Assembly: GCA_903882905.1 (NCBI GenBank) | Contig: CAIRYW010000004.1 | Span: forward strand, 115,117-172,205 | Direction of reading: 5' to 3' | Source of the DNA: an uncultured bacterium | GTDB lineage: Bacteria; Patescibacteriota; Minisyncoccia; Phycocordibacterales; CAIRYW01 | Length of the DNA stretch: 57,089 nt | Shown here: positions 1-57,089 of the stretch, piece by piece | How the letters are laid out: each line of letters begins with the position of its first letter | Numbering within the stretch: the stretch's first letter is position 1 | Position numbers and translations under genes: made by a program | The notes under the pieces: model-generated | What the model was told of the DNA's origin: nothing | The model's database searches: none | The model's input: only the letters and a program-made list of their open reading frames with translations

Positions 1-284
1 TGTTTTACAAATTCTTCTAAATCTTTTTGTAGATGGTTTCGAACTTTATTTGCATAAGCTTTTCCAGAACCTGTGTCATCTCCGTATGAAAATCCCCCAG
101 GAAAAGCAAGAATTTGATAATTTTTTATTTTCTTTGTGCTGTCAATTAAATCATTAATGTGAACAATATCTGCCTGCCCTCCAGCCAATTCAAAAGCATA
201 TTTTGTTTCTTCTTCGCAGTTTAGTCCGTAGCCAGAGAAAACGAGGACTTTCACTTTATTCTTTTTTGCTTTTTGTTTTTTCAT
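1..284 (-). CDS. purQ: FGAM synthase glutaminase subunit PurQ (5' part only; gene runs off the window start)
   Basis: Not in ORF track (truncated). My translation from ATG at 284-282: MKKQKAKKNKVKVLVFSGYGLNCEEETKYAFELAGGQADIVHINDL...ILAFPGGFSYGDD. This is a PurQ/class-I amidotransferase-like N-terminus. It lies immediately downstream of purL on the same strand. Confidence 0.75.
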   Translation of the reverse strand, partial: MKKQKAKKNKVKVLVFSGYGLNCEEETKYAFELAGGQADIVHINDLIDSTKKIKNYQILAFPGGFSYGDDTGSGKAYANKVRNHLQKDLEEFVK

Positions 285-323
285 TTTGTTTTCTTGAACT
301 TGGGAGCGAAGCTCCCAAGTCAA

Positions 324-3293
324 TTAAAAATCTTTGAATGTTGACTTGTAAGATTTCAGAGCATCTGCAACATTGATATTCACAATTTCATTTTTATTCT
401 TACCAACTATTTTAATTTTTTCATCTTTACTTACTTTGCCAATTAATGTGAACGAATTCCCTTTTAAGGTTTTCTCAAATTTATCTTTATTTTTTGGATT
501 AACACTTGCTAAAATTCTTCCTTGGCTTTCTGAAAACAATGTAAAGTTGTCTGATGTTGTGCTTTTGATTTTTTCAAGAGAAATTTCTGCTCCAAGTTTT
601 CCTGAAATTGAGGATTTAGAAAGTGCTACAACAAGTCCACCTCTACCAATACTAATTGCACTTGCAATAATTCCAGATTCAGTACATTTACTAAACGCTT
701 TGTATAATTTTTTATTTTTTTCTCCATCTACTGCAGGAACATTATTTCCAACATATTCTTTTTTGTCTTCCTCACTAAGCAGTGCAAAATATTCAGAACC
801 GCCCAATTCATTATATGTATCTCCAAGAATATAAATTAAATCGCGAGCAAATTTAAAATCAATTGAAATAGCTTTTGTTGCATCTTTCATAACTCCAATC
901 GATGAAATTAAAAGTGTTGGTGGAATAGAAATTAAAAGAGGTTTTCCATCTTTATCAAAACCTTTAAAGTCATTAAACATGCTGTCTTTTCCTGATATAA
1001 GGGGTGTTCCATAGAGTATAGAGTAGTCAAAACATGCTTTTACAGCCTTTTTGAGCTGATTTAGGCGCACAGGATCAGTAGAACTACACCAACAGAAGTT
1101 ATCAAGCAAAGCTAGATTTTCGATGTCTCCGCCAGCAGCAATTGCTGTTCTAATTGAAGTATCAATACTTGCTGCAGCCATTTTATAACTATCAATTTCA
1201 GAATATGTTGGTGCAAGAGCTGCTGATAAAACAATACCTCTTTTTGAATCTAGTACTGGCTTAAGAACTGCTGCATCTGCATTTACTAATCCTCGTCCTT
1301 GTAAAGGTTTAAGAACTGAACTTGCTTGAACTTCGTGATCGTATTGATTTGAAATGAATTCATAACTTGCAATGTTTAATCTCTTCAACATCGAAATTAA
1401 AGTTTTTGAAAGATTTGAATTATTTTGAACCGGTGGTTCTACAAAAACTTTTTTCTCTTCCATTGTCGTAAGTTGTTTTTTAGGAAGTCCGTTATGCAAA
1501 AATTCTAGTTCAACATCCATAATTACTTTTTTATCGAAAGTCACTTTGCACTTTCCAGAATTATTAAATGTTCCAATTACAGTTGCTTCAACACCACGTC
1601 TTTTCATTAATTCATTAAATTTTTCCCATTTACTTTTTGGAACAGACAAAGTCATTCTTTCTTGTGATTCAGAAATCCAAATTTTCCATGGCTCAAGTCC
1701 AGGATATTTAAGTGGAACTTTTTCTAACTCTACAGAGCACCCATTACATTCTTTTGCCATTTCAGCCACAGAACAAGAAATTCCTCCTGCACCGTTGTCT
1801 GTGATACTTGTATAAAGTCCAAGATCACGAGCTTCTTTTACGATTGCATCGCTTAACTTTTTTTGTGTTATTGGATCACCGATTTGAACGGCTGTTGCCG
1901 GACTTCCAGAATCCATTTCTTCAGAAGAAAAAGTTGCGCCATGGATTCCGTCTTGCCCTACACGTCCACCAACCATCACAATGTAATCTCCATTTTTTGC
2001 TTCTTTTTCGGTTGAATCTTTTCCTTTAATTATTCTTGGAATTAAACCAACTGTTCCAGCAAAAACTAAAGGCTTTCCTCTGTAACGGTCGTTAAAGTAA
2101 ACAAAACCCTGTGCAGTTGGAATTCCAGAACAGTTTCCCCCAACGTTAACTCCTGCTATAACTCCATCCATTATTCTTCTTGGAGGAAGCATTTTTTGAG
2201 TTAAATTTTTATCTTTAAAAAGTGGTCGAGTATCTTTTGGGTCTGCCAAACAAAAACCATAAACGTTTGCTATTGGCTTTGCTCCCATTCCAAATCCAAT
2301 TTCATCTCTATTCACACCGACGATTCCTGTAATTGCTCCTCCGAATGGATCTAACGCTGATGGGCTATTGTGGGTTTCAACTTTGTGACTTACTAAATAT
2401 TTATCATCAAAAATAATTGCTCCTGCGTTGTCAGAAAAAACAGAAACACAAAAATCTTTCTTACCTTTTTTCTTTCTTATAATATTTGTAGCTTCCTTTA
2501 TATATGATTTGTATAAACCTTTTTGTATATCATCAATTGGATTTGCAAAAATTGTATGTTTACAATGCTCTGACCAAGTCTGCGCAATTGATTCGAGCTC
2601 AACGTCAGTTGGATTTCTCTTTGTAGATTTAAAATAGGCTTGTATTGCCTTCATAAAATCAAGGTCAAGAGCTAGCGGACCTCGAGACGTTCCATCTTTA
2701 TCGATAATTCCCTGTTTACCAAGTTTTGCTAATTCTTCGTCTGTTATATTTAAATTTATTTCCGTAACTGTAGATTTCGATTCGAGTTTCACTTTTGGTA
2801 CTAGAATTTCTAGTCCATTTTTTTTGAATTCCGTCTCAGGCAGAATGCGTGATTTTTGAATTAGAGGATTGTGAAGCGAGTATGCAATTTTTTCAACTTC
2901 TTCTTTTTTTATTTCTCCAGTTACAAAAAAAATCTGTGAGCTGTATACAGACTCGCCAGATTTAAATTTTTTCTTTAGTAGATCTTCTATTGTTTCTTTG
3001 GTTGTATTTCCAACGTTGTCGGTTACTCCGGGCAAATAACTTACTTCGATAAGCCAATCAAATTTTTTAGGAGCTTCAATCTTATTTACAGAATATTTCT
3101 CAAGAAGTGGATTCGCTAAAATTTCACCTACTTTTTCTAAGTCTTTTTTATTAAGACTGGCATCAATAGTATAAGCATCAGCAATGGAAACACTTTTGTT
3201 TTTTCCTTTCAGTCCAAAACTCTCAAATTGTTTTTCTTTCACCGTCGCTCTGGCGTCTGGTACTTTATAGGAAATCGTTATACGTGAAGGCAT
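324..3293 (-). CDS. purL: Phosphoribosylformylglycinamidine synthase II (PurL) with about 180-aa N-terminal extension resembling two PurS-like repeats
   Basis: 989-aa ORF. The PurL core starts near WSEHCKHTIF, with AIR-synthase-like repeats (GGNCSGIPT, DNGAGGIS, GKDSM). N-terminal residues 1-180 look like 2x PurS (e.g. LPGVTDNVGNTTKETIEDLL...HNPLIQ). Confidence 0.9.
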   Translation of the reverse strand: MPSRITISYKVPDARATVKEKQFESFGLKGKNKSVSIADAYTIDASLNKKDLEKVGEILANPLLEKYSVNKIEAPKKFDWLIEVSYLPGVTDNVGNTTKETIEDLLKKKFKSGESVYSSQIFFVTGEIKKEEVEKIAYSLHNPLIQKSRILPETEFKKNGLEILVPKVKLESKSTVTEINLNITDEELAKLGKQGIIDKDGTSRGPLALDLDFMKAIQAYFKSTKRNPTDVELESIAQTWSEHCKHTIFANPIDDIQKGLYKSYIKEATNIIRKKKGKKDFCVSVFSDNAGAIIFDDKYLVSHKVETHNSPSALDPFGGAITGIVGVNRDEIGFGMGAKPIANVYGFCLADPKDTRPLFKDKNLTQKMLPPRRIMDGVIAGVNVGGNCSGIPTAQGFVYFNDRYRGKPLVFAGTVGLIPRIIKGKDSTEKEAKNGDYIVMVGGRVGQDGIHGATFSSEEMDSGSPATAVQIGDPITQKKLSDAIVKEARDLGLYTSITDNGAGGISCSVAEMAKECNGCSVELEKVPLKYPGLEPWKIWISESQERMTLSVPKSKWEKFNELMKRRGVEATVIGTFNNSGKCKVTFDKKVIMDVELEFLHNGLPKKQLTTMEEKKVFVEPPVQNNSNLSKTLISMLKRLNIASYEFISNQYDHEVQASSVLKPLQGRGLVNADAAVLKPVLDSKRGIVLSAALAPTYSEIDSYKMAAASIDTSIRTAIAAGGDIENLALLDNFCWCSSTDPVRLNQLKKAVKACFDYSILYGTPLISGKDSMFNDFKGFDKDGKPLLISIPPTLLISSIGVMKDATKAISIDFKFARDLIYILGDTYNELGGSEYFALLSEEDKKEYVGNNVPAVDGEKNKKLYKAFSKCTESGIIASAISIGRGGLVVALSKSSISGKLGAEISLEKIKSTTSDNFTLFSESQGRILASVNPKNKDKFEKTLKGNSFTLIGKVSKDEKIKIVGKNKNEIVNINVADALKSYKSTFKDF

Positions 3294-3296
3294 AGT

Positions 3297-3530
3297 TTAC
3301 TCAACATTTGTATTATTCATCTCATCAAGTATTTTCTTTGCTTCAGCAACATCTTTTTCCTCGACAAATACCCCATACTGAACATTGGGATTACTTCCAC
3401 CTCCATATTGTGGATTGGTGTTAAGATTTCCAGCCGGACCAGTGGTTGATTTAATTCCGCTATTTTCAAGACTGCCTTTTATAATAGCAGCCTCAATTTC
3501 GTTTTTTACTAAACTAACCAGAATTCTCAT
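3297..3530 (-). CDS. Small DUF2007-like protein (putative signal-transducing fold)
   Basis: 77-aa ORF with a beta-alpha-beta pattern, MRILVSL..NEIEAAIIKGSLENSGI...VFVEEKDVAEAKKILDE. Packed between purL and the SPFH gene. Confidence 0.45.
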   Translation of the reverse strand: MRILVSLVKNEIEAAIIKGSLENSGIKSTTGPAGNLNTNPQYGGGSNPNVQYGVFVEEKDVAEAKKILDEMNNTNVE

Positions 3531-3542
3531 AAGGTTTTTAAA

Positions 3543-4298
3543 TTAACTCTTTTTATTATCGCTACTAATCATTTTTATTGCTTCACTAACAGTTGGCATA
3601 AATTGTGCTGGGAAAATAATTGTTGAATTTTTTTCTGCACTGATTTCTGCCATTGTCTGAAGAGTTCTCAATTGTAGAGCAACTGGATGAGCAGAAATTA
3701 TATCTGCTGCTTCACCTAGTTTTACCGCTGCCTGAAATTCCCCTTCTGCTGCAACAATTTTTGCTCGTCTCTCTCTTTCTGCCTCGGCCTCTTTTGCCAT
3801 AGCTCTCTGCATATTATCTGGAAGTGTTATGTCTTTAATTTCAACAGCTGTTACCTGAACTCCCCATGGTTCTGTGTGAGAATCTATAACATTTTTTATT
3901 TGCTGATTTATATCAATCGTTTGTGACAAAAGTTGGTCAAGTTGAAATTGTCCAATAACATTTCTAACCGTTGTTTGGCTAATTTGATTTACTGCATTAT
4001 AAACATCCTCAACTGCAACAACTGATTTTTGTGGATCAACGATGTGATAGTAAGCCACTGCAGCGATATCAATTGAGACATTATCTTTAGTAATAATTTT
4101 TTGTGACGGAATAGCCATGGTAACTGTTCGCAAAGTTACTTTTGTCATCATTTCTAAAAGTGGGATAAGAAGGATTAAACCAGGACCCCTAACACCTGTA
4201 CACTTTCCAAGAAAGAAAATAACTCCTCTGTCATATTCTTTTACGACACGGAGTGAGAGTAAAACCAAAACAACAGCTACAATGATGATATAAGCCAT
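3543..4298 (-). CDS. SPFH/band-7 (stomatin/HflC-like) membrane protein
   Basis: 251 aa. N-terminal TM, then [16 protein letters not shown]...[21 protein letters not shown]...[16 protein letters not shown], typical of the SPFH domain. Confidence 0.85.
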
Positions 4299-4347
4299 GG
4301 TGTTTAATATTAATTAGTACCTAACCAGTATAGCAAAAATGTAAAAA

Positions 4348-4965
4348 TTACTGCAATTTTGAAAGATAATCAATTATTACTTCTGGGTACAAAACTCTTT
4401 CAACCTCTTTGATTCTTTCGTGGAGAGTTTCTGCAGTGTCACCAGGTAAAATTGGTACTTGTTCCTGAGCCAAAAAATCTCCATCATCGAGCCTTTCTGT
4501 CGCAACATGGATTGTTGTACCAGTAACAGAGTTTCCACTTGCAAGTGCATCTGCGACAGCGTTATCTCCTTTAAATAAAGGTAAAAGTGAGGGGTGAGAA
4601 TTTAAAATTCTATTTTTGTATTTTTCAAAAATTGGAGCAGAAAGAATCGTCATAAAACCAGCCATTGCAACTAAATCTATTTTGTTTTTTTCTAAAACTT
4701 CAATAATTTTATTTGTATACTTTTCGCGATTAAATTTTGAATTGGAGCCGAGAGGAGAGACCTCCAAGAAGGAGGACTCACCTCCTGTCTCCCTAAAATC
4801 AGTTCGTAATACAAGTTCAGTTGGAACATTAAATTTTTTAGCTACCTCATCAATTCCACGACAATGTCTATCAGCCAAAACTAAATCCACTTTAAGACCC
4901 TGCTCAAGCATTGCTTCTAGGAGTGATCCTGTACCAGAAACAAAAACTGCTAGTTTTTTATTCAT
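4348..4965 (-). CDS. purN: Phosphoribosylglycinamide formyltransferase (PurN) with an about 20-aa in-frame insertion
   Basis: The ORF extends to 5001, but MNKKLAVFVSGTGS (ATG 4965) is the canonical PurN start. Contains AGFMTILS...NSHPSLLP...TGTTIHVATERLDDG. The insertion RETGGESSFLEVSPLGSNSK is encoded by a GC-rich repeat (see findings). Confidence 0.85.
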   Translation of the reverse strand: MNKKLAVFVSGTGSLLEAMLEQGLKVDLVLADRHCRGIDEVAKKFNVPTELVLRTDFRETGGESSFLEVSPLGSNSKFNREKYTNKIIEVLEKNKIDLVAMAGFMTILSAPIFEKYKNRILNSHPSLLPLFKGDNAVADALASGNSVTGTTIHVATERLDDGDFLAQEQVPILPGDTAETLHERIKEVERVLYPEVIIDYLSKLQ

Positions 4966-6487
4966 ATTCAATAGTTGAAGGTGGTTTTTGGGTGATATCA
5001 AAAAGCACTCTATTTATTCCTCTAACTTTTCCAACTATGTTGGAAGAAATTTTTTCTAGCAACTCAGTTGGGATTTTGTGCCAATCAGCACTCATTCCAT
5101 CAACTGAATCAACAGCACGAAGAGAAACCATATAATCATAAGTTCGCGAATCACCCATAACTCCAACAGATCTAAGCGGAAGTAAAACTACAAAGGCTTG
5201 CCAAATTTTTTCGTATTCACCGGCTTTCTTAAGTTCTTCAATATAAATTGAATCCGCTTCTCTTAAAATATTTAATCTATCCTCTGTTATATCTCCGACA
5301 ATTCTAATCGCGAGTCCTGGACCTGGGAATGGATGCCGCCAGAGCATGTCATGAGGTAAATTTAAAACAGCTCCAATTTTTCTAACTTCATCTTTATATA
5401 GATCTCTAATTGGTTCAATAATTTTGAATCCAAATTTATCAGGAAGTGTTAAGTTGTGATGGCTTTTAATTTTTGATGCATGTTTTGTTGGTTCTGCAGA
5501 TTCAATTCGGTCTGGATAAATTGTTCCTTGCGCCAAATATTTTATATCGTATTGTTTTAATTGTTTTTTAATTGTATCTTCAAAGACCTCGATAAATGTG
5601 TGGCCAATTATTTTTCTTTTTTGTTCGGGGTCAGTTACACCAGCAAGTCGTCCTAAAAATAATTTGGAAGCATCAACTACATGCAAATCAAATTTTTGTT
5701 TTTTTAGTAACGTTGCAACGCTTGTGACTTCGTTTTTTCTAAGCAGTCCTGGGTCAACAAAAACAGCATGCAGTTGTTTACCGATTGCTTTGTGGAGCAG
5801 TGTAGCAGCCACTAGTGAATCAACACCTCCTGAAATACCCACCAAGACATGGTCTTTTCCGACTTTTTGTTTAATTTCGGTAATAATATTTTTTGAAATA
5901 TCCTCAATTTTCCAATCTTTTGAAACTTTACAAATTCCAAGGACGAAATTTGAAATAATCTTTTTACCATTTTTTGTGTGAGTAACTTCAGGATGAAATT
6001 GGATTGCAAAAAAGTTTTTTGCTTTATGTTTGTATGCTGCAACTTTACACCCAGGAGTTGTAGCAGTTACGATAAAATCTTTTGGTAACTTTTCAACCTG
6101 GTCACCGTGGGAAAACCAAACAATTTCTTCGTCCTTTAATCCTTTAAAAATATTTTCTTTCTGTAAAACACTAAGAATTTCTTTTCCGAATTCCCTGCTT
6201 TTTCCTTTTACAACTTTACCACCAAGCATTTCGGTCATTACTTGGTGTCCATAACAAATTCCTAAAATTGGAATATTCAAATTAAAAATTTCTTTTGCTG
6301 GGCGAGGGCTACCCTTGCTCAAAACTGATGAAGGACCCCCAGAAAAAATGATTCCTTCTGGATTGATTTCTTTTATTCTTTCAGCGGTTACATCGAACGG
6401 CAAAATTTCTGCCTTCACTCCAAGATCTCGCACTCTTCTTGCTATTAAGTGAGCAAATTGGCTTCCAAAATTCAAAATTATTATCAT
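4958..6487 (-). CDS. guaA: GMP synthase (glutamine-hydrolysing)
   Basis: 509 aa. GATase domain (GICYGHQ, FHPE), ATP-PPase motif SGGVDS, and a C-terminal dimerisation domain ending PPSTIEYE. Confidence 0.95.
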   Translation of the reverse strand: MIIILNFGSQFAHLIARRVRDLGVKAEILPFDVTAERIKEINPEGIIFSGGPSSVLSKGSPRPAKEIFNLNIPILGICYGHQVMTEMLGGKVVKGKSREFGKEILSVLQKENIFKGLKDEEIVWFSHGDQVEKLPKDFIVTATTPGCKVAAYKHKAKNFFAIQFHPEVTHTKNGKKIISNFVLGICKVSKDWKIEDISKNIITEIKQKVGKDHVLVGISGGVDSLVAATLLHKAIGKQLHAVFVDPGLLRKNEVTSVATLLKKQKFDLHVVDASKLFLGRLAGVTDPEQKRKIIGHTFIEVFEDTIKKQLKQYDIKYLAQGTIYPDRIESAEPTKHASKIKSHHNLTLPDKFGFKIIEPIRDLYKDEVRKIGAVLNLPHDMLWRHPFPGPGLAIRIVGDITEDRLNILREADSIYIEELKKAGEYEKIWQAFVVLLPLRSVGVMGDSRTYDYMVSLRAVDSVDGMSADWHKIPTELLEKISSNIVGKVRGINRVLFDITQKPPSTIEYE

Positions 6488-6544
6488 ATGGGTTATTAAG
6501 TTTTTCTTAATTTGAGAAACGACTTCTCAAGAGGAAGTCCTTCC

Positions 6545-8047
6545 TCAAATTATTATTGTTTCATCTCTATCTGGTCCGACTGATACAATTCTTGCCTTGC
6601 AATCTGTTTCAGATTCGATAAATGAAATCACAGCTTTTAATTCTTCCGGAAATTGGTTAACCTCTCGCATTTCTCGAATTGATGTAAGCCAACCCTTAAA
6701 TGTTTTGTAAACTGGTTTGCAATATTTTAAAACCTCAAGATCTGGAATAGCAATTTTTATTTGTATTCCCTTTTTTAAAATTTTATTTCCTAAATTAAAA
6801 TCTGGTCCTTCGTATGTGTAAGCATTGCAAATCAAAATATTTTCGCACTCGTCCATCACATCAAGTTTTGTAATAATCAAATCTTTGCTACTAAACTGTG
6901 TTGTGTATCTTAAAAACGGCAAATCAAGCCAACCTGTACGCCTTGGGCGCCCAGTTGTTGCTCCATATTCAAAACCTGCTTTTCTAATTCCAACTCCTTG
7001 AACAAATTCATCTGTTTCATTTACAGACGCATTTGGAAATTTTTCTTTTTCAATATCTTTTGTAATTCCTGCTGTACCACACCACTCTGCTGATTTTGTT
7101 CCTCCGAGTTCTGTTGGAAATGGTCCTTCGCCAACCCTTGTCATATAAGGAGCTTTTACAATTCCCAAAGTTAAATCAACGTCAGACACCTTAAGTCCAA
7201 CTCCCTTTGCAAGTCCTCCGATTGTGCAATCTGAAGCTGTAACGTACGGATATGTTCCGTAATCAATACTAAGTCCTGCACCTTGTGCTCCCTCTAAAAG
7301 AATTTTCTTTTTTCCGAGCGCCTCACGAAGAAATGAATCTGTATCTGTAATCTGGTTTTCCAAAATTTTTCCATATTCCATATAGGCATCAACAATCGCA
7401 TCAAAATTAAAAATTTCTTTTGCATCAAAAAATTTTCCACTACCCAAATGTTTGTGCTTCATAATTTCCTCAATCTGAGCTATATCGTACCCGCGAAGCA
7501 AAGTAGTTTTATCATTCAAATTTTTCTTGAGTTTACGCACAAAAATTTCCTTATTTAAAATATCATTAACTACAAGCCCATTTCGAGAATAGTAGTCAAC
7601 ATAAACTGGACCAATTCCCCTTCCTGTTGTTCCAATTTTACCGTCTGATTTACTTTCTTTAATTCTGTCCATCAGGAGGTGCTGAGGCATAACCAAATGA
7701 GCATTGCGAGAAATCAAAAGATTTTTGTATGTATAACCAGTAGATTTTAGAAGTTCAATTTCTTCCATTATTACTGCTGGATCAAAAGCTGCCCCTGTGC
7801 CAATTATATTTATTTTACCTTCCTTGTCGTAAAGAATTCCTGATGGGATTAAGTGAAAAATATGTTCAGTGTCGCCAAGTTTAATTGTGTGACCAGCATT
7901 TGCTCCTCCAGTTCCTCGAGCAATAATATCTGCCCATGATGCAAAAATATCTACAAATTTTCCTTTGCCAGTGTCACCAAATTGATTACACACAATTCCT
8001 AGTGTATTCACTCCTTCGAGTAATTTATCAATTTGTATTTTATTCAT
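6545..8047 (-). CDS. purA: Adenylosuccinate synthetase (longer than usual, about 500 aa)
   Basis: GDTGKGKFVD, ANAGHT, TTGRGIGP and GATTGRPRR motifs. Extra segment of roughly 35 aa before GATTGRPRR. Confidence 0.92.
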   Translation of the reverse strand: MNKIQIDKLLEGVNTLGIVCNQFGDTGKGKFVDIFASWADIIARGTGGANAGHTIKLGDTEHIFHLIPSGILYDKEGKINIIGTGAAFDPAVIMEEIELLKSTGYTYKNLLISRNAHLVMPQHLLMDRIKESKSDGKIGTTGRGIGPVYVDYYSRNGLVVNDILNKEIFVRKLKKNLNDKTTLLRGYDIAQIEEIMKHKHLGSGKFFDAKEIFNFDAIVDAYMEYGKILENQITDTDSFLREALGKKKILLEGAQGAGLSIDYGTYPYVTASDCTIGGLAKGVGLKVSDVDLTLGIVKAPYMTRVGEGPFPTELGGTKSAEWCGTAGITKDIEKEKFPNASVNETDEFVQGVGIRKAGFEYGATTGRPRRTGWLDLPFLRYTTQFSSKDLIITKLDVMDECENILICNAYTYEGPDFNLGNKILKKGIQIKIAIPDLEVLKYCKPVYKTFKGWLTSIREMREVNQFPEELKAVISFIESETDCKARIVSVGPDRDETIII

Positions 8048-8063
8048 CCAGTTTAAAATTTAT

Positions 8064-9554
8064 TTATTGTAAAATATCGTGAGGATGTGATTCGCGAAGA
8101 CCAGAATGCGTTATTCTGTGAAAATCTGCTTTTTCTTGTAAAGTAGAAACTGAATCTGCTCCAACATACCCCATGCCACTTCGGAGACCTCCAATATATT
8201 TGTGCAACACATCAGAAACTTTTCCTTGATATGTGACAAATCCTTCAACTCCTTCTGGAACTAATTTATCAATGGCAGCATCTCCTTGGCGATATCTTTC
8301 TCGAGAAGCTCTGCTTGATTGCATTGCGCCAAGTGAACCCATCCCTCGATACATTTTTATTCTTCCGTCAGGTGTATCACGAACTTCTCCGGGAGTTTCT
8401 TCTGTTCCTGCAAGCATTCGTCCAAGCATTACACAATCGGCACCCGCACCAAGGGCAATTGGAATATCTCCAGAGGTTGTAATACCCCCATCAGCACAAA
8501 CTGGAATTCCTGTACCTCTAAGTGCTTTTGCACAATTGTAAACTGCAGTGACTTGAGGACATCCGATTCCAGCAACAATTCGCGTTGTGCAAATTGAGCC
8601 TGGACCTTGTCCAACTTTTACTCCATCTGCTCCAGCATCAACTAATCTTTTTGCTGATTCACCCTCTGAAACATTTCCAACAACTACATCAATTTTTGGA
8701 TATTTTTCTTTAATAGTTTTTAGCGTAGTGTAAACATTTTTTGAATCACCATGTGCTGTGTCTATTACCAAAACATCACAACCGGCTTCAGATAAAAGGC
8801 CAGCGCGAACTAATGCGTCGTCGCCAGTACCAATTGCGGCACCAACTCGAAGATGTCCATCTTTGTCTGTGTTGTAAAGTGAAGCTGTGCCTTTTAATAA
8901 TCTTGAAACGTCTGCAAATGTATAAACACCAGCAAGTTCATTTTTCTCATTGATTAAAGGGAGGACTCCCTTTTTTGCATCATTCATTATTTTGTGAGCT
9001 TGCTCCAAAGTAGTTCCAGCAGGTGCTGTCAAAATTTTTCCGATTGGTGTCATGACATCTTTTGCGAGTGATGTATTATCACTACAATGCAAGAAATCAG
9101 TGCGAGTTAAAATTCCCGCAAGTTTTCCATCACTATTTACAACCGGAAAAGTATGAAATCTATAATTTTTTTCGTTTCTTAATTTTTCAATTGCTCCAAT
9201 ACTGTCTTCTTCATTAACAAAAATTGGTTTATCAATTAAACCATTTAAATGTAATTTAACTCTTCGAACTTGTGAGGCTTGAACCTCAGGTGTAAGCGCT
9301 TTATGAATTATTCCCAAGCCACCAAGTTTTGCCATTGCGATTGCCATTTCTTCTTCTGTGACTGTATCCATTGCAGCACTAACAACTGGGCAATTTAAAG
9401 TTATATTTTTTGAAAATTTAGTTTTTATTGAAACGAGTCCTGGGTCAACCTCTGAAAAACCTGACTTTAAGCGAACGTCATCATAAGTAAGGGCAAGACC
9501 AGCGACTTCCATTTTTACAAAAAAGTCGTCTTTTTTTAGTTTCTTATCGTTCAT
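8064..9554 (-). CDS. guaB: IMP dehydrogenase
   Basis: 496 aa. CBS pair inserted in a TIM barrel, catalytic loop [17 protein letters not shown]. Confidence 0.95.
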
Positions 9555-9610
9555 AAAAATAGTTTACATTATTTTAGGAATTTTGGAAACATTTCAGCCT
9601 AATTATTTCA

Positions 9611-11446
9611 TTAAGTGGCCGATTCCAGTTCAGACATTTTTTTCTTTATTTCTATAGGTATATCAGATTCTAATACTTTAAAATCTCCTTTATCATCAAC
9701 TCTTCTTTCTATAAAAGATTTACAGTCGTCAAAAGATCCAAATTTATTAATCAAATTTTTTGCTCTTTCAAAAATAACCATATCTCCTTCTTCCTGTGCG
9801 TCTAGAGCAAAGCCATATAAAGACATCTGGTTATTTTTCATAGTATTTTTCCAAAATATTTCTTGTTCTTTTGAAGAAGCATTTTTAATACTATTTTTTG
9901 CTTCTTCGAGTCTTGCTTCTGCTTTATTGAGAAGTAATTCTGGAGTAATTGGAACAGCCTCTTTGATGCCGGCCTTTACTCTCAATTGATGAAAATGTAA
10001 ATGAAATTTAAGACTTTTATAACCATCTCTACCAAGACTTGGATATATATCTGTACTTCCTTTTTTATAAGCAGAGTAAAGAATACTTTCTCCAGTATCC
10101 GAAATTTTAAATGGTTTTTTTTCTACAACACTGGTAGCTAATCTAATTTTTTCTTCACTGGAAACATCTCTCTGTCCAGATAGAACAGTATCAATTGAAA
10201 GTTTCTCACCATCTGGTTCAAAAGCATTTTCTTTCTGTCGTTTTTTTCCGTTCTCTCCAATTTCAATTTTATTTAGAACATCAAAAGGATACAATTTGCC
10301 ATCCTTCAGTGCATAAATCGGTAAGTTAAATTCTTTGGCATATTTTTGCAATTCGGAAATATCAATCGTTTCAAAATCTGGATTAAATTGTGAGATATTA
10401 ATATATAGGCCAGCAACTTTTGGTTTCTCCACTACAATCTCATTATAACTGCCATATCGTCTTTCTTCTGCTGGAGTACCAATCGCCTTATTTAAATGTT
10501 TTGATATATTTTTTTGTATACTTGTTCTTTGAATTTGTTTAGTTTCTTTATCGTATTTTGCACTTCGGCTATACAATCCTTCGGCAACAGTTCCTGAATC
10601 CTCAGCATACGCACTTAAAACTGTACCTCCACCCAAAATAACACCAAAGGTATAGAAAGTTTCTACGTCATGCTGACCCTCTCTAATTACCGAAGCTGAA
10701 ATAGTTGGTTCTAAACCCATTATTAAGGATAATTTATCTTCAGTACTAAGTGATTCAGTATTAAAGGTTGGATTATTCATAGAGGTATTTCTGTTGGCTC
10801 TATATTTTGTTGGAACACCATGTAAAAAAATATCTCCATTTTCTCTAGACAAGGTTTCAACGTCTCTGATTTCGCTTTCGCCTTCAAAAGTAGATTTCAA
10901 ATCAGATTGCTCTGTATAGAATTTTTTTAATTTATCTTTTGCGTCTTCAAGAGACGATATATCCAAAATAACACTCTCGGTTTCACCGATAATTTTTAGT
11001 CTTTCCGCAATATCTTTTTCTAAGTCTTCTAATTTCTTTTTTTCTGGACTAATACCTAATTCCTGTTCAACTTCATTTCTACGAAACAAAGAAGAAATTC
11101 TAGACCATAATTGAGCTTTTTGTTTTTCAGCTTCAACTTCCCCCGCTTTAATTTTTTCTTCAATTTGTTCTTTTTCTTGTCTAAGGGTTTCGATTGTTTT
11201 CTCTTGTTCGGCAATTAAATTTTGACGGTCAGGATTCCCTTTTTCTTTTTTAAAATACTGAAAACGCAATTCTCTGATTTCATCAGCAATTTTTTGACGT
11301 CCTGATAAAGAATATCGCTTAGAAAATTCAACTAAGTCAGAATGGGTATCCTGTGACGAAAGATTTTCATTTTCTGGAGTTGGCTCAGTATTTGAATCTA
11401 TCTCCTCATATTCGCCCTCAATTAATGTAGAATCTAGATTTTTCAT
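9611..11446 (-). CDS. Hypothetical 611-aa protein, N-terminal coiled coil plus unknown globular C-terminal region
   Basis: Long uninterrupted ORF in the operon between guaB and prs. E/K-rich heptad-like N-terminal 190 aa. No motif I recognise. Confidence 0.7.
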   Translation of the reverse strand: MKNLDSTLIEGEYEEIDSNTEPTPENENLSSQDTHSDLVEFSKRYSLSGRQKIADEIRELRFQYFKKEKGNPDRQNLIAEQEKTIETLRQEKEQIEEKIKAGEVEAEKQKAQLWSRISSLFRRNEVEQELGISPEKKKLEDLEKDIAERLKIIGETESVILDISSLEDAKDKLKKFYTEQSDLKSTFEGESEIRDVETLSRENGDIFLHGVPTKYRANRNTSMNNPTFNTESLSTEDKLSLIMGLEPTISASVIREGQHDVETFYTFGVILGGGTVLSAYAEDSGTVAEGLYSRSAKYDKETKQIQRTSIQKNISKHLNKAIGTPAEERRYGSYNEIVVEKPKVAGLYINISQFNPDFETIDISELQKYAKEFNLPIYALKDGKLYPFDVLNKIEIGENGKKRQKENAFEPDGEKLSIDTVLSGQRDVSSEEKIRLATSVVEKKPFKISDTGESILYSAYKKGSTDIYPSLGRDGYKSLKFHLHFHQLRVKAGIKEAVPITPELLLNKAEARLEEAKNSIKNASSKEQEIFWKNTMKNNQMSLYGFALDAQEEGDMVIFERAKNLINKFGSFDDCKSFIERRVDDKGDFKVLESDIPIEIKKKMSELESAT

Positions 11447-11476
11447 GCATTTACATTATAGCAATGTATCAATGTT

Positions 11477-12349
11477 TTACCCTTTTACAATTGCATCCAA
11501 AATAAGGCCAGAAACATCCACGTTTGAGTCTTCTCTTTTTATACTGTTAGTTAAATATAATGATGAGTAAACAGTTAAAAGTCTTTTTATTCCTGAGACC
11601 AATACTCCGTGACTAATTAGAGCTATCACATCAGTTGCACCAAATTTTTTACATTCATCTGCAAACTTTGAGACAGTACCTCCAGTTTCAACGAGATCAT
11701 CAACTACACCAACAACTTTTCCTTTTACAACATTCTTAAAATCATCGTCACATTCAATACATATATCAAAAGAATTTTTTCTTTTCTTTTGTGTACCTTT
11801 TAAATTTGCTCTTCTTTGTGATCCAGCATCAGGAGCTAGAAAAACTGCATCTGGATATTTTGCCTGTGCTGCTTTTTTCAAAACTTCTACTGCAGAAACA
11901 TTCGTAATCGGATATTTCTCCACCCAATCTCGGCCAAAAAAATGTGCGTCTATTGCATAGATTCGCTTGACCTTATAATAATTACATAATTTTGAAACAA
12001 GATCTTCAGCTGCGTTTGTTTCGCCTGGATTACTTGCATGATCTTGCATACTGTATGGAAAATATGAAAAAAATACTTCAACTGTGGCCTTGGTTCTCGC
12101 TAAAACACTTAAAACCATCTGGAGTTCAACTAAACCCTTACTTGGACCAGACTGTCCTGAATGAACAACAACGACTCTCCAATCAATTTCTTTTACAGAA
12201 TCCGGCAAACGTACATAAACTTCGTCATCTGGAAAAAATCTTTGACCTTCTTTGTTTCCGAGTGGATATAAAATATCGTAATCATTTGGTAGTTTCATCA
12301 ACTTCACTAAGTGCTCGGCTCTGATGGTCGGAATGATTGTTGTTTTCAT
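11477..12349 (-). CDS. prs: Ribose-phosphate pyrophosphokinase (PRPP synthetase)
   Basis: 290 aa. FPDDEVYVRL, FFSYFPYSMQD and PRPP-binding loop VVGVVDDLVETGGT. Confidence 0.8.
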   Translation of the reverse strand: MKTTIIPTIRAEHLVKLMKLPNDYDILYPLGNKEGQRFFPDDEVYVRLPDSVKEIDWRVVVVHSGQSGPSKGLVELQMVLSVLARTKATVEVFFSYFPYSMQDHASNPGETNAAEDLVSKLCNYYKVKRIYAIDAHFFGRDWVEKYPITNVSAVEVLKKAAQAKYPDAVFLAPDAGSQRRANLKGTQKKRKNSFDICIECDDDFKNVVKGKVVGVVDDLVETGGTVSKFADECKKFGATDVIALISHGVLVSGIKRLLTVYSSLYLTNSIKREDSNVDVSGLILDAIVKG

Positions 12350-12460
12350 TTTTAATTTTTATTTATTTATTAAAATTATATTATCACGGTTCGAGAGCAT
12401 GACGAAATTATTTTGATTTTTTCTCAAAAAAAAGCTACAGTTATGAAGTTTTAAATACAT

Positions 12461-12531
12461 TGCGGGATCGTCTAATGGTAGGACTGCGGCTTTTGGAGCC
12501 GCGTATATTGTTTCGAGTCCAAGTCCCGCAG
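12461..12531 (+). tRNA. tRNA-Gln (anticodon TTG), T-stem imperfect
   Basis: Hand-folded. Acceptor tgcggga/tcccgca, D-arm gtct-aatggta-ggac, anticodon arm gcggc-ttTTGga-gccgc, T-loop ttcgagt. The T-stem attgt/ccaag has only 3 Watson-Crick pairs (53-61 is T-C), so it may be partly decayed. Confidence 0.6.
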
Positions 12532-12720
12532 TTTTTGAACGCAGTGAAAAACTGCGGGAAAGAAGCAAATAATTTTGCTTCTTTCATGGACTCGAAGCCC
12601 GATTGAGATAATTTATGAGGGACGAAATAAATTATCCAATTGCGGGTATTGAAGCTGTAAGCTTCGAGATTCCAAGTCCAGTATGAAAATTTTTAGTCGA
12701 GGAAGAGACTCCAAGTCCTA
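12525..12720 (+). repeat. tRNA-Gln 3' hairpin plus variant tRNA-linked element with T-arm-complementary and T-arm-like segments
   Basis: Hairpin cccgcagttttt/aaaaactgcggg starts inside the acceptor 3' strand. ggactcgaa (rc of T-loop ttcgagtcc) lies at 12588-12596. An 18-bp hairpin spans 12598-12646. Partial tRNA 3' copies are cttcgagattccaagtcc (12662-12679) and gactccaagtcc (12707-12718). Confidence 0.45.
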
Positions 12721-12798
12721 TAAAATTTTTATAAAAAATGCGATACCCTATTCGAGTATCGCTGTTAACGAACATTTACTTTGCAGAGACAGAGCGGG

Positions 12799-14736
12799 TC
12801 AGATTACACCCGCTTTTTGCAGCCTTGCTGCGAGCTTGACCATGACTCCGACGCTTCCGCCGTTTCGGATCTGTTCCTTCTGATGATCGGAGAGTTCGAA
12901 TTTCCAACCACAATCCTCACCGGCCCACTTCACTGCACCGTTTTCCCAGTCGATATTGACCGACCGCAGTTTCGAAGCAAAGAGGACGTTGATATGATTT
13001 TTTGGCATAACCACACAGAGCAGGCCGTTCGCGAACATGCTGTTGTAGAAGATGCGAGCAAAACTCGGTGCGATGACGCACCGAATGCCCGCGCCCTCAA
13101 GCGCCCAAGGCGCGTGTTCGCGTGAAGAGCCTGTGCCGAAGTTTTCTCCCGCCACTAGAATTTGGGAGCTGAAGAGCTTCGGTTTATCCTCCGGCGAAAC
13201 CGAAGAATCTTCCAAGCAGTGCTTACCGAACTCCGACTTCCTGGTCTCGTTCAGATACTTGGCTGGAATGATTTGGTCAGTGTCCACATTGGCATCTGGC
13301 AGGTAAAAAACGCTGCCTGAAAAATCCTTCACCTCGCCAACACTAAAAAGATGAAGAAGATTGCTGTAGTCAGGTTTTTGCGAAGGGATATCCTTCCAGT
13401 CACTACCGCAGGTTTGACCCCACGACGACACGCCGCCGATTTCATCAGCAACGTCCTTGCAAAGGCTGACTGATGGTTCCGATACCACTCCGTTGATCGC
13501 GGTATAGGCCGCAGTCGCAGGAGACACCAAATGAACCATACCGCTTTCGCCCATGCGTCCCGGGAAGTTTCGGTTTGTCGTCGAAACGCAAACCTCCCCC
13601 GGAGCGATGACACCGCAACTCATCCCAAGACAGGCCCCGCAATTCGGACCACTCACGAAACACCCCGCCTTGACGAAGGTTTCGAGGAGTCCTCTTTTGA
13701 GAGCCATCTCGTAGATATGCTGGGTAGCTGGAACAACAATGCAGCGGACACCGTCCGCAACCTTGCCGCCCTTCAGACGAAATACTGCTTCCGCGATGCG
13801 CAAATCTTCCAACCGGCCGTTTGTGCACGAACCGATGTAAACCTGATCGACGGGCTTTCCCGCCATTTTCGAAACAGGAACAACATCGCCCGGAGAATAG
13901 TTGTCAGTGATGACCGGAACCATTTCCGAAACGTCGATCTCGACCACCTGGTCATAAACCGCGCCTTCATCACTGTTCCAACGTTTCCAGTCGATGTTTT
14001 GATTCGGGGACAAGGATTTCATGTAATTGATCGTGGTTTGATCCACCATCATCATCCCCGACGTTGCACCTGCCTCGACTGCCATGTTGCTGATTGGCAT
14101 CCGAGCTTCCATGCTCATACCTTCGATGACTGAGCCACCGAATTCGAGCACTGCGTTGGCGGCACCTTTCACGCCGATTCTGTTGATCAAGGTGAGGATG
14201 AGGTCCTTCGAATAAACGTTTGCCGGCAGGGTGCCAACGAAATTTACGCGAATGACTTTTTGGGGAGGACAAATCCAAAGCCCGGTAATGATACCGTTCT
14301 CGAGGTCTGTTGTGCCAACCCCTGCCGCCAGAGCGCAGAAAGCGCCGTGTGTGCAAGTATGACTGTCTCCCATAATTCCCACCTCACCTGGACGAATCCA
14401 GCCCTTTTCTGGAATGATCGCATGGCAAATTCCGTTGCGTCCGACGTCGAGGAACTCGATTCCGTGTTTCTTACTCCAGTCACGGATGATTTTTCCTTGA
14501 ACCGCCGATGCCGTGTCTTTGGCCGGGTTGACATGATCGATCATGGCTTTGATTTTGTTAGGATCGAAAACTACGTCGACCCCGCGACCTTGTGCGTCGA
14601 GAATTGCGTTGGGAGTGGTGATTTCGTGGCACCAAACCCTGTCCAATCCGAGAACCACACCGCCGTCCGGCATGACCATTTTGCAATGGCTGTCGAGAAT
14701 TTTCTGAAACGCTGTTTTTGGATTTTTTTCTTTCAT
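12799..14736 (-). CDS. Aconitase-family dehydratase, fused LeuC-like large plus LeuD-like small subunit (3-isopropylmalate/homoaconitate dehydratase-like)
   Basis: 645 aa. GDSHTCTHGAF, GSCTNGRLEDL and STTNRNFPGRMG (Fe-S ligand regions), then the swivel domain GENFGTGSSREHAPWAL. The DNA is conspicuously GC-rich relative to the rest of the window. Confidence 0.85.
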   Translation of the reverse strand: MKEKNPKTAFQKILDSHCKMVMPDGGVVLGLDRVWCHEITTPNAILDAQGRGVDVVFDPNKIKAMIDHVNPAKDTASAVQGKIIRDWSKKHGIEFLDVGRNGICHAIIPEKGWIRPGEVGIMGDSHTCTHGAFCALAAGVGTTDLENGIITGLWICPPQKVIRVNFVGTLPANVYSKDLILTLINRIGVKGAANAVLEFGGSVIEGMSMEARMPISNMAVEAGATSGMMMVDQTTINYMKSLSPNQNIDWKRWNSDEGAVYDQVVEIDVSEMVPVITDNYSPGDVVPVSKMAGKPVDQVYIGSCTNGRLEDLRIAEAVFRLKGGKVADGVRCIVVPATQHIYEMALKRGLLETFVKAGCFVSGPNCGACLGMSCGVIAPGEVCVSTTNRNFPGRMGESGMVHLVSPATAAYTAINGVVSEPSVSLCKDVADEIGGVSSWGQTCGSDWKDIPSQKPDYSNLLHLFSVGEVKDFSGSVFYLPDANVDTDQIIPAKYLNETRKSEFGKHCLEDSSVSPEDKPKLFSSQILVAGENFGTGSSREHAPWALEGAGIRCVIAPSFARIFYNSMFANGLLCVVMPKNHINVLFASKLRSVNIDWENGAVKWAGEDCGWKFELSDHQKEQIRNGGSVGVMVKLAARLQKAGVI

Positions 14737-14928
14737 CTTAGTCTTTCTGTGTTTTGGCTCTGCTGAGCCGTTGTTATGTCAATGAGTAAAACCTAGGAAT
14801 TTCCCAAATTTTTTCTCTATTTCCGTTAGCTACATTACAAGGAATCTAATATTCCGTCAATTATAAAAGCAAAGTATTTATTACCCATTAATATGCTTTT
14901 GATGTAGAATGAGACAAACAGGTCCAAA

Positions 14929-15219
14929 ATGTTCGATAAAAAACATGCGCAGTATGCAGATATTATTCACCGCCTAATCAGGGACAAGTTTCAGGAAAAC
15001 ATGAGACAAGTTTTCTTTGATGATGAATCTCCATGGGCAGGTGAAACTCAACATTTCAGTGGGATCACAGATCCAGGAACAGATTTTTCGGGTGGCATGG
15101 TTTTAGCTGAGGACGACACAGCTCGGATCATCACGACCATTCAAATTGTGGTCGGAAAACGAAAAGGTTCCTTTGAGTATCGCCCGGGGTTATTAGTGGA
15201 AAATTTTTTCCCTTACTGA
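14929..15219 (+). CDS. Hypothetical 96-aa protein (part of GC-elevated island)
   Basis: Only an ORF with intermediate GC. No recognisable motif. Confidence 0.35.
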   Translation: MFDKKHAQYADIIHRLIRDKFQENMRQVFFDDESPWAGETQHFSGITDPGTDFSGGMVLAEDDTARIITTIQIVVGKRKGSFEYRPGLLVENFFPY

Positions 15220-15280
15220 CCCCATTTTTTATATAGATTTAAACTAAGCTAATCGCAAAAAAATCAAAATTTATATGAGA

Positions 15281-16063
15281 CTAAAATTCAAAGCCAGTTT
15301 CTACCTCGTTTGGCCTCCACGCAGGTTTTTCATCATCAATGTTATTTTGTGTAAATGGTTTAACTCCTGTAGACGTTCCAGTTGGTCCCACTAAATACAA
15401 TCTTCGATTTTCATTATTAAAAAAAACTTTTTCCTCACCATTAAGCATTTTGGGTCCGGAAATTACAACTGGTTCAAATCCAAAAACAGACCTTACTTGT
15501 TCTGAAAGAACTTTTATTGATTCCTCGTACTCGTCTTGTACAACCCCGTCACGATATGTATTATTGTTAATTTTTATTACTCTGATTATGTAGCTCCCAC
15601 CCACAATAACTATATCAATTGTTCCTTCTGTGCATCTGGATTTTAATTCGTCAAGTGACTCAACTAGCGCACGTGAGGTGCTTTCTTTATATTGTTTTAA
15701 GGATCTAGGATTTTGATGTGTGAGAAATGAAATATTTTTTCCAGTTTCTTTCTCCATACCAACTGCAACAACACCAGTACAATTGGCATATTCAAAAGAT
15801 TTTTTGTTTCTGTCATCAATTGGGGAAATAATACAAATACCGGATGCAATAACTTTAAATCCTTTCTTTTCTAATTCATCACTATACTCACCATACTTAA
15901 CATCAAGAGAATTGGAAGGGTCTTCAAATTCCTTAACAAAATCATTTTGTAATAACCCAAACTCTTCATCAGAAATTACACATCCTATTATAGGCTGCAC
16001 ACCTTCATTTAAATGCTCAGATTTTAAAGAGTTTATTTCTTCTTTCGGATTTTCTAGATTCAT
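15281..16063 (-). CDS. Hypothetical 260-aa protein
   Basis: The ORF starts 4 nt downstream of the dnaX stop, so it is probably co-transcribed. No secure motif. Confidence 0.6.
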   Translation of the reverse strand: MNLENPKEEINSLKSEHLNEGVQPIIGCVISDEEFGLLQNDFVKEFEDPSNSLDVKYGEYSDELEKKGFKVIASGICIISPIDDRNKKSFEYANCTGVVAVGMEKETGKNISFLTHQNPRSLKQYKESTSRALVESLDELKSRCTEGTIDIVIVGGSYIIRVIKINNNTYRDGVVQDEYEESIKVLSEQVRSVFGFEPVVISGPKMLNGEEKVFFNNENRRLYLVGPTGTSTGVKPFTQNNIDDEKPAWRPNEVETGFEF

Positions 16064-16066
16064 ATA

Positions 16067-17092
16067 TTAACTGAGGTTTATAGCAAACAATTCTAAAGAA
16101 AGTTCCGGAATAAACGAGCGTTCTGATTCCATCACTGCTAAAAGCAATTTTCGGAGGACTTCACTGTTCCATTGCATTTCTTTTGAACCAGCACATTCTT
16201 TTATAAATTTAATTCTTTCTTCTGAATAACGATGATTTAAATTTTGCTCATACGTTGGAGAAAATTTTATCAAAACAATATCTCTAATTTTTTCAAGCGC
16301 TAGCTTTCCAAAAAGTTCCATATTCATATTGCTTTCTTTTGCCTCATTTAAAACCTTAAGAGTATTATCAACTTCCTTCTTCCCTACTGAAACAATAAAT
16401 TTTTCAATTAAGGATTCTTTTGGAGTTCCTAAGGATTTTTCAGTGTCACCGAGTTTTATTACTTTTGTGGAAATTGAGCTGATTATTTTTTGAAGTGCTC
16501 CAATTGCATCGCGAAATGAACCGCCTGCAATAAGTGAAATTAAATCAGCTGAATCTTCCTCTATTTCAAAACCTTCTTTTTTTGCAATTTTACTAACGAC
16601 TTTTGAAAGAATAATTCTTGTTGGTTTTTTGAATTCACATATCTGACAACGCGACTGAATTGTTTCAGGAATTTTTTCTAGTTCAGTTGTAGCTAAAATA
16701 AAAATGACATGCTTTGGTGGCTCCTCTAAAGTCTTCAAAAGTGCGTTCCACGCTTCACGAGTAAGCATGTGAGCTTCATCAATTAAATAAACTTTTTTTG
16801 GTGAAGAAAAAGGCAGTGTTTCAATTGTTTCTCGAAGCGCTCTAATATCATCAATTCCTCTGTTTGAGGCAGCATCTATTTCATACAAATCATCATCAGT
16901 TGTGCCTAATTCCCTCGCAAAAATTCTAGCAACTGAAGTTTTGCCCGTTCCACGAGAACCTGCAAAAATATATGCATGCGAAATTCTTTCTTCTGAAATT
17001 GAATTTGTAAGTAGCGAAACAACTTCGTCTTGATTAATTACTTCACTAAATTTTTGCGGTCGATATTTTCGATAAAGTGTTTCGTGGTTCAT
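16067..17092 (-). CDS. dnaX: DNA polymerase III gamma/tau subunit (short form)
   Basis: 341 aa. Walker A GSRGTGKTS, Walker B/DEAH-like IDEAHML, sensor SRCQ. Confidence 0.92.
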   Translation of the reverse strand: MNHETLYRKYRPQKFSEVINQDEVVSLLTNSISEERISHAYIFAGSRGTGKTSVARIFARELGTTDDDLYEIDAASNRGIDDIRALRETIETLPFSSPKKVYLIDEAHMLTREAWNALLKTLEEPPKHVIFILATTELEKIPETIQSRCQICEFKKPTRIILSKVVSKIAKKEGFEIEEDSADLISLIAGGSFRDAIGALQKIISSISTKVIKLGDTEKSLGTPKESLIEKFIVSVGKKEVDNTLKVLNEAKESNMNMELFGKLALEKIRDIVLIKFSPTYEQNLNHRYSEERIKFIKECAGSKEMQWNSEVLRKLLLAVMESERSFIPELSLELFAINLS

Positions 17093-17146
17093 ATCTGAAT
17101 TATAGCTTAATTGGAGTATAAATAAAAAAATATTTTTGGGTAGATT

Positions 17147-17413
17147 AAAAGGCGGAATCCGAAGTGGACACCGCCTTTTGAGAAAATTTTGGCCATACCT
17201 GGGCGCTAGTATTTCGGTAAAACACTAACCGAACTAGCGCCCAGGCTCTCCTTGGCCGAAACAAAACAAAAAAAGTCTAGCGACTCAAACCTATAGATCA
17301 AGTCTAAAGAAGGTAAGATCATAGAAAGTAGAACGATCTGGGATGCCCTAATGGGGGTTAGCTACCCCCAGATCGCCCCTCGGGAGGGAAATTTGGGACT
17401 TTTTTGTTTTGTT
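17147..17413. ncRNA. Unclassified structured intergenic region (candidate ncRNA) between dus and dnaX
   Basis: The 368-nt non-coding gap is much larger than other gaps here. It contains:
- a terminator-like hairpin 17147-17179 (aaaaggcgg...ccgcctttt);
- a 67-nt imperfect long hairpin 17191-17257 (ggccatacctgggcgctag.../...ctagcgcccagg..ttggcc);
- a 17-bp long-range helix 17260-17277/17397-17413 enclosing GC-rich hairpins (tgggggttagctaccccca, ccctcgggaggg). Confidence 0.4.
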
Positions 17414-17460
17414 GAAGAACAACTTGTTTTTTCAACATACTATACAAAATTATAAAAATG

Positions 17461-18483
17461 TCAATTACCTTTATTTATGAAATCCTTAATTATTTTTTCA
17501 ACCTCCTTAGAGTTCTCTGTTTGCATGAGTTTTTCTCGTAGTTCCTTTGCATTTTCAAAATCTGAAACATAGGCCTTAAAATGCTTCTTCATCACTGCAA
17601 AATTTTTAAAACCGGTTAATTTTTTTTCAAATAGTTTTGTGTGCTCAATGAGAATCATAAGACGATGTCTTATGATTGAGTTTCGAGTTATGAGTTTCGA
17701 GTTATGAGATTTAATTCCTAGATCCTCTTCTTTTTGCTTCGTAAAAAGAAGAGGATTTCCAAAAATCGCACGCCCGAGCATTACTCCGTCACAACCTGTT
17801 TGGTTTACTTTTTCTTTTGCTTCGTCTAAATCTTTTACATCTCCATTACCAAAAATTAAAGTTTCATATTTTCCTTCGTCTCTTATTTCAACTGCCCTTT
17901 TTACAAATTCCCATCTTGCGGGCACATCAGACATTTCCTTTCTAGTTCTTGCATGAACGGTAATTAGAGCAGGTTTTTCTTCTAAAAGAATTGGTAACCA
18001 AGTTTCAAGCTCAACTTTGTTGTAACCGATTCTCGTCTTAACTGATACTGGAATTTTTCCAGCTCCTCTTTTTGCTGCACGAATAATTTCTCTTGCTAAT
18101 TCAGGGTTCTTCATCATTGCAGCACCAGCTTTTTGCTTTTCGATACTCTTGTCTGGACAACCCATATTTATATCTACTCCATCAAAACCAAGTTTTGCAC
18201 AAAGTCGAGATGCTTCCTCAATATACTCAGGCTTTGATCCGAAAATTTGAGCCACGATTGGATGTTCTTTTTTTTCAAACTCCAAATCTTTTAAAAGCTT
18301 TTTTTTACCTTTTTCAGGTGCAAGACAAAGTCCGTCCGCAGAAACAAATTCTGTCCACATAACATCGGGTTTGCTGTATTTTGCAATTAGCGCTCTGAAT
18401 GCACTATCAGTAACATCAGCCATCGGTGCCAATACAAAAATAGGCTTTTTGAGTTCTTTCCAAAAATTCTGTGTTTTTTTCAT
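17461..18483 (-). CDS. dus: tRNA-dihydrouridine synthase
   Basis: 340 aa. LAPMADVTDSAFR, DINMGCP, and a TIM-barrel FMN site plus C-terminal helical domain. Confidence 0.9.
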   Translation of the reverse strand: MKKTQNFWKELKKPIFVLAPMADVTDSAFRALIAKYSKPDVMWTEFVSADGLCLAPEKGKKKLLKDLEFEKKEHPIVAQIFGSKPEYIEEASRLCAKLGFDGVDINMGCPDKSIEKQKAGAAMMKNPELAREIIRAAKRGAGKIPVSVKTRIGYNKVELETWLPILLEEKPALITVHARTRKEMSDVPARWEFVKRAVEIRDEGKYETLIFGNGDVKDLDEAKEKVNQTGCDGVMLGRAIFGNPLLFTKQKEEDLGIKSHNSKLITRNSIIRHRLMILIEHTKLFEKKLTGFKNFAVMKKHFKAYVSDFENAKELREKLMQTENSKEVEKIIKDFINKGN

Positions 18484-18522
18484 TATTATGAATCTACACT
18501 ATTTTTGCTAAACAAGAAACAG

Positions 18523-18562
18523 GAGGACCGACCTCCTTAAATCTTCAAGGAGGTCGGTCCTC
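18523..18562 (-). terminator. GC-rich perfect 16-bp hairpin downstream of the dac gene
   Basis: gaggaccgacctcctt / aaggaggtcggtcctc inverted repeat in the 90-nt gap after the stop at 18574. Confidence 0.6.
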
Positions 18563-18573
18563 ATCCGCATTTC

Positions 18574-19713
18574 TTACTGATCAGGATTTCCTGATTCAGA
18601 GTAGCTCATATTATTTTCAATAAATCGGAGGATTATATCTGCATCAGCCTTCCTGTCTGGGCTTTCCAGAATTGATATAACTATATTCCTTTTTACTTTT
18701 CCAATTTGAATATTGAGAAATGTTAGAGTTGTCTCTCCAGCAACCTCGGTATAACCATTTTTACCTCCTATAAAAGTTTTTAAGAGCATCATATGGTTAC
18801 CATTGAGCCAAATATGTCCGCTTATCGCATATTGTTTTACACGAGTTATATCTAATATTTCTTGATGGTTTTTGTAAATATATTCACCTAATTTTAATAA
18901 ATCATTTGCAGTTGTGAAGTTGTCATGAGAAACACCACTTGGCTCAACGAAACCTGAACTTGTCATACCAATCTCTTTTGCTTTTTTATTTATTTTTGCA
19001 ATAAAAGCACTTCTACCTTCTTTATAATTTTGAGCAATAACTTCAGCAGCATCATTTGATGATTCCATTAAAAGTGGATACAAAATATCCGTTAGCAAAA
19101 GTTTTTGTCCGGGACTTAATTCACCTTCAGTATTTATCGGTGACAGAGCAGAAGCATTTACGGTAAGCATTTGATGCAAACTAATATTTTCTTTTGCAAC
19201 AGCTGAGGTCAAAAGTTTTGTAACCGATGCAGGGGGTAAAACCATATCAGGATTTTTACTAATTATTGTCTTACCTGTATCTAAATCAGCGACAGCATAT
19301 GCAAGAGCTGAAACTCTGGGAGCTTTGTTGCTCTCATCCAAAAAATAATATTGACCAGTTGATGTTGCTGTCTCTTCTGTAGCAATCGCTCTATCTGCAG
19401 TAGAAATATTTGCTGAATCATTTGAACCTCCTTGAACATCTGAGGAATCTCCTGCCAAAGCAAGCTCACTTTGATTTTTAACTGGTTCTCCGACTATCAA
19501 AGATTTAGCTTGGTCGGCAAAAGAAAAAAGGAAATTCATAGAGGAGACACCAACTACAATAGAAGCAATTCCCCAAATTAAAGCTCTTTTTGTTGAACTT
19601 CCATGATAAGGTGATTCTGAAATAACCACTACCCTTTCTCCATGTGGACCCAGTTCAACTTTTTTTATGTATATTGGATCTTTTTTTTCTTGTTTAAAAT
19701 CTTGATTATCCAT
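18574..19713 (-). CDS. D-alanyl-D-alanine carboxypeptidase (S11/PBP5-like), membrane anchored
   Basis: 379 aa. N-terminal TM, SVTKLLT (SxxK), ESSND (SxN). Confidence 0.75.
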   Translation of the reverse strand: MDNQDFKQEKKDPIYIKKVELGPHGERVVVISESPYHGSSTKRALIWGIASIVVGVSSMNFLFSFADQAKSLIVGEPVKNQSELALAGDSSDVQGGSNDSANISTADRAIATEETATSTGQYYFLDESNKAPRVSALAYAVADLDTGKTIISKNPDMVLPPASVTKLLTSAVAKENISLHQMLTVNASALSPINTEGELSPGQKLLLTDILYPLLMESSNDAAEVIAQNYKEGRSAFIAKINKKAKEIGMTSSGFVEPSGVSHDNFTTANDLLKLGEYIYKNHQEILDITRVKQYAISGHIWLNGNHMMLLKTFIGGKNGYTEVAGETTLTFLNIQIGKVKRNIVISILESPDRKADADIILRFIENNMSYSESGNPDQ

Positions 19714-22087
19714 TTGATCTTAGTTTAACAGAATCATCATCTGTCTCAAAATCCGCAGTCATTCCTGATTTTAAATCTCCTCTTATAATTGCCTCTGCAA
19801 CTTTTTCTTCAATATCTTCTTCGATTTCTCTTCTCATTGGTCTAGCTCCAAATTTTGGATCAGTGCCTTTTTTTATAAGAAAATTCAAAAGCTCAGGAGT
19901 TATTTTTAAGCTGATTGATTTTTCCTCGAGACGTTTGTTCAAGGAATTGAGCATAAGTGTTGCAACTTGTCTTAATTCAGATTCCTCGAGTGGATGAAAC
20001 AGAATTACTCCATCAAAACGGTTTATAAGTTCAGGGGCAAATATTTGTTGCTTAATGATTTGATTAATTATTTCGTCTTTCGAATTATAAAGATCTCCAC
20101 CTGATTTAACAATATCCCATATCAAATCACTACCTGCATTTGATGTGGCAATAAACATACTTGTTCGTGCATTTATTTTTTTTGCTCCACCGTCAGTAAA
20201 AAATCCTTCATCTAAAACTTGCAGGAATAAATTGTGAATTTCTGAAGTGGCTTTTTCAAACTCATCAAGAAGTACAACTCCGTATGGATTATCGCGAAGA
20301 AGATTAGAAAGTGAACCTTGTTTCTGATTTGCATATGAACCAATAAGTCTTGGCAATGCGTCTACCCCTTGATATTCAAACATATCAAGACGTGACATTT
20401 TTTTATCACTTTTAAACATCACCTCAGCTAGAGCTTTTGCGGTTTCAGTTTTTCCAACTCCAGTAGGCCCAAGAAATAGAAAAGATCCAATAGGACGATC
20501 TTTACTTGAAATACCTGCCCTGGATCTTCGCAGAGCTGAAGAAATAGATTTTATTGCTTCGTCCTGTCCGATAATTCTTTTATGAAGAATTGTTTCCAAA
20601 TCCAAAAGCTTTGTTTTTTCTTCTTCGTTTGGAATTGAATTTGGTACACCGGTTTTCTGTTCAACAATTCTTAAAACATCATCTTTTAAAATAATTCTTC
20701 GTCTTTTTTCAATAACATAAGGAACAGTTTCAATCAAAATATTTCTAGACTCATCTAAAGCACTGTGGTCGGTAAAATTTCTTTTCGCCTCAAGCCCGGC
20801 TGCAAGAATCGCTGGATATGTTACATATACTCCATTAAGTTTCTCAAGATTTCTCGCCTCTTTTTCTAGCATCGAAATTCCAGCCTGTCCGCCACTAATT
20901 TCAACACGCACAACTTCAGTTGAATGAGCGATATTTGAATACTCCGACTGCCCTTCATCATATGTATTTATGTCATCAATTAAGACAAGATTTATTTGAG
21001 GAGAATCAAGAAATGGTTTAATCGCAGAAAGAATATCCGCTCCACTCATACTTTGACTTCTAACAAAAGAAAGAAATCTCGGAAAAACAATAATTGTATT
21101 CTTTGCATCAACAGCTTCTGCTAAGGCACTAAAAAGTATTCCTTGTGATTCTTTTCCGTTTACTGAATTCTCAATAATCATTTCGGGTTCTATCAAATAT
21201 ACTTTTTTATGTTTTAAAAGAGGAAAAATTCTTCCGCTTTGAATTTTTTCTGCAAGTAGACTCACAATATCAACTCCTTCTTCTTCGTTTTCACATACCA
21301 AAATTGCATTCGCCCCTCTACCCTTTGAAAGAACTCTCTCGACTCTTAGTAAAGTATCGTCGTAAAGTAATTTGAATCCATCCAAGTGCCCAATCTCTGC
21401 ATCCGACAAATTTCGAGCAATTTTTTCCAAAAGATAAGTCCTTTTGAACGCCCAATCGTTTCCTATTGCAGGAATTCTTGATAGAGATTCTTCTGACCAA
21501 AACTTTTCACTTAAAATATCCTCTTTATACATTGAAATAACCCACGAGAAACAACCTTTGAATTCTTCTGTCGTGACTGAATTCGCGAGCAAAAATTTCT
21601 TCAAAGAATCCACTTTAGCTATCTCGTCAGCAAAATTTTCATCTGTAAGATTTCCCTCTATAACCTCAGTCCCATCTTTTGGCCTAGATCTTAAATATTC
21701 AATTATTGCATTCTCAGAGATACCCAGTCTTATCATCACTTCATCACCCAAATCAGAAAAGAAAAATCCCCGAATAATATCAGAATCATTAGAATTTAAT
21801 AAAATTTCTGCCAGTGGAAAGGAAAGAATATTCTCGTTATCAAACGATTCAGAAAAATTTGAATAATAAAATGACTCAATTGCCACGTGAATCATGATAA
21901 TTCCTAAAATAAACAAAAATATTCCTCGAGAAAAATCATCCTCTAAAAACAGAAATGCGCAAAGTGATATTAAACCAACAACTAATATAACTTTGAAAAT
22001 CTTTTTTCTTTTTCTGTGAGAAATCAAATCTTCAAGCAAAAGGCTTGGAATTATATTTGGAGCATATTTTTTTATAAGTGGATTCAT
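19706..22087 (-). CDS. Membrane-anchored Clp/Hsp100-like AAA+ ATPase with degenerate first nucleotide-binding domain
   Basis: 793 aa. Two N-terminal TM helices. The D1 position reads ILVCENEEEGVD instead of a GxxGxGKT Walker A. D2 is intact ([26 protein letters not shown]). Confidence 0.8.
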   Translation of the reverse strand: MNPLIKKYAPNIIPSLLLEDLISHRKRKKIFKVILVVGLISLCAFLFLEDDFSRGIFLFILGIIMIHVAIESFYYSNFSESFDNENILSFPLAEILLNSNDSDIIRGFFFSDLGDEVMIRLGISENAIIEYLRSRPKDGTEVIEGNLTDENFADEIAKVDSLKKFLLANSVTTEEFKGCFSWVISMYKEDILSEKFWSEESLSRIPAIGNDWAFKRTYLLEKIARNLSDAEIGHLDGFKLLYDDTLLRVERVLSKGRGANAILVCENEEEGVDIVSLLAEKIQSGRIFPLLKHKKVYLIEPEMIIENSVNGKESQGILFSALAEAVDAKNTIIVFPRFLSFVRSQSMSGADILSAIKPFLDSPQINLVLIDDINTYDEGQSEYSNIAHSTEVVRVEISGGQAGISMLEKEARNLEKLNGVYVTYPAILAAGLEAKRNFTDHSALDESRNILIETVPYVIEKRRRIILKDDVLRIVEQKTGVPNSIPNEEEKTKLLDLETILHKRIIGQDEAIKSISSALRRSRAGISSKDRPIGSFLFLGPTGVGKTETAKALAEVMFKSDKKMSRLDMFEYQGVDALPRLIGSYANQKQGSLSNLLRDNPYGVVLLDEFEKATSEIHNLFLQVLDEGFFTDGGAKKINARTSMFIATSNAGSDLIWDIVKSGGDLYNSKDEIINQIIKQQIFAPELINRFDGVILFHPLEESELRQVATLMLNSLNKRLEEKSISLKITPELLNFLIKKGTDPKFGARPMRREIEEDIEEKVAEAIIRGDLKSGMTADFETDDDSVKLRSNG

Positions 22088-22095
22088 TTTGAAAA

Positions 22096-22485
22096 TTATT
22101 TAAACATTAATCTAAGCCCAGAAAACAAAACTAAAATTATTAAGGCTGGGTATAAAATCCACAAAACCATAACCAAAATACCAATTACTGCGCCGCAAAG
22201 CATTGCTATAAGTCCAACCAAAATTACAAAAGTTCTTACAAATACTCCAATAAGTCTCATCATTGAATTAACAAAAAAAGAGCTCAAGTGATCTGCAAAA
22301 TCTAAAGGAGCGTTTTCTTTGTACCTTTCTCCAAGACCAAGCCACGGTGAAAAAAAAGTTAGACTAAGAGTTCTAATCGAAAAGAAACTATATAAAAAGC
22401 CGAGAAAATTTTTTATGTTGGCAAATAGCTCAAGTATTGCCCTTGTGTAATGCCAACGTATATATCCAAAAAATATTTTAAGCAT
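22096..22485 (-). CDS. Small integral membrane protein
   Basis: 129 aa with 3-4 hydrophobic helices. Tightly packed after the Clp-like gene's upstream neighbour. Confidence 0.6.
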   Translation of the reverse strand: MLKIFFGYIRWHYTRAILELFANIKNFLGFLYSFFSIRTLSLTFFSPWLGLGERYKENAPLDFADHLSSFFVNSMMRLIGVFVRTFVILVGLIAMLCGAVIGILVMVLWILYPALIILVLFSGLRLMFK

Positions 22486-22509
22486 TAAAGTTTAGGTATT
22501 AATTATAAC

Positions 22510-22914
22510 CTAACTATTCAAAATTGAAGTATCCATAACTTCAATCACAGAATTTATAAAAATATCTGGAAGATCAAAAAATAACTCTATTTCAGACCAA
22601 CCTCCATGTCTAAATTTGAAACCTTTGTTCTCTGCCCATAATTGAACTTTCTTAATTAAATCTTTTGGATTATTTGAAATAAAGGCAATGTGAGTCTGTT
22701 TTTTTATATTAATATTTAAAATAGGTGTATCTGAAACTTCAGCTATTTGAATAGCAAAATCTAATTGTTTCTGACCTACCATAATCCAGCCAGCATTTTT
22801 TCCTGGATTATAGACAATTCCAAAATTTAGTAGTTTATATAACTCAACTACATCATTTAGATGGCCTTTGACAATATTCTGACAGCAGTGATGAAGTCTT
22901 GGTTCAATCTTCAT
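22510..22914 (-). CDS. Hypothetical protein, possibly VOC/glyoxalase-fold
   Basis: 134 aa. The weak beta-alpha-beta-beta-beta pattern (HHCCQNV..., THIAFIS...) is only suggestive. Confidence 0.4.
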   Translation of the reverse strand: MKIEPRLHHCCQNIVKGHLNDVVELYKLLNFGIVYNPGKNAGWIMVGQKQLDFAIQIAEVSDTPILNINIKKQTHIAFISNNPKDLIKKVQLWAENKGFKFRHGGWSEIELFFDLPDIFINSVIEVMDTSILNS

Positions 22915-22922
22915 ATCGAATT

Positions 22923-23726
22923 TTAATTAACACCCTTTCTTTTCAATAAAACTTTATTACCGAAACGTAAATCTAAGTATTCAATACTGCTCTTATCAAG
23001 ATTTTTTAATTGGTCTGATGATAAAACCTCTTTGAGATAATAAGTAGAACTAGCGGCGCTATTGTCCAAATCAAATTTAATATACATACCTGTGGAATCG
23101 TAAATATTTGCTTCTCTATTTGCTGCGTCAAATTTTACAATTGAAAAACCTAAGGACTTTGAGGAATCAATCATGGTAGAAATAGTATTTACATCTTGTT
23201 TTGAAAGTGCAGAGACACCAACTTGAGGATTATTTCCGTCAACAAAAACCACATAAGCACTACCTTGAATTTGTGGTGCAACAGAAAAAGAGATTCCATC
23301 TTGATCTAAATAATCACAGACACTGTTGTCGGTATTACACCAAAGAAGAATAGCGTGCCTTTCGGTAATATTAATATTCAAAATATTATTAGTTACTGAT
23401 ATTTGAATATCCTTAATATCTGGGTCTTGAAATTTTTCGAGTAGCTCTTTTTTTGGATAAAAGAAAACACTATCTTTTGGAATTAATCCAAAATAATATG
23501 ATCCAGAAATTGTTGATGAAGCCGTCGTTTGGTATGCATCATTATCGGCATAGGATAACTCAGTAATATATATTTGATTTATACGAAATTGCTTAAGATT
23601 GAAAAAATAATGTGTTCCAAAAAGCAATCCTATGATAAGCAAAATAAAAATTATAAAAAATAAGTAGCCTTTGCCACTTTTTTTTTGCTTCTTTTTTTGA
23701 GTATGAAGTTGAATTCTAGATTTCAT
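22923..23726 (-). CDS. FtsQ/DivIB-like cell-division protein (TM + POTRA-like)
   Basis: 267 aa. Basic N-terminus, single TM, then FRINQIYITE..., as at the start of a POTRA domain. Confidence 0.45.
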   Translation of the reverse strand: MKSRIQLHTQKKKQKKSGKGYLFFIIFILLIIGLLFGTHYFFNLKQFRINQIYITELSYADNDAYQTTASSTISGSYYFGLIPKDSVFFYPKKELLEKFQDPDIKDIQISVTNNILNINITERHAILLWCNTDNSVCDYLDQDGISFSVAPQIQGSAYVVFVDGNNPQVGVSALSKQDVNTISTMIDSSKSLGFSIVKFDAANREANIYDSTGMYIKFDLDNSAASSTYYLKEVLSSDQLKNLDKSSIEYLDLRFGNKVLLKRKGVN

Positions 23727-23755
23727 TTTTCAAATTTCAAAACTTTTGATCTAGT

Positions 23756-23783
23756 AAACTTAGCGGCAAGGCCGCTAAGTTTT
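23756..23783 (-). terminator. Hairpin after serS
   Basis: aaacttagcgg/ccgctaagttt inverted repeat 10 nt after the serS stop. Confidence 0.45.
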
Positions 23784-23792
23784 ATTTAATTG

Positions 23793-25085
23793 TTAAAGAA
23801 TAGAAAGTTTATCAATCAAAGTTTTTCCAAGCATGTATTTCTGCAAAACTTTTGGAACTTCTATTTTTCCATCCATTGTTTGATAATTTTCAATAATAGC
23901 AATCATAATTCTTCCCAAAGCAACTACAGTGGCATCATTCATATAAACATATTCAGTCTTGCCATCTTTTCTTTTAACCCTACTGTTCAATCTTCTTGAT
24001 TGGAAGCTCGCCATATTATCCGAACTATGTGTCTCTCTATATTTATCTTGCCCTGGCATCCAAGCCTCAAGATCAATATGCCTATAATCAGGATCACCCA
24101 TGTCCCCCGAACAACAAATCACCGCTTGGTAAGGAATATTAAGTGCTTGCAGGATATATTCCTGAATAGCTATCAAAAAATTCTGCTCTTGCATACCATT
24201 TTCTGGTAATGAAAAAACTTCCATTTCCAATTTATCAAACTGATGCACTCGCAAAATTCCTTTTGTATCTTTTCCGTACGTACCCGCTTCTCTTCTAAAT
24301 GAAGTCGAATATCCAACATATCTAATTGGCAAATCTTTTTCTTCAAAAATTTCATCCATGTGCAAGGGGCCGAGAGTGTGCTCAGCACTTCCAATAAGCA
24401 TTGTTCCATCTTCTGGAAAAATATAATGATCCTCTGGCTTCATAAATCGCGCCATTCTATTTTGAACAGCAGTCTTAACAAGCATTGGTACGAGTACTGG
24501 AATAAAAGCATCTACAGAAATACTTAAATTTGCTTCCTTAGCAATCTTATAAAGTGTCTCTCTTGAAGTTAAAACTTCTAAACAGAATTGAATAATAGCG
24601 AACTGAAGAAAAACTAAATCTCCTTTCAAGTATGTAAATCTTGGTCCAGTAACTTCTGTAGCAGTTTCAGTATCAATTATCCCGAGCTCGGCTCCAATTT
24701 CAAAATGTTCTTTTGGTTTAAAAGAAAATTGTCTTTTTTCTCCCCATTGTCGCAACACTTTATTTTCGTCTTCGTTTTTTCCTACTGGAGTATCTGGTGA
24801 ATAAATATTTGGAACCTTTAACATCAAAGCTAAAAATTCTTTATCCTTTTCAGCAAAATTTTTCTCAGCTTCTTCTAGTTCTAATTTGAGCTTTTGACCC
24901 TCTTCTATATTGCGAGTCTTTTGCGCCTCGTTTCGTTTTTGGTTGATATTATCAACTTCGGTTCTCAAAGTCTTTTTCTCTTCGTATAGAGAAATAAGCT
25001 TATCAAAATCAATTTGCTTGTTTTTGTTTTTTGCAGCAGTTTCAACAATTTCTCGGTTTTCTTTTATAAATTTTATGTCTAACAT
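23793..25085 (-). CDS. serS: Seryl-tRNA synthetase
   Basis: 430 aa. N-terminal coiled-coil arm and class II motifs (FRREAG, GSAEHTL, long C-terminal core). Confidence 0.93.
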   Translation of the reverse strand: MLDIKFIKENREIVETAAKNKNKQIDFDKLISLYEEKKTLRTEVDNINQKRNEAQKTRNIEEGQKLKLELEEAEKNFAEKDKEFLALMLKVPNIYSPDTPVGKNEDENKVLRQWGEKRQFSFKPKEHFEIGAELGIIDTETATEVTGPRFTYLKGDLVFLQFAIIQFCLEVLTSRETLYKIAKEANLSISVDAFIPVLVPMLVKTAVQNRMARFMKPEDHYIFPEDGTMLIGSAEHTLGPLHMDEIFEEKDLPIRYVGYSTSFRREAGTYGKDTKGILRVHQFDKLEMEVFSLPENGMQEQNFLIAIQEYILQALNIPYQAVICCSGDMGDPDYRHIDLEAWMPGQDKYRETHSSDNMASFQSRRLNSRVKRKDGKTEYVYMNDATVVALGRIMIAIIENYQTMDGKIEVPKVLQKYMLGKTLIDKLSIL

Positions 25086-25135
25086 GTAGAAAATATGATA
25101 ACATATTTTAGTATTTTCAAAATACTAAGATCGGT

Positions 25136-26014
25136 ATGTTAGAAAATTACCCAATAAAACAGATTGTTGTTAAAGAATGTTTTCCTGCACTTGCAGAAAT
25201 TCCTTCTCCACCTAAAAGACTTTTCATAAGAGGAAATTTGCCTCTGAAAGATTTTATCCTGCTTACCGTAGTCGGTTCAAGAAAAATCAGTCCTTACGGT
25301 AAAGAAGCAATTAGAAAAATTATTTCCGGTTTGAAAGGATACCCAATAATAATAGTCTCTGGTTTAGCGCTCGGAGTTGACAGCGTTGCTCATGAGGAAG
25401 CCTTAAGCACAGGAATTCCAACAATTGCTATTCCTGGCTCCGGCTTAGATGAATCGGTCATTTACCCGAGAACACATTTAAATTTAGCAAAAAGAATAAT
25501 AGAGGCAGGAGGGTGTCTTCTATCTGAATTTGATCCAAATGAAAAAGCTGCAATTTGGACTTTTCCAAAGCGAAACAGAATCATGGCTGGGATCTCAAAA
25601 GCTACATTAGTAATAGAAGCGGAAAAACCTTCTGGCACTTTAATTACATCAAAACTTGCTACAGATTTTGGAAGAGATGTTTTTGCCGTACCTGGTTCAA
25701 TTTTTTCAAAAAACTCAGAAGGTCCACACATGTTGATAAAACTCGGAGCAACACCAATTGAAAATAGCGAAGACGTTTTGGAAGCGCTTGGTTTTGATAT
25801 TTCAAAAAAAGATAACCTGCCTGCCGGCAGGCAGGTTCTACTCGAACTATCTGATGAAGAAAAAACACTTCTCGCGATTTTGGCTACGCCAAAATCGCGA
25901 GATGAAATTATCTGCGAATTAAATTGGGAAATTTCTAAAGTTTCAGAAATTTTAACTCTACTTGAAATCAAAGGTTTAATAAGGGAAAGTGTTGGGAAAA
26001 TATTTTTAGTTTGA
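25136..26014 (+). CDS. dprA: DNA-processing protein DprA/Smf
   Basis: 292 aa. VVGSRKISPYG, SGLALGVDSVAHEEAL, and a C-terminal winged-helix-like tail. Confidence 0.88.
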   Translation: MLENYPIKQIVVKECFPALAEIPSPPKRLFIRGNLPLKDFILLTVVGSRKISPYGKEAIRKIISGLKGYPIIIVSGLALGVDSVAHEEALSTGIPTIAIPGSGLDESVIYPRTHLNLAKRIIEAGGCLLSEFDPNEKAAIWTFPKRNRIMAGISKATLVIEAEKPSGTLITSKLATDFGRDVFAVPGSIFSKNSEGPHMLIKLGATPIENSEDVLEALGFDISKKDNLPAGRQVLLELSDEEKTLLAILATPKSRDEIICELNWEISKVSEILTLLEIKGLIRESVGKIFLV

Positions 26015-26049
26015 AAATTTAATCTTTCATTATATTATCTAGTCCGAAC

Positions 26050-26442
26050 ATGAACACCACAAACAACTCTCCGACGTTGGAACAACATCTCCTGGAAAGA
26101 ATGGAATTGCTGCACAAGAAAGCTGAAGTTCCAAAACCAGGCGAATTAACCCTTGATCCAAGCATCAGAAGCGTTCGCTTGGATAAAACTGACATCAAGC
26201 GTAATTTTCCTGAATACAACCTTACAAAAAGAATGATTCAGGGATTGGTTCGGGAATTCTTCGGGCCATTCAAGTGTGAAGTTGAATTCACTCCTGGAGA
26301 AATCCAGGTAACAAACGTCAAGATCACCAAAACGGACGAGGAAAATTTCCCTGTAGCGCTCGGGGAGATAACTTTGATCCGGTTCACATTCCTTTACATG
26401 GTCATTCGACCAAGAACCAAAGGTCTGATATTGTCTCGCTGA
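26050..26442 (+). CDS. Hypothetical 130-aa protein, GC-elevated orphan
   Basis: The ORF is followed by a clean terminator. Its composition is visibly richer in G+C than dprA/topA. No motif recognised. Confidence 0.5.
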   Translation: MNTTNNSPTLEQHLLERMELLHKKAEVPKPGELTLDPSIRSVRLDKTDIKRNFPEYNLTKRMIQGLVREFFGPFKCEVEFTPGEIQVTNVKITKTDEENFPVALGEITLIRFTFLYMVIRPRTKGLILSR

Positions 26443-26455
26443 CAATTCTTTCCTA

Positions 26456-26482
26456 ACCGGTAATCGTATACCGGTGTTTTTT
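26456..26482 (+). terminator. Rho-independent terminator
   Basis: accggta-atcgta-taccggt followed by gtttttt. Confidence 0.7.
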
Positions 26483-26598
26483 ATATTATTTACTATAAAT
26501 TTTCATAATTTATTTATTAACCTATTGAAATTGTTTTTAAGATTTTTTTGTTTGTAAATTTGCAAAAAAAACTATTTTAGTTTTTACTTACGCTATAT

Positions 26599-28878
26599 AT
26601 GAAATTAGTAATAGTAGAATCACCAGCAAAAGCAAAGACTATTGGTAAATACCTAGGAAAAGATTTTGAGGTAAAAGCCTCAGTCGGACACGTAAGGGAT
26701 TTACCTAAATCAAATAAAAAAGCCATCGATATCGAAGGTGGGTATATTCCTCATTACGAAATATCTATCGGTAAAGAACACGTCATTGATGAAATAAAAA
26801 AACTGGCAAAAAAAGCTGACGAAGTCTTACTTGCAACTGACCCAGACCGTGAAGGAGAAGCTATCGCTTGGCATATTTCAGAATTAATTTCAGATAAAAA
26901 AAGTGCAAAACCAATTAAAAGAATTTCATATACTGAGATCACTAAAGAAGCCATAACTGAAGCTTTAAATAATCCTAGAGAAATCGACCAAGATTTAAGA
27001 AAAGCTCAGGAGGCAAGACGTGTTTTAGACCGTCTTGTTGGATACGACCTTTCTGGAATTATTTGGAAAAAAGTTAGATACGGACTTTCTGCAGGCCGAG
27101 TTCAATCCCCTGCGCTAAGAATAATAATGGAACGTGAAAGAGAAATTCGCGCTTTTAAACCTGAAGAATATTTTGTAATCGGCGGAGAATTTAATACACA
27201 AACCAATGACACTATATTATTAGAATGTGAAAAAAAACCAAAGGACAGAACTGAATCTGAAAAAATTGTTGAATTAGGAAATAAAGAAAAGTGGCACGTT
27301 AAGAGTATTGAAAAAACCGAAGTAAAAAGATCTGCGCGTGCACCTTTTATTACTTCAACTCTCCAGCAAACAGCCTCCACTCGGCTTGGATTTTCTCCAT
27401 CAAACACGATGCGTATTGCCCAAAAACTTTACGAGGGTGGATTCATCACATACATGAGAACAGATAGTCCAAACCTAAGTACATATGCAATAGAACACAT
27501 TGCTGAAAAAATCAAAAAATCTTATGGGGAAAAATATTTAGATTCCAAAAACTTTGCCTCAAAATCAAAGAGTGCTCAAGAAGCTCACGAAGCAATTCGT
27601 CCATCAGATATTTTCAAAGAAAACGCTGGTGCAAACGATGATGAGAAAAAACTTTACAGATTGATCTGGCAAAGAACTATTGCAAGCCAAATGTCTCCTG
27701 CGCTAACTGAGAGAACAAAAATTTCTGCAAATGTTGAATCTGATTCAATTCCAGATTTTTCTATTACTGGCTCAATAATTATTTTTGATGGATGGTTAAA
27801 GGCTGATCCAGAGGGTGCGGGTGAAGATAGAATTTTACCTAAAGTAAAAGAAAAGGATCCACTCAAATTAATTAAACTTAATATGGATGAAAAATGGACA
27901 GAACCGCCTGGAAGATATTCAGAGGCCGGACTCATTAAGGAGCTTGAAAAAAGAGGTATCGGACGCCCTTCTACCTACGCTTCTATAATAAGGACACTTG
28001 AGACCAGGGAATACGTTATAAAGGAAAATAAGGCCCTTAAGCCAACAGATACTGGGGATGTGGTATCAACCTTCCTCGAGGCTAATTTTGCAGACTATAT
28101 AAGTGATGGCTTCACAGCTGAGATGGAAGAAAAGCTAGATGAAATTGCAGAAGGAAAAGCAGAATATGCAAAAACTCTCGAGCATTATTATGTTCCTTTG
28201 CATAAAGAAGTTATCGAAAAAGAAAAATTAGATAAAGCTACAACTTTTGGCGAAGCAGATCCAAAACATAAATGTCCAAAGTGTGGCAGTTCAATGTTAG
28301 TAAAACTTTCACGAGGTGGAAAATTTTTAAGCTGTTCAAGATATCCTGATTGTGATGGCGCCCTTTCTGTTGATGGTTTAGAAATAAAAAAAGATGAACC
28401 AATTGGACTACACCCTGACACAGGTTTACCGATTTTTGTAAAAACAGGAAGATTTGGACCATATGTTCAACACGGAGAAATGGCTCCAAAGAAAGTTAAA
28501 AGTCCTAAGTTGAAAGTTCCAAAGGCAAAGAAAACCAAGGAGGAAAAGGAGCAGGCTAAACTTGAAACTGAAAACTTAAAACTTAAAACTATTCAGAAGC
28601 CACGTATGGCCTCAATACCAAAAGAGCACGATCCTTCAAATGTTACATTACAAGATGCTCTTAAATTTCTTTCAATCCCAAAAGTGTTAGGAAAACATCC
28701 AACAACTGGACTAGATGTAGTTGCAAACAACGGACGCTTTGGACCTTATGTATCTCATGATGGAAATTTCAGATCAATTAAGGCACCATTAAATGTTTTT
28801 GATATTACATTTGATGAAGCTCTCGCTCTTTTGGCACAAGAAAAGAAGCCAAGAGGTTTTCAGAAAAAGAAGAAATAA
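26599..28878 (+). CDS. topA: DNA topoisomerase I
   Basis: 759 aa. TOPRIM MKLVIVESPAKAKTI, active-site region GFITYMRTDS, one C4 zinc ribbon (CPKCGS...CSRYPDC), basic tail. Confidence 0.95.
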   Translation: MKLVIVESPAKAKTIGKYLGKDFEVKASVGHVRDLPKSNKKAIDIEGGYIPHYEISIGKEHVIDEIKKLAKKADEVLLATDPDREGEAIAWHISELISDKKSAKPIKRISYTEITKEAITEALNNPREIDQDLRKAQEARRVLDRLVGYDLSGIIWKKVRYGLSAGRVQSPALRIIMEREREIRAFKPEEYFVIGGEFNTQTNDTILLECEKKPKDRTESEKIVELGNKEKWHVKSIEKTEVKRSARAPFITSTLQQTASTRLGFSPSNTMRIAQKLYEGGFITYMRTDSPNLSTYAIEHIAEKIKKSYGEKYLDSKNFASKSKSAQEAHEAIRPSDIFKENAGANDDEKKLYRLIWQRTIASQMSPALTERTKISANVESDSIPDFSITGSIIIFDGWLKADPEGAGEDRILPKVKEKDPLKLIKLNMDEKWTEPPGRYSEAGLIKELEKRGIGRPSTYASIIRTLETREYVIKENKALKPTDTGDVVSTFLEANFADYISDGFTAEMEEKLDEIAEGKAEYAKTLEHYYVPLHKEVIEKEKLDKATTFGEADPKHKCPKCGSSMLVKLSRGGKFLSCSRYPDCDGALSVDGLEIKKDEPIGLHPDTGLPIFVKTGRFGPYVQHGEMAPKKVKSPKLKVPKAKKTKEEKEQAKLETENLKLKTIQKPRMASIPKEHDPSNVTLQDALKFLSIPKVLGKHPTTGLDVVANNGRFGPYVSHDGNFRSIKAPLNVFDITFDEALALLAQEKKPRGFQKKKK

Positions 28879-28882
28879 AAAA

Positions 28883-28925
28883 ACTTGGAGGTGAGTCCTC
28901 CTATTGAGAGGTCTCTCCTCCAAGT
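28883..28925. terminator. Bidirectional GC-rich hairpin between convergent topA and parB; member of the GGAGG..CCTCC repeat type
   Basis: Outer stem acttggagg...cctccaagt encloses ggaggtgagtcctcc-tattga-gaggtctctcctc. Confidence 0.6.
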
Positions 28926-28935
28926 TTGTAAGTCC

Positions 28936-29877
28936 TTATACAGAAAAGTTATCTAAATTATAACTCTCATCTTCTTCCTGCTTTGGAATATCTTCAATAG
29001 AAATCTTTGCCTCGTCAGGAGAAAGTTCCGCTACAATTCCATTTGCTTTGTTGTAAAAATTTTTCTGCATAAGTTCCAGAATACTTTTTAGATCTTCGCC
29101 AGAAAAGAAATCAATATGGATTTTTCCGCCATTTTCTTTTTGTTCAATTTGAACTCTTGTTCCAAGACTCTCAGTAAGCTTTTCTTCCATTTCAATTATT
29201 TCTGGATCAATTAGAAGTTCCTTCTTTCGAACTTTATCAAACGCAACACGACGAGCCAAACCTTCCGACTCACGCACAGTCATCTTCTTCATCATAATTT
29301 CCTTAAACAAATTCATCTGCTGTACTGGATGATCCGAAAGCATCAATATTGGCCTTGTGTGGCCTTCTGCAATTTTTCCTTCTTCCAAGGCCTGCAATAC
29401 TTCATCAGGCAAGAGTAAAAGGCGAATTGTGTTTGAAACATATTCCCTACTCTTGCCAACTTTTTCTGCAATTTCTGTATGCTTAAGCGCAAACTCATCA
29501 ACAAGCTGCTTGAAAGCTCTGGCTCGTTCAACAGGATTTAGATCCTCTCTTTGAAGATTTTCAATAATAGCTAATTCAAGTTTTGCCTTATTTGTATCTG
29601 TTCCTTCACGAATTAAGGCAGGAACTTCTTTTAGTCCGGCTAATTTTGAAGCACGTAAACGTCGTTCTCCAGAGATAAGTTCGTATTCAGTAAAAAGTCC
29701 ACCATCTGGTCTTTCAACTTCTCTTCTCGTTACCACAATTGGTTGCAACATTCCATACTGGCGCAAAGAAAGAGCTAAATCATTTAATCGAGCCGGATCA
29801 AATTCTTTTCTAGGCTGAAAAGGATTTGGTTTAACTTTATCTACTTCTATCCAAAAAATTGAGTTGTTGTAAAACAT
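28936..29877 (-). CDS. parB: ParB/Spo0J chromosome partitioning protein
   Basis: 313 aa. NPFQPRK, GERRLRA, and HTH region. Confidence 0.9.
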   Translation of the reverse strand: MFYNNSIFWIEVDKVKPNPFQPRKEFDPARLNDLALSLRQYGMLQPIVVTRREVERPDGGLFTEYELISGERRLRASKLAGLKEVPALIREGTDTNKAKLELAIIENLQREDLNPVERARAFKQLVDEFALKHTEIAEKVGKSREYVSNTIRLLLLPDEVLQALEEGKIAEGHTRPILMLSDHPVQQMNLFKEIMMKKMTVRESEGLARRVAFDKVRKKELLIDPEIIEMEEKLTESLGTRVQIEQKENGGKIHIDFFSGEDLKSILELMQKNFYNKANGIVAELSPDEAKISIEDIPKQEEDESYNLDNFSV

Positions 29878-29957
29878 GAAAAGATTTTATCAGAAAACTG
29901 GGAAAATAGAAATTGAAATTTATCGATTTATATAGTAATCTTCGTTCGTAAGTATTT

Positions 29958-30044
29958 GCCCAGGTGGCGGAATTGGTAGACGCAATAGACTCAAAATCTA
30001 TCGATCGCAAGGTCATGGGAGTTCGATTCTCCCCTTGGGCACCA
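29958..30044 (+). tRNA. tRNA-Leu (anticodon CAA), CCA encoded
   Basis: Hand-folded. Acceptor gcccagg/cttgggc, anticodon arm ataga-ctCAAaa-tctat, long variable arm, T-arm gggag-ttcgatt-ctccc, ending ACCA. Confidence 0.9.
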
Positions 30045-30180
30045 TAATAAAAAGCTGGTATATTAATACCAGCTTTTTATTATGGTTTCGGGAGAATCGA
30101 AAGACGGAGCACGACTGGCGCGAGTCGGGGTCGCAGAAATTTTCAGCAGAAAATTATCTGTGACCGATTCCCTCCTGGAC
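30041..30180 (+). ncRNA. tRNA-3'-linked structured element, A-type (hairpin + three-way-junction domain)
   Basis: Hairpin 30041-30086. Then gggagaatcgaa / core AGACGGAGCACGACTGGCGCGAGTCGGGGTCGCAG / AT hairpin / CTGTGAC / cgattccc(tcctggac). The core is shared with 3 other copies, with compensatory changes. Confidence 0.5.
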
Positions 30181-30211
30181 TTATGACTCTATTTATATTT
30201 ATATAGTAATA

Positions 30212-31033
30212 ATGAAACCAAAAATTATAGTAATCTGTGGCCCAACAGCTACAGGTAAAAGTGATTACGCCGTAAAACTAGCCAAGAAAATTGGTGGTGA
30301 AATTATTTCCGCAGACTCAAGACAAGTCTACAAAGGTATGGATATTGGAAGTGGAAAAATTACTAAAAAGGAGATGAAAAATGTTCCTCATCATTTACTT
30401 GATGTCGTCTCTCCAAAAACTAGATACACAGTTGCGCAATTTAAGATCGCAGCCGACAAAATAATTGAAGATATTTTAAAAAGAAAAAAAGTACCAATTC
30501 TCTGTGGTGGAACTGGATTTTATATCGATGCTGTTGTAAAAAATATTACCTTTCCTGAAGTCAAACCAAATCAGAAATTAAGAAATGATTTAGAGAAAAA
30601 AAGTTTACTACAACTTATAAAAATGCTGGAAAAATTAGATCCAGAGAGATTAAAAACAATTGATATAGATAATAAAGTCCGTTTAATTCGAGCAATTGAA
30701 ATTGTAAAAGCTTTGGGTAAAGTCCCTAAATTAATATCAAAACCTAAATATAACGCAAAAATAATCTATCTAGATTTTAAAAATGAAATTCTCAAGAAAA
30801 GAATTCATACTCGCCTACTTAAACGCATAAGACAAGGAATGATTAATGAAGTAGAAAATTTACATAAAAATAGAGTTACATGGAAAAGACTTTTTGAATT
30901 TGGGCTTGAATATAGATATGTTTCCTTGTTCCTTCAAAAGAAAATAACAAAGGAAAAAATGATTTTGGAACTAGAAACAGCAATTTGGCACTTTGTAAGA
31001 AGGCAAAGGATGTGGTTTAAGAGGTATAAATAA
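30212..31033 (+). CDS. miaA: tRNA dimethylallyltransferase
   Basis: 273 aa. P-loop GPTATGKS, DSRQVYKGMDIGSGK. Confidence 0.9.
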   Translation: MKPKIIVICGPTATGKSDYAVKLAKKIGGEIISADSRQVYKGMDIGSGKITKKEMKNVPHHLLDVVSPKTRYTVAQFKIAADKIIEDILKRKKVPILCGGTGFYIDAVVKNITFPEVKPNQKLRNDLEKKSLLQLIKMLEKLDPERLKTIDIDNKVRLIRAIEIVKALGKVPKLISKPKYNAKIIYLDFKNEILKKRIHTRLLKRIRQGMINEVENLHKNRVTWKRLFEFGLEYRYVSLFLQKKITKEKMILELETAIWHFVRRQRMWFKRYK

Positions 31034-31034
31034 T

Positions 31035-31109
31035 TGGCGGGCTCGCCGCGACTCGAACGCGGAACCTTCCTTTTGGAGAGGAATGTTTTACCATTGAAAC
31101 TACAAGCCC
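31035..31109 (-). tRNA. tRNA-Trp (anticodon CCA), CCA encoded
   Basis: rc folds as acceptor gggcttg/cgagccc, anticodon arm ttcct-ctCCAaa-aggaa, T-arm ccgcg-ttcgagt-cgcgg. The 3' end lies 1 nt from the miaA stop. Confidence 0.9.
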
Positions 31110-31756
31110 TTTTTAAACAACGATTTAGCTACTGCTAAAAGTTTTTTTGAATATTCACTTTTATAGTATCTTACTCTAACACAACCTCGGTACCCAGCTT
31201 TCGAATATAAACCTTTATTTTTTTTATGAAAGGTTTTATGAAATTGGGATGCAGGTATTCTAAGTGTCTTTGACCAAAATTTCAACTCGTCAACCTCATT
31301 ATGATAAGAATGCAAATGCATACTGGCTCTCCATCCACTATCATCCAAATTAAAAATTTTCTTACATCCTTCAACAAAATAACTAAGAAGTCCTGGATCA
31401 GAATTTGTAAAAGAGATACCAGACATTTCATCCTTCGCTCCTTCGCAATAATAAATTAATGCAATTGCTAATAGTAAAGATTCATTTGAAAATTTATAGT
31501 CTTTGACAAGATTATCAGCAAATAAATTAGTTTCTGTTCTACGTTTTTCTCTTAATTTCGCCATTACCAACCTTCCTTTTTCAAGACCCTTTTTACCTTT
31601 TATTTTCAATAAAAATTTAGCGTCAAAATCTAATTCAACATTCCTAACCCAAAGTGAAGCAGTGCTTTTTGCAATATTTAAACTTTTACTTATTTCTAAA
31701 AGTGATAAACCTTCCGTTCTTAGCTTAATTGCCTTTTGCTTTAAATCAGGCTTCAT
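31100..31756 (-). CDS. HTH protein with possible LAGLIDADG-like endonuclease-type C-terminal domain
   Basis: 218 aa. N-terminal HTH (LSLLEISKSLNIAKSTASLWV). LAIALIYYCEGAKD weakly resembles a LAGLIDADG block. The last 3 codons overlap the 5' end of tRNA-Trp. Confidence 0.35.
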   Translation of the reverse strand: MKPDLKQKAIKLRTEGLSLLEISKSLNIAKSTASLWVRNVELDFDAKFLLKIKGKKGLEKGRLVMAKLREKRRTETNLFADNLVKDYKFSNESLLLAIALIYYCEGAKDEMSGISFTNSDPGLLSYFVEGCKKIFNLDDSGWRASMHLHSYHNEVDELKFWSKTLRIPASQFHKTFHKKNKGLYSKAGYRGCVRVRYYKSEYSKKLLAVAKSLFKKGL

Positions 31757-31837
31757 AACCTATATTATATCATATAGTATTTATCAAAAAAACTAACCCT
31801 TTCGGGCTAGTTTTTAACTTTAAATTTTAGGAAAGAA

Positions 31838-31993
31838 TTATTTCTTAGCTTCCTTGAAGACAACATGCTTTCTAAGCTTTGCAGAATACTTCTTAAGCTC
31901 AACTTTTCTAGTAACAAGCTTCTTATTCTTGCGTGTCCAGTAAGTCTCGCCTGTTCCCTTGTTCTTTAATTGTATTAAACTGTCTTGTGACAT
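31838..31993 (-). CDS. rpmG: 50S ribosomal protein L33
   Basis: Below the ORF-track size cutoff. My translation is MSQDSLIQLKNKGTGETYWTRKNKKLVTRKVELKKYSAKLRKHVVFKEAKK (51 aa), a typical L33. Confidence 0.85.
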   Translation of the reverse strand: MSQDSLIQLKNKGTGETYWTRKNKKLVTRKVELKKYSAKLRKHVVFKEAKK

Positions 31994-32080
31994 AGTTCGG
32001 ATATACTAACATATTGGCTTTTTAAAGGCAAAAGCGTAGCATTTATTCCCAAAATATGTTATTTTTTTGTAAGTATTTTT

Positions 32081-32166
32081 GCGCCGATCGCATAGTGGCA
32101 ATTGCAGCGGGCTGTAAACTCGCCGACCTATGGTCTACGGGGGTTCGAGTCCCTCTCGGCGCACCA
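32081..32166 (+). tRNA. tRNA-Tyr (anticodon GTA), long variable arm, CCA encoded
   Basis: Acceptor gcgccga/tcggcgc, anticodon arm gcggg-ctGTAaa-ctcgc, T-arm ggggg-ttcgagt-ccctc, ACCA. Confidence 0.88.
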
Positions 32167-32342
32167 ATAAAAAATACCGGATTCAGTCCGGTATTTTTTA
32201 TTGCCTGTGCTGTTCGAGAGGGACACGAAAGCCGGAGTGCGACGGCGCGAGGCGGGATCGCGAGATTTTTCAACAGAAAAATACTTGTGACCGAGTCCCT
32301 TAAAAAGGTACTGACCCTGTAAGGGTCGAGATTCCATCTCAG
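32165..32342 (+). ncRNA. tRNA-3'-linked structured element, A-type + B-type domains
   Basis: Hairpin 32165-32203. cgagagggacacgaa (rc of the tRNA-Tyr T-arm). A core AGCCGGAGTGCGACGGCGCGAGGCGGGATCGCGAG...CTTGTGAC-cgagtccct. B part cctt-aaa-aagg GTACTGA ccc-tgtaa-ggg tcgagattccatctc. Confidence 0.5.
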
Positions 32343-32421
32343 AAAATATTTACGGTTAACTTAGTTATAGAGTAGCTTTTACAAACTTGTTTAATGTAAA
32401 AGATAGAGTTTTTAAATACTT

Positions 32422-32973
32422 TTAAACATTTCGAATTAAACGCAAAGGTGCTTTCCTTAAAGGATCTGCTACAAAAGATTTTTGCACTTCTCTTACGCTA
32501 AAAAAACTTCCTGTACCATTGCCATTTGAATCAATGCCCCCGTCATTTTGCAACCAATAATAATCATGCTCTAAGCCATGTTTTTTTTTAATATCTTGAA
32601 TAATTTGTTCTAATAACTCTTTCGGTAAACAAGCTTTTTCTGCAACTTTATATGCTTTAAAAACTTCTAACCAATCATATTCGCTTGGAAATCTCCAACG
32701 ATTCTCGCCTGTACCCATACGCTCATTTAAATCATTCTTCTTTAGTATTGCTCCATACCAATCTTCCTTCCCTAATTCATGTCCAAACTCAAATGATAAT
32801 TTATCTAATTTAATTTCTCTGGCTTCTTGATATTCTTCTGTTTCTTGTTTTGCAGCTAAATATCCTTGTGCTTTTGATTTTGCAATTTCAGGATTTTTTT
32901 GGTCAGAATTTCTAATCTTTTTTAATTTATCTGCTAAATCATCTCGATATTCTTGATGTGGTTGTTTTTCCAT
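32422..32973 (-). CDS. Hypothetical protein with DUF1566/Lcl-C-terminal-like domain
   Basis: 183 aa. WRFPSEYDWLEVF...YYWLQNDG...APLRLIRN resembles the DUF1566 pattern (W-R-L-P...YWSS...VR-VR). Confidence 0.4.
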   Translation of the reverse strand: MEKQPHQEYRDDLADKLKKIRNSDQKNPEIAKSKAQGYLAAKQETEEYQEAREIKLDKLSFEFGHELGKEDWYGAILKKNDLNERMGTGENRWRFPSEYDWLEVFKAYKVAEKACLPKELLEQIIQDIKKKHGLEHDYYWLQNDGGIDSNGNGTGSFFSVREVQKSFVADPLRKAPLRLIRNV

Positions 32974-33073
32974 AATGTCTACATTGTATCAAAACTACCT
33001 AACCCTTGACAACACTACATCTAAAGTTCCAACGTTAAAACATATAGGGAAGTCCTTCCTCATTTTTTTTATC

Positions 33074-35767
33074 TTACTTCTTCACAACCTCTGAATTAGT
33101 TATTCCAGAAATTATATCTTGTCCGATAATCGCGCCTCTCTTTCCCTTCTTAACTTCAAAAAATAGTTCACCATCTTTAATGCTAACAAATATTTCGCCG
33201 CCCTTAAGAACTCCTTTGCTAATAATTAAATTCGCAACAGGATTAAGAATTTTATTTTGAATCAATCTCTTTAAAGGTCGTGCACCGTATTGTGGGTTGT
33301 AACCTTCTTTTGCCAGATAATCATAAGTTTCTGAAGAAATTGAAAGTTCAATTTCTTTTGTAAGTAATCTTTCACGCACAAGTCCTACTTGTATATCAAC
33401 AATCTTTCTAATATTTTCTTTAGACAAAATATCAAAAATAATAATATCGTCTAAACGGTTAAGAAATTCCGGCCTGAAGTATTCTCGAAGTGAATCTGTG
33501 ATTTTTGATTTTGCATTGTTGTAATCTTCTGTTTCTCCGCTCTCAGCATGGAATCCCATTTTTTGCATTCGATCAATATATTGAGCACCAATATTTGAAG
33601 TAAGAATAATGACGGTGTTTTTAAAATTCACCAATCTTCCCTTCGCATCAGTTAATCTTCCGTTATCTAGCACCTGAAGCAAAATGTTAAATACTTCTGG
33701 ATGAGCTTTTTCAATTTCATCAAAAAGTACAACTGAATATGGTCTGTGTCGAACTTGTTCTGTAAGTTGTCCACCTTCTTCATATCCAACATAACCTGCA
33801 GGAGCGCCAATAATTTTTGAAACTGAATGCTTTTCCATATATTCAGACATATCAACACGAATAAGGGCTTTTTCGTCGTCAAAAAGAAATTCTGCCAAAG
33901 CTTTGGTTAACTCCGTTTTTCCAACTCCCGTTGGACCAAGTAGTAAAAATGAGCCAATGGGACGATTTGGGTCGGCTACACCTGCTCTACTTCTTTTAAT
34001 TGTGTCAGAAATTTTTTGGACAGCTTCATCTTGTCCAACAACTCGTTTTGTTAGCTCTTCCTCCATCCTTACAAGTTTTGTAGCTTCGCCCTCAAGCATT
34101 CTCATAGCAGGAACTCCTGTCCACCTTGAAACAACTCCAGCGACTTCATTTTCTCCAACCTCTTCTTTAAGAATTCTTCTTGTGGACTGAAGTTTTTTTA
34201 ATTTTTTTGCTTTTATTTCAAGTTCTTTTTGTGCTGCTGGAATTTTGCCGTATCTGATTTCTGCGGCTTTTGAAAGATCGGCACGAGAAACAGCTTGATC
34301 TGATTCAATTTTGAATTCTTCGAGATTTTTCTTGAGAGTCTTTATTTCTGTAAGAATTTCTTTTTCGTTTTTCCAACGAAGCTCAACTTCATGTGTTTGT
34401 TCCTTCAGATCGGCAACTTCTTTTTCAATTTCTTTGATTCGAGTTTTATTACGCTTGGTTTCTTTTTCATTTTTTAATGCTTCTCTTTCAATTTCCAGGC
34501 GCATAATTTTTCGATGTGCATCATCAAGCACCTGTGGTTTATTCTCAAGAGAAATTTTTAATTCAGATGCAGCTTCATCAATGAGGTCAACAGCTTTATC
34601 AGGCAAAAATCTTTCAGTAATATATCTTGAAGAAAGACTTACAGCTGAAACAATTGCTTCATCAGTAATTCTAACTCCGTGGTAAAGTTCGTATTTATCT
34701 TTTAGTCCACGAAGAATAGCTACGGCATCTTCTACTGACGGCTCAGAAACATACACCGGCTGAAATCGCCTTGTTAAAGCTGGATCTTTTTCAATATGTT
34801 TTTGGTATTCACGAAGCGTTGTGGCACCAATCGCTTTAAGTTCTCCGCGAGAAAGTGCAGGCTTCAACATATTTGAAGCGTCAAGCGAACCTTCGGCGGC
34901 GCCTGCTCCAACGATTGTATGAATCTCATCAATAAAAAGAATTATCCTTCCTTCAGAACGCTCAATATCTTTTATTATATTTTTTAATCTTTCTTCAAAT
35001 TCTCCTCTGTATTTTGTTCCAGCTACAAGAGAACCTAAATCGAGTGAAACGAGTTCTTTATCTTTTAAAGATTCTGGAACATCTCCGTTTGCAATTCTTC
35101 CGGCCAATCCTTCGATGATTGCAGTTTTTCCAACTCCAGCCTCACCAATTAAAATAGGATTATTTTTTGTGCGTCTCGAAAGAATTTGAATTACTCTTGC
35201 GATTTCATTATCGCGTCCAATTACTGGATCAAGCTTATTTTCAAGTGCAAGTTTTGTTAAGTTTCTTGTGTATTTTGAAATAGCTTTTAATTTTTTTGGA
35301 TTATGGCTCTCAATTCCTTTTCCTTGTCTGATTTCTTCAACAATTTTTAAGACTGCAACTTTTGTAATCTTAAATTTTGTAAGCATGTCATTAGCTGCAT
35401 TGTTTCCTTCGCACATTGCAAGAAAAAGATGTTCGGTCGAAATAAATTCATCTTTAAGTGAAGCCGCAACTTTTGCAGCGTTTTCAATAATCTGTGCAAG
35501 TTCTGGAGTAAGATAAATCTGATACGAAGATGAAAGAACCTGAGAAGATTCAGGGCTCTCGATTGAATCCAAAAGTGAATCAGTTAAAAGAGCAACATCT
35601 ACCTCAAGTTTCTCCAATATTAATGAGACAGAATTATCGTCTTGGAGAAGCAAGGCAGCTAAAAGGTGGAGTGGTCCAACGTGGTTTTGGGCACGCTCAA
35701 TAGCCAATTCGTGGGCTTTTTTAATGGTTTCTTTTGCTTTTGTTGTGAAATTTCCGAATGGTGGCAT
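33074..35767 (-). CDS. clpB: Chaperone ClpB
   Basis: 897 aa. Clp-N repeats, D1 [17 protein letters not shown], long middle coiled coil, D2 [26 protein letters not shown]. Confidence 0.95.
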
Positions 35768-35850
35768 ATATGTTGATTTATCTTATTATTCCTATTATAT
35801 AACAAAACTCCTTACTCTTATATACGAAGAGACGAGGCCAAAAGTTCTAT

Positions 35851-36666
35851 CTATTTGACGAGACTTACTACTCCATCTGCGCCTATAAAAGACCCTTCAT
35901 CAACACCAACCGTTGTCGCAGAAGGAGCGTAGAAACCAATCAAATTTGCATTTGTATCAAGTAAAATTAATGACGCAGTAGAATTTGTCGGCTTAAAATC
36001 AGTAGTAAGTGCTAAAGTTTTTACACCATTTATCAAGACTGGGGAAATTTGTTTAATAATGCCAGTCGAGACAACGTTACCTGATTCATCTCCTCCAATA
36101 GCAATGACGTTAAAGCCAATTTTTAATTTCGCTGAAGGAATAATTTTTATTGTTTGAATAGTCTTGGCAGCTTTATCATCTGTCAATTTATAAAGAGCCA
36201 GTCCTGTTCCCAATTCTTTTACATAATTAATTTGATATTGCTTTTGATCTGACAAAACTGTCACATAATTGTAGGTCGCTGAAGTATCGGTTGCATCAGC
36301 TGCAATTATATTATTCCCAGAAACCATAACACCAAGTGTTGTAAATTCTGGTGTTGTTGTACCTGCAATTGTCCTATATATTCTTATCAAACTTCCACTA
36401 GTTTTATCCGCAATATCAGAAATACTTAAAGCTTGTGGTTGTTGATTTGAAGTATCTTGAGTTATATCTGGAATAATTTTTCTAACAGGAGAATCAGATG
36501 CAACTTGAGAAATAGTTTTTTCTATAACCCTATACGCTATTTGTTGAACACCAGGATTTGTAGAATTATCAGCCAAGGAAAAAATAGTTATACCAGTTGC
36601 AACGGCTGTTGCAAAGCTTACGAGAAGCGCCAAGAGAATTACTTGCTGTTTAGTTAGATGATCCAT
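35851..36666 (-). CDS. Membrane-anchored trypsin-fold (HtrA-like) domain protein, catalytic serine motif not evident
   Basis: 271 aa with an N-terminal TM. The layout GSLIRIY...VIAIGGDESGNVVSTGIIKQIS...LILLDTNANLIGF parallels HtrA blocks, but there is no GNSGG-type motif. Confidence 0.4.
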   Translation of the reverse strand: MDHLTKQQVILLALLVSFATAVATGITIFSLADNSTNPGVQQIAYRVIEKTISQVASDSPVRKIIPDITQDTSNQQPQALSISDIADKTSGSLIRIYRTIAGTTTPEFTTLGVMVSGNNIIAADATDTSATYNYVTVLSDQKQYQINYVKELGTGLALYKLTDDKAAKTIQTIKIIPSAKLKIGFNVIAIGGDESGNVVSTGIIKQISPVLINGVKTLALTTDFKPTNSTASLILLDTNANLIGFYAPSATTVGVDEGSFIGADGVVSLVK

Positions 36667-37852
36667 AATTTAATTGATTCAATAATATAACAGAAAGCGC
36701 CTTCAGGCAAAAATCAATATCTCCTTTTGTTGTACTCCTTCCAAACGAAAAACGAAGTGTTGAATTTTTTTTGTAAATATCTCCAGTTGTTCTATTAATC
36801 GCATCAATTACGTACGAACCTTTTTCTTCATTGATACTATTCAATGTTAGGCATGCACTAGCTGAAGCACACATAATTCCCTCTTTATCTAATTGAAAGA
36901 CTGCAAATTCTGAATCTAAGCCTTTAATCGAAACACTTGAGATACCAGGAATTCTTAACACATTTTTTGCATTTATTTCAGAACCTTTTATTTGTGCAAT
37001 AATTTTATTTTCAAAATAATCTCTAATTTTTGCTAGTCTGATTGATTCTTTGTTGCGAATTTTTACTGACTCTTCTAATGCGACAGAAAAACCAACGATA
37101 GCAGGCAAGTTTTCTGTTCCAGCTCTTAAACCTTTTTCTTGTCCGCCTCCTAAAGTTACTGGAGAAATTTCTAATTTTGATTTCTTAAATAACACTCCAG
37201 CTTTTGGTCCATAAAATTTTGAGGAATCGAGAGTCAAAAGATCAATGCCGAGAGTAACAACATCAATATCTAAAAAACCAGGTGCCTGACTAGCATCGGT
37301 ATGAAAATAAGGAAACTCAGATTGAAATATTTTTCTTGCGTGTCTAATTTCTTTTGCAATTTCTTTGATCGGTTCGATAACCCCTATCTCATTATTAGCA
37401 AGCATAACTGAAACAAAAACAGTTTCCTTGCGAATTTTTTTTCTGATTTCTTTTGCACTTATTACTCCATTTTGGTCTGGAATAATTTCTTCTACATCAA
37501 AGCCCCAATTTCGAAGCGATCGTGCTGGCTCAAGAACTGATGAATGCTCAATAGCAGAAATTAAGATATGTGGTTTATTAATTTTATTTTTGACTATTTT
37601 TGAAATCCCAAAAATTGCTAAATTATTTGCTTCCGTACCTGAAGAAGTAAAAATTATTTCATCTTTTCTTGCATTAATTAATTTTGCAACTTTAATGCGA
37701 CTTTCTTCCAAAATCTTCTGAGCTTTTTTTCCAGATTCATATAATGAGGCAGGATTATAAAAAACATCCATTGTTTTTAGGACAGCTAATTTCACCCTAG
37801 GCGATATCGGAGTCCCTGACGCAAAATCCATATATACTTTTCGGTTTTTCAT
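36650..37852 (-). CDS. Cysteine desulfurase (class V aminotransferase, NifS/IscS-like)
   Basis: 400 aa. FTSSGTEANN, PLP-Lys region DSSKFYGPK, active-site loop ASASAC. Confidence 0.85.
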   Translation of the reverse strand: MKNRKVYMDFASGTPISPRVKLAVLKTMDVFYNPASLYESGKKAQKILEESRIKVAKLINARKDEIIFTSSGTEANNLAIFGISKIVKNKINKPHILISAIEHSSVLEPARSLRNWGFDVEEIIPDQNGVISAKEIRKKIRKETVFVSVMLANNEIGVIEPIKEIAKEIRHARKIFQSEFPYFHTDASQAPGFLDIDVVTLGIDLLTLDSSKFYGPKAGVLFKKSKLEISPVTLGGGQEKGLRAGTENLPAIVGFSVALEESVKIRNKESIRLAKIRDYFENKIIAQIKGSEINAKNVLRIPGISSVSIKGLDSEFAVFQLDKEGIMCASASACLTLNSINEEKGSYVIDAINRTTGDIYKKNSTLRFSFGRSTTKGDIDFCLKALSVILLNQLNYGSSN

Positions 37853-37945
37853 TGTTTGGTGATAATAGCAAAATATTCATATTTTATAAAGTAAATTTTG
37901 CCTTTCGAGTTTTGAATTTTGGCATTTTAAGGTATAATCGCCCTT

Positions 37946-39457
37946 ATGTCTGTCACTCAAATAAAAAAAAATACAAAACGACCTCCTGTAGTATCCGTTA
38001 TGGGTCATATTGACCATGGAAAATCAACACTTCTTGATTACATAAGAAAAACAAAAGTAACAGAAACTGAGGTCGGAGGAATCACTCAAAAAATGAGTGC
38101 CTATAAAATTCTGCGTGATGAAGGCGGTGAAAAAAGATCAATTACCTTTTTAGATACTCCTGGACACGAAGCATTTAAAGAATTAAGAAACAGAGGGGCG
38201 CAAGTTGCAGATATTGCCATTCTTGTTGTAGCGGCTGATGAAGGAGTCAAACCTCAAACAGTTGAGGCAATTAAAGCAATTAAACTCGCAAATCTTCCAC
38301 TCATTGTTGCGATAAACAAAATTGACAAGCCAAATGCAAATCCAGACAAGGTAAAAAACGGACTTCTTGAACACGAAGTTTTTGTTGAAGGATATGGAGG
38401 TGATACTCCTGTTATTGAAGTCTCCGCTATTACTGGACAAGGAGTTGATGAACTTCTAGATATGATTGTTCTTCTTGCTGATATTCTAGATCTCAAGCAA
38501 AATTTAAATATAAATGCGGAAGGAATTGTAATCGAAGCACAAAATGACAAAAACAAAGGTGTCAGCGCAACAGTCATAATCAAAGATGGAGTACTAAAAA
38601 ACGGACAATTTATTGTTTGTGAATCTTCCCTAGCACCCGTAAGAATGATGGAGGATTTTCTCGGCAAAAAAATTACTGAAGCTAGCGCAAGTGATCCAGT
38701 AAAAATTATTGGGTTTTCTTCTGTTCCTCCAGTTGGTAGTATTTTTCAAACATTGAGCTCTAAAAAAGATGCGGAAGCTTTAGTTGAAGAAAGTAAATTA
38801 AATAATTCAAAATTAAAAGAAGCAATACAAATTGGAGGAGAAAGCGAAAATCCATTCATAATTCCAGTCATTATTAAAGCTTCGACAACTGATGTAATTG
38901 AAGCAATCATTCATGAAATTAGAAAAATAAAAAACGATAGAGTTGGTATAAAAATAATTTCTACTGGCGTCGGTTTTATTTCTGAGGGTGACGTTAAAGG
39001 TGCCCTTGGAAATCCAGAAACGATTGTTTTAGGGTTTGAAGTAAAGACTGATGCTTCAGCAAAAATACTTGCAGAAAGAGCTCAGGTAGTCATTCAATCA
39101 TTTAATATAATTTACAAACTTTCAGAATGGCTTCTAGAATACATTAAAGAGAAAACACCAAAATTAATGATTGAGGAGATGACAGGTAGAGCAAAGATTT
39201 TGAAATTTTTTAGTAAAACAAAAGACAAGCAAGTTATCGGGGCTCGCGTTGAAGAAGGTTTCATAAAAAAAGATTCAGATGTAAAAATAATGCGAAGAGA
39301 TACCTTAATTGCGACTGGGAAAATTCGCGAACTTCAACAATCAAGAGCAAAAGCAAACGAAGTAACAGAAGGTCAAGAATTTGGAGCAATGATTGAATCA
39401 AAAATGGATTTAGCACCAGGAGACAAAATCGAATGTTATCAAACAATTGAAAAGTAA
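37946..39457 (+). CDS. infB: Translation initiation factor IF-2 (short form lacking long N-terminal region)
   Basis: 503 aa. [25 protein letters not shown], and C-terminal beta-barrels. Confidence 0.93.
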
Positions 39458-39471
39458 TTCACCCCCAAAAT

Positions 39472-39810
39472 ATGTCAGACATAAGGCACAACGAGCATAG
39501 AACTGAAAAAATTGAAAGTATCCTAGTGGAACTTGCTTCAAAATATTTTGCTATTGAAGCTGGCCCAGGAAGTTTACTTACAGTTACAAAAGCTGAAGTT
39601 GATGATTCATCCAAAAATGCAACAATTTTTTTTACTGTATTTCCTGATAGCAAGGAAAGTTCTGCTTTGGATTTTGTTAAGAGAAAAAGAAGTGAATTTA
39701 GAGATTTCATAAAAGACCAGTCTCGTCTATCTATGATTCCCTTCATTGATTTTGAAATAGATTTGGGAGAAAAAAACAGACAAAGGATTGATACCCTATC
39801 GCAAATCTAG
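39472..39810 (+). CDS. rbfA: Ribosome-binding factor A
   Basis: 112 aa, directly after infB (conserved infB-rbfA order). KH-like pattern LLTVTKAEVDDSSKNATIFFTVF. Confidence 0.7.
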   Translation: MSDIRHNEHRTEKIESILVELASKYFAIEAGPGSLLTVTKAEVDDSSKNATIFFTVFPDSKESSALDFVKRKRSEFRDFIKDQSRLSMIPFIDFEIDLGEKNRQRIDTLSQI

Positions 39811-39847
39811 TAAAAATTTGCTAAATTAGTAGAGTTCTTTTGAAAAT

Positions 39848-39924
39848 GGCGTAGTGGCGAAGTTGGTTAACGCTGCAGTTTGCAAAACTGCCATTCGCCG
39901 GTTCGAACCCGGCCTACGCCTCCA
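39848..39924 (+). tRNA. tRNA-Cys (anticodon GCA), CCA encoded
   Basis: Acceptor ggcgtag/ctacgcc, anticodon arm gcagt-ttGCAaa-actgc, T-arm gccgg-ttcgaac-ccggc, TCCA. Confidence 0.9.
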
Positions 39925-39946
39925 AATAGCTTTCAGCTATTTGTTC

Positions 39947-40030
39947 GCCCGAGTGATGAAATTGGTATACATAGAGGACTTAAAATTCTCAGGCCTAAAG
40001 GCCGTGTGGGTTCGACTCCCACCTCGGGCA
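39947..40030 (+). tRNA. tRNA-Leu (anticodon TAA)
   Basis: Acceptor gcccgag/ctcgggc, anticodon arm gagga-ctTAAaa-ttctc, long variable arm, T-arm gtggg-ttcgact-cccac. No encoded CCA (ACCC). Confidence 0.88.
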
Positions 40031-40208
40031 CCCATATTAAAAGCCGTCTTTAAAGACGGCTTTTAATATGGGTTGTGGGAGTCGAAGGTCGGAGCGCGTC
40101 GGCGCGAGACGGGGTCGCGCAAAATTTTAGCAAAAATTTATGCGTGACCGATTCCCTTTTACAAAATATCCAAAAGGTGTACTGATCCTGTAAGGGTCGA
40201 GTTCCCAC
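40031..40208 (+). ncRNA. tRNA-3'-linked structured element, A-type + B-type domains
   Basis: Hairpin 40031-40072. gtgggagtcgaa (exact rc of the tRNA T-loop + 3' T-stem). A core GGTCGGAGCGCGTCGGCGCGAGACGGGGTCGCGC...GCGTGAC-cgattccc. B part cctttt...aaaagg TGTACTGA tcc-tgtaa-ggg tcgagttcccac. Confidence 0.5.
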
Positions 40209-40240
40209 CTGTAATTTGATATAATTAACAAATCAAAATT

Positions 40241-40429
40241 ATGGATAAAAACACAAAATTTAAATGCGAAAAATGTAAAAAGATTTTTAATTATATAGAA
40301 ATTGAGGCCAATCTCGATCTAGGTGTGCAAACTGAAAAAAAATTAATGGCGGTAGACTTTCCCTATGTTCACAAAGATTGTGGAGGTATTATTTTTCAAT
40401 TAAACACAGCAAATGAAAAAATTTACTAA
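40241..40429 (+). CDS. Small zinc-ribbon-like protein
   Basis: 62 aa. FKCEKCKK...HKDCGG (CxxC...C). Confidence 0.45.
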   Translation: MDKNTKFKCEKCKKIFNYIEIEANLDLGVQTEKKLMAVDFPYVHKDCGGIIFQLNTANEKIY

Positions 40430-40889
40430 AGAAAATTGGTTTAAAATTTTAATAGGTTTATTCCTATTATTTATCTGTATTTTTCTTATTTATTACTTTT
40501 TATTTTTTATTCCCTTAAATAGGAAAATTGAAGACCAAAGAAAGGTTGCTGATTACAATTTAGTGCAAAATCAGAAATGTGCTGACGATGGATTAATTTA
40601 TTTTAACAATTACAAAAAAGATTTAGAGTCTAAAACAAAAAGTAATGTTTCTGGGACTGCTGAATATCATTTTAATAACACTCTTAAAACATGTTTAGTC
40701 AAAATGGCTTTTCCAGATTCAAAAGAGTCAATATATTTAATAAAAGATATATACAGTAACAAAATAATTATTAGTAGTTATATGACATTTCAGATCCAAA
40801 ATGCCATAGCTATTACTAATTTTCCGTTTCCAAACGAGATTCCCTATAGTGACTACACAACTCAAGCCGATAAATTAATGAGCGAATAA
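40413..40889 (+). CDS. Membrane-anchored hypothetical protein
   Basis: 158 aa. One N-terminal TM (ILIGLFLLFICIFLIYYFLFFI). Overlaps the previous ORF by 17 nt. Confidence 0.55.
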   Translation: MKKFTKENWFKILIGLFLLFICIFLIYYFLFFIPLNRKIEDQRKVADYNLVQNQKCADDGLIYFNNYKKDLESKTKSNVSGTAEYHFNNTLKTCLVKMAFPDSKESIYLIKDIYSNKIIISSYMTFQIQNAIAITNFPFPNEIPYSDYTTQADKLMSE

Positions 40890-40893
40890 ATTA

Positions 40894-41067
40894 ATGAGAA
40901 AATTTTATTGTCCAAAATGTAAATTAGAATTAAACGAATCTGATATAAAATTAGAAATTAATTCTGACGTGGAGGATAAAGGTAACGGTTCACCAACTTT
41001 CTACAAAAAATTTATTTACTACTGCGTTAAACATAACCCTCCTCAAATAGTTGAGGAAGTAAAATAA
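40894..41067 (+). CDS. Small zinc-ribbon-like protein, paralogue-like of 40241..40429
   Basis: Below the ORF-track cutoff. My translation is MRKFYCPKCKLELNESDIKLEINSDVEDKGNGSPTFYKKFIYYCVKHNPPQIVEEVK (57 aa). It has the same F-x-C-x-K-C-K start as the first small ORF. Confidence 0.4.
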   Translation: MRKFYCPKCKLELNESDIKLEINSDVEDKGNGSPTFYKKFIYYCVKHNPPQIVEEVK

Positions 41068-41082
41068 TAATTAATCCTCCTC

Positions 41083-42057
41083 CTAATTCGCATTCTTACT
41101 AATGAGCAGCTTCATATCTCCAAATCTATCATCAGAACTTAAAACAGTATCAATATAATATCCCTCATCACCATTTTTTGCTCTAAGAATTATTAAATTT
41201 TGTTTTGCTCTGCCTGTGTATCCAGTTTTTCCACCAACCATAAAATTGACTGCAAACTCATCAATTAATTTATCAGTTGAATTTGCAACATGATGTAAAT
41301 TTCCAGAAGCATCCATTATTTTGTATGAACTTAAAGCACTAACAGCAAAAATATTTGGATATTTTAATTCTAAATATTCTGCTAGTTTTGTTAAATCACT
41401 AACTGTAGATAAGTTATCTTGAGAAAGATTAGGAGAATCTAATCCTGATGGATTGTAGTATTTTGTATTTGTCATACCCAAGCTCAGAGCTTGGGTGTTC
41501 ATTGCTTGAATGAATTTTGCTAGTCCATAATGATCAGCAATCGCTTGTGCTGCTTCATTATCTGACTCAATCAAAAGTGAATACAAAAGTTGATCAAGTG
41601 TTAATTTATCTCCAACCTTATACCTACTTAAAGTACCCTCAACCAAATCACCCTCTGAAATTTGAATTACATCATTTTTATTCATAAGGCTCGTCGCAAC
41701 CAAAGCAGTCATAAGTTTTGTGATACTTGCAATTCGAAGAGGTGTATCAAGATTTTGCCCAATAAGATTTTTAGTTTGACTATTTGAGCTAACATAATAA
41801 GTTCCATACGCCAAAGCAGAAATTGTTGTTCTCTGTGGAGGTACAACACTTTCTGCAGGTGAATTTTGTCCAAAACTTAGTGACTCAATACTTTTAACAA
41901 TTGGGTTATTTGTTATTACAGGAATAATATAATCCAGAGTAGATATTGGATTTTGAGCTGAATCATTTTTTATTACGACTTGGTTTTGAAAACCAATAAT
42001 ACATCCAGCACAAATTGCAATAATTGATCCCCAAAATAAAATTTTATTTTTTTGCAT
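41083..42057 (-). CDS. D-alanyl-D-alanine carboxypeptidase (S11)
   Basis: 324 aa. SITKLMT (SxxK), ESDN (SxN), KTGYT (KTG). Confidence 0.8.
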   Translation of the reverse strand: MQKNKILFWGSIIAICAGCIIGFQNQVVIKNDSAQNPISTLDYIIPVITNNPIVKSIESLSFGQNSPAESVVPPQRTTISALAYGTYYVSSNSQTKNLIGQNLDTPLRIASITKLMTALVATSLMNKNDVIQISEGDLVEGTLSRYKVGDKLTLDQLLYSLLIESDNEAAQAIADHYGLAKFIQAMNTQALSLGMTNTKYYNPSGLDSPNLSQDNLSTVSDLTKLAEYLELKYPNIFAVSALSSYKIMDASGNLHHVANSTDKLIDEFAVNFMVGGKTGYTGRAKQNLIILRAKNGDEGYYIDTVLSSDDRFGDMKLLISKNAN

Positions 42058-43357
42058 CCTCGATTTTTTTTATTTCTTCAAGCACAACTTCCCTGTCATC
42101 CCAAGGGATAGTTTTGCCTCCTATAATCATTGACTGTTCAGCCCCCTTTCCAGTAAACATTATGACGTCCCCAAGGCCTGCTAGTGACAAAGCCTTTTTT
42201 ATACCTTCTCTACGATCAAGAATTACAAAAAGATTCTCTTCTCTTTTTTTCCCAACACTTTCAGCGGCAAGCGCAATATCATCTGCGATCGGTAATGGAT
42301 CATCCTCATATGGATCAACATTAGAGCAAATAACATAATCTGCACCTCGTCCCACGATTTCTCCCATATCTTTTCTCTTTACTTTATCTCTTCCACCCCC
42401 TTCTGCTCCCAAAAGAATAATCACTTTATTTTGCAAAGCTAAATTTCTAGAGGTCTTTACTGCCCAAGTCATACTATTTTTTTCGTGAGCATAATCTACA
42501 AAAACTCGGAAACCTAAATTACAAGGAATCTCTTCCATTCTACCTGGAATTTTTGTTATCTTTTTAATTCCTTCAATTGCTTGATTCATATCTAAATTCA
42601 AAACTTTAGCAACCGCAATAGCAGGCAGAGCATTCCAAATATTAAATTGACCTGGAATTGAAATCTCAACTTTTTTATCATCCAAAACAAAACTAACTTT
42701 TCCGTCTACCTCAGAAGAATTCTTTGCTTGCATGTCAGAATCCTCCTTTACGCTATATGTTATTTTTTGATCTGCTTTAGATGCTAAATAGTAATCAGCG
42801 TTTTCATCGTCAGCATTTGCAATAATAGTCTTGAGAACTTTTTTTCCTTTGAAAAACTTTTGTTTTGATTTTGAAAGTGTATCAAACAAAATTGATTTGG
42901 CTTTTTTATAATTCTCAAAATTTCCATGGCTTTCTATGTGTTCGGGAGAAAGATTAGTAAAAACAGCAATATCAAAATCAATTCCTATGTGTCTACTTTG
43001 AACAAGTCCTTGTGAAGTAATCTCTACAATTACACATTCACACTTCTCACGAAGCATTTTCCTCAAAAACTTTTGAATTGAAAATCTCCCAGGCATTGTC
43101 ATATGGAAATCGTTCACTTGTTCAAAATCACCTATTCGAATATTAGCAGTTGAAATAATTCCTGTTTTAACTCCACAATTACTTAACGCTGACCAAATAA
43201 AATTTGCCGTTGATGTCTTACCTTTTGTGCCCGTAACACCAATTACTATTATTTTTTTAGAAGGAAAATGGTAAAAAATTGTTGCAAGGTATGCAAAAGT
43301 TAAATGATATAAATGTAAAACTTTTCTGCCAAATATTTTTTTTAAGAATGATTTCAT
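42044..43357 (-). CDS. Mur ligase family protein (MurE-like, lacking the usual N-terminal domain)
   Basis: 437 aa. P-loop GVTGTKGKTST and DYAHEKNS. Overlaps neighbours on both sides (operon with femX-like and dac). Confidence 0.7.
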   Translation of the reverse strand: MKSFLKKIFGRKVLHLYHLTFAYLATIFYHFPSKKIIVIGVTGTKGKTSTANFIWSALSNCGVKTGIISTANIRIGDFEQVNDFHMTMPGRFSIQKFLRKMLREKCECVIVEITSQGLVQSRHIGIDFDIAVFTNLSPEHIESHGNFENYKKAKSILFDTLSKSKQKFFKGKKVLKTIIANADDENADYYLASKADQKITYSVKEDSDMQAKNSSEVDGKVSFVLDDKKVEISIPGQFNIWNALPAIAVAKVLNLDMNQAIEGIKKITKIPGRMEEIPCNLGFRVFVDYAHEKNSMTWAVKTSRNLALQNKVIILLGAEGGGRDKVKRKDMGEIVGRGADYVICSNVDPYEDDPLPIADDIALAAESVGKKREENLFVILDRREGIKKALSLAGLGDVIMFTGKGAEQSMIIGGKTIPWDDREVVLEEIKKIEDAKK

Positions 43358-44373
43358 TATCTAAATCTTTTTGCCCAAGCAATAGCTTTATACCAAAATT
43401 TACTTTTGATCATATCAAGAAGCTCAGCGTGTCTAATAGTTTCCCCACCAAATTTTTTCTTAAAGGTTGTGATACCTTGCCATGAGCCATCTTTTTCCTT
43501 TGCCTCTTCAATTCCACCAAAATTATAAAATTTCATCTCATCTTTTTTAGCTCTAAGAATTCCTGCCCAATGAGCCATATATGGTCCACACAGGTTCTTT
43601 TTTTCATCAGAAGTACCTCCAAAAAGATAATAAGCAGTATTTCCAAATACTACAATAAGGTGAGCAGCTAAAAAGTCTTCTTGATGTTTTGCTAGAACTA
43701 AATAACCTCCTTTATTTACAGTTATGTATTCAAAAATGTTTTCATAATATTTTTTAGAATGAAGTGAAAAATGATTTCGGCTTGCAGTCAAAACCATCAG
43801 TGAATAAAAGACATCAAAATATTTCATAAAATTCTCATCCTCAATAATTATTTCGACTCCCTTTTTTTCAGCAAGTTTAATTGAGTACCTTGTTTTTTCA
43901 TGCATTTTTGCCAAAAGTTCTTTGGAGTTTTTTTCAACATTTAATGTCCATTCAAATCTAGGTTGAATTGGTGACATAAACTTTAATTTCGGAAGTGGCT
44001 GCGCCAAATTTGGCGGAAAAAAACTATTTGCTTTATCAAAAGGAGTCGCATCAATACGTAAAAAAACTCCACCTTTTTCGTCTAAAATTTTTTGGCAAAT
44101 CTCAGAAAAAAAATCATTAAGCCCATTTTGATTTTTTACAATCACAGGTCCATATGGAGCGTACCAAATATATTTACCAAACGGCAATTTATATTTTATA
44201 AACTGACAAAAAAGTACAGGTTTGCCTGAAAAATCAACTCTTATCCTAAAGACCTCATCGCCGTTTTTTTCCTGCCATTCTCCATAACTAAAGGATTGGG
44301 TCAAAGGAGCTCCTACAACGAGTGATTCCAAATCCCAATGAATCTTATTTTTTACTTCTTTGGCCTCGAACAT
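43357..44373 (-). CDS. FemAB-family peptidoglycan aminoacyltransferase (FemX-like)
   Basis: 338 aa. PLTQSFSYGEWQEKNG, duplicated GNAT-like halves, LFGGTSDE. Confidence 0.7.
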   Translation of the reverse strand: MFEAKEVKNKIHWDLESLVVGAPLTQSFSYGEWQEKNGDEVFRIRVDFSGKPVLFCQFIKYKLPFGKYIWYAPYGPVIVKNQNGLNDFFSEICQKILDEKGGVFLRIDATPFDKANSFFPPNLAQPLPKLKFMSPIQPRFEWTLNVEKNSKELLAKMHEKTRYSIKLAEKKGVEIIIEDENFMKYFDVFYSLMVLTASRNHFSLHSKKYYENIFEYITVNKGGYLVLAKHQEDFLAAHLIVVFGNTAYYLFGGTSDEKKNLCGPYMAHWAGILRAKKDEMKFYNFGGIEEAKEKDGSWQGITTFKKKFGGETIRHAELLDMIKSKFWYKAIAWAKRFR

Positions 44374-44479
44374 AAATGAGATTATAACATAGGGTTACTT
44401 CTTGTTTGGAATAATTGCTTTGATTTATTTAACTTTTCTGGTATATTTTTGTAATTCAATTGAGAATTTGAAGATATAT

Positions 44480-44552
44480 CCACCCATAGCTCAGTCGGTA
44501 GAGCAGCTCCCTTTTAAGGAGAGGGTCGTAGGTTCGATTCCTACTGGGTGGA
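44480..44552 (+). tRNA. tRNA-Lys (anticodon TTT)
   Basis: Acceptor ccaccca/tgggtgg, D-arm gctc-agtcggta-gagc, anticodon loop ctTTTaa, T-arm gtagg-ttcgatt-cctac. No encoded CCA. Confidence 0.85.
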
Positions 44553-44588
44553 CAATTTAACAGCGAAGCTGGTAAATTATCCGCCCAA

Positions 44589-44724
44589 GCAAGTGCTACT
44601 AGCACTTGCGAGTAGGAATCGAACGCCTCCGCTATATTTTTTCAGCAGAAAAAATAGCGAGGCGCGTTTTGAGAAATTTTTTTGACGAAAAAAAATTTCT
44701 CAAAAAGATACTCCTACTGGGTTG
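44589..44724 (+). ncRNA. tRNA-3'-linked structured element, variant (after tRNA-Lys)
   Basis: Hairpin gcaagtgct/agcacttgc. gtaggaatcgaac (exact rc of the tRNA-Lys T-arm). Hairpin gcctccgctatatttttt-cagcag-aaaaaatagcgaggc. Hairpin ttttgagaaattttttt-gacg-aaaaaaaatttctcaaaa. Then ctcctactgggt (copy of the tRNA 3' end). Confidence 0.45.
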
Positions 44725-44761
44725 ATTTGAATTTCGTCGAAAAAATTTGCGATTATGAATC

Positions 44762-44843
44762 GGGCGAGTGGCGGAATTGGTATACGCGCTAGTCTTAGGA
44801 ACTAGTTCCGAAAGGATTGGGGGTTCGAGTCCCCCCTCGCCCA
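44762..44843 (+). tRNA. tRNA-Leu (anticodon TAG)
   Basis: Acceptor gggcgag/ctcgccc, anticodon arm ctagt-ctTAGga-actag, variable arm, T-arm ggggg-ttcgagt-ccccc. No encoded CCA. Confidence 0.88.
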
Positions 44844-45013
44844 CATTTAAAAAAAACGCTTTTGAGCGTTTTTTTTGTGGTCGAGAGAAACTGCCGGGTG
44901 GCAGTTTCGTGGGGAACTCGAAAACCTTTTGAGATTTTTCTAAAAGAAAATCCAAAAGGTGTACTGACCCTGTAGGGGTCGAGATTCCCCCTTCACCTGT
45001 GAACATCGTGAAC
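44841..45013 (+). ncRNA. tRNA-3'-linked structured element, B-type with leader hairpin
   Basis: Hairpin 44841-44880. Leader hairpin gaaactgcc-gggt-ggcagtttc. ggggaactcgaa / ccttttg...caaaagg / TGTACTGA / ccc-tgta-ggg / tcgagattccccc. Tail cacctgtgaacatcgtgaac. Confidence 0.5.
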
Positions 45014-45032
45014 TTTGTAGTAAACTTTTGGT

Positions 45033-46220
45033 ATGAAAGAACCAATGAAATTTGAACTTCCACCAGATGACGATAATGGTCAGGTGGAACAAGTCTCTGA
45101 AGCAAACAGAAGCCATAAAATTGAGACACCAAGCATCGAAGGACATAATAAAATTCAGTATGCAATGCTTACTGAATTGCGAGCCAAATATCCATACGAA
45201 AACTTATTAAGTGAAGAAAGACTTTTTAGAACTAGAAATACAAGTAGATACTATACTCAAATAAATGAAAAATTAGCTCAACAGAGATATGAAAACGCCC
45301 TGTCGTGTGGAGCGGAAATCCATTCTACTTTTATAGAATTTGGTGACAAAATTAAAGATAGCGATTGGATTAATTGTCTTAAAAATTACCCAATGAATGG
45401 TATTAATAGGATTTTCGATAAAAACGAAACTCCTTTTGCTGGTTTCTTTGATGAGAATCGAATTATGGAAGCTGAAAGTCTAATGAGTCCTTATTCATAC
45501 TTCTTAGAGGGTCAATTTGGTAGAGCTGTAGAATTTAAACCAGATATAGTAGCAGTGACACCTAAAAGTGGGATTATGCCATCAATAATCGTAAAACAGT
45601 TTTTCAGGACATATTCTGAGGAAACTGGAGATAATATAGATCCACAGTTTTTTATACCTCAAAGTAAATTTTTTAGTGGTTTCAAGAGTACAGATAATGG
45701 GAGAAAATATATCAAAGATATTCTCTCAACAAATCTAGGTTCTATAGAAGATTATCAGAAATATCTGGAAAATAGCGGAGAGATTTTGACTGGTAAATCA
45801 GTATCAGAAAAAGATCTAGCTAAAATCCAAAGATATAAGAAAACTTTTGAAGCTATTAAAAATATTATTATTTCCCATACAGAAGAAAAAGAAATAAAAG
45901 TATTAGTTTTTGACGAAGTAATTAATGAAGGAAAATCCTCAAAAGGAATGCAAGAACTTTTTGAAGTAATACTAGATATTTTAAAAGAAGGTGGTGAAAT
46001 CCCCAAAGACACCGTCATCAAGTCTCAAGTTTTAACAATGGGAAGTTTAGGAACTTCTTATAATTCTCCTGGTAAGGATTTTATTATGGACGAAGGTGGA
46101 AATAACTACAATTACGGATTAAAAGGTAGTTCAAAAGCAAAACATCATTTGACGCGCAAAGTATTTAAAATAATAGGCGAGAGTTTGGCAAAAGAGTTTA
46201 TTCTTGTCAGAAATTCTTAA
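45033..46220 (+). CDS. Hypothetical 395-aa protein with weak phosphoribosyltransferase-like motif
   Basis: Long ORF starting 20 nt after the element. KVLVFDEVINEGKSS loosely resembles the PRTase PRPP loop. Otherwise unknown. Confidence 0.55.
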   Translation: MKEPMKFELPPDDDNGQVEQVSEANRSHKIETPSIEGHNKIQYAMLTELRAKYPYENLLSEERLFRTRNTSRYYTQINEKLAQQRYENALSCGAEIHSTFIEFGDKIKDSDWINCLKNYPMNGINRIFDKNETPFAGFFDENRIMEAESLMSPYSYFLEGQFGRAVEFKPDIVAVTPKSGIMPSIIVKQFFRTYSEETGDNIDPQFFIPQSKFFSGFKSTDNGRKYIKDILSTNLGSIEDYQKYLENSGEILTGKSVSEKDLAKIQRYKKTFEAIKNIIISHTEEKEIKVLVFDEVINEGKSSKGMQELFEVILDILKEGGEIPKDTVIKSQVLTMGSLGTSYNSPGKDFIMDEGGNNYNYGLKGSSKAKHHLTRKVFKIIGESLAKEFILVRNS

Positions 46221-46311
46221 TCAGTATGTATAGCTCTTCAATAGCCTTTTTGATTTAATCTCCCTCATTTACAATTCAACACCTCCAACTCCCCTATACT
46301 TATTTTCACAT

Positions 46312-46540
46312 CATCAGCATACCTAACTAGTTCTGAAAGCCAGCCCATCTGTCCACATTAAAAAAACACCCTCTGGGTGTTTTTTGTTGGGCGGGGAGAA
46401 ACTGCTGGATGGCAGTTTCGCGGGGGACTCGAAAACCTTTTGAGATTATTTTGTGAGTTAGCGAAACAAAATATCCAAAAGGTGTACTGCTCCTGTAAGG
46501 AGAGAGATTTTCCTCTCGCCCACCTGTGAACGTTGTGAAT
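46312..46540 (+). ncRNA. Decayed tRNA-Leu-like 3' remnant (R1) + hairpin + B-type structured element
   Basis: R1 shares aactagttcYgaaag and gYccaca with tRNA-Leu(TAG). Hairpin 46353-46390. Leader hairpin gaaactgc/gcagtttc. gggggactcgaa (exact rc of the tRNA-Leu(TAG) T-arm). ccttttg...caaaagg, TGTACTG, ctcc-tgtaa-ggag, then ttttcctctcgcccac and cacctgtgaacgttgtgaa. Confidence 0.5.
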
Positions 46541-46631
46541 GTTATTACGATATAACAGACTACTTGACTAGAAATAATTTTAGTGTTTATATTGAACCTG
46601 AACAATTTACCTCTTTGAAAGGTCTAATTTT

Positions 46632-46805
46632 ATGACACAACACATCGTAATTGGAATACTCCTTTGTTGGACTATTCTGGGTTTAATCATTGACCCTCTG
46701 TTGCTTGGCAGTTCCTGGATAACTTCTTCACGGACGCGCGAAGTTGCAGTGCTAATACTTGGAGGACCAGTAACTTGGTTCCTTGCATTTGCTCAATGGT
46801 TTTAA
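46632..46805 (+). CDS. Small membrane protein (57 aa)
   Basis: Below the ORF-track cutoff. My translation is MTQHIVIGILLCWTILGLIIDPLLLGSSWITSSRTREVAVLILGGPVTWFLAFAQWF, with two hydrophobic helices. gaaagg lies 12 nt upstream. Confidence 0.4.
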   Translation: MTQHIVIGILLCWTILGLIIDPLLLGSSWITSSRTREVAVLILGGPVTWFLAFAQWF

Positions 46806-46908
46806 AACAAGACAACTCTAAAGTTCGACCTCGTTGCTTACGCGATGAGGTCATTTTTATAACAGACAAGTTTTAATATTTTCTAAATCTTTTATACTAA
46901 TTCTTACC

Positions 46909-47167
46909 GCATCAGCATACCCAACAAGTTCTGAAAGCCAGCCCAACGGTCCACATTAAAAAAACACCCTCTGGGTGTTTTTTTTGTGAGCGAGGAGAAA
47001 GCTCTGGGAGAGCTTTCGTGGGGACTCGAAGGCCGGAGCGCGACGGCGCGAGGCGGGCGAGTAGCAACGAGTGTCGGAGTAGGCTTCGCAGAAATTTTTA
47101 CCACAAGGGTACTTCTGTTTTTTGTAAACAAAAACAAGTCGCGCAAAAAATTATCTGTGACCGAGTC
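46909..47167 (+). ncRNA. Decayed tRNA-Leu-like 3' remnant (R2) + hairpin + A-type structured element (expanded)
   Basis: R2 is about 90% identical to R1 over about 45 nt. Hairpin 46951-46988. Leader hairpin gaaagctc/gagctttc (compensated relative to the other copies). ggggactcgaa + GGCCGGAGCGCGACGGCGCGAGGCGGG core with extra internal hairpins, ending CTGTGAC-cgagtc. Confidence 0.5.
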
Positions 47168-47207
47168 TTTTTTTGCAAAATTTATTTAGGACTGGATTAT
47201 TTTTCAC

Positions 47208-47241
47208 CCTGTGGATAAACACCTATAGGTCGGTCCTTGGG
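47208..47241 (+). repeat. 34-nt direct repeat copy 1 containing a perfect DnaA box (tgtggataa) and palindrome ataggtcggtcc
   Basis: cctgtggataaacacctataggtcggtccttggg is identical to 48325-48358. Confidence 0.8.
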
Positions 47242-47247
47242 TATTTT

Positions 47248-48126
47248 TTATTTCTCCGCTACAACTGAAAGCCCCATAACGTTAACTCCTTGTACATTTA
47301 TTTTTTTGCTGACTTGTGTGACAACTATACTAGATGTAATAGCTGCATTTGTTCGAGTGATACTGAAACTACCTCCATCAAAACCAAGTGTAGAGGTAAT
47401 AGCAAGTGGCTGGTTTGAATAATTAAGCATACTGATAGGCTGACCTCCAAGTTGCTCTATAGTTTTTTTATTACCATTCACAATTGCCCAAGAATTAATA
47501 AAGGATACTGTACCAAAATTATCTAGAGGTACAAACGCATTTGTGCTATTACTAAATGGCATTTCTTGAATCCATTCCGCTGAAGACATTGAGGATACAT
47601 AGTAGACAGAAGTCTTGTAATTCTGATTTGTCGTAACATTATTAAATGAAATAATCCACGAATTTGCTGACTGCTCTAATATTGAAACCGTAATTGAATC
47701 TCCGGGTTTAATTGCTATAGGAATAATTACTGGGACACTTGGAAGAATTTCATACCATGCTTTATATGTAAAATTTGTTTCTGTTTTATTCAAACCTGTA
47801 TTGTCTGTTAAAGCATGAGTACCTACTTGTATGAGATCGGTTTTACCCATACCACTAATCCCAACCCATGTAGCATCAGCTGAATAAACAGTACTAGTGG
47901 CTTTGGGTACTATCCAACTCGCACCAATTCCGCTATATGAACCAGCCGCAGAGCTAACATACCCAGACCAATTACGCGAAGTAATTGCATTAACGTTTGC
48001 AAACGTTATACACGGGACAGCATATAAAGTAAAAAAGATAAACATAGAACTGAGAAAAAACACAACTCCCAGTGGAGTTTTTTTTGAATTTTTTTGATTA
48101 AATTTTTGTGAGTTGGCAAACAACAT
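47248..48126 (-). CDS. Secreted glutamic peptidase, G1 (eqolisin/scytalidoglutamic)-like
   Basis: 292 aa with a signal peptide. NWSGYV...GASWIVP...ATWVGISG...IQVGT...YKAWYEILP...SAEWIQE matches the G1-family block order (catalytic Q/E context). Confidence 0.55.
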   Translation of the reverse strand: MLFANSQKFNQKNSKKTPLGVVFFLSSMFIFFTLYAVPCITFANVNAITSRNWSGYVSSAAGSYSGIGASWIVPKATSTVYSADATWVGISGMGKTDLIQVGTHALTDNTGLNKTETNFTYKAWYEILPSVPVIIPIAIKPGDSITVSILEQSANSWIISFNNVTTNQNYKTSVYYVSSMSSAEWIQEMPFSNSTNAFVPLDNFGTVSFINSWAIVNGNKKTIEQLGGQPISMLNYSNQPLAITSTLGFDGGSFSITRTNAAITSSIVVTQVSKKINVQGVNVMGLSVVAEK

Positions 48127-48224
48127 AACTTTCCGTATCTGGGATTATAGCAGTAATATTTATTTACATTACAGTGTAAATGTGGTGAAATGAAGATTTT
48201 CTAAATCCCTAGATGCACTTTCAC

Positions 48225-48317
48225 AGCATTAGCATACCCAACAAGTTCTGAAAACTAGCCCAACTGCCCACACATAAAAAATACTTTACAAATTTGTAAA
48301 GTATTTTTTATGTGTGG
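48225..48317 (+). repeat. Decayed tRNA-Leu-like remnant (R3) + long A/T hairpin, without downstream structured domain
   Basis: cagcattagcatacccaacaagttctgaaaactagcccaactgcccaca aligns with R1/R2. Hairpin ccacacataaaaaatactttaca/tgtaaagtattttttatgtgtgg. Confidence 0.5.
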
Positions 48318-48324
48318 ACCAAAA

Positions 48325-48358
48325 CCTGTGGATAAACACCTATAGGTCGGTCCTTGGG
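48325..48358 (+). repeat. 34-nt direct repeat copy 2 containing a perfect DnaA box
   Basis: Identical to 47208-47241. Confidence 0.8.
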
Positions 48359-48370
48359 GTTTCAGTTATT

Positions 48371-48682
48371 CTAATTTCCAATTACGGTCTGAACAGCTTG
48401 TTCGGTCTTTTGGTCTGCATTCAAACCAAATGAATTAACAATTATCTTCATGATCGTAAAAGTCGAAATCATTATCATCATTCCAACAAATCCCCAAAGC
48501 ATATGCATAGTTCCTTTTGCTCTTACCTCTTGATCATCAGCATGGACAATATAGTCTTTAACTCCCCAAAGAAAACCAACCAAAGCAAAAGCGAACATCA
48601 AAATAATCAAAGGATTAACAATCAAAGCATTCGCTTTAAGAATGATTGAATCGAAAGATACAGCCGATGCAAGTTGATCCAT
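48371..48682 (-). CDS. VirB2/TrbC-like (T4SS-pilin-like) two-TM mini-protein, paralogue 7
   Basis: 103 aa. Core FALVGFLWGVKDYIVHADDQEVRAKGTMHMLWGFVGMMIMI has the same helix / charged loop / helix pattern as the six ORFs upstream. Confidence 0.5.
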   Translation of the reverse strand: MDQLASAVSFDSIILKANALIVNPLIILMFAFALVGFLWGVKDYIVHADDQEVRAKGTMHMLWGFVGMMIMISTFTIMKIIVNSFGLNADQKTEQAVQTVIGN

Positions 48683-48700
48683 TTTTGAGTTTTCGAGAGA

Positions 48701-49045
48701 TTAAATTGTTGGTCCGTGAACCGGTGATGTAACGTCTGTTCCGTTGAAGAATGTTGTATTGAGAATTCTTACAAAACCCCAAACAGCTGTCATAACAAAG
48801 ATGATGATAATTCCGTAAATAATAATTCCTCTTGCAGCTGCTTTTTTCTCTTCATCTGCACCTGCTGTAACATACTGAACCAAACCCCAAAGAAATACCA
48901 AAACAGCAATACCGATAACAAGTGGGATTATTGAGTTGATAAGATCTCTAATTGATAGAATCGCATTCTGTGCATTGTTAAAATTTTGTGCAAATGCAAG
49001 TAATGGACCCAATACGACAACACCTGAAATTAATACTTTTTTCAT
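48701..49045 (-). CDS. VirB2/TrbC-like two-TM mini-protein, paralogue 6
   Basis: 114 aa. Signal peptide, then VLVFLWGLVQYVTAGADEEKKAAARGIIIYGIIIIFVMTAVWG. Confidence 0.55.
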   Translation of the reverse strand: MKKVLISGVVVLGPLLAFAQNFNNAQNAILSIRDLINSIIPLVIGIAVLVFLWGLVQYVTAGADEEKKAAARGIIIYGIIIIFVMTAVWGFVRILNTTFFNGTDVTSPVHGPTI

Positions 49046-49235
49046 TTTTATAATTTTGCGAAATTATGTCGCGCAATCGTCTTTATGACGCGACGCTTAT
49101 TTTAATAATTAAATTGACCTTATTAATTTGTTTGTCCCTGACAAACCCTTTAATTTACTTAAATTGTAGCACAAACCCATCTTAAAAGTGCAAGATAAAA
49201 GTGGAAAACATAACCAAACAAAATCCACACAGGTA

Positions 49236-49622
49236 TTATTGGAATACGTTTGCACAAGAACTTGTGTTAATAGGGTTTGTACCCGAGCTTTTGAATTGAG
49301 GAATACCAAAACTTACATTAAAAGTCGAAGTAAAAATTCTTAATACTCCCCAAATTCCAACAATAACGAAAAAACCGATCATTCCGTAAATCATAAATTT
49401 GGTACCCTCACTTCTTTTTTCTTCATTATCTCCAGCAGAAACATACTTTATAAGTCCTCTAAGAAATTCTACAAAAGCAATCAATATTATTATAGGGACA
49501 AGATCTAGGGCTAGACAAATAATAATATTTACTAAACCAGCAAAACTTGTTGGCGCTGTTAATGCAAAAGCAAAAACTGGTGGTGTTAGTGTTAAAACAA
49601 AAATATAAATGAATTTTTTCAT
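49236..49622 (-). CDS. VirB2/TrbC-like two-TM mini-protein, paralogue 5
   Basis: 128 aa. Signal peptide, then FVEFLRGLIKYVSAGDNEEKRSEGTKFMIYGMIGFFVIVGIWG. Confidence 0.55.
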   Translation of the reverse strand: MKKFIYIFVLTLTPPVFAFALTAPTSFAGLVNIIICLALDLVPIIILIAFVEFLRGLIKYVSAGDNEEKRSEGTKFMIYGMIGFFVIVGIWGVLRIFTSTFNVSFGIPQFKSSGTNPINTSSCANVFQ

Positions 49623-49630
49623 CGTTTTGT

Positions 49631-50014
49631 TTAATTTGGTGTAATTGTTGTTGGTAATTGAGTTGGCAAGTAAACAGCTCCATCAAAAAAAGAACTGTAC
49701 AAAAGTTTTACAATCCCCCAAACACTTATCATTACAAAAAGTACAATAATTCCAAAAATCATTACGTTCCTGCCAGATAATCTCGCTTCTTCATTGTCAC
49801 CTGCTCCAACAAATCTCACAACTCCAATTAAAAATATAACTAATGCAATAGATATAAGAAAAGGAACATATGACTGCATTTTAAATTGAATGTAGCAACT
49901 AAGTAGAGTATGCAGATCACTTGGAGTTGTACTGCAATCATTTGTTGCCGCAAAAACTGGCACAGAAACAAACCATAGACTAGTCGACAATAAAATATTT
50001 AATATTTTTTTCAT
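49631..50014 (-). CDS. VirB2/TrbC-like two-TM mini-protein, paralogue 4
   Basis: 127 aa. Signal peptide, then VIFLIGVVRFVGAGDNEEARLSGRNVMIFGIIVLFVMISVWG. Confidence 0.55.
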   Translation of the reverse strand: MKKILNILLSTSLWFVSVPVFAATNDCSTTPSDLHTLLSCYIQFKMQSYVPFLISIALVIFLIGVVRFVGAGDNEEARLSGRNVMIFGIIVLFVMISVWGIVKLLYSSFFDGAVYLPTQLPTTITPN

Positions 50015-50016
50015 TT

Positions 50017-50475
50017 TTATGGATTTGTTGTTGCAGATGGAGGTAATGATGGCATTGTGTAATCAAATCCAAAGGTCGTACTAAGTATTTTTACGATTCC
50101 CCAAACCGAAACCATCACGAAAATTGCAATTATTCCATATATCATCATATTTCTACTTGCTTCTCTTTGTTCTTCATTATCACCAGAAGAAACATATTGA
50201 ACAACTCCAATTAGAAACAATAAAACTCCAAGCCCGATAACAAACGGAATTATACTGCTGCTGATGACACATCTTGCGTAATCAAAAAGTTTAGGGATGT
50301 CTTTTGGTGCAATACAGGTTGTTGCTGCGTTTGATGATGAAGTGCCAGCATTAGCACCAACTACCGCTCCAGTTACTGCTCCGTCGGCCTTTGCCAGATT
50401 AGGGAAATAAAGGCAAACTACAAAAGACAAAACTATAAATAAAGGAATTATTTTTTTGACTTTTATTTTTGACAT
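50017..50475 (-). CDS. VirB2/TrbC-like two-TM mini-protein, paralogue 3
   Basis: 152 aa. Signal peptide, then LLFLIGVVQYVSSGDNEEQREASRNMMIYGIIAIFVMVSVWG. Confidence 0.55.
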   Translation of the reverse strand: MSKIKVKKIIPLFIVLSFVVCLYFPNLAKADGAVTGAVVGANAGTSSSNAATTCIAPKDIPKLFDYARCVISSSIIPFVIGLGVLLFLIGVVQYVSSGDNEEQREASRNMMIYGIIAIFVMVSVWGIVKILSTTFGFDYTMPSLPPSATTNP

Positions 50476-50508
50476 TTTTTTTAAAAATATTAAATTTACA
50501 AATAAATT

Positions 50509-50883
50509 TTAACTAATAACTCCCCCGACTGTATTTACAACTGCTGTAATTATAACTTGCGCACCAATGAGCACTGCTGTTCCAACCAAAGCCCAAGTAA
50601 CAGTTGTTTTAGCTTTCTTGAGCTTTTCTTCATCTCCTTGAGCGGTTGCATAAAGATATCCTCCATACATTATTGAAAGTGCTCCAACAATTGCACCAAT
50701 TTCAGTAGCGGCAGTAATTATTGATTTCAGAAATTCTGGAATACTATTTGCACTTACAGGATTTTGCAGACCATTTGTTGAACCTATTGCTTGTCCGGTA
50801 ATTCCACCAAAAACAACCACAGCAATAACGAAAAATGTTACAACAAAAAAATAATTTTTACTCTTCTTTAATATGTTTTTCAT
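50509..50883 (-). CDS. VirB2/TrbC-like two-TM mini-protein, paralogue 2 (divergent)
   Basis: 124 aa. SIMYGGYLYATAQGDEEKLKKAKTTVTWALVGTAVLIG. Overlaps the next ORF by 4 nt. Confidence 0.5.
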   Translation of the reverse strand: MKNILKKSKNYFFVVTFFVIAVVVFGGITGQAIGSTNGLQNPVSANSIPEFLKSIITAATEIGAIVGALSIMYGGYLYATAQGDEEKLKKAKTTVTWALVGTAVLIGAQVIITAVVNTVGGVIS

Positions 50884-51470
50884 TTTGTAGTTGTTGAATT
50901 AACTGGTACAACACTTGAATTGTTTACTAAACTAAATGCGTCATTTACACCTAACGTTTTCATTATAGTTGCCACAAGCAACCATCCTCCCCACAAAAAC
51001 AGTAGACCTACAGCTACTGTGGTAAAAACCTGATGAGCCTTTTCAATTTTACCACTATTTCCTGCAGAAGTTGCATACATAAAACCTGCATAAGCTACAG
51101 AAATAGCTGCTAATGTTGTTCCAATAAAAATCATATAAACCATTAATTTTTTTGCCAATATTACTAAATCACTCCAACCACATTCAGCAACACCGTTATT
51201 TTTGGTATAACAATCAGGAGTAATATGAAAACTTGCTTGAGAAGCACTCTGAACTGTTGGGTCAGACTGTGATGTACCCTGAAGGATCATCTGAGCATTG
51301 TTTGGATTCGTAAGGTCAATAGATGTCACTTTGTTGGTTGGAGATAACGGATTTGAGTTATCTACCTGACCAGGTGGTGTCAAAGTCACCGATTGAGCAA
51401 AAGAAAATACTGGTACAAACAAAACTAGAATATTTAAAACAATTATTCCAATTTTTGCCTTTATTTTCAT
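50880..51470 (-). CDS. VirB2/TrbC-like two-TM protein with extended N-terminal domain, paralogue 1
   Basis: 196 aa. Signal peptide, an about 90-aa S/T/N/Q-rich region with 2 Cys, then ISVAYAGFMYATSAGNSGKIEKAHQVFTTVAVGLLFLWG. Confidence 0.5.
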   Translation of the reverse strand: MKIKAKIGIIVLNILVLFVPVFSFAQSVTLTPPGQVDNSNPLSPTNKVTSIDLTNPNNAQMILQGTSQSDPTVQSASQASFHITPDCYTKNNGVAECGWSDLVILAKKLMVYMIFIGTTLAAISVAYAGFMYATSAGNSGKIEKAHQVFTTVAVGLLFLWGGWLLVATIMKTLGVNDAFSLVNNSSVVPVNSTTTK

Positions 51471-51512
51471 TTTTTTTATTTTGCTATCAACTGTAAACTT
51501 TTAACTATAAAA

Positions 51513-52817
51513 TTACTTGAGCAACTCTTTTATTTGTAAATCAAAAGTCTTAACAGCGTCTGGCACACTTGCGGAACCGTTATTTACAGATTCAATCATA
51601 GTCTGAAAATAATTTTCAGTTAGACTTGAATCTGGGTCAAGCCAATCACGCCCAATCAAAACAGAACGTCTAAAAACTTCTCCAGATGAACTTTGGCTTT
51701 CACTACCCAATTGATCAACTCTAACTGACGGAAGATTTGTATCTTGAGAAAAATAACTCATAAAACTATCTCCCGATAACGCTGCGGCGTTTTTAAGAGC
51801 GGATTGTTGATTTTTTGAAGCATTTACGATAGCAATTCCATAAACTTTGGCATATGTTAGAGAGGTTTTAGCATCCTGTGCTTGTGGTATTACACTTACA
51901 TCAAAATTTAGATTAGGATTTCCAGACATGAGATCAGTATATTCACTTGCAAAACCAACATAGGTTGCTGATTTTCCTCTTAGAAATTGTTCATCTGAAT
52001 TAGGTAAAGATCTGTTCCATGAATATGCAACAGAAGATGGGTTAGAAAATTGAGTATAAAAACTCAAAGCTGCTTCAACTGGATTAGCTTCGGTACTTGC
52101 GCTGTAATTATAAATAGAACTAATTAGAAAACCATTTTGATATTGAGTAATAGCATTACCAGCTTGAAAGAAAAGAGTTGAGAGTATTTCCTTGGCATTT
52201 TTAACGTTTTGATATTCACCTAAAGGTAAAGCGCTTTGAAGAATAGTTTTACTCGTAGTTATATTTGAAATTTTAGGGATCAAACTGACCAAATCCTTCC
52301 AAGAAGCAGGTGGTGTTGGAACGCCAGCTGTCAAAAAAATGTCTCTATTCCAATACATTACTAATGGGTCAATTAAAATCGGCAATGCAGTAACACCACT
52401 ACTAGATAAAAAGATATTTGCTGGAGCTGCAAAAGCATCTTGGAATGTTCTTTGTGAAATAGTTGAGTATGGAATTACAGCAAATAATTTACTATTTTTA
52501 AATAAATGACCCTCTGGCATAATTACCATATCAGGACCATTACCTTGTGCTATCGCATTTGCTAAATCGTTATCAAAAGTTTCAATAGGATGCTCAGAAT
52601 AAAGGATATTAATAGAACCAGGTGTCTTTGAATTTACTTTATCAATGGCATCATTGATTGCTGTTTTTGATAAAACTCCCCAAACTGTTACCTGAACAGA
52701 ACTACCTGTACCAGTATTATTTCCTCCAGTAAAGCCGGCAAATACTACTATTCCAATAATAATAAATACAACAAAAACTCCAATGACGATGTACTGAAAT
52801 GTTGATGTGTTTTGCAT
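51513..52817 (-). CDS. Extracellular solute-binding protein (ABC SBP family 1-like), TM-anchored, no adjacent permease/ATPase
   Basis: 434 aa. N-terminal TM. GPDMVIMPEG...LPILIDPLVMYWNRDIF..AGVPTPPASWKDL is typical of sugar-type SBPs. Confidence 0.7.
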   Translation of the reverse strand: MQNTSTFQYIVIGVFVVFIIIGIVVFAGFTGGNNTGTGSSVQVTVWGVLSKTAINDAIDKVNSKTPGSINILYSEHPIETFDNDLANAIAQGNGPDMVIMPEGHLFKNSKLFAVIPYSTISQRTFQDAFAAPANIFLSSSGVTALPILIDPLVMYWNRDIFLTAGVPTPPASWKDLVSLIPKISNITTSKTILQSALPLGEYQNVKNAKEILSTLFFQAGNAITQYQNGFLISSIYNYSASTEANPVEAALSFYTQFSNPSSVAYSWNRSLPNSDEQFLRGKSATYVGFASEYTDLMSGNPNLNFDVSVIPQAQDAKTSLTYAKVYGIAIVNASKNQQSALKNAAALSGDSFMSYFSQDTNLPSVRVDQLGSESQSSSGEVFRRSVLIGRDWLDPDSSLTENYFQTMIESVNNGSASVPDAVKTFDLQIKELLK

Positions 52818-52880
52818 AACCTTTAGTTACTAATATTTTAGAACATCTTGGAAAATATAGCCAACGGTAACTGTGGAGGA

Positions 52881-52925
52881 AACTTAGAGACCCGACCTTC
52901 TCTTGAGAGGTCGGGTCTCTAAGTT
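52881..52925 (-). terminator. GC-rich long hairpin after the methyltransferase gene
   Basis: aacttagagacccgacct.ctc / gagaggtcgggtctctaagtt, directly after the stop at 52927. Confidence 0.6.
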
Positions 52926-52926
52926 G

Positions 52927-53454
52927 TTAAACTTTCCTCCAAATTATTCCGTAATGATGTTCTCCTGCGTCAATTTTTTGAACCATTTCAAATCCAGCTA
53001 GCAAAAAAATCTCAAGACCTTCAGATTCTTTAAAAACATGGTCTTTATGTGGACCAATTCCACCAAACGAATCACTCCATTCAATAAATAAAATTCTTCC
53101 TTTCTTTTTGACAATTCTTTTTGCTTCAAGAACTGCTTCTTTTTTATTTTCCAAGGAAAAAACAGAATTTGCCATTATTACCAAATCAACCGATTCGTCT
53201 GCAAGACTTGTACCTCCCTTTTTTTCTATATCACCATGAATTGGACGAATATTTTTTAGTCCTTCTCCTTTAGCTTCTTTTGCTATTTTGGAAATAAAAT
53301 CAGGATTAATATCAATTGCATAAACAACCCCTTCGTCGCCAACCATGTATCCCGCAAGAATTGAGTAATACCCAACTCCGCACCCAAGATCAGCAATAAC
53401 TGTACCTTTTGAGATTCCCGTTTGAAGTAAATTTTTTTGAGGATTTGAGAACAT
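52927..53454 (-). CDS. Class I SAM-dependent methyltransferase
   Basis: 175 aa. Motif I VIADLGCGVGYYS, motif II YAIDIN, post-II DLVIMANS. Confidence 0.8.
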   Translation of the reverse strand: MFSNPQKNLLQTGISKGTVIADLGCGVGYYSILAGYMVGDEGVVYAIDINPDFISKIAKEAKGEGLKNIRPIHGDIEKKGGTSLADESVDLVIMANSVFSLENKKEAVLEAKRIVKKKGRILFIEWSDSFGGIGPHKDHVFKESEGLEIFLLAGFEMVQKIDAGEHHYGIIWRKV

Positions 53455-53530
53455 TTTTTTTAGTTAAAAGTTTATAGTTGATAGTTTACAGGAAATTTTG
53501 TAATTTGTTTTCCACTGTCAACTGTAAACT

Positions 53531-56008
53531 CTAAAGACAAATAACAGAAGCTAATGAATCACCTTCGCGAAGTCGCATAATGCGAACTCCCTGAGTATCA
53601 CGTCCGAGTGTTGGGATTTCTTCAAGTGAACATCTAATCACTTGGCTCTTTTTTGAAATTGCTACCGCTTCTTCAAAATCTTCTGTAACAACTTTTGCAG
53701 AAATTAACGAGCCAGTTTTTTCTGTGACTTTGACGGTCTTCATTCCAGATCCTCCGCGTCCCTGAGTTTTGTATTCCTTAATGCTTGTCTTTTTTCCAAA
53801 ACCATTTGCAGAAACTACAAATATTTTTGCGTCTTTTGCATCTTTTTTAATGACATCACTTCCAACAACAGAAACTCCTTTGTCCAATTTCATAACGCGA
53901 ACTCCTGCAGCATTTCTTCCCATTTCTCTAACATCATTTTCTTTAAATCTTATTGATTGTCCGTCTGAAGCAACAACCAAGACGTTGTCATCTTTTTCTA
54001 CAAAAATTGCAGAAACAAGTTCGTCCCCTTTGTCCAATCTTATTGCAATAATTCCACTTCTGCGAACATCTTTGAAGCTTTCTGCTGAGACTCTCTTTCC
54101 TGTTCCTTGTTTTGTCACAAGCATAGTCGAAAGATCACTGCCTTTTTTAATTTCTTTTGGCATAGGAAGAATAGATGTAACTTTTTCATCGCCTGAAAGT
54201 GAAAGGAAGTTCATAATCGACTTACCTTTTGTAGCACGCTTTCCTTCAGGAATTTCATACATTTTTATTTGATAAACTTTTCCCATATCAGTGAAGAAAA
54301 GTAAATCGCTGTGGTTTGTTGTGGTAACAAGATGTGTTATGAAGTCTTCTTCTTTTGTATCAAGATCAACAACTCCAACACCACCTCTTTTTTGTTTTCG
54401 GTATTCATCTGGATGTGTTCTCTTGATGTATCCTCCTGCGGTGTAAACCAAAACACTTTCATCGTTAGGGACTAAATCCTCCATTGAAAGCGCCTTAGCC
54501 TCATGACTAAATACTTTTGTTCTTCTCTCATCTGCGTATTTTTCTCTTACTTCCTTTATCTCATTTTTGATGATTGCAGGAATTCTTTTTGGATTAGCCA
54601 AAATATCTTCGAGATCTTTTATAAGAAGTCTGACAGCAGCAAGTTCATCCTCAATTTTCTGTCTTTCAAGTGAAGCAAGTCTTGAAAGCTTCATTTCCAA
54701 AATTGCATTTGCTTGGCGCTCTGAAAACTTAAATGTTTTCATCAAACCCGCACGAGCTTCATCAACAGTCTTTGATTTTTTAATCAGCTTGATAATTTCA
54801 TCAATATGATCGAGTGCTTTTTTTAGTCCTGCCAAAATGTGTTCACGGTCGAGTGCTTTTGCCAAATCAAATTCTGTTCGTCTCTTTATGACATCTTTTC
54901 TATGTGCAATAAAACATTCAAGAATAGTTTTTAGTGAAAGGGTTTTTGGAATTCCATCAACAAGAGCAACTACGTTAAAGTGGAAAGGTTCTTCCAAGCG
55001 TGTGTGCTTATACAAAAAGTTCAAAACTGCTTGCGGATGACTTGCTTTTTTTAGTTCGATAACAATTCTAATATCTTTTGCGGATTCATCTCGGATATCT
55101 CTGATACCGTCAATTTTTTTATCGCGCACCATGTCAGCGATGGTGATAATAAGTTCTGCTTTGTTAACTCTGTATGGAAGTGAAGTAATGATGATTGATG
55201 AACCAGTTTTGTCTTCAATAATTTCAGCCTCACCTCTTACAACCACACCTCCTCTACCAGTTGTGTATGCTTGAACTAAATCTTTTTTACCAAAAAGCAT
55301 TCCGCCTGTTGGGAAGTCTGGACCTTTCACAAATTGCAACAAATCTTCTGATGTTGCATCTTTGTTATCTATCAAATAAGTCGTAGCATCAGAAATTTCT
55401 CCAAGATTGTGTGGAGGAATATTTGTTGCCATACCAACAGCAATACCAAGTGTTCCATTTAAAATAAGATTAGGTACAAGAGTTGGTAAAACAGCCGGTT
55501 CCTTTCTTGTGTTTTCATAGTTTGGTCTCCAGTCAACAGATTGCTTTTCGATATCACGAATCATTTCAACTGCAATTTTTGACATTTTTGCTTCGGTATA
55601 TCTATCAGCCGCTGGCGGATCTCCATCAACAGAACCAAAGTTTCCTTGGCCAATTACAAGTGGATAACGCATAGAAAAATCTTGTGCAAGTTTTACCAAA
55701 GCTTCATAGGCAGCTACAGTTCCGTGCGGATGATAGTTACCAGTTACGTCTCCAATAATTTTTGCAGACTTTCTTGTCTTGCCACCTGGATTAAGACCAA
55801 GTTCATACATTGTGTAAATTATTCTTCGGTGAACTGGTTTTAATCCGTCGCGAACATCAGGAAGAGCACGGTCAGTAATAACTGACATCGCATAGTCAAT
55901 GTAGCTTTCTCGCATTTCAGCAACCAAATTTTTTGCAACAACGTTTTTAGCAGGAATATTTTCCAAAACTTTTTCTTCTTTATTATTTTTGTCTTTTTTG
56001 TCTGGCAT
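53531..56008 (-). CDS. gyrA: DNA gyrase subunit A
   Basis: 825 aa. [15 protein letters not shown], active-site [10 protein letters not shown]-terminal beta-pinwheel repeats. Confidence 0.96.
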
Positions 56009-56012
56009 GTGA

Positions 56013-56345
56013 TTAATTATTTATTTCTGTTGTAGTACTTATCGTTGTGGTTGCTGATATATCTCCAGTCGTTGTGCTTATTTCGCTTTGAGTTGAGCTT
56101 CCAACAAATTTTTCAGGAATCGTTTTAAATTGATTAACAAAATTATCTGCGAATTTTCCAATATTGTCCTCGAATACGTTAAAAAGCGCAACTCTATTTT
56201 CTGACGTCTTATCAAGTTCCTTTTTTGCATCGCCTATAAAATAAAAAATCCAACCTATGAAAATTAAAAATGTAATCAACCCTGCAAAAATCAACGCCAA
56301 CTTTTTCTTTTCTTCGTCTGGTGTTTTTTCAGGTTTTGTTTGCAT
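56013..56345 (-). CDS. Small membrane-anchored hypothetical protein
   Basis: 110 aa. Basic N-terminus, one TM ([22 protein letters not shown]), S/T-rich tail. Confidence 0.55.
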
Positions 56346-56381
56346 TTTACTATCAACTGTAAACTGTTGCCTGTAAACTAT

Positions 56382-56990
56382 TTAAATGAACGCTACTGCA
56401 TTTGACTTTCCTTCTAAATCTTTTCTTTTCAATGTCAGTTTGTCTGTTTCTTCTGCTTTTGCTCCGACCTCTTTTGCAAATTTTTTTTGATCTTCAACAC
56501 TTCCAATTGGAATGATTAATTTTGCCTCCAGAAAAACAGCAAGTTTAGCCGCTTGAGCTGGAGTCAACATATTTTCGCCTAACTGAATCATTAAAATATC
56601 AATATCGTCAACAGCTTCAAGTGCTTCTTCAGATAATTTTTCTTCGGAAAGCGCACCGAGGTGAACTATTTTCATTCCGTCCATCGAAAGTACATATATA
56701 GTATTTATTTTTTCTTTCTTACTTTCGTAATCACTTCTCGAACCAAAGCCCTTTATGAAAACACCCTTAACTTCGTATTCACCTGGACCAGAAATAACGA
56801 ATGGCTTTTTGTCTCCAAAAGCTAACATATCAACTCCGTCATAATCCTTGTGATTCAAGGAAACAAGAGCAATATTTGCCCCGAACTTTCCTCCTTTCAA
56901 TTTTGAGTCTTTTGAGGGCGGATTAATACCTGCGATTGTGTCACCTGCCTGAAGTTTTATTTCCAAATCTCCCTGTCTTGTAATTATCAT
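56382..56990 (-). CDS. MBL-fold (Lactamase_B_3-like) protein with degenerate metal motif
   Basis: 202 aa. Layout MIITRQGD...ALVSLNHKDYDG...HLGAL...TPAQAAKLAVFLEAKLIIPIG parallels the UPF0173/MBL fold, but HxHxDH is not intact. Confidence 0.45.
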   Translation of the reverse strand: MIITRQGDLEIKLQAGDTIAGINPPSKDSKLKGGKFGANIALVSLNHKDYDGVDMLAFGDKKPFVISGPGEYEVKGVFIKGFGSRSDYESKKEKINTIYVLSMDGMKIVHLGALSEEKLSEEALEAVDDIDILMIQLGENMLTPAQAAKLAVFLEAKLIIPIGSVEDQKKFAKEVGAKAEETDKLTLKRKDLEGKSNAVAFI

Positions 56991-57050
56991 TTTGACATTA
57001 TATCACAAGGTTTTTTATTTTTTAAATAATTTTAAACTTTCTATTTTTAT

Positions 57051-57088
57051 AGGACCGACCTATGGCACTTTATCCACACTGTGGATAA
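57051..57088. promoter_or_regulatory. Two perfect, convergent DnaA boxes plus the ggaccgacctat palindrome; possible edge of oriC/dnaA control region
   Basis: ttatccaca (57070-57078) and tgtggataa (57080-57088) are separated by 1 nt. They are preceded by aggaccgacctat with the same 6-nt spacing as in the 34-nt repeat, and by a long A/T-only tract (about 57008-57050). Confidence 0.5.
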
Positions 57089-57089
57089 A

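What the first reader, a model, noticed from the sequence alone, without database searches (positions are those of the whole stretch)
44480..48360. Cassette-like accessory array anchored on tRNA-Lys/tRNA-Leu(TAG), delimited by decayed tRNA-Leu 3' remnants
The order along the region is:
1. tRNA-Lys, then an element.
2. tRNA-Leu(TAG), then an element, then a 395-aa orphan.
3. R1, a hairpin and an element, then a 57-aa membrane ORF.
4. R2, a hairpin and an element.
5. A 34-nt repeat, the G1 peptidase gene (opposite strand), R3 with a hairpin, and the second 34-nt repeat.

R1-R3 (about 46312, 46909 and 48225) are mutually similar. They retain aactagttcYgaaag (anticodon-stem 3' strand + variable arm of tRNA-Leu(TAG)) and the gYccaca end, but lack a T-arm.

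The elements after R1/R2 still carry the exact complement of the tRNA-Leu(TAG) T-arm (gggggactcgaa), and R1's element ends with cctctcgcccac, the tRNA's 3' end.

This looks like serial insertion at one tRNA gene, each event leaving a remnant plus one small cargo gene. No recombinase gene is visible in the window.
Basis: partly seen in the sequence, partly recalled or inferred. Interest (0 to 1): 0.75.

Follow-up and report, generated by a model that had tools for sequence, protein, structure and literature searches.

The report
tRNA-tail-mimicking elements framing accessory genes
A 3.5-kb run of accessory genes beside a leucine tRNA gene of a Patescibacteria (CPR) bacterium is punctuated by copies of a small structured element, apparently undescribed, that follows most tRNA genes in these bacteria and carries arms copied from the tRNA's own 3' end.

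Summary

**What holds up**
- The closest relative (L121) has tRNA-Lys, tRNA-Leu(TAG), one hairpin plus element, then the pilin genes.
- So window 44998-48360 and the tRNA-Lys element are extra DNA.
- A second relative (L122) has different cargo at the same spot.

**What does not**
- The "elements" are not insertion scars.
- Six of the window's eight tRNAs are followed by one.
- Four window copies (three after tRNAs, one after R2) carry an invariant core, CGGAGCGCGNCGGCGCGAG plus a long hairpin.
- 135 distinct copies of that core turned up in Patescibacteria MAGs.
- The core shows strong RNA covariation and matches no Rfam family.
- When a copy sits behind a tRNA it is co-oriented with it.
- Its 3' arm is a direct repeat of the tRNA starting exactly at C56 (perfect 18/18 in 27 copies).
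- Its 5' arm is the reverse complement running outward from T54.
- Filled and empty orthologous sites show that it is an insertion.

**R1-R3**
These are local, degenerate copies of the tRNA-Leu 3' half and are found nowhere else.

**Still open**
No recombinase or reverse transcriptase was found, so the insertion mechanism is inferred, not shown.

The parts
44480..44553 (+). tRNA-Lys(UUU); ARAGORN labels it tRNA-Stop(tta)
   Evidence: Rfam tRNA, 69.9 bits. The L122 orthologue is called Lys(ttt).
44579..44727 (+). Element E_Lys. Acceptor-like outer stem, hairpin, complement of the tRNA-Lys T-arm (AGTAGGAATCGAAC, 44611-44624), two apical hairpins, and a 3' arm TCCTACTGGGTTGA (44712-44725). Absent from relative L121.
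   Evidence: I14, D17; MFE -63.7 kcal/mol, z = -9.3. Empty site: where window 44580-44761 corresponds to 5 nt in L121.
44762..44844 (+). tRNA-Leu(TAG), the intact anchor gene
   Evidence: No differences from the L121 orthologue in alignment A1.
44845..45012 (+). Hairpin A (44845-44876), element E_a (44877-44999) and a conserved 19-mer tail. The 5' arm gtggtcgagag..ggggaactcgaa mirrors the tRNA-Leu 3' half. Apical hairpins B' and C are followed by the 3' arm gagattcccccttcacc.
   Evidence: D2, D3, D8; z = -5.3.
45033..46220 (+). ORF395, cargo gene 1. No Pfam hit and no homologue other than itself.
   Evidence: only itself among 5.8 billion clusters.
46284..46357 (+). R1, a degenerate tRNA-Leu(TAG) 3' half. 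It has the 15-mer aactagttctgaaag and ..gtccaca but no T-arm.
   Evidence: (D1, D5). Neither ARAGORN nor Rfam calls a tRNA here.
46358..46539 (+). Hairpin B, element E_b and the 19-mer tail. The 5' arm holds GGGGGACTCGAA (46422), a 12/12 complement of the tRNA-Leu(TAG) T-arm. The 3' arm holds CTCGCCCAC (46515).
   Evidence: z = -4.9; B'/C part 89.7% identical to L121's single element.
46632..46805 (+). ORF57, cargo gene 2: a small hydrophobic peptide. An intrinsic terminator lies at 46827-46852.
46882..46955 (+). R2, second copy of the degenerate tRNA-Leu 3' half
46956..47207 (+). Hairpin B and element E_c. The 5' arm is 90.7% identical to L121's. It is followed by the conserved GC-rich core (from 47029), which here carries a roughly 60-nt internal insertion.
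   Evidence: (40.1 bits, E = 3.6e-10).
47208..47241 (.). 34-nt exact direct repeat, copy 1. It contains a 10-bp palindrome ACCTATAGGT and a DnaA-box 9-mer.
   Evidence: (D4).
47248..48126 (-). G1/A4-family peptidase, cargo gene 3
   Evidence: The closest homologues (64% and 63% identity) sit in unrelated contexts with no tRNA or core nearby.
48199..48317 (+). R3 (third, most diverged copy) and the perfect palindromic hairpin C (48268-48317). No element follows.
   Evidence: (D1, I1).
48325..48358 (.). 34-nt exact direct repeat, copy 2, 12 nt from the pilin gene stop
12533..12692 (+). Same kind of element after tRNA-Gln. 5' arm TGGACTCGAA at 12587; 3' arm TCCAAGTCC at 12671.
   Evidence: (z = -6.1).
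30045..30182 (+). Element after tRNA-Leu(CAA). Palindromic hairpin, 5' arm GGGAGAATCGAA (30090), conserved core at 30100-30182. It fills the tRNA-miaA gap, which is 4-25 nt in nine relatives.
   Evidence: (69.8 bits).
32167..32342 (+). Element after tRNA-Tyr. 5' arm CGAGAGGGAC (32215), core at 32228-32309, then hairpin C.
   Evidence: (78.2 bits).
40033..40210 (+). Element after tRNA-Leu(TAA). 5' arm GTGGGAGTCGAA (40075), core at 40085-40166, hairpin C, 3' arm TCCCACCT (40203).
   Evidence: (85.9 bits).

Best explanation
The locus has two layers.

**Layer 1: the 'elements'.** They are copies of a Patescibacteria-wide, non-autonomous insertion element.
- It lands just 3' of tRNA genes, in the tRNA's orientation.
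- Its conserved part is a structured RNA domain: a helix-closed internal loop CGGAG/AG around a CGCG-NCGG-CGCG hairpin, then a long hairpin with a bulged A and an AGCA loop. AT-rich hairpin modules B' and C can replace it or sit beside it.
- Its two arms are not conserved. They are copied from the host tRNA gene.
- The 3' arm is a direct repeat that starts exactly at T-loop C56 and runs to N73 plus 1-3 nt.
- The 5' arm is the reverse complement that starts at T54 and runs outward for a variable 4-18 nt.
- The folded element is therefore a tRNA-like acceptor/T-stem helix with the conserved domain in place of the T-loop.

**Inferred mechanism.** A nick in the T-loop at 55|56 on the bottom strand primes copying of the element from its precise 3' end (...GTGAC). 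The second junction is variable. That would give a fixed right junction, a variable-length target duplication and a variable left part. This is target-primed, SINE-like logic, and the enzyme is unknown.

**Layer 2: the array.** In this lineage the unit [tRNA-Leu(TAG) - hairpin - element] exists four times.
- The redundant tRNA copies have decayed to R1-R3.
- One accessory gene sits after each unit.
- The units act as portable repeats at a hot spot between tRNA-Leu and the pilin operon.
- The array probably grew by recombination or duplication between element copies.
- The exact 34-nt repeat marks the youngest event.

**Shown:** family membership, RNA covariation of the core, arm geometry, insertion polymorphism, and accessory status of the array.

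**Inferred:** the priming mechanism and the way cargo was captured.
For: **Window**
- 6 of 8 tRNAs are followed by an element whose 5' arm complements its own tRNA for 7-14 nt exactly, 10 or more in five of the six. Non-cognate maxima are 5-9 nt.
- Each of the seven window elements folded gives a tRNA-like multibranch fold, with z from -3.3 to -9.3.

**Core**
- 50-sequence alignment: 93.8% of cells are paired, against 72% when shuffled and 32-54% when slid.
- 17 of 22 pairs change on both sides.
- A conserved G:U pair (30 sequences) fixes the strand.
- The covariance model finds 4 copies in the window, all in these elements.

**Distribution**
- 135 distinct cores.
- All 99 loci of the class-T scan are Patescibacteria.
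- GC-rich non-CPR hits and viral hits match only the 19-mer.

**Geometry**
- Of 85 copies whose 5' arm ends in TCGAA, the nearest tRNA is upstream on the same strand in 62, absent in 22 and otherwise placed in 1.
- 27 copies have a perfect 18/18 repeat of C56-N73. The left edge is at C56 in 25 of 27. Repeat length is 19-23 nt, up to 35.
- The complement of variable position N59 is correct in 53 of 53.
- 16 tRNA amino-acid families are involved.

**Insertion polymorphism**
- E_Lys is absent in L121.
- tRNA-Leu(TAA) has no element in L122.
- The tRNA-Leu(CAA)-miaA gap is 4-25 nt in 9 relatives and 167 nt in the window.

**Array**
- The whole array is absent in L121, and L122 has different cargo.
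- Element copies are mosaic, 75-91% identical to L121's single copy.
- Degenerate tRNA remnants before elements also occur elsewhere: L177, L198, L215 and L170.
Against: - No nuclease, reverse transcriptase, integrase or transposase is in the window. None is enriched within 1.5 kb of 130+ copies.
- The left part of each insertion usually contains a terminator-like A-tract/hairpin/T-tract. That would limit read-through transcription of the element from the tRNA promoter.
- How a 5' arm matched to each of 16 tRNA families arises is not explained by a simple target-primed model.
- The invariant core across distant CPR lineages would also fit a host function.
- Polarity (gain in the window versus loss in L121) rests on two relatives, plus the miaA comparison for one other site.
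- No same-species polymorphism of the array was found.
- The R sequence was found nowhere else, so cassette mobility is unproven.
Confidence: 0.55

Rival explanations
1. Classical serial, integrase-mediated integration at tRNA-Leu(TAG). This would be tandem accretion of integrative elements or CIME-like modules. Each incoming circle carries an R-type att site that mimics the tRNA-Leu 3' half, recombines at or after the ..CCACA end, and brings one cargo gene plus its own hairpin and element.
For: - The order tRNA-hpA-E_a-ORF395-R1-hpB-E_b-ORF57-R2-hpB-E_c fits insertion of [hairpin-E-cargo-R] circles at the tRNA end.
- The hairpin after R1 and R2 is the type that follows the tRNA in L121.
- R1-R3 share derived features, as an element-borne att site would.
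- An exact 34-nt repeat with a central 10-bp palindrome flanks the peptidase/R3 module.
- The site is variable between relatives.
Against: - There is no integrase in 57 kb.
- R is absent from 185,579 species genomes and from the metagenome collection.
- The element copies are mosaic rather than showing a clean age gradient.
- The hairpin and element belong to a family found after many other tRNAs with no cargo.
- L122's cargo has no R-like boundary.
Confidence: 0.2
2. The elements are host-beneficial parts of tRNA transcription units, not mobile DNA. Examples would be 3' trailer RNAs that terminate, insulate or guide processing, or that act as tRNA-top-half mimics handled by RNase P, RNase Z or the CCA-adding enzyme. 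The array would then be an ordinary segmental duplication of the tRNA-Leu unit, followed by decay and unrelated gene gain.
For: - The core is invariant across distant Patescibacteria lineages and shows RNA-level covariation.
- Orientation is strict, and position is immediately 3' of tRNAs.
- The fold resembles a tRNA minihelix.
- Terminator-like hairpins are part of each unit.
- No mobility gene is linked.
Against: - Filled and empty orthologous sites exist.
- Many copies lie away from any tRNA, inside partial duplicates of other genes or in tandem or nested arrays.
- Fresh perfect 19-35-nt repeats occur in 27 species.
- The arms decay like neutral DNA. G:U-type and A:C-type mismatches are equally common, 8 vs 6 and 21 vs 27.
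Confidence: 0.2
3. Artefact: the repeats and their order result from misassembly of a repetitive metagenomic region, or from chance similarity.
For: Same-species contigs tend to break at the repeats. L138 ends inside E_c, L133 ends in the 34-nt repeat, and L134-L136 end in R3 or its hairpin.
Against: - Independent assemblies from several samples reproduce 43839-47145 and 47587-50714 at 99.9-100% identity.
- Shuffles give 0 chance matches.
- The same architecture is seen in relatives and in over 100 other genomes.
Confidence: 0.03

Closest known systems
tRNA-anchored genomic islets built by tandem accretion of integrative elements (ICE/IME/CIME accretion, as described for Streptococcus thermophilus; from my own knowledge)
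   Same: - The variable accessory genes lie directly 3' of a tRNA gene.
- Repeated tRNA-3'-half-like sequences separate the modules.
- Content differs between relatives at the same site.
   Different: - No integrase is present.
- The repeats (R1-R3) are degenerate and lack the T-arm.
- The cargo lies outside the exact tRNA/arm repeat.
- The module boundaries are copies of a separate, genome-wide structured element.
Integron cassette arrays (attC hairpin sites)
   Same: One small gene alternates with one structured, imperfectly palindromic boundary of about 250 nt. Boundary sequences are variable but share an architecture.
   Different: - There is no intI gene or attI site.
- The boundaries carry a conserved RNA-type core and tRNA-derived arms.
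- The same boundary element occurs singly after many tRNAs with no cassette.
SINEs and non-LTR retroelements inserted by target-primed reverse transcription, including tRNA-derived SINEs (eukaryotic; from my own knowledge)
   Same: - Non-autonomous and multi-copy.
- Precise 3' junction, with a variable 5' part and a variable-length target duplication (19-35 nt).
- Conserved 3'-proximal RNA structure.
- tRNA-like features.
   Different: - Bacterial.
- No reverse transcriptase has been identified.
- The target is the T-loop of tRNA genes.
- The element acquires an inverted copy of the target as well.
- There is no A-tail.
Bacterial MITEs and palindromic elements (Correia/NEMIS, RPE, REP/BIME)
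   Same: Short (100-250 nt), non-coding, hairpin-forming, dispersed in intergenic DNA, and polymorphic between relatives.
   Different: - There are no fixed terminal inverted repeats and no 2-10-bp target duplication.
- The arms are copy-specific and templated by the neighbouring tRNA.
- The core shows RNA covariation with a strand-specific G:U pair.
tRNA-adjacent or tRNA-mimicking RNAs: HDV-like 'theta' ribozymes downstream of phage tRNAs, tmRNA tRNA-like domain, YrlA, viral TLS, T-box
   Same: The element sits directly 3' of tRNAs, or mimics the acceptor/T-arm half of a tRNA.
   Different: - No Rfam model for any of these reaches even E = 10 on the elements.
- The conserved domain replaces the T-loop.
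- Each copy mimics its own neighbouring tRNA.

Membership tests
Integron cassette array | An intI tyrosine recombinase and attI site next to the array | tested here: not met
   Pfam scans of 47 window ORFs (every ORF of 90 aa or more judged likely to be a gene, plus ORF57) found no integrase or recombinase.
Integron cassette array | attC sites with R''/R' core sites (RYYYAAC ... GTTRRRY) bounding each cassette | not tested
   No dedicated attC search was run. By eye, the boundaries are R, hairpin and element units with tRNA-derived arms.
Integrase-mediated tRNA-integrated island, or tandem accretion (CIME-like) | An integrase gene in or next to the island | tested here: not met
   None in the 57-kb window. 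The rest of the genome was not available.
Integrase-mediated tRNA-integrated island, or tandem accretion (CIME-like) | A direct repeat of the tRNA 3' segment at the distal end of each inserted module | tested here: inconclusive
   - R1-R3 keep 13-15 of 15 nt of the anticodon-stem/variable-arm segment and the ..CCACA end, but lack the T-arm.
- The exact tRNA-derived repeats (arms) flank only the small element, not the cargo.
tRNA gene (for R1-R3) | Cloverleaf detectable by ARAGORN or the Rfam tRNA model | tested here: not met
   There is no call at R1-R3. The only shared structure is the terminal hairpin.
MITE | Family-wide terminal inverted repeats and a short fixed target duplication | tested here: not met
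   The arms differ from copy to copy and match the adjacent tRNA. Direct repeats are 19-35 nt.
Known RNA families (Rfam 15: HDV-like/theta and other ribozymes, T-box, tmRNA, group I/II introns, YrlA and others) | Covariance-model match | tested here: not met
   - Gathering-threshold scan of the window: only the 8 tRNAs.
- Scans at E up to 10 over 44400-48400 and 39930-40240: only far sub-threshold matches, mostly hairpin-like miRNA and sRNA models.
Target-primed (SINE-like) retroelement | Precise 3' junction with a variable 5' junction and a variable-length target duplication | tested here: met
   The right junction is at C56 in 25 of 27 copies. Duplications are 19-35 nt. The left part is variable.
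Target-primed (SINE-like) retroelement | A partner reverse transcriptase/endonuclease and an RNA intermediate | not testable with these tools
   No such gene is enriched near copies. Whole genomes and transcriptomes were not available.
The CPR core-element family defined here (model R1) | Invariant CGGAG-CGCG-NCGG-CGCG-AG closed by a covarying helix, plus the GGUCGC../..GUGACC stem with a bulged-A hairpin | tested here: met
   Window copies at 40085 (85.9 bits), 32228 (78.2), 30100 (69.8) and 47029 (40.1, with an insertion). E_a, E_b, E_Gln and E_Lys carry the alternative B'/C modules instead.

The most novel reading that the evidence does not exclude
Patescibacteria harbour a previously unrecognised class of mobile element. 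It is a roughly 80-nt structured RNA module that homes to the T-loop of tRNA genes. It is copied in from a nick at position 55|56. At each insertion it builds its own stem by templating both arms on the target tRNA's 3' end. This produces tRNA-top-half mimics behind most tRNA genes. Those mimics then act as portable recombination sites that nucleate small accessory-gene arrays. The partner enzyme, perhaps a reverse transcriptase/nuclease or a host repair activity, would be new.
Probability: 0.3. Interest if true: 0.85.

Novelty: new variant of a known kind. Interest (0 to 1): 0.7.

Why it matters
- CPR/Patescibacteria have tiny genomes and few recognised mobile elements. A conserved, structured element behind most tRNA genes would therefore be a major unannotated feature of these genomes.
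- It would also confound tRNA-island and att-site prediction, because its arms look like att repeats.
- The exact C56 boundary across 16 tRNA families points to a structure-specific DNA or RNA transaction at the tRNA T-loop. No known bacterial element explains this.
- The arrays show how such elements can seed hot spots for strain-specific genes (peptidase, membrane peptide, orphan protein) next to the type-IV-secretion-type pilin cluster (Pfam T4SS_pilin).
- The family is easy to test, by transcript mapping, ribozyme and processing assays, and population-level insertion polymorphism.

Tried and rejected
1. **Known RNA family.** Rfam at gathering and at E up to 10 gave nothing relevant.
2. **Literature.** Four full-text searches, including the core sequence itself, found no description.
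3. **R as a circulating att site or RNA gene.** There were no matches in species genomes or metagenomes. There is no conserved fold beyond the hairpin.
4. **Phage origin.** Viral-contig hits match only the GC-rich 19-mer.
5. **Linked enzyme.** Clustering 437 neighbouring ORFs gave only housekeeping genes syntenic with tRNAs, such as MiaA and IF-2. The L122 transposase is an ordinary rve-type IS.
6. **3' arm copied from mature, CCA-tailed tRNA** (retroplasmid-like). Rejected. After N73 most arms repeat the genomic 'CA', and only 5-6 show CCA.
7. **Arms kept paired at the RNA level.**
   - A first count (G:U 40 vs A:C 13) was biased by my helix rule.
   - Unbiased counts show no excess: 8 vs 6 and 21 vs 27.
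8. **Hammerhead, HDV, twister or k-turn readings of the core.** Inspection by eye did not fit the consensus of any of them.
9. **IS110 bridge-RNA idea.** Both arms map to the same target segment and there is no recombinase.
10. **Same-species contigs to find cassette presence/absence.** All were identical to the window.
11. **Stop-codon suppressor tRNA.** This is an ARAGORN register artefact.

Full report
**Context.**
- The window is about 35% GC and encodes housekeeping genes: purine synthesis, ClpB, IF-2, ParB, GyrA, Mur ligase and FemAB.
- It also has a cluster of T4SS-type pilins. The closest loci are Saccharibacteria/Patescibacteria MAGs.
- It holds eight tRNAs. At gathering thresholds Rfam finds nothing but these.

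**The observation.**
- In order, these are tRNA-Lys, an element, tRNA-Leu(TAG), hairpin, element and ORF395.
- Then come R1, hairpin, element and ORF57, followed by R2, hairpin and element.
- Last come the 34-nt repeat, the A4/G1 peptidase on the minus strand, R3 with a perfect 25+25 palindrome, and the second 34-nt repeat.
- R1, R2 and R3 form a 102-nt repeat family (100%, 86%, 67%).
- Small corrections are needed. The 15-mer is exact only in R1, and the T-arm complement after R2 is 11/12.
- ARAGORN labels tRNA-Lys as 'tRNA-Stop(tta)'. Shifting the anticodon-stem register by one gives Lys-UUU, and the L122 orthologue is called Lys.
- Independent same-species contigs reproduce the arrangement.

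**The elements are not specific to this array.**
- I read the flanks of the other tRNAs. tRNA-Gln, Leu-CAA, Tyr and Leu-TAA are each followed on the same strand by a hairpin and a 100-180-nt element.
- Each 5' part is the reverse complement of that tRNA's own T-loop and T-stem.
- Exact complements are 10 nt (Gln), 12 (Leu-CAA), 10 (Tyr), 12 (Leu-TAA) and 14 (Lys). They are 12 and 11 nt for the copies after R1 and R2.
- The copy after tRNA-Leu(TAG) has only 7 exact, or 11 of 12 with one mismatch. Non-cognate maxima are 5-10 nt.
- Each 3' end resembles the tRNA's T-stem 3' strand plus acceptor 3' strand.
- Only tRNA-Trp and tRNA-Cys lack an element.
- Each of the seven window elements I folded gives the same architecture: an acceptor-like outer stem, one hairpin, and an extended T-stem-like helix enclosing two hairpins. 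Z-scores run from -3.3 to -9.3.

**A conserved core, widespread in Patescibacteria.**
- Three window copies share CGGAGYGCGNCGGCGCGAG.
- Scanning one genome per species gave 120 or more loci. The AT-rich ones are Saccharibacteria, Paceibacterota/Parcubacteria, Nomurabacteria, Kaiserbacteria and similar lineages.
- A second scan with the TCGAAAG prefix gave 99 loci, all Patescibacteria. Together these are 135 distinct copies.
- GC-rich non-CPR hits match only the 19-mer, apart from one unclassified MAG at 51.8 bits and two weak hits. Viral hits also match only the 19-mer.
- I aligned 50 copies and tested one structure: a 2-bp helix closing CGGAG / CGCG-NCGG-CGCG / AG, then a 16-bp interrupted hairpin with a bulged A and an AGCA loop.
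  - 93.8% of cells are paired, against 72% in shuffles and 32-54% when partners are slid.
  - 17 of 22 pairs change on both sides.
  - A G:U pair conserved in 30 sequences would be C·A on the other strand.
- The core is therefore under RNA-level selection on the tRNA's strand.
- The covariance model finds four copies in the window: 30100, 32228, 40085 and 47029 (the last after R2, with a roughly 60-nt insertion). E_Lys gives a weak match.
- E_a, E_b, E_Gln and L121's element carry AT-rich modules B' and C instead. Hairpin C covaries (gaccc/gggtc versus gaagc/gcttc).
- No Rfam family matches even at E = 10. Four literature searches found no description.

**Geometry relative to tRNAs.**
- Of 85 copies whose 5' arm ends in TCGAA, the nearest tRNA is upstream and co-oriented in 62, absent in 22 and otherwise placed in 1.
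- Many of the 22 lie at a locus edge, or follow a degenerate tRNA remnant.
- Sixteen tRNA amino-acid families are involved.
- In 27 copies the sequence right after the core is a perfect 18/18 repeat of tRNA positions C56-N73.
  - The repeat starts exactly at C56 in 25 of 27.
  - It ends 1-3 nt past N73 in most, for a total of 19-23 nt, and reaches 35 nt at the longest.
- The 5' arm is complementary from T54 outward for a variable length. The complement of the variable T-loop position N59 is correct in 53 of 53, and the match decays towards the acceptor.
- Where the 3' arm differs from the tRNA, the 5' arm still matches the tRNA in 39 of 43 positions. This fits independent decay of two copies.
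- Mismatches in the arms show no excess of G:U over A:C (8 vs 6; 21 vs 27). The arms therefore behave as DNA copies that decay, unlike the core.
- The idea that the 3' arm derives from mature CCA-tailed tRNA was rejected.

**It is an insertion.**
- E_Lys is missing in L121. Window 44580-44761 corresponds to 5 nt there.
- tRNA-Leu(TAA) has no element in L122.
- Of 12 relatives with tRNA-Leu upstream of miaA, nine have a gap of only 4-25 nt. In the window the 167-nt gap is filled by the hairpin and element.
- The hairpin is therefore part of the inserted DNA.
- No mobility gene is enriched near copies, and none is in the window.

**The array.**
- L121 (FemAB 77% identical) reads tRNA-Lys, 33 nt, tRNA-Leu(TAG), hairpin B, one element, terminator, pilin genes.
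- That single hairpin plus element matches the window three times: 44762-44939 at 88% (a match that also covers the tRNA), 46353-46506 at 87%, and 46951-47030 at 91%.
- L122 (68%) has tRNA-Leu(TAG), hairpin, a core-type element, a perfect 17-nt repeat of the tRNA end, then an rve-type IS and two unknown genes before the pilins.
- The spot is therefore a hot spot, and window 44998-48360 is accessory.
- Aligned with the tRNA unit, R1-R3 look like tRNA-Leu 3' halves. They share the same 13-nt T-arm deletion and the same unrelated 5' sequence. So they derive from one degenerate copy that was then multiplied.
- R occurs nowhere else in the collections and has no conserved fold of its own.
- The element copies are mosaic. 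The 5' part of E_c is closest to L121's (90.7%), and the B'/C part of E_b is closest (89.7%). This indicates recombination between copies.
- ORF395 has no homologue anywhere except itself.
- The peptidase's nearest homologues (63-64% identity) lie in unrelated contexts.
- Degenerate or partial tRNA copies in front of elements also occur in other genomes: L170, L177, L198, L215.

**Mechanism.**
- Shown: the fixed right junction at C56, the variable-length duplication, the variable left part, the strict orientation, the conserved RNA structure next to the precise junction, and the polymorphism between relatives.
- Inferred: these traits fit a target-primed, SINE-like insertion from a nick in the T-loop. 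The inverted 5' arm would arise by fold-back or microhomology-primed copying at the palindromic TTCGAA.
- The enzyme is unknown, and a host-function reading of the core is not excluded.
- For the array, the repeated [tRNA or R, hairpin, element] units are the likeliest substrates for duplication and recombination that trapped one gene per unit.
- An integrase-driven accretion model remains possible, but it has no integrase and no external copy of R to support it.

**Verdict.**
- The more interesting result is the element family itself, which appears to be undescribed.

Noticed in passing
window 12799-14736 (-), with 12693-12780: - An aconitase-family gene has GC of 0.47-0.54 against a background of about 0.35. 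It lies right after tRNA-Gln and its element.
- This is another foreign-looking gene next to a tRNA/element unit.
- A second 3'-arm-like copy (gactccaagtcc, 12709-12720) follows the first.
   Followed up: partly
window 47210-47218, 48327-48335, 57070-57088: - There are four perfect DnaA-box 9-mers (TTATCCACA), against 0.64 expected.
- One lies inside each 34-nt repeat. An inverted pair lies at the very end of the window, so oriC may be nearby.
- L121 has the same 9-mer between its element and the pilin gene.
   Followed up: partly
window 44480-44553; L121 9841-9914: ARAGORN calls this tRNA 'tRNA-Stop (tta)'. Shifting the anticodon-stem register by one gives Lys(UUU), and the L122 orthologue is called Lys. 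Long ORFs read normally with code 11, so there is no sign of recoding.
   Followed up: yes
window 31100-31756 (-): A 218-aa protein next to tRNA-Trp has only an N-terminal HTH_23 / transposase-type HTH hit. It may be a transposase relic.
   Followed up: no
window 47058-47150: The core after R2 carries a roughly 60-nt insertion inside its long hairpin. L028 shows a similar internal insertion. Nested and tandem copies occur in L047, L077, L118, L163 and L213.
   Followed up: partly
window 30041-30087, 32163-32205, 40029-40071: The palindromic, terminator-like hairpins after tRNA-Leu(CAA), Tyr and Leu(TAA) extend into the tRNA's last 4 nt (ACCA...TGGT, ACCC...GGGT). The tRNA 3' end is therefore part of a long perfect inverted repeat.
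   Followed up: no
L116, L064, L087, L002 (core loci): - Some core copies are not behind tRNAs. They sit inside partial duplicates of the 5' part of a downstream tRNA or protein gene, or of 5S rRNA, next to the intact gene.
- Others (L029, L020) cap long perfect inverted repeats of unique sequence.
   Followed up: partly
L136 1-364 vs window >48855: One same-species contig diverges from the window inside the pilin gene cluster. This suggests strain variation among the tandem T4SS-pilin paralogues (48371-50475).
   Followed up: no

What the first reader, a model, noticed from the sequence alone, without database searches (positions are those of the whole stretch)
44881..45013. B-type domain of the tRNA-linked family: three-way junction with conserved TGTACTGA joint and covarying hairpins
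Four copies share the order: P1 5' strand (T-arm complement) - helix ccttttg...caaaagg - TGTACTGA - small hairpin with loop tgtaa - tcgag(a)ttccc. The copies are at 32296-32340, 40153-40208, 44911-44991 and 46421-46523.

- The ccttt/aaagg helix is kept while its distal part ranges from a 3-nt loop (cctt-aaa-aagg at 32297) to a 33-nt extension (46437-46483).
- The small hairpin covaries: accc/gggt, atcc/gggt, ctcc/ggag.
- Three copies carry a leader hairpin that is fully compensated: gaaactgcc/ggcagtttc, gaaactgc/gcagtttc, gaaagctc/gagctttc. Its flanks (gagaaa...tttcgYgggg) are conserved.
- Two copies end with cacctgtgaacNtYgtgaa.

In the Tyr and Leu(TAA) loci the A and B domains are concatenated and compete for the same 5' strand.
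Basis: seen in the sequence. Interest (0 to 1): 0.75.

Follow-up and report, generated by a model that had tools for sequence, protein, structure and literature searches.

The report
New tRNA-linked three-way-junction RNA family
A small folded RNA element that sits just behind transfer-RNA genes of a tiny uncultured (Patescibacteria) bacterium, and recurs in well over a hundred environmental contigs, is real, conserved in evolution and matches no described RNA family; its function is still unknown.

Summary
The window is a Patescibacteria (Paceibacteria-like) chromosome piece.

Nothing in Rfam 15 matches it.

On 80 covariance-model hits, all 16 modelled base pairs covary. P3 is 97% paired and P2 88%. 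The joint (U-R-U-A-C-W-G) and the P3 loop (UGUAA) are nearly invariant.

About 40% of copies lie 101-142 nt behind a same-strand tRNA of any amino-acid identity. In those copies the closing helix and an outer helix are built from reverse complements and direct copies of that tRNA's T-loop, T-stem and acceptor 3' strand, giving a tRNA-shaped RNA whose T-loop is replaced by the junction.

Other copies are circularly permuted or are plain junctions, for example directly after the rplK stop codon. No gene family or mobility gene recurs nearby, and 38% of downstream ORFs are convergent, so it is not a 5' leader.

My best reading is a new class of tRNA-templated structured RNA acting at the RNA level. 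The mechanism is inferred, not shown.

The parts
44762..44844 (+). tRNA-Leu(TAG), the tRNA that templates the 44881-45013 unit
   Evidence: ARAGORN; Rfam tRNA, 60.7 bits
44849..44876 (+). Trailer hairpin that looks like an intrinsic terminator: A-run, CGC, 6-nt loop, GCG, T-run
   Evidence: Read from the sequence. The simple terminator scan did not call it, because the T-run lies inside the stem. Equivalent hairpins sit in most tRNA-linked copies.
44877..44885 (+). Anti-acceptor strand GTGGTCGAG: reverse complement (8 of 9) of the tRNA's last 9 nt, and 5' strand of the outer acceptor-like helix
   Evidence: The same feature is present in 37 of 49 tRNA-linked copies, and 20 of those are perfect 9/9.
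44887..44908 (+). Leader hairpin: GAAACTGCC, loop GGGT, GGCAGTTTC (9 bp)
   Evidence: It is compensated relative to 46398-46418 and 46995-47017. The flanks (GAG...CG) are homologous to the capped P1 hairpin of permuted copies.
44911..44920 (+). P1 5' strand GGGGAACTCG: reverse complement of the tRNA's T-loop plus T-stem 3' strand
   Evidence: Across the family this strand is a 12/12 match in 22 of 44 copies and at least 10/12 in 37 of 44.
44921..44924 (+). J1/2, an A-rich joint (AAAA)
   Evidence: Columns 11-12 of A2 are A in about 90% of sequences.
44925..44959 (+). P2, a hairpin of variable length with a CCUUUUG/CAAAAGG base
   Evidence: 88% of cells paired and all 8 modelled pairs covary. 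P2 length ranges from 23 to 98 nt in the family.
44960..44966 (+). J2/3, the joint TGTACTG (family consensus U-R-U-A-C-W-G)
   Evidence: A118 is 100%, C119 99%, U117 98% and G121 98% conserved in A2.
44967..44979 (+). P3, a 4-bp hairpin ACCC/GGGT with loop TGTAG (family consensus UGUAA)
   Evidence: 97% of cells paired and 4 of 4 pairs covary. Loop positions are 94-100% conserved.
44980..44990 (+). P1 3' strand CGAGATTCCCC: a direct copy of the tRNA's T-loop 3' part plus T-stem 3' strand
44991..44997 (+). Acceptor-like 3' strand CTTCACC, pairing with 44879-44885
   Evidence: Minimum-energy fold. A full copy of the acceptor 3' strand is present in about a third of linked copies.
44994..45012 (+). 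Tail CACCTGTGAACATCGTGAA, shared with 46521-46539
   Evidence: 2 hits against 0.02 expected.
46422..46514 (+). B copy with leader hairpin and acceptor-like helix; no intact tRNA upstream
   Evidence: R1, 83.4 bits; sequence.
40110..40209 (+). B copy (core 40153-40209) fused to an A-type core, behind tRNA-Cys and tRNA-Leu(TAA)
   Evidence: R1, 41.2 bits; sequence.
32253..32338 (+). B copy (core 32296-32338, minimal P2) fused to an A-type core, behind tRNA-Tyr
   Evidence: R1, 37.8 bits; sequence.
12585..12676 (+). Fifth, diverged B copy behind tRNA-Gln (joint UAUUG, P3 AAGC/GCUU)
   Evidence: R1, 36.8 bits; not in the seed alignment; sequence.
46995..47170 (+). A-type copy with leader hairpin, on the same tRNA-Leu(TAG)-type scaffold. 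It is a sister module, not a B copy.

Best explanation
**What it is (shown).** The B domain is the conserved three-way-junction core of an undescribed, multi-copy family of structured RNAs in Patescibacteria. It lies on the same strand as the adjacent tRNA genes.

In its commonest setting the core is grafted into a scaffold templated by the tRNA just upstream. The order is:
1. the tRNA;
2. a terminator-like hairpin;
3. the reverse complement of the tRNA's acceptor 3' strand;
4. a 9-bp leader hairpin;
5. the reverse complement of the T-stem 3' strand plus T-loop;
6. the B core;
7. a direct copy of the T-loop, the T-stem 3' strand and, often, the acceptor 3' strand.

Folded on its own, this gives a tRNA-shaped RNA: an acceptor-like helix, one long arm, and a T-stem-like helix whose T-loop is replaced by the junction P1-P2-P3.

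**How it works (inferred).**
- The unit is made by read-through or co-transcription with the tRNA.
- The stable junction nucleates P1. The anti-T and anti-acceptor strands are then locked onto the element's own 3' strand instead of invading the tRNA's 3' half.
- The invariant joint U-R-U-A-C-W-G and the loop UGUAA form the functional site of the module. That site could bind a partner or be catalytic.
- Because of its tRNA-like helices, the unit is a plausible substrate for tRNA end-processing enzymes, which would release a stable RNA of about 120 nt.

**Origin (inferred).** The scaffold repeats (X, inverted X, X) probably arise at the DNA level by templated duplication around the trailer hairpin and the palindromic TCGA of the T-loop. 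The A-type, B-type and other cores are interchangeable inserts at that point.
For: **Real, conserved RNA structure.**
- All 16 pairs covary and no shuffle reaches the observed values.
- Compensatory variants occur in pattern-independent hits.
- Unpaired positions are nearly invariant.
- The isolated unit has the predicted minimum-energy fold, z = -4.8.

**Widespread, cellular, undescribed.**
- More than 120 metagenome stretches match the core, against 1 viral contig.
- The model finds 128 hits in 100 loci.
- There is no Rfam 15 match even at E <= 10.
- Seven full-text searches found no paper.

**tRNA templating.**
- 50 of 133 copies lie behind a same-strand tRNA, with tRNAs of about 18 amino-acid identities, at a fixed distance.
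- The anti-T strand is a 12/12 reverse complement in 22 of 44 copies and at least 10/12 in 37 of 44.
- The anti-acceptor strand matches at least 7/9 in 37 of 49 copies.
- Direct repeats of the tRNA 3' part reach 22 nt.
- Cognate duplexes are more stable than non-cognate ones: -20.3 and -13.5 against -13.1 and -10.8 kcal/mol.

**Interchangeable cores on one scaffold.** A, A+B, B, a two-hairpin core and an 'empty' hairpin all occur in the window and in relatives.

**Competing fold.** With the tRNA included, the predicted optimum is the strand-swapped fold. This shows that the anti strands can compete for the tRNA's 3' half.

**Not recent copies.** The five window copies differ in their helices through compensated changes.

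**Prevalence in this genome.** Six of the seven tRNA transcription units in the window end in a family member.
Against: - No transcript data exist. Strand and co-transcription are inferred from orientation only, and the excess of G.U over A.C pairs in P2/P3 is modest (25 against 16).
- A terminator-like hairpin usually separates the tRNA from the element, so the element may be made rarely.
- The acceptor-like helix is not universal. The downstream copy keeps the full acceptor strand in only about a third of cases, which weakens the idea of processing by tRNA enzymes.
- About 60% of copies are not tRNA-linked. These are permuted forms, or plain junctions in the rplK 3' UTR. The core's function therefore cannot depend on the tRNA scaffold.
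- The anti strands match the tRNA better than the downstream copy does. This fits DNA-level templating or a direct anti:tRNA interaction as well as it fits the 'locking' idea.
- Distribution is patchy: one clear copy in 1.25 Mb of related genomes. That is also typical of selfish repeats.
Confidence: 0.4

Rival explanations
1. The element is selfish and mobile. It is non-autonomous and targets tRNA genes, either by insertion at the T-loop with duplication of the tRNA 3' part or by integration through a small circular or RNA intermediate. On this reading the conserved RNA fold serves the element's own propagation rather than the host.
For: - Partial tRNA copies flank elements on either side: 3' fragments after tRNA-linked copies, and 5' fragments before permuted copies that are followed by an intact tRNA (L083, L195, L160).
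- Tandem arrays and duplicated units occur (L114; window 46350-47170).
- Expansion is lineage-specific: 5 B and 4 A copies in 57 kb, against 1 clear copy in 1.25 Mb of relatives.
- The window carries an insertion relative to the tRNA-Leu(CAA)-miaA junction, which is only 8-14 nt in L002, L004 and L006.
- Connectivity is circularly permuted.
Against: - No integrase, transposase or reverse transcriptase recurs near 130 copies or lies next to the window copies.
- Copies within one genome are old and differ by compensated changes rather than being near-identical.
- No terminal inverted repeats or short target-site duplications of a known transposon type were seen.
- The anti-acceptor strand complements the gene's trailer rather than the CCA end (L152). 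This argues against priming by mature tRNA as in retroelements.
- Only one viral contig carries the motif.
Confidence: 0.25
2. The B core, and the interchangeable A core, are new small self-cleaving ribozymes. They would process read-through transcripts behind tRNA and other highly expressed genes, in a role analogous to tRNA-adjacent theta ribozymes.
For: - The family has the typical 'ribozyme-like' natural history: many copies per genome, no gene association, two unrelated cores in the same contexts and in tandem, circular permutation, and a compact junction with invariant unpaired nucleotides.
- There is precedent for ribozymes placed at tRNA 3' ends (PMC10879173).
Against: - There is no match to any ribozyme family in Rfam.
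- The joints (7-nt U-R-U-A-C-W-G, A-rich J1/2, 0-4-nt J3/1) do not fit the hammerhead core.
- No HDV-like nested pseudoknot can be drawn.
- No cleavage site can be inferred.
- The element starts 30-60 nt after the tRNA end rather than at it.
Confidence: 0.12
3. The repeats are a purely DNA-level by-product. On this reading they are relics of recombination (att-like sites) or palindromes produced by template switching at tRNA terminators, with no RNA function.
For: - Perfect palindromes run from the tRNA acceptor strand through the trailer hairpin into its complement.
- The X / inverted X / X arrangement, with long direct repeats that include the trailer (L007 about 60 nt, L026 31 nt), is what fold-back or template-switch events produce.
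- The T-loop core TCGA is palindromic.
Against: This can explain the scaffold but not the B core. The core has invariant unpaired positions and compensatory changes in P2 and P3 across very divergent contigs. It also occurs without any tRNA-derived flank.
Confidence: 0.08
4. The element is a cis-regulatory 5' leader (riboswitch-like) controlling the downstream ORFs at 45033, 46632, 40241 and 30212.
For: The window copies lie 30-120 nt upstream of plus-strand ORFs. The junction has a conserved core and a variable P2, as many aptamers do.
Against: - No downstream protein family recurs among 82 downstream ORFs.
- 33 of 86 nearest downstream ORFs are convergent.
- Six to seven copies lie between the rplK stop codon and a terminator.
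- A promoter-like site lies between the 46422 copy and ORF 46632.
- The element's orientation follows the upstream tRNA in every linked case.
Confidence: 0.03

Closest known systems
tRNA-like structures and tRNA mimics (tmRNA tRNA-like domain, bacterial Y RNA YrlA, viral 3' tRNA-like structures, mascRNA). From my own knowledge and the abstracts listed.
   Same: An acceptor-like helix stacked on a T-stem-like helix, with the rest of the tRNA body replaced by other RNA. The element sits close to, and on the same strand as, genuine tRNA genes.
   Different: - The T-loop itself is replaced, by a three-way junction.
- The helices copy the sequence of the neighbouring tRNA, whatever its identity.
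- The acceptor helix is dispensable.
- The core also exists with no tRNA-like context.
- There is no match to the tmRNA or Y RNA models in Rfam.
Theta (minimal HDV-like) ribozymes next to phage tRNAs (PMC10879173)
   Same: A small structured RNA found in large numbers immediately downstream of tRNA genes of many identities. Part of that family is also not tRNA-associated.
   Different: - Theta ribozymes have the HDV double-pseudoknot fold with a catalytic C in J4/2.
- Their cleavage site lies within 5 nt of the tRNA end.
- They occur almost only in gut Caudoviricetes.
- B is a three-way junction that starts after a trailer hairpin, occurs in cellular Patescibacteria-like contigs (1 viral hit), and is sequence-templated by the tRNA.
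Hammerhead and twister self-cleaving ribozymes (own knowledge)
   Same: A compact multi-helix junction, invariant joint nucleotides, natural circular permutation, many copies with no gene association, and co-occurrence of two unrelated cores.
   Different: The joint sequences and lengths do not fit: there is no CUGANGA/GAAA. Rfam gives no hit. Cleavage is untested.
Modular intergenic repeats that are co-transcribed and fold as RNA (pneumococcal BOX, Neisseria Correia elements, REP/BIME, ERIC; own knowledge)
   Same: A multi-copy, modular element (leader, A, B, extra hairpins) found in intergenic sites next to highly expressed genes, with no coding capacity.
   Different: Those repeats are near-identical DNA palindromes within a genome and are confined to narrow taxa. 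B copies diverge by compensatory changes, keep unpaired nucleotides invariant across distant contigs, and are templated by the adjacent tRNA.
Integration sites of genetic elements in tRNA genes: direct repeat of the tRNA 3' part from the T-loop or anticodon loop (own knowledge, Williams 2002)
   Same: An intact tRNA followed by inserted DNA and then a displaced partial copy of the tRNA 3' end, starting in the T-loop.
   Different: The 'insert' is only 100-200 nt. It encodes no integrase and contains an inverted copy of the same tRNA segment plus a conserved RNA fold.

Membership tests
Any Rfam 15 family (4227 models) | A covariance-model match at or near the family's gathering score | tested here: not met
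   Only tRNAs reach gathering score in the window. There is no match overlapping any B copy at E <= 10 in 44400-46700 or 29900-32400, or at E <= 1 in 17 metagenome loci that carry B.
HDV-like / theta ribozyme | A nested double pseudoknot (P1, P1.1, P2, P3, P4) with a catalytic C in J4/2 | tested here: not met
   The covariation-supported fold is an unknotted three-way junction. No HDV family hit was found. Attempts by eye to fit the A and B cores to the HDV order of strands failed.
HDV-like / theta ribozyme | A cleavage site within about 5 nt of the tRNA 3' end | tested here: not met
   The element's first strand begins 22-46 nt after the tRNA end, beyond a hairpin. The joint lies 101-142 nt away.
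Hammerhead ribozyme | A three-way junction with CUGANGA between stems I and II, GAAA between II and III, and a single H at the cleavage site | tested here: not met
   The joints are U-R-U-A-C-W-G (7 nt), an A-rich strand of 4-7 nt, and 0-4 nt, and their order around the junction differs. No Rfam hammerhead hit was found.
Self-cleaving ribozyme (any class) | Site-specific self-scission | not testable with these tools
   This needs in vitro transcription and a cleavage assay.
tRNA-like structure / tRNA mimic | An acceptor-like helix of about 7 bp coaxial with a T-stem-like helix, and a free 3' end after a discriminator | tested here: inconclusive
   The feature is present in the 44879-45000 unit and in about a third of linked copies, which have a full copy of the acceptor strand. 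It is absent in the rest and in the permuted and plain forms.
tRNA-like structure / tRNA mimic | Recognition by RNase P, RNase Z, the CCA-adding enzyme or a synthetase | not testable with these tools
   Biochemical assays are required.
Riboswitch / cis-regulatory leader | A consistent position upstream of, and on the same strand as, a recurring gene family | tested here: not met
   No downstream family recurs. 33 of 86 downstream ORFs are on the opposite strand.
Integrative element at a tRNA gene | A direct repeat of the tRNA 3' part flanking the insert | tested here: met
   Direct repeats of 9-22 nt occur in many copies, and of 31 to about 60 nt in L026 and L007.
Integrative element at a tRNA gene | An integrase or other recombinase encoded in the insert or nearby | tested here: not met
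   The inserts are 100-200 nt with no ORF. The neighbours are housekeeping genes.
MITE / REP-type DNA repeat | Near-identical copies within a genome, with terminal inverted repeats and short target-site duplications | tested here: not met
   The window copies differ throughout P2 and P3 by compensated changes. Target-site duplications of a known type were not seen, but they were not searched for exhaustively.

The most novel reading that the evidence does not exclude
The elements form a tRNA-specific RNA system. On this reading each tRNA transcription unit carries its own antisense 'anti-T / anti-acceptor' strands, coupled to a junction module (A or B) that is a new ribozyme or a tRNA-elbow-like binding module.

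The unit would toggle between a self-locked, tRNA-shaped fold and a fold that captures the 3' half of its cognate tRNA precursor. That would give cis-acting control, quality control or processing of individual tRNAs in bacteria with minimal genomes and reduced ribosomes. Many of these lineages lack ribosomal protein L1, and in several of them a B copy sits directly behind rplK.
Probability: 0.15. Interest if true: 0.9.

Novelty: categorically new. Interest (0 to 1): 0.78.

Why it matters
- **An unexplored group.** Patescibacteria make up a large share of bacterial diversity, yet almost nothing is known about their non-coding RNAs.
- **A new RNA class.** This would be an abundant, strongly conserved class whose scaffold is copied, in both orientations, from whichever tRNA gene it follows. 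I know of no such arrangement in any described RNA family.
- **If the cores are catalytic.** They would add new small ribozyme classes.
- **If they bind a partner or the tRNA precursor.** They would reveal a per-tRNA layer of control or maturation in organisms with reduced translation machinery.
- **If they are selfish.** They would be the first small, protein-less, tRNA-gene-targeting structured repeats in bacteria.
- **A practical point.** These elements create tRNA-like fragments that confuse tRNA and terminator annotation in metagenome-assembled genomes.

Tried and rejected
- **Phage origin with a suppressor tRNA.** Rejected. The gene content is cellular: ParB, MiaA, ClpB, Mur ligase, FemAB, IF-2 and aconitase. 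The best relatives are Patescibacteria genomes. The 'tRNA-Stop(tta)' is most likely tRNA-Lys(UUU).
- **Known RNA families.** Four Rfam searches gave nothing except tRNAs.
- **Theta/HDV-like, hammerhead, twister, pistol, hatchet.** The strand order or joint sequences do not fit, and there are no Rfam hits.
- **Retroviral-type primer-binding site.** Rejected. Where CCA is not encoded, the anti-acceptor strand complements the gene's trailer and not CCA (L152).
- **Bridge or seek RNA, TnpB or IscB guide RNA.** There is no recombinase or nuclease nearby. The 'guide-like' strands are complementary to each other rather than to adjacent target halves.
- **Retron.** No reverse transcriptase is present.
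- **5' leader or riboswitch.** Rejected on context.
- **Insertion polymorphism in close relatives.** Not informative. The flanking 395-aa protein is an orphan, and the only other contig is the same strain at 99.97% identity.
- **Mimicry of the L1-stalk or L11-binding rRNA by the B core.** This was prompted by the rplK context. It could not be tested because no suitable 23S sequence is in the fetched loci.
- **A pseudoknot between loop GUA and joint UAC.** The few natural variants show no covariation.
- **Literature.** Seven full-text searches found no description of the motif.
Full report
**What the window is**

The 57-kb window has 35% G+C. It encodes ParB, MiaA, ClpB, a Mur ligase, a FemAB-family protein, a D-Ala-D-Ala carboxypeptidase, IF-2, an aconitase and type IV pilin-like proteins. 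The closest MiaA homologues in one-genome-per-species bacterial genomes are all Patescibacteria (Nomurabacteria, Paceibacteria and similar), at no more than 64% identity. It is therefore a piece of a poorly sampled Patescibacteria chromosome, not a phage.

ARAGORN and Rfam find eight tRNAs.

**Checking the observation**

The four listed B copies are present. A 22-nt degenerate pattern for the P2 3' strand, the joint and P3 hits exactly those four places, against zero expected.

- a 5' strand complementary to the T-arm of the upstream tRNA;
- a CCUU.../...AAGG helix of very variable length;
- the joint UGUACUG;
- a 4-bp hairpin with loop UGUAA or UGUAG;
- the strand CGAG(A)UUCCC.

A covariance model built later from relatives recovers these four copies. 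It also finds a fifth, diverged copy behind tRNA-Gln (12585-12676), which was not in the seed. Its P3 is AAGC/GCUU and its P2 base is CCCGAUUG/CAAUUGCGGG, so it differs from the others by compensated changes. All five copies are on the plus strand.

- The third 'leader hairpin' (46995-47017) heads a fourth A-type copy, not a B copy.
- The 3' strand of each element is a direct copy of the upstream tRNA's T-loop, the 3' strand of its T-stem, and partly its acceptor 3' strand. The 5' strand is therefore complementary both to the element's 3' strand and to the tRNA itself.

The 44881-45013 unit also has an outer, acceptor-like helix. Alone, the unit folds into exactly this architecture, at -53.2 kcal/mol with z = -4.8.

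**Is the family real beyond this window?**

It occurs in a single contig out of 2.9 million viral contigs.

I aligned 108 cores (A1). On that alignment:
- P3 is 98.8% paired.
- Its two outer pairs, which the pattern left free, take four to five Watson-Crick combinations each.
- The P2 5' strand, also free, pairs throughout.

Model R1 built from A1 finds 128 hits in 100 of the fetched loci. About 30 of these do not match the pattern. They show compensatory changes at positions the pattern had fixed:
- P3: CCGC/GCGG, ACCG/CGGU, AACA/UGUU, AAUC/GAUU, UUUC/GAAA.
- P2 base: GGUU/AACC, CUCAUUG/CAAUGAG, CCCAUUCG/CGAAUGGG.

On an alignment of 80 hits (A2):
- all 16 modelled pairs change on both sides;
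- 84.6% of cells pair, against 66% in shuffles (0 of 500 shuffles reach the observed value) and 38-52% with slid partners;
- P3 is 97% paired, P2 88%, and the proximal four pairs of P1 65%.

Unpaired positions are nearly invariant. The joint is U-R-U-A-C-W-G with A 100%, C 99%, U 98% and G 98%. The loop is UGUAA at 94-100% per position.

One caveat applies. A2 is fitted to the model, and most sequences were found with a pattern, so sequence conservation of the core is partly ascertained. The covariation at free positions and in pattern-independent hits is not.

**Relation to known families**

Rfam 15 gives nothing over any copy, even at E <= 10. Seven full-text literature searches, including searches for the sequence strings themselves, found no description.

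Theta ribozymes are the closest published tRNA-adjacent RNAs. They have an HDV fold, their cleavage site abuts the tRNA end, and they live in gut phages. None of these features holds here.

**Contexts**

*tRNA-linked copies.* Of 133 pattern hits, 50 have a same-strand tRNA ending within 250 nt upstream. In 44 of these the distance to the joint is 101-142 nt. The tRNAs span about 18 amino-acid identities.

In these copies the layout is stereotyped:
1. the tRNA;
2. a hairpin with A- and U-runs, resembling a terminator, in most but not all copies;
3. the reverse complement of the last 9 nt of the tRNA (at least 7/9 in 37 of 49 copies; 20 are perfect);
4. a 9-bp hairpin;
5. the reverse complement of the T-loop plus T-stem 3' strand (12/12 in 22 of 44; at least 10/12 in 37 of 44);
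6. the core;
7. a direct copy of the T-loop and T-stem 3' strand, and in about a third of cases the whole acceptor 3' strand.

Where CCA is not encoded, the anti-acceptor strand complements the gene's trailer and not CCA. It therefore matches the gene or the precursor, not the mature tRNA.

The anti strands match the tRNA better than the downstream copy does.

*Permuted copies.* In a second connectivity ('GGUGAG - hairpin - CGCAAGACC'), P1 is closed by a loop and the chain is open between P3 and P1. This is a circular permutation. Several such copies follow a 5' fragment of a tRNA and precede the intact tRNA (L083, L195, L160).

*Plain junctions.* A third form is a plain junction closed by its flanks. 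In six to seven divergent loci it lies directly after the rplK stop codon and before a terminator, in genomes with no rplA behind rplK.

*Neighbouring genes.* No protein family recurs downstream or nearby, and the neighbours are housekeeping genes. 33 of 86 nearest downstream ORFs are convergent. The element is therefore not a 5' leader.

**The scaffold and its cores**

In the window, six of the seven tRNA transcription units end in a family member:

| tRNA unit | Module behind it |
|---|---|
| Gln | B |
| Leu(CAA) | A |
| Tyr | A+B |
| Cys-Leu(TAA) | A+B |
| the tRNA at 44480 | a two-hairpin core |
| Leu(TAG) | B |

Two further Leu(TAG)-type units lack an intact tRNA.

Relatives carry A-type, B-type, other or 'empty' versions behind orthologous tRNAs. 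Direct repeats there reach about 60 nt and include the trailer hairpin.

The scaffold (segment, inverted segment, segment) can thus hold different cores or none. I infer that it arises at the DNA level by templated duplication around the trailer hairpin and the palindromic TCGA of the T-loop. This step is not shown.

The core, by contrast, is under RNA-level selection. It also exists without the scaffold.

Family distribution is patchy. In 1.25 Mb fetched around miaA from 80 related species, only L067 has a clear B copy. The window, by contrast, has an insertion between tRNA-Leu(CAA) and miaA, which are only 8-14 nt apart in L002, L004 and L006.

**How it most likely works**

*Shown:*
- The element is a conserved three-way junction with an invariant joint and loop.
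- It is on the tRNA strand.
- It is often embedded in helices copied from the adjacent tRNA, so that the unit is tRNA-shaped with the T-loop replaced.

*Inferred:*
- It is made by read-through or co-transcription.
- The stable junction nucleates P1, so the anti strands pair with the element's own 3' strand rather than with the tRNA.
- When the tRNA is included, the thermodynamic optimum is the strand-swapped fold. The competition is therefore real on paper.
- The joint and loop form the functional site.
- The tRNA-like helices make the unit a candidate substrate for tRNA end-processing enzymes.

I give this composite 0.4.

*Rivals:*
- A selfish, protein-less element that targets tRNA genes (0.25). 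tRNA fragments, arrays, patchiness and permutation speak for it. Old, compensated copies and the absence of any mobility gene speak against it.
- A new self-cleaving ribozyme class (0.12). Its natural history fits, but no core fits a known ribozyme and no assay was possible.
- A pure DNA by-product (0.08). This can explain the scaffold but not the core.
- A 5' leader (0.03). This is contradicted by context.

**Novelty and value**

No described RNA family, ribozyme, riboswitch, repeat or integration scar has this combination:
- a covarying junction core with invariant joints;
- natural permutation;
- interchangeable sister cores;
- a scaffold templated in both orientations by whichever tRNA precedes it.

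I rate it categorically new, with the caveat that function is unknown and that only open literature and Rfam 15 could be checked. It opens a testable question about tRNA-linked RNA biology in a major, little-studied bacterial group.

Noticed in passing
window 44480-44553: ARAGORN calls this 'tRNA-Stop (tta)'. The Infernal alignment instead places the anticodon loop as CUUUUAA, which is tRNA-Lys(UUU) with one G.A at the top of the anticodon stem. Its T-arm equals that of a tRNA-Lys(ttt) in L085. It is probably not a suppressor. It is followed (44617-44725) by its own T-arm complement, two hairpins and a copy CTCCTACTGGGT of its 3' end, which I call a 'C-type' module.
   Followed up: partly
window 30085-30175, 32200-32295, 40070-40155, 47018-47170: There are four A-type cores. 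Read by eye across 12 sequences, the order is: P1, AAAG, a 3-bp helix GNC/GNC whose middle pair covaries, an internal loop GGAG/CGA, a variable hairpin Pa, GGG, a long hairpin Pb with apical UUUUCAGCAGAAAA, then P1. There is no Rfam match. This looks like a second undescribed core sharing the same scaffold.
   Followed up: partly
L092, L111, L131, L140, L167, L190 (metagenome loci): In these loci a B copy sits directly after the rplK (L11) stop codon and before a terminator, and no rplA follows. Most Paceibacteria-like loci that hold rplK likewise show no L1 gene next to it; only 5 of about 37 do. This is consistent with the reported loss of ribosomal protein L1 in part of this group.
   Followed up: partly
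window 12533-12565 and L067 (behind tRNA-Trp at 12102-12173, minus strand): The same trailer, CCCGCAG-UUUUUGAACGCAGUGAAAAA-CUGCGGG, follows two different tRNAs (Gln and Trp) in two distant genomes. It is a 12-bp hairpin that includes the tRNA's last 7 nt, and here it takes the place of the terminator-like hairpin.
   Followed up: no
many tRNA-linked copies, e.g. L152, L087, L099; also L007 behind an A core: An extra 3-bp hairpin is inserted in the P1 3' strand (CGAUAAG - NNN UACU NNN - GGU). Its stem covaries: GUG/CAC, GGC/GCC, GCG/CGC, ACG/CGU. UGUA- or UAC-containing tetraloops also recur at the tip of P2.
   Followed up: no
window 45033-46220: This 395-aa ORF between two B copies has no Pfam domain and no homologue other than itself among 5.8 billion proteins. 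The only other contig carrying it is the same strain (99.97% identity over 3.3 kb).
   Followed up: yes
window 46564-46593: A sigma-70-like promoter (TTGACT, 18-nt spacer, TATATT) lies between the B copy at 46422-46514 and the short ORF at 46632.
   Followed up: no
window 31100-31756 (minus strand): This 218-aa ORF next to tRNA-Trp has weak matches to helix-turn-helix domains of transposases (HTH_23 at 9e-5; Sleeping Beauty HTH at 1e-3). No catalytic domain was detected. It is the only hint of a mobility-related gene near the elements.
   Followed up: no
L154 (metagenome locus, 69% G+C): The pattern hit in this high-G+C contig has no P2 or tRNA context and looks like a chance match. The pattern set therefore holds a few false positives.
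   Followed up: no

What the first reader, a model, noticed from the sequence alone, without database searches (positions are those of the whole stretch)
48371..52817. Seven tandem VirB2/TrbC-like mini-proteins led by an orphan solute-binding protein, with no secretion machinery in view
Seven consecutive minus-strand ORFs (103-196 aa; gaps of 2-34 nt or overlap, except one 190-nt gap at 49046-49235) share one design. It consists of a signal peptide or N-terminal segment, a hydrophobic helix, the acidic loop (S/A)GDNEE(K/Q)R or a variant, and a second helix ending VWG.

This is the topology of conjugative/T4SS pilins. Such arrays are, to my knowledge, typical of Patescibacteria.

Unusual points:
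- The high copy number, with graded divergence. Three central copies are very similar and the outer ones divergent.
- The first copy carries an about 90-aa low-complexity, Cys-containing ectodomain.
- The operon is headed by a TM-anchored ABC-type binding protein without permease or ATPase partners.
- No VirB4/VirB6/VirD4-like gene occurs within the flanking 5-8 kb.
Basis: partly seen in the sequence, partly recalled or inferred. Interest (0 to 1): 0.6.

Follow-up and report, generated by a model that had tools for sequence, protein, structure and literature searches.

The report
Sugar-binding protein leading a pilin array
In this ultra-small (Patescibacteria) bacterium, seven small genes encode the already-described secretion-system "pilin" array. 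The array turns out to be an ancient, fixed-order set always led by a sugar-binding-type protein that has no transporter, which gives a testable clue to what these cells' unexplained secretion apparatus does.

Summary
Seven minus-strand ORFs (48371-51470) share a signal peptide, a two-helix hairpin and an acidic loop. A TM-anchored SBP_bac_1 protein (51513-52817) precedes them.

- **Identity.** Five copies pass Pfam T4SS_pilin (PF18895). A profile built only from relatives finds all seven and nothing else in the genome. Positional orthologs in relatives pass the classical TrbC/VirB2 model.
- **Already known.** Such arrays (2-11 genes) are published for Patescibacteria. Seven is the top of this order's normal range (3-7).
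- **Motor.** It lies elsewhere: PrgI/VirB3, VirB4 and a VirB6-like gene on contig C10, and a VirD4-like gene on C24. In relatives VirB4 sits about 190-340 kb from the array.
- **Not in the papers I could search.**
  - The SBP is single-copy and nearly universal in the order. Only 24 of 150 good genomes have any matching ABC permease.
  - Pilins follow it directly in every complete locus of the order and in 18 of 20 loci from other classes.
  - The array is an ordered set, A1-A2-B(n)-C, older than the order.

This scan has flagged the same SBP-led array in many other genomes. I could not confirm an SBP-pilin fusion reported in earlier notes. The biochemical function is still inferred.

The parts
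51513..52817 (-). Membrane-anchored, MBP-like (CUT1-type) solute-binding protein. It is the first gene of the operon and an orphan with no cognate ABC permease.
   Evidence: Pfam SBP_bac_1 at 1.4e-13. AlphaFold2 pLDDT 90, with a TM helix at 6-30 and a disordered linker at 30-38. Foldseek matches sugar SBPs and MBP at E about 1e-21, TM 0.6-0.7. It is the only SBP_bac_1 in the genome. Homologs occur in 145/151 genomes of the order and 234/301 of the phylum sample.
50880..51470 (-). Pilin A1 (196 aa): signal peptide, a 74-aa S/T/N/P/Q-rich ectodomain with a Cys pair, and a C-terminal two-helix pilin module.
   Evidence: No Pfam hit. BLASTP against copy 2 gives 4e-10. A profile built from relatives only scores it at 5e-28. 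Its best hit in other genomes sits at position 1 in 44/51.
50509..50883 (-). Pilin A2 (124 aa). It overlaps A1 by 4 nt.
   Evidence: PF18895 at 34.4 bits against a cutoff of 26.6. NF045849 pilin-like conjugal transfer protein at 35.9 bits, below its cutoff of 40. Best hits in other genomes are only at positions 1-2.
50017..50475 (-). Pilin B1 (152 aa)
   Evidence: PF18895 at 31.9 bits. Core identity to the other B copies is 42-60%. Best hits in other genomes are at middle positions.
49631..50014 (-). Pilin B2 (127 aa)
   Evidence: PF18895 at 19.3 bits, below cutoff. Core identity to B1 is 55%. The relatives-only profile scores it at 4e-30.
49236..49622 (-). Pilin B3 (128 aa)
   Evidence: PF18895 at 29.4 bits. 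It falls in the middle-position class.
49046..49235 (-). A 190-nt intergenic gap inside the array, with two short hairpins and a promoter-like site. Its function is unknown.
   Evidence: Sequence. Fold z-score is -1.5, not significant. No Rfam family matches. A -35/-10-like site lies at 49126-49099.
48701..49045 (-). Pilin B4 (114 aa)
   Evidence: PF18895 at 35.3 bits. The AlphaFold2 model (pLDDT 80.7) shows a signal helix plus an alpha-hairpin.
48371..48682 (-). Pilin C (103 aa): the terminal copy, with no N-terminal signal peptide.
   Evidence: PF18895 at 28.9 bits. Its best hit in other genomes is the last array position in 56/58. Across all arrays, last-position pilins hit last-position pilins in 57/58.
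48262..48320 (.). A roughly 25-bp perfect palindromic hairpin just after the last pilin. It is the likely operon boundary or terminator.
   Evidence: Fold energy -48.5 kcal/mol, z = -6.1, with 0 of 200 shuffles as stable. The spurious miRNA-type Rfam hits reflect the same hairpin.
52835..52864 (-). Promoter-like site in the 109-nt gap upstream of the SBP.
   Evidence: TTGGCT-18-TAAAAT consensus match. The count of such sites in the region is no higher than in shuffles, so this is weak evidence.
52927..53454 (-). Class I SAM-dependent methyltransferase (175 aa), the conserved upstream neighbour.
   Evidence: Methyltransf_31, _11 and _25 at 3e-18 to 5e-14. It lies directly upstream of the SBP in 20/20 wide loci and in 74 of 80 named loci.
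53531..56990 (-). Conserved upstream synteny block: gyrA (53531-56008), a 110-aa membrane protein and an MBL-fold protein (56382-56990). It runs up to the contig end.
   Evidence: The order MBL > GyrA > MTase > SBP > pilins is seen in 20/20 families sampled. Lactamase_B_3 at 8e-18.

Best explanation
The seven genes are this organism's complete set of VirB2/TrbC-like pilins for the Gram-positive-type (MPF-FATA-like) type IV secretion system (T4SS) of Patescibacteria. The organism belongs to class Paceibacteria.

The set is not a recently amplified array. It is an ancient, ordered group: two promoter-proximal 'A' pilins, the first carrying a small ectodomain; a variable block of 'B' pilins, four here, which are the likely major subunit and its variants; and a short terminal 'C' pilin with no cleavable signal peptide.

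Proposed mechanism (inferred): the pilins are inserted into the membrane and, for types A and B, processed by signal peptidase. They are then extracted and polymerised, or assembled into the translocation channel, by the T4SS motor encoded elsewhere. That motor comprises a PrgI/VirB3-like protein, a split VirB4 and a VirB6-like protein on contig C10, with a VirD4-like ATPase on C24.

The leading gene encodes a membrane-anchored, maltose-binding-protein-like sugar-binding protein that has lost, or never had, an ABC permease partner. I propose that it is co-expressed with the pilins and works with them on the cell surface as a receptor. It would either recognise a host-surface glycan or capture a host-derived sugar for the apparatus, rather than feed an ABC importer.

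Shown here: family membership, operon structure, the fixed order of subtypes, the orphan status of the SBP, conservation across the order and phylum, and presence of the motor.

Inferred: filament or channel assembly, a physical or functional SBP-pilin partnership, and the ligand.

The confidence given is for the whole statement. For the pilin identity alone it is about 0.9. For a functional SBP-pilin partnership it is about 0.55.
For: Pilin identity:
- PF18895 is above cutoff in 5 of 7 copies.
- A profile built only from relatives recognises all seven and nothing else in the genome.
- The classical TrbC/VirB2 model PF04956 exceeds its cutoff in 45/151 genomes of the order. Of the 42 such hits whose SBP position is known, 38 lie within 3 kb downstream of the SBP.
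- The AlphaFold2 model is a signal helix plus an alpha-hairpin.

Motor in the genome:
- VirB4 passes NF045971 at 367 bits against a cutoff of 325 and P-loop_TraG at 5e-27.
- PrgI matches at 1.5e-8, and a VirD4-like protein matches TrwB_AAD_bind and TraG-D_C.
- VirB4 is present in 144/150 good genomes of the order at 68-84% identity.

Operon linkage:
- Pilins follow the SBP on the same strand in 28/29 short loci, 20/20 wide loci and 59/59 complete named loci.
- The same holds in 18/20 loci from other orders and classes.

Ancient, ordered set:
- The nearest neighbour in another genome keeps the position class: pos1 46/58, pos2 44/58, middle 121/129, last 57/58.
- 274/303 pilins are closer to a pilin in another genome than to any paralog in their own array.

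Orphan SBP:
- It is the only SBP_bac_1 in the genome.
- The genome's only BPD_transp_1 permease is in an unrelated single-permease pair on C17.
- Only 24/150 good genomes of the order have any such permease, against 132/134 with the SBP.
- The fold is a complete MBP-like SBP.

Literature:
- Pilin arrays of 2-11 genes are reported in Patescibacteria (PMC12102498).
- The array is essential in S. epibionticum (PMC10633639).
- T4SS pilins are among the most highly expressed secreted-protein genes in cultured Paceibacteria parasites (PMC10936435).
Against: - No window copy reaches E <= 0.01 with the classical TrbC model. The link to bona fide VirB2 therefore runs through orthologs and through the Pfam family name, which is itself a prediction.
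- Foldseek finds no significant match, and no solved VirB2/TraA pilin appears in the top 50. A PDB sequence profile search finds nothing relevant.
- The array is never near virB4 in this order; the two lie about 190-340 kb apart. Gene neighbourhood therefore gives no direct pilin-motor link here.
- No filament has been seen in any Patescibacterium, and Gram-positive T4SSs normally lack pili.
- SBP-pilin coupling rests on conserved gene order alone. I found no genuine fusion protein.
- The Saccharimonadia array, the only one tested genetically, has no SBP.
- In this assembly the VirB4 N-terminal gene looks frameshifted.
Confidence: 0.6

Rival explanations
1. The SBP is only a conserved neighbour. 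It acts on its own, for example as a stand-alone adhesin or sensor. It sits with the pilins because both belong to a stable, highly expressed block next to gyrA, not because they work together.
For: The whole block MBL-fold > gyrA > methyltransferase > SBP > pilins is syntenic in 20/20 families. Gene order is therefore generally frozen here, including for genes with no plausible link to pili. No SBP-pilin fusion was found. S. epibionticum has an essential array without an SBP.
Against: The SBP-pilin adjacency persists in other classes where the upstream genes differ. There the neighbours are GalU and ComM instead of the methyltransferase and gyrA. The pair therefore survives rearrangements that broke the rest of the block. 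Even an inserted HicAB pair left the pair adjacent and co-oriented. The gap between SBP and first pilin is 42 nt.
Confidence: 0.2
2. The SBP and the small two-helix proteins form a membrane complex that is independent of the T4SS. One possibility is an unconventional SBP-dependent uptake pore. On this view the 'pilin' name is misleading.
For: The array is always unlinked from virB4 in this order. There is no structural or PDB-sequence match to solved pilins. The SBP lacks any canonical permease, so something else must receive its ligand if it transports at all.
Against: Orthologs pass the classical TrbC/VirB2 model. In other Patescibacteria the same family lies beside virB4 and virB6, in 1135 of 1948 assemblies (PMC12102498) and in the S. 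epibionticum cluster. VirB4 is as universal in the order as the operon. A fixed set of four distinct subtypes with ectodomain-bearing members fits a major-plus-minor pilin logic better than a simple pore.
Confidence: 0.12
3. The array is a recent tandem amplification that provides antigenic or host-range variation, as proposed for the VirB2 paralogs of Bartonella and Anaplasma.
For: Copy number varies from 3 to 7 among relatives, and sequences diverge fast, at 11-60% core identity within the array. PMC12102498 suggests this idea.
Against: 274/303 pilins are closer to a pilin in another family-level lineage than to their own paralogs, and position classes are conserved. Variation is confined to the B block. 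Some B-block turnover for host adaptation is not excluded.
Confidence: 0.05
4. The SBP is an ordinary ABC-importer binding protein whose permease and ATPase genes are simply missing from incomplete assemblies.
For: The genome is 92% complete in 29 contigs. Public annotations call homologs ABC sugar or glycerol-3-phosphate binding proteins.
Against: 126 of 150 genomes at >=90% completeness, including closed single-contig ones, have no BPD_transp_1 permease at all, while 132/134 have the SBP. Where a permease exists it is single and lies elsewhere.
Confidence: 0.03

Closest known systems
VirB2-like pilin arrays of the Patescibacteria T4SS (Quinonero-Coronel et al. 2025, PMC12102498; the essential array SEML1_0014-0019 of Southlakia epibionticum ML1, Wang et al. 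2023, PMC10633639)
   Same: The Pfam family is the same (PF18895). Both are tandem arrays of small, sequence-divergent, signal-peptide-bearing two-helix proteins. The published range is 2-11 genes with mean identity of 25%. The genomes also carry a Gram-positive-type T4SS with VirB4, PrgI/VirB3 and VirB6-like proteins, and no relaxase-centred conjugation module was noticed here.
   Different: In S. epibionticum the array sits inside the T4SS cluster, next to a VirB6-like gene, with no binding protein. Here and throughout this Paceibacteria order the array lies about 190-340 kb from virB4. It is always led by an orphan sugar-type SBP and sits next to gyrA. It has a fixed A1-A2-B(n)-C order. None of these points appears in the papers I could search.
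Classical conjugative pilins TrbC/VirB2 (Pfam PF04956; the pilin families of broad-host-range conjugative plasmids, and F-type TraA)
   Same: Both have a cleavable signal peptide and a hairpin of two hydrophobic helices joined by a short charged loop. Positional orthologs in relatives pass the PF04956 cutoff.
   Different: The window's own copies do not reach PF04956 significance. The host is a monoderm. There are seven distinct paralogs instead of one. Some members carry N-terminal ectodomains. No VirB5 tip protein or VirB7/9/10 outer-membrane core was seen.
ChvE of Agrobacterium, a periplasmic sugar-binding protein that signals plant-derived sugars to VirA and so controls the VirB T4SS (comparison from my own knowledge)
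   Same: Both are sugar-type periplasmic binding proteins functionally tied to a T4SS rather than serving only as an import component.
   Different: ChvE also serves a real ABC transporter, is not encoded with virB2, and acts through a two-component sensor. Here there is no permease, and no sensor kinase is linked to the operon. This is a functional analogy only and was not tested.
PrgZ/TraC pheromone-binding proteins of enterococcal conjugative plasmids (OppA-family SBPs encoded with conjugation genes; comparison from my own knowledge)
   Same: Both are SBP-fold surface proteins encoded with a Gram-positive conjugation or T4SS system and used for partner sensing.
   Different: PrgZ belongs to a different SBP family (family 5, peptide-binding). 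It hands its ligand to the chromosomal Opp permease and has no pilin partners. Not tested here.

Membership tests
Pfam PF18895 T4SS_pilin (Patescibacteria/Gram-positive VirB2-like pilins) | Match to the family HMM above the gathering score (26.6 bits) | tested here: met
   Five of seven copies score 28.9-35.3 bits. One scores 19.3 and one has no hit. Both sub-threshold copies are recovered at 4e-30 and 5e-28 by a profile built only from relatives' arrays.
Pfam PF18895 T4SS_pilin (Patescibacteria/Gram-positive VirB2-like pilins) | Signal peptide followed by two hydrophobic helices joined by a short polar loop | tested here: met
   Shown by the hydropathy scan and the AlphaFold2 model with H3-19, H22-60 and H65-100. 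The terminal copy lacks the signal peptide.
Classical TrbC/VirB2 pilins (Pfam PF04956) | Match to the family HMM above the gathering score (27.9 bits) | tested here: inconclusive
   The window's copies have no hit at E <= 0.01. Array members in 45/151 genomes of the order pass the cutoff, and 38 of 42 with a known SBP position lie in the SBP-led array. Membership is therefore supported transitively, not directly.
Classical TrbC/VirB2 pilins (Pfam PF04956) | Fold similarity to solved conjugative pilins (VirB2, TraA) | tested here: inconclusive
   The best Foldseek E-value against PDB is 0.9, and no pilin appears in the top 50. An alpha-hairpin is too generic for this test.
T4SS pilin in the functional sense | A VirB4-family ATPase and VirB3/VirB6-like partners in the same genome | tested here: met
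   C10 carries PrgI (1.5e-8), VirB4 (NF045971 at 367 bits against a cutoff of 325) and an 889-aa multi-TM VirB6-like candidate. C24 carries a VirD4-like protein. These genes are not linked to the array.
T4SS pilin in the functional sense | Polymerises into an extracellular filament or channel in a T4SS-dependent way | not testable with these tools
   This needs cryo-ET, proteomics or genetics.
Patescibacteria 'VirB2 arrays' (PMC12102498) | Two to eleven pilin genes in tandem, or separated by one non-pilin gene, with low mutual identity | tested here: met
   There are seven genes with core identity of 11-60%.
ABC importer, CUT1-type sugar system | SBP_bac_1 domain with a two-lobed MBP-like fold | tested here: met
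   PF01547 at 1.4e-13. AlphaFold2 pLDDT is 90. Foldseek gives E about 1e-21 to sugar SBPs and MBP.
ABC importer, CUT1-type sugar system | Cognate pair of BPD_transp_1 permeases and an ATPase, in the operon or at least in the genome | tested here: not met
   None is in the operon. The genome has one unrelated single-permease pair. No such permease is found in 126/150 good genomes of the order. The protein has an SBP fold but is not part of a canonical ABC importer.
   No holin family appears in Pfam, NCBIfam or PHROGs.

The most novel reading that the evidence does not exclude
The orphan sugar-binding protein is a working part of the Patescibacteria T4SS-pilus apparatus. It would sit beside or on the pilin assembly. 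There it would either recognise a host-envelope glycan to trigger or aim the machine, or hand a host-derived sugar to the T4SS channel for uptake. Either way this would be an SBP-dependent, ABC-independent route. It would give the first concrete function for a T4SS that is essential but unexplained in these epibionts.
Probability: 0.2. Interest if true: 0.85.

Novelty: new variant of a known kind. Interest (0 to 1): 0.55.

Why it matters
The T4SS of Patescibacteria is essential in the one species tested, and reviews call its role 'completely unknown' (PMC11665869). These bacteria make up a large share of bacterial diversity and live off host cells.

This analysis shows two things about the pilin genes across most of the phylum. 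They are an ancient, ordered set of specialised subunits, not a variable amplification. They are also wired to a transporter-less sugar-binding protein.

That turns a vague question into experiments:
- What does the binding protein bind?
- Does it touch the A-type pilins?
- Do the subtypes play major, minor or tip roles?

It also corrects routine annotation. Thousands of database entries call this protein an ABC-transporter component, although most of these genomes have no matching transporter.

Tried and rejected
- **SBP-pilin fusion (a lead from earlier scan notes).**
  - The one candidate, a 617-aa ORF in G250:C38, spans a run of N. Residues 451-484 read as X exactly at the junction, so it is an assembly artefact.
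  - Other over-long SBP ORFs are N-terminal extensions or tandem SBPs.
  - None of the top 120 of 2154 database homologs carries PF18895. The 557-aa hit P0013 is an internal SBP duplication.
  - The fusion is therefore not confirmed here.
- **Structural proof of VirB2 homology.** Foldseek on the pilin model gave nothing significant.
- **PDB sequence profile search with the seven copies.** It returned only chance hits such as claudin and transducer helices.
- **tblastn of a pilin against 72,556 plasmids.** No match.
- **Holin or phage origin.** No PHROG function was assigned.
- **RNA element in the 190-nt gap.** No Rfam family matched, and the fold was not better than shuffles.
- **Upstream ~290-aa gene in other classes as a possible ABC permease.** By its sequence signature (not run against a family library) it is GalU-like, and the 502-aa ORF is YifB/ComM-like, so this idea was rejected.
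- **One locus apparently lacking pilins (L094).** It has a HicAB-like pair inserted between the SBP and the array, so it is not an exception.
- **Mapping conserved SBP residues onto the model.** Model coordinates are not exposed to the Python box.

Full report
**Observation**

The seven minus-strand ORFs exist exactly as described. Their sizes are 196, 124, 152, 127, 128, 114 and 103 aa. Successive genes are separated by a 4-nt overlap, then 33, 2, 8, 190 and 18 nt. A 434-aa ORF (51513-52817) ends 42 nt upstream of the first.

The alignment and hydropathy scan show the shared plan. It consists of an N-terminal signal-like helix (absent in the last, 103-aa copy), a hydrophobic helix, a short acidic loop (GDNEE(K/Q/A)R in three copies, variants elsewhere) and a second hydrophobic helix.

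Core identities define three groups:
- Copies 1-2 are 30% identical to each other and 11-21% to the rest.
- Copies 3-6 are 42-60% identical to each other.
- Copy 7 is 24-30% identical to copies 3-6.

The first copy carries a 74-aa ectodomain that is 54% S/T/N/P/Q, with Cys87 and Cys97.

**What the small proteins are**

- Pfam T4SS_pilin (PF18895) is above its gathering score for five copies (28.9-35.3 bits against 26.6). It is below for one (19.3) and absent for the 196-aa copy.
- NCBIfam gives sub-threshold hits to a 'pilin-like conjugal transfer protein' family, best 35.9 bits against a cutoff of 40.
- The 196-aa copy matches copy 2 by BLASTP at 4e-10.
- A profile built only from arrays of other genomes scores all seven at 1e-27 to 1e-35. 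Nothing else in the 746-kb genome scores better than 2e-3.
- PF18895 likewise hits only this array in the genome.
- An AlphaFold2 model of copy 6 (pLDDT 80.7) is a signal helix plus a long alpha-hairpin.

Two tests gave nothing. Foldseek cannot tell this generic fold from other hairpins; its best E-value is 0.9, with no solved pilin in the top 50. A PDB sequence search is also uninformative.

The best bridge to bona fide conjugative pilins is indirect. The classical TrbC/VirB2 model PF04956 passes its cutoff in 45 of 151 genomes of the same order. I cross-checked these coordinates against the SBP positions. Of the 42 above-cutoff hits with a known SBP position, 38 lie within 3 kb downstream of the SBP, mostly at array positions 1-2.

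No holin or other rival family matched.

**The organism and the machinery**

The window is the end of a 172-kb contig of a 746-kb, 92%-complete genome. Record titles of relatives place it in class Paceibacteria (Parcubacteria). They name Candidatus Taylor-, Adler-, Kaiser-, Yonath- and Nomurabacteria.

No T4SS family hits this contig, but the genome does encode the motor:
- Contig C10 carries a PrgI/VirB3-like gene (PF12666, 1.5e-8).
- C10 also carries a VirB4 ATPase. It matches P-loop_TraG at 5e-27 and passes the NCBIfam equivalog 'VirB4-like conjugal transfer ATPase, CD1110 family' at 367 bits against a cutoff of 325.
- An 889-aa multi-TM protein on C10 aligns with the VirB6-like position of relatives.
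- Contig C24 has a VirD4-like coupling ATPase.

In four relatives the cluster order is VirB6-like > X > PrgI > VirB4-N (~212 aa) > VirB4-C (~606 aa) > membrane protein > secreted protein. In this assembly VirB4-N is split into 142 and 95 aa, an apparent frameshift.

VirB4-C is found in 144 of 150 good genomes of the order, in single copy, at 68-84% identity. In five single-contig (complete or near-complete) relatives, and in eight more where both genes share a contig, virB4 and the array lie roughly 190-340 kb apart.

Type IV pilus ATPases also lie elsewhere, on C8, C19 and C27.

**What is already known**

- Quinonero-Coronel et al. 2025 (PMC12102498) report 441 VirB2 arrays of 2-11 genes in 383 Patescibacteria assemblies. 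Mean identity is 25% and the maximum is 54%. The pilin gene lies near virB4 in only 1135 of 1948 assemblies.
- Wang et al. 2023 (PMC10633639) showed that the six-pilin array of S. epibionticum is essential and sits inside the T4SS cluster.
- Kuroda et al. 2024 (PMC10936435) found T4SS pilins among the most highly expressed secreted-protein genes in cultured Paceibacteria parasites.

The array as such is therefore a known kind. Among 59 complete loci of this order, array size is 3-7 with a mode of 5, and nine loci have seven.

**What goes beyond the papers I could search**

1. The leading protein is a complete MBP-like sugar-type SBP.
   - It matches SBP_bac_1 at 1.4e-13.
   - The AlphaFold2 model has pLDDT 90, with an N-terminal TM anchor and a flexible linker.
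   - Foldseek matches oligosaccharide-binding proteins and MBP at E about 1e-21.

2. The SBP is orphan.
   - It is the genome's only SBP_bac_1.
   - The only BPD_transp_1 permease belongs to an unrelated single-permease pair on C17.
   - Only 24 of 150 good genomes of the order have any such permease.
   - In contrast, the SBP is present, in single copy, in 132 of 134 good genomes.
   - It is also in 234 of 301 genomes sampled across the phylum.

3. Pilin genes follow the SBP directly on the same strand.
   - This holds in 28 of 29 short loci; the exception is cut by a contig end.
   - It holds in 20 of 20 wide loci.
   - It holds in all 59 complete named loci. One has a HicAB-like pair inserted in between.
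   - It holds in 18 of 20 loci from other orders and classes, where the upstream genes are different (GalU-like and ComM-like).
   - The pair therefore survives rearrangements that changed its surroundings.

4. The array is ordered and ancient.
   - Across 58 arrays, a pilin's nearest neighbour in another genome keeps its position class: pos1 46/58, pos2 44/58, middle 121/129, last 57/58.
   - 274 of 303 pilins are closer to a pilin of another genome than to any paralog of their own array (window-centred version).
   - Copy number varies only in the middle 'B' block.
   - Position-1 and position-2 pilins often carry ectodomains. The median position-1 length is 147 aa, two Cys is the modal count, and other classes reach 400-1239 aa.

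The papers read do not mention a binding protein, gyrA linkage or positional order.

**Mechanism proposed**

Shown here:
- Seven PF18895 pilins fall into four position classes.
- They form a tight operon with an orphan sugar-type SBP.
- The genome encodes a conserved Gram-positive-type T4SS motor elsewhere.

Inferred:
- B pilins are the major subunit, and A1/A2 and C are specialised minor subunits (tip, base or initiator).
- All are assembled by the VirB4/VirB3/VirB6 machine.
- The SBP, tethered to the membrane by one helix, acts with this surface structure as a glycan receptor or capture device.

Functional precedents, recalled from my own knowledge and not tested here, are ChvE-VirA in Agrobacterium and PrgZ in enterococcal conjugation.

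My confidence in the pilin identity is high. My confidence in a functional SBP-pilin partnership is moderate, because it rests on conserved gene order alone. The specific role is speculative.

**Checks that failed or weakened the case**

- Earlier notes of this scan say the SBP is fused to the first pilin in some relatives.
  - My only candidate spans a run of N and is an artefact.
  - About 380 SBP homologs screened by ORF length and the top 120 database homologs gave no true fusion.
- The window's own copies do not reach the classical TrbC model.
- The genetically tested Saccharimonadia array has no SBP.

**Relation to earlier scan findings**

The same SBP-led pilin array has been flagged and followed up on many other genomes in this scan: 528 notes in at least 510 genomes. 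Those follow-ups reached essentially the same reading. I re-derived every point above from my own calls.

**Verdict**

The array itself is a known kind. The SBP-led, fixed-order, virB4-unlinked operon is a new variant of it, widespread in the phylum. It offers a concrete handle on an open question.

Noticed in passing
G000:C10:4284-4926 (outside the window): The VirB4 N-terminal gene is a single ORF of about 212 aa in four relatives. Here it is split into overlapping ORFs of 142 and 95 aa. This is an apparent frameshift, either a sequencing error or a real lesion in the T4SS motor.
   Followed up: partly
G000:C10:2071-2349 and 5448-5834 (outside the window): Two ORFs are inserted inside the T4SS cluster, between VirB4-C and the membrane protein and upstream of PrgI. 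One looks like a GIY-YIG nuclease and the other like a four-helix-bundle (rRNA-intervening-sequence-type) protein. They were identified by sequence motifs only. Neither is present at these positions in the four relatives examined.
   Followed up: no
G140:C9:30818-34612 and G059:C28:4685-8461: In these two relatives VirB4 lies in a single 1270-1280-aa open frame, with about 1.8 kb inserted between residues ~272 and ~218/267 of the query. It looks like an intein or homing-endonuclease insertion in the ATPase.
   Followed up: no
L094:1878-2482: A HicB/HicA-like toxin-antitoxin pair (122 and 75 aa) is inserted between the SBP and the first pilin of an otherwise normal array.
   Followed up: partly
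window 48262-48320: A perfect palindromic hairpin of about 25 bp (z = -6.1) lies directly after the last pilin.
   Followed up: partly
window 47248-48126: A secreted glutamic peptidase of family G1 (eqolisin type; Pfam Peptidase_A4, 3e-27) lies just downstream of the operon. It is not part of the conserved synteny in relatives.
   Followed up: partly
L142, L141, L144, L145, L148, L150 (other classes): Outside this order, the gene directly upstream of the SBP is usually a GalU-like UTP-glucose-1-phosphate uridylyltransferase of about 290 aa, identified by sequence signature. This could hint at a link between UDP-sugar metabolism and the SBP-pilin operon, or be synteny only.
   Followed up: no
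L148 (PIL1239), L150 (PIL620), L142 (PIL459), L136 (PIL401, PIL535): In other classes, early-position pilins carry very large N-terminal ectodomains of 400-1239 aa fused to the C-terminal pilin hairpin.
   Followed up: no
L161:5844-6620 and L164:201-836: Single ORFs of 258 and 211 aa contain two pilin modules in tandem, a natural pilin-pilin fusion.
   Followed up: no
G096:C11:61933-62238 and G064:C1:32774-33058: The small membrane protein just downstream of VirB4-C gives TrbC (PF04956) hits in two relatives, at 28.3 and 22.9 bits. An extra pilin-like gene may therefore sit beside the motor. The counterpart here (C10:1399-2055) has no family hit.
   Followed up: no
G045:C24:25772-26047: A strong classical TrbC/VirB2 hit (73.6 bits) lies on a contig other than the SBP's. 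It may be a conventional conjugative element or contamination in that genome.
   Followed up: no
L157:3455-5308 (G250:C38): An apparent 617-aa SBP-pilin fusion is produced by a run of N at the junction. Automated gene calls on this record would report a false fusion protein.
   Followed up: yes
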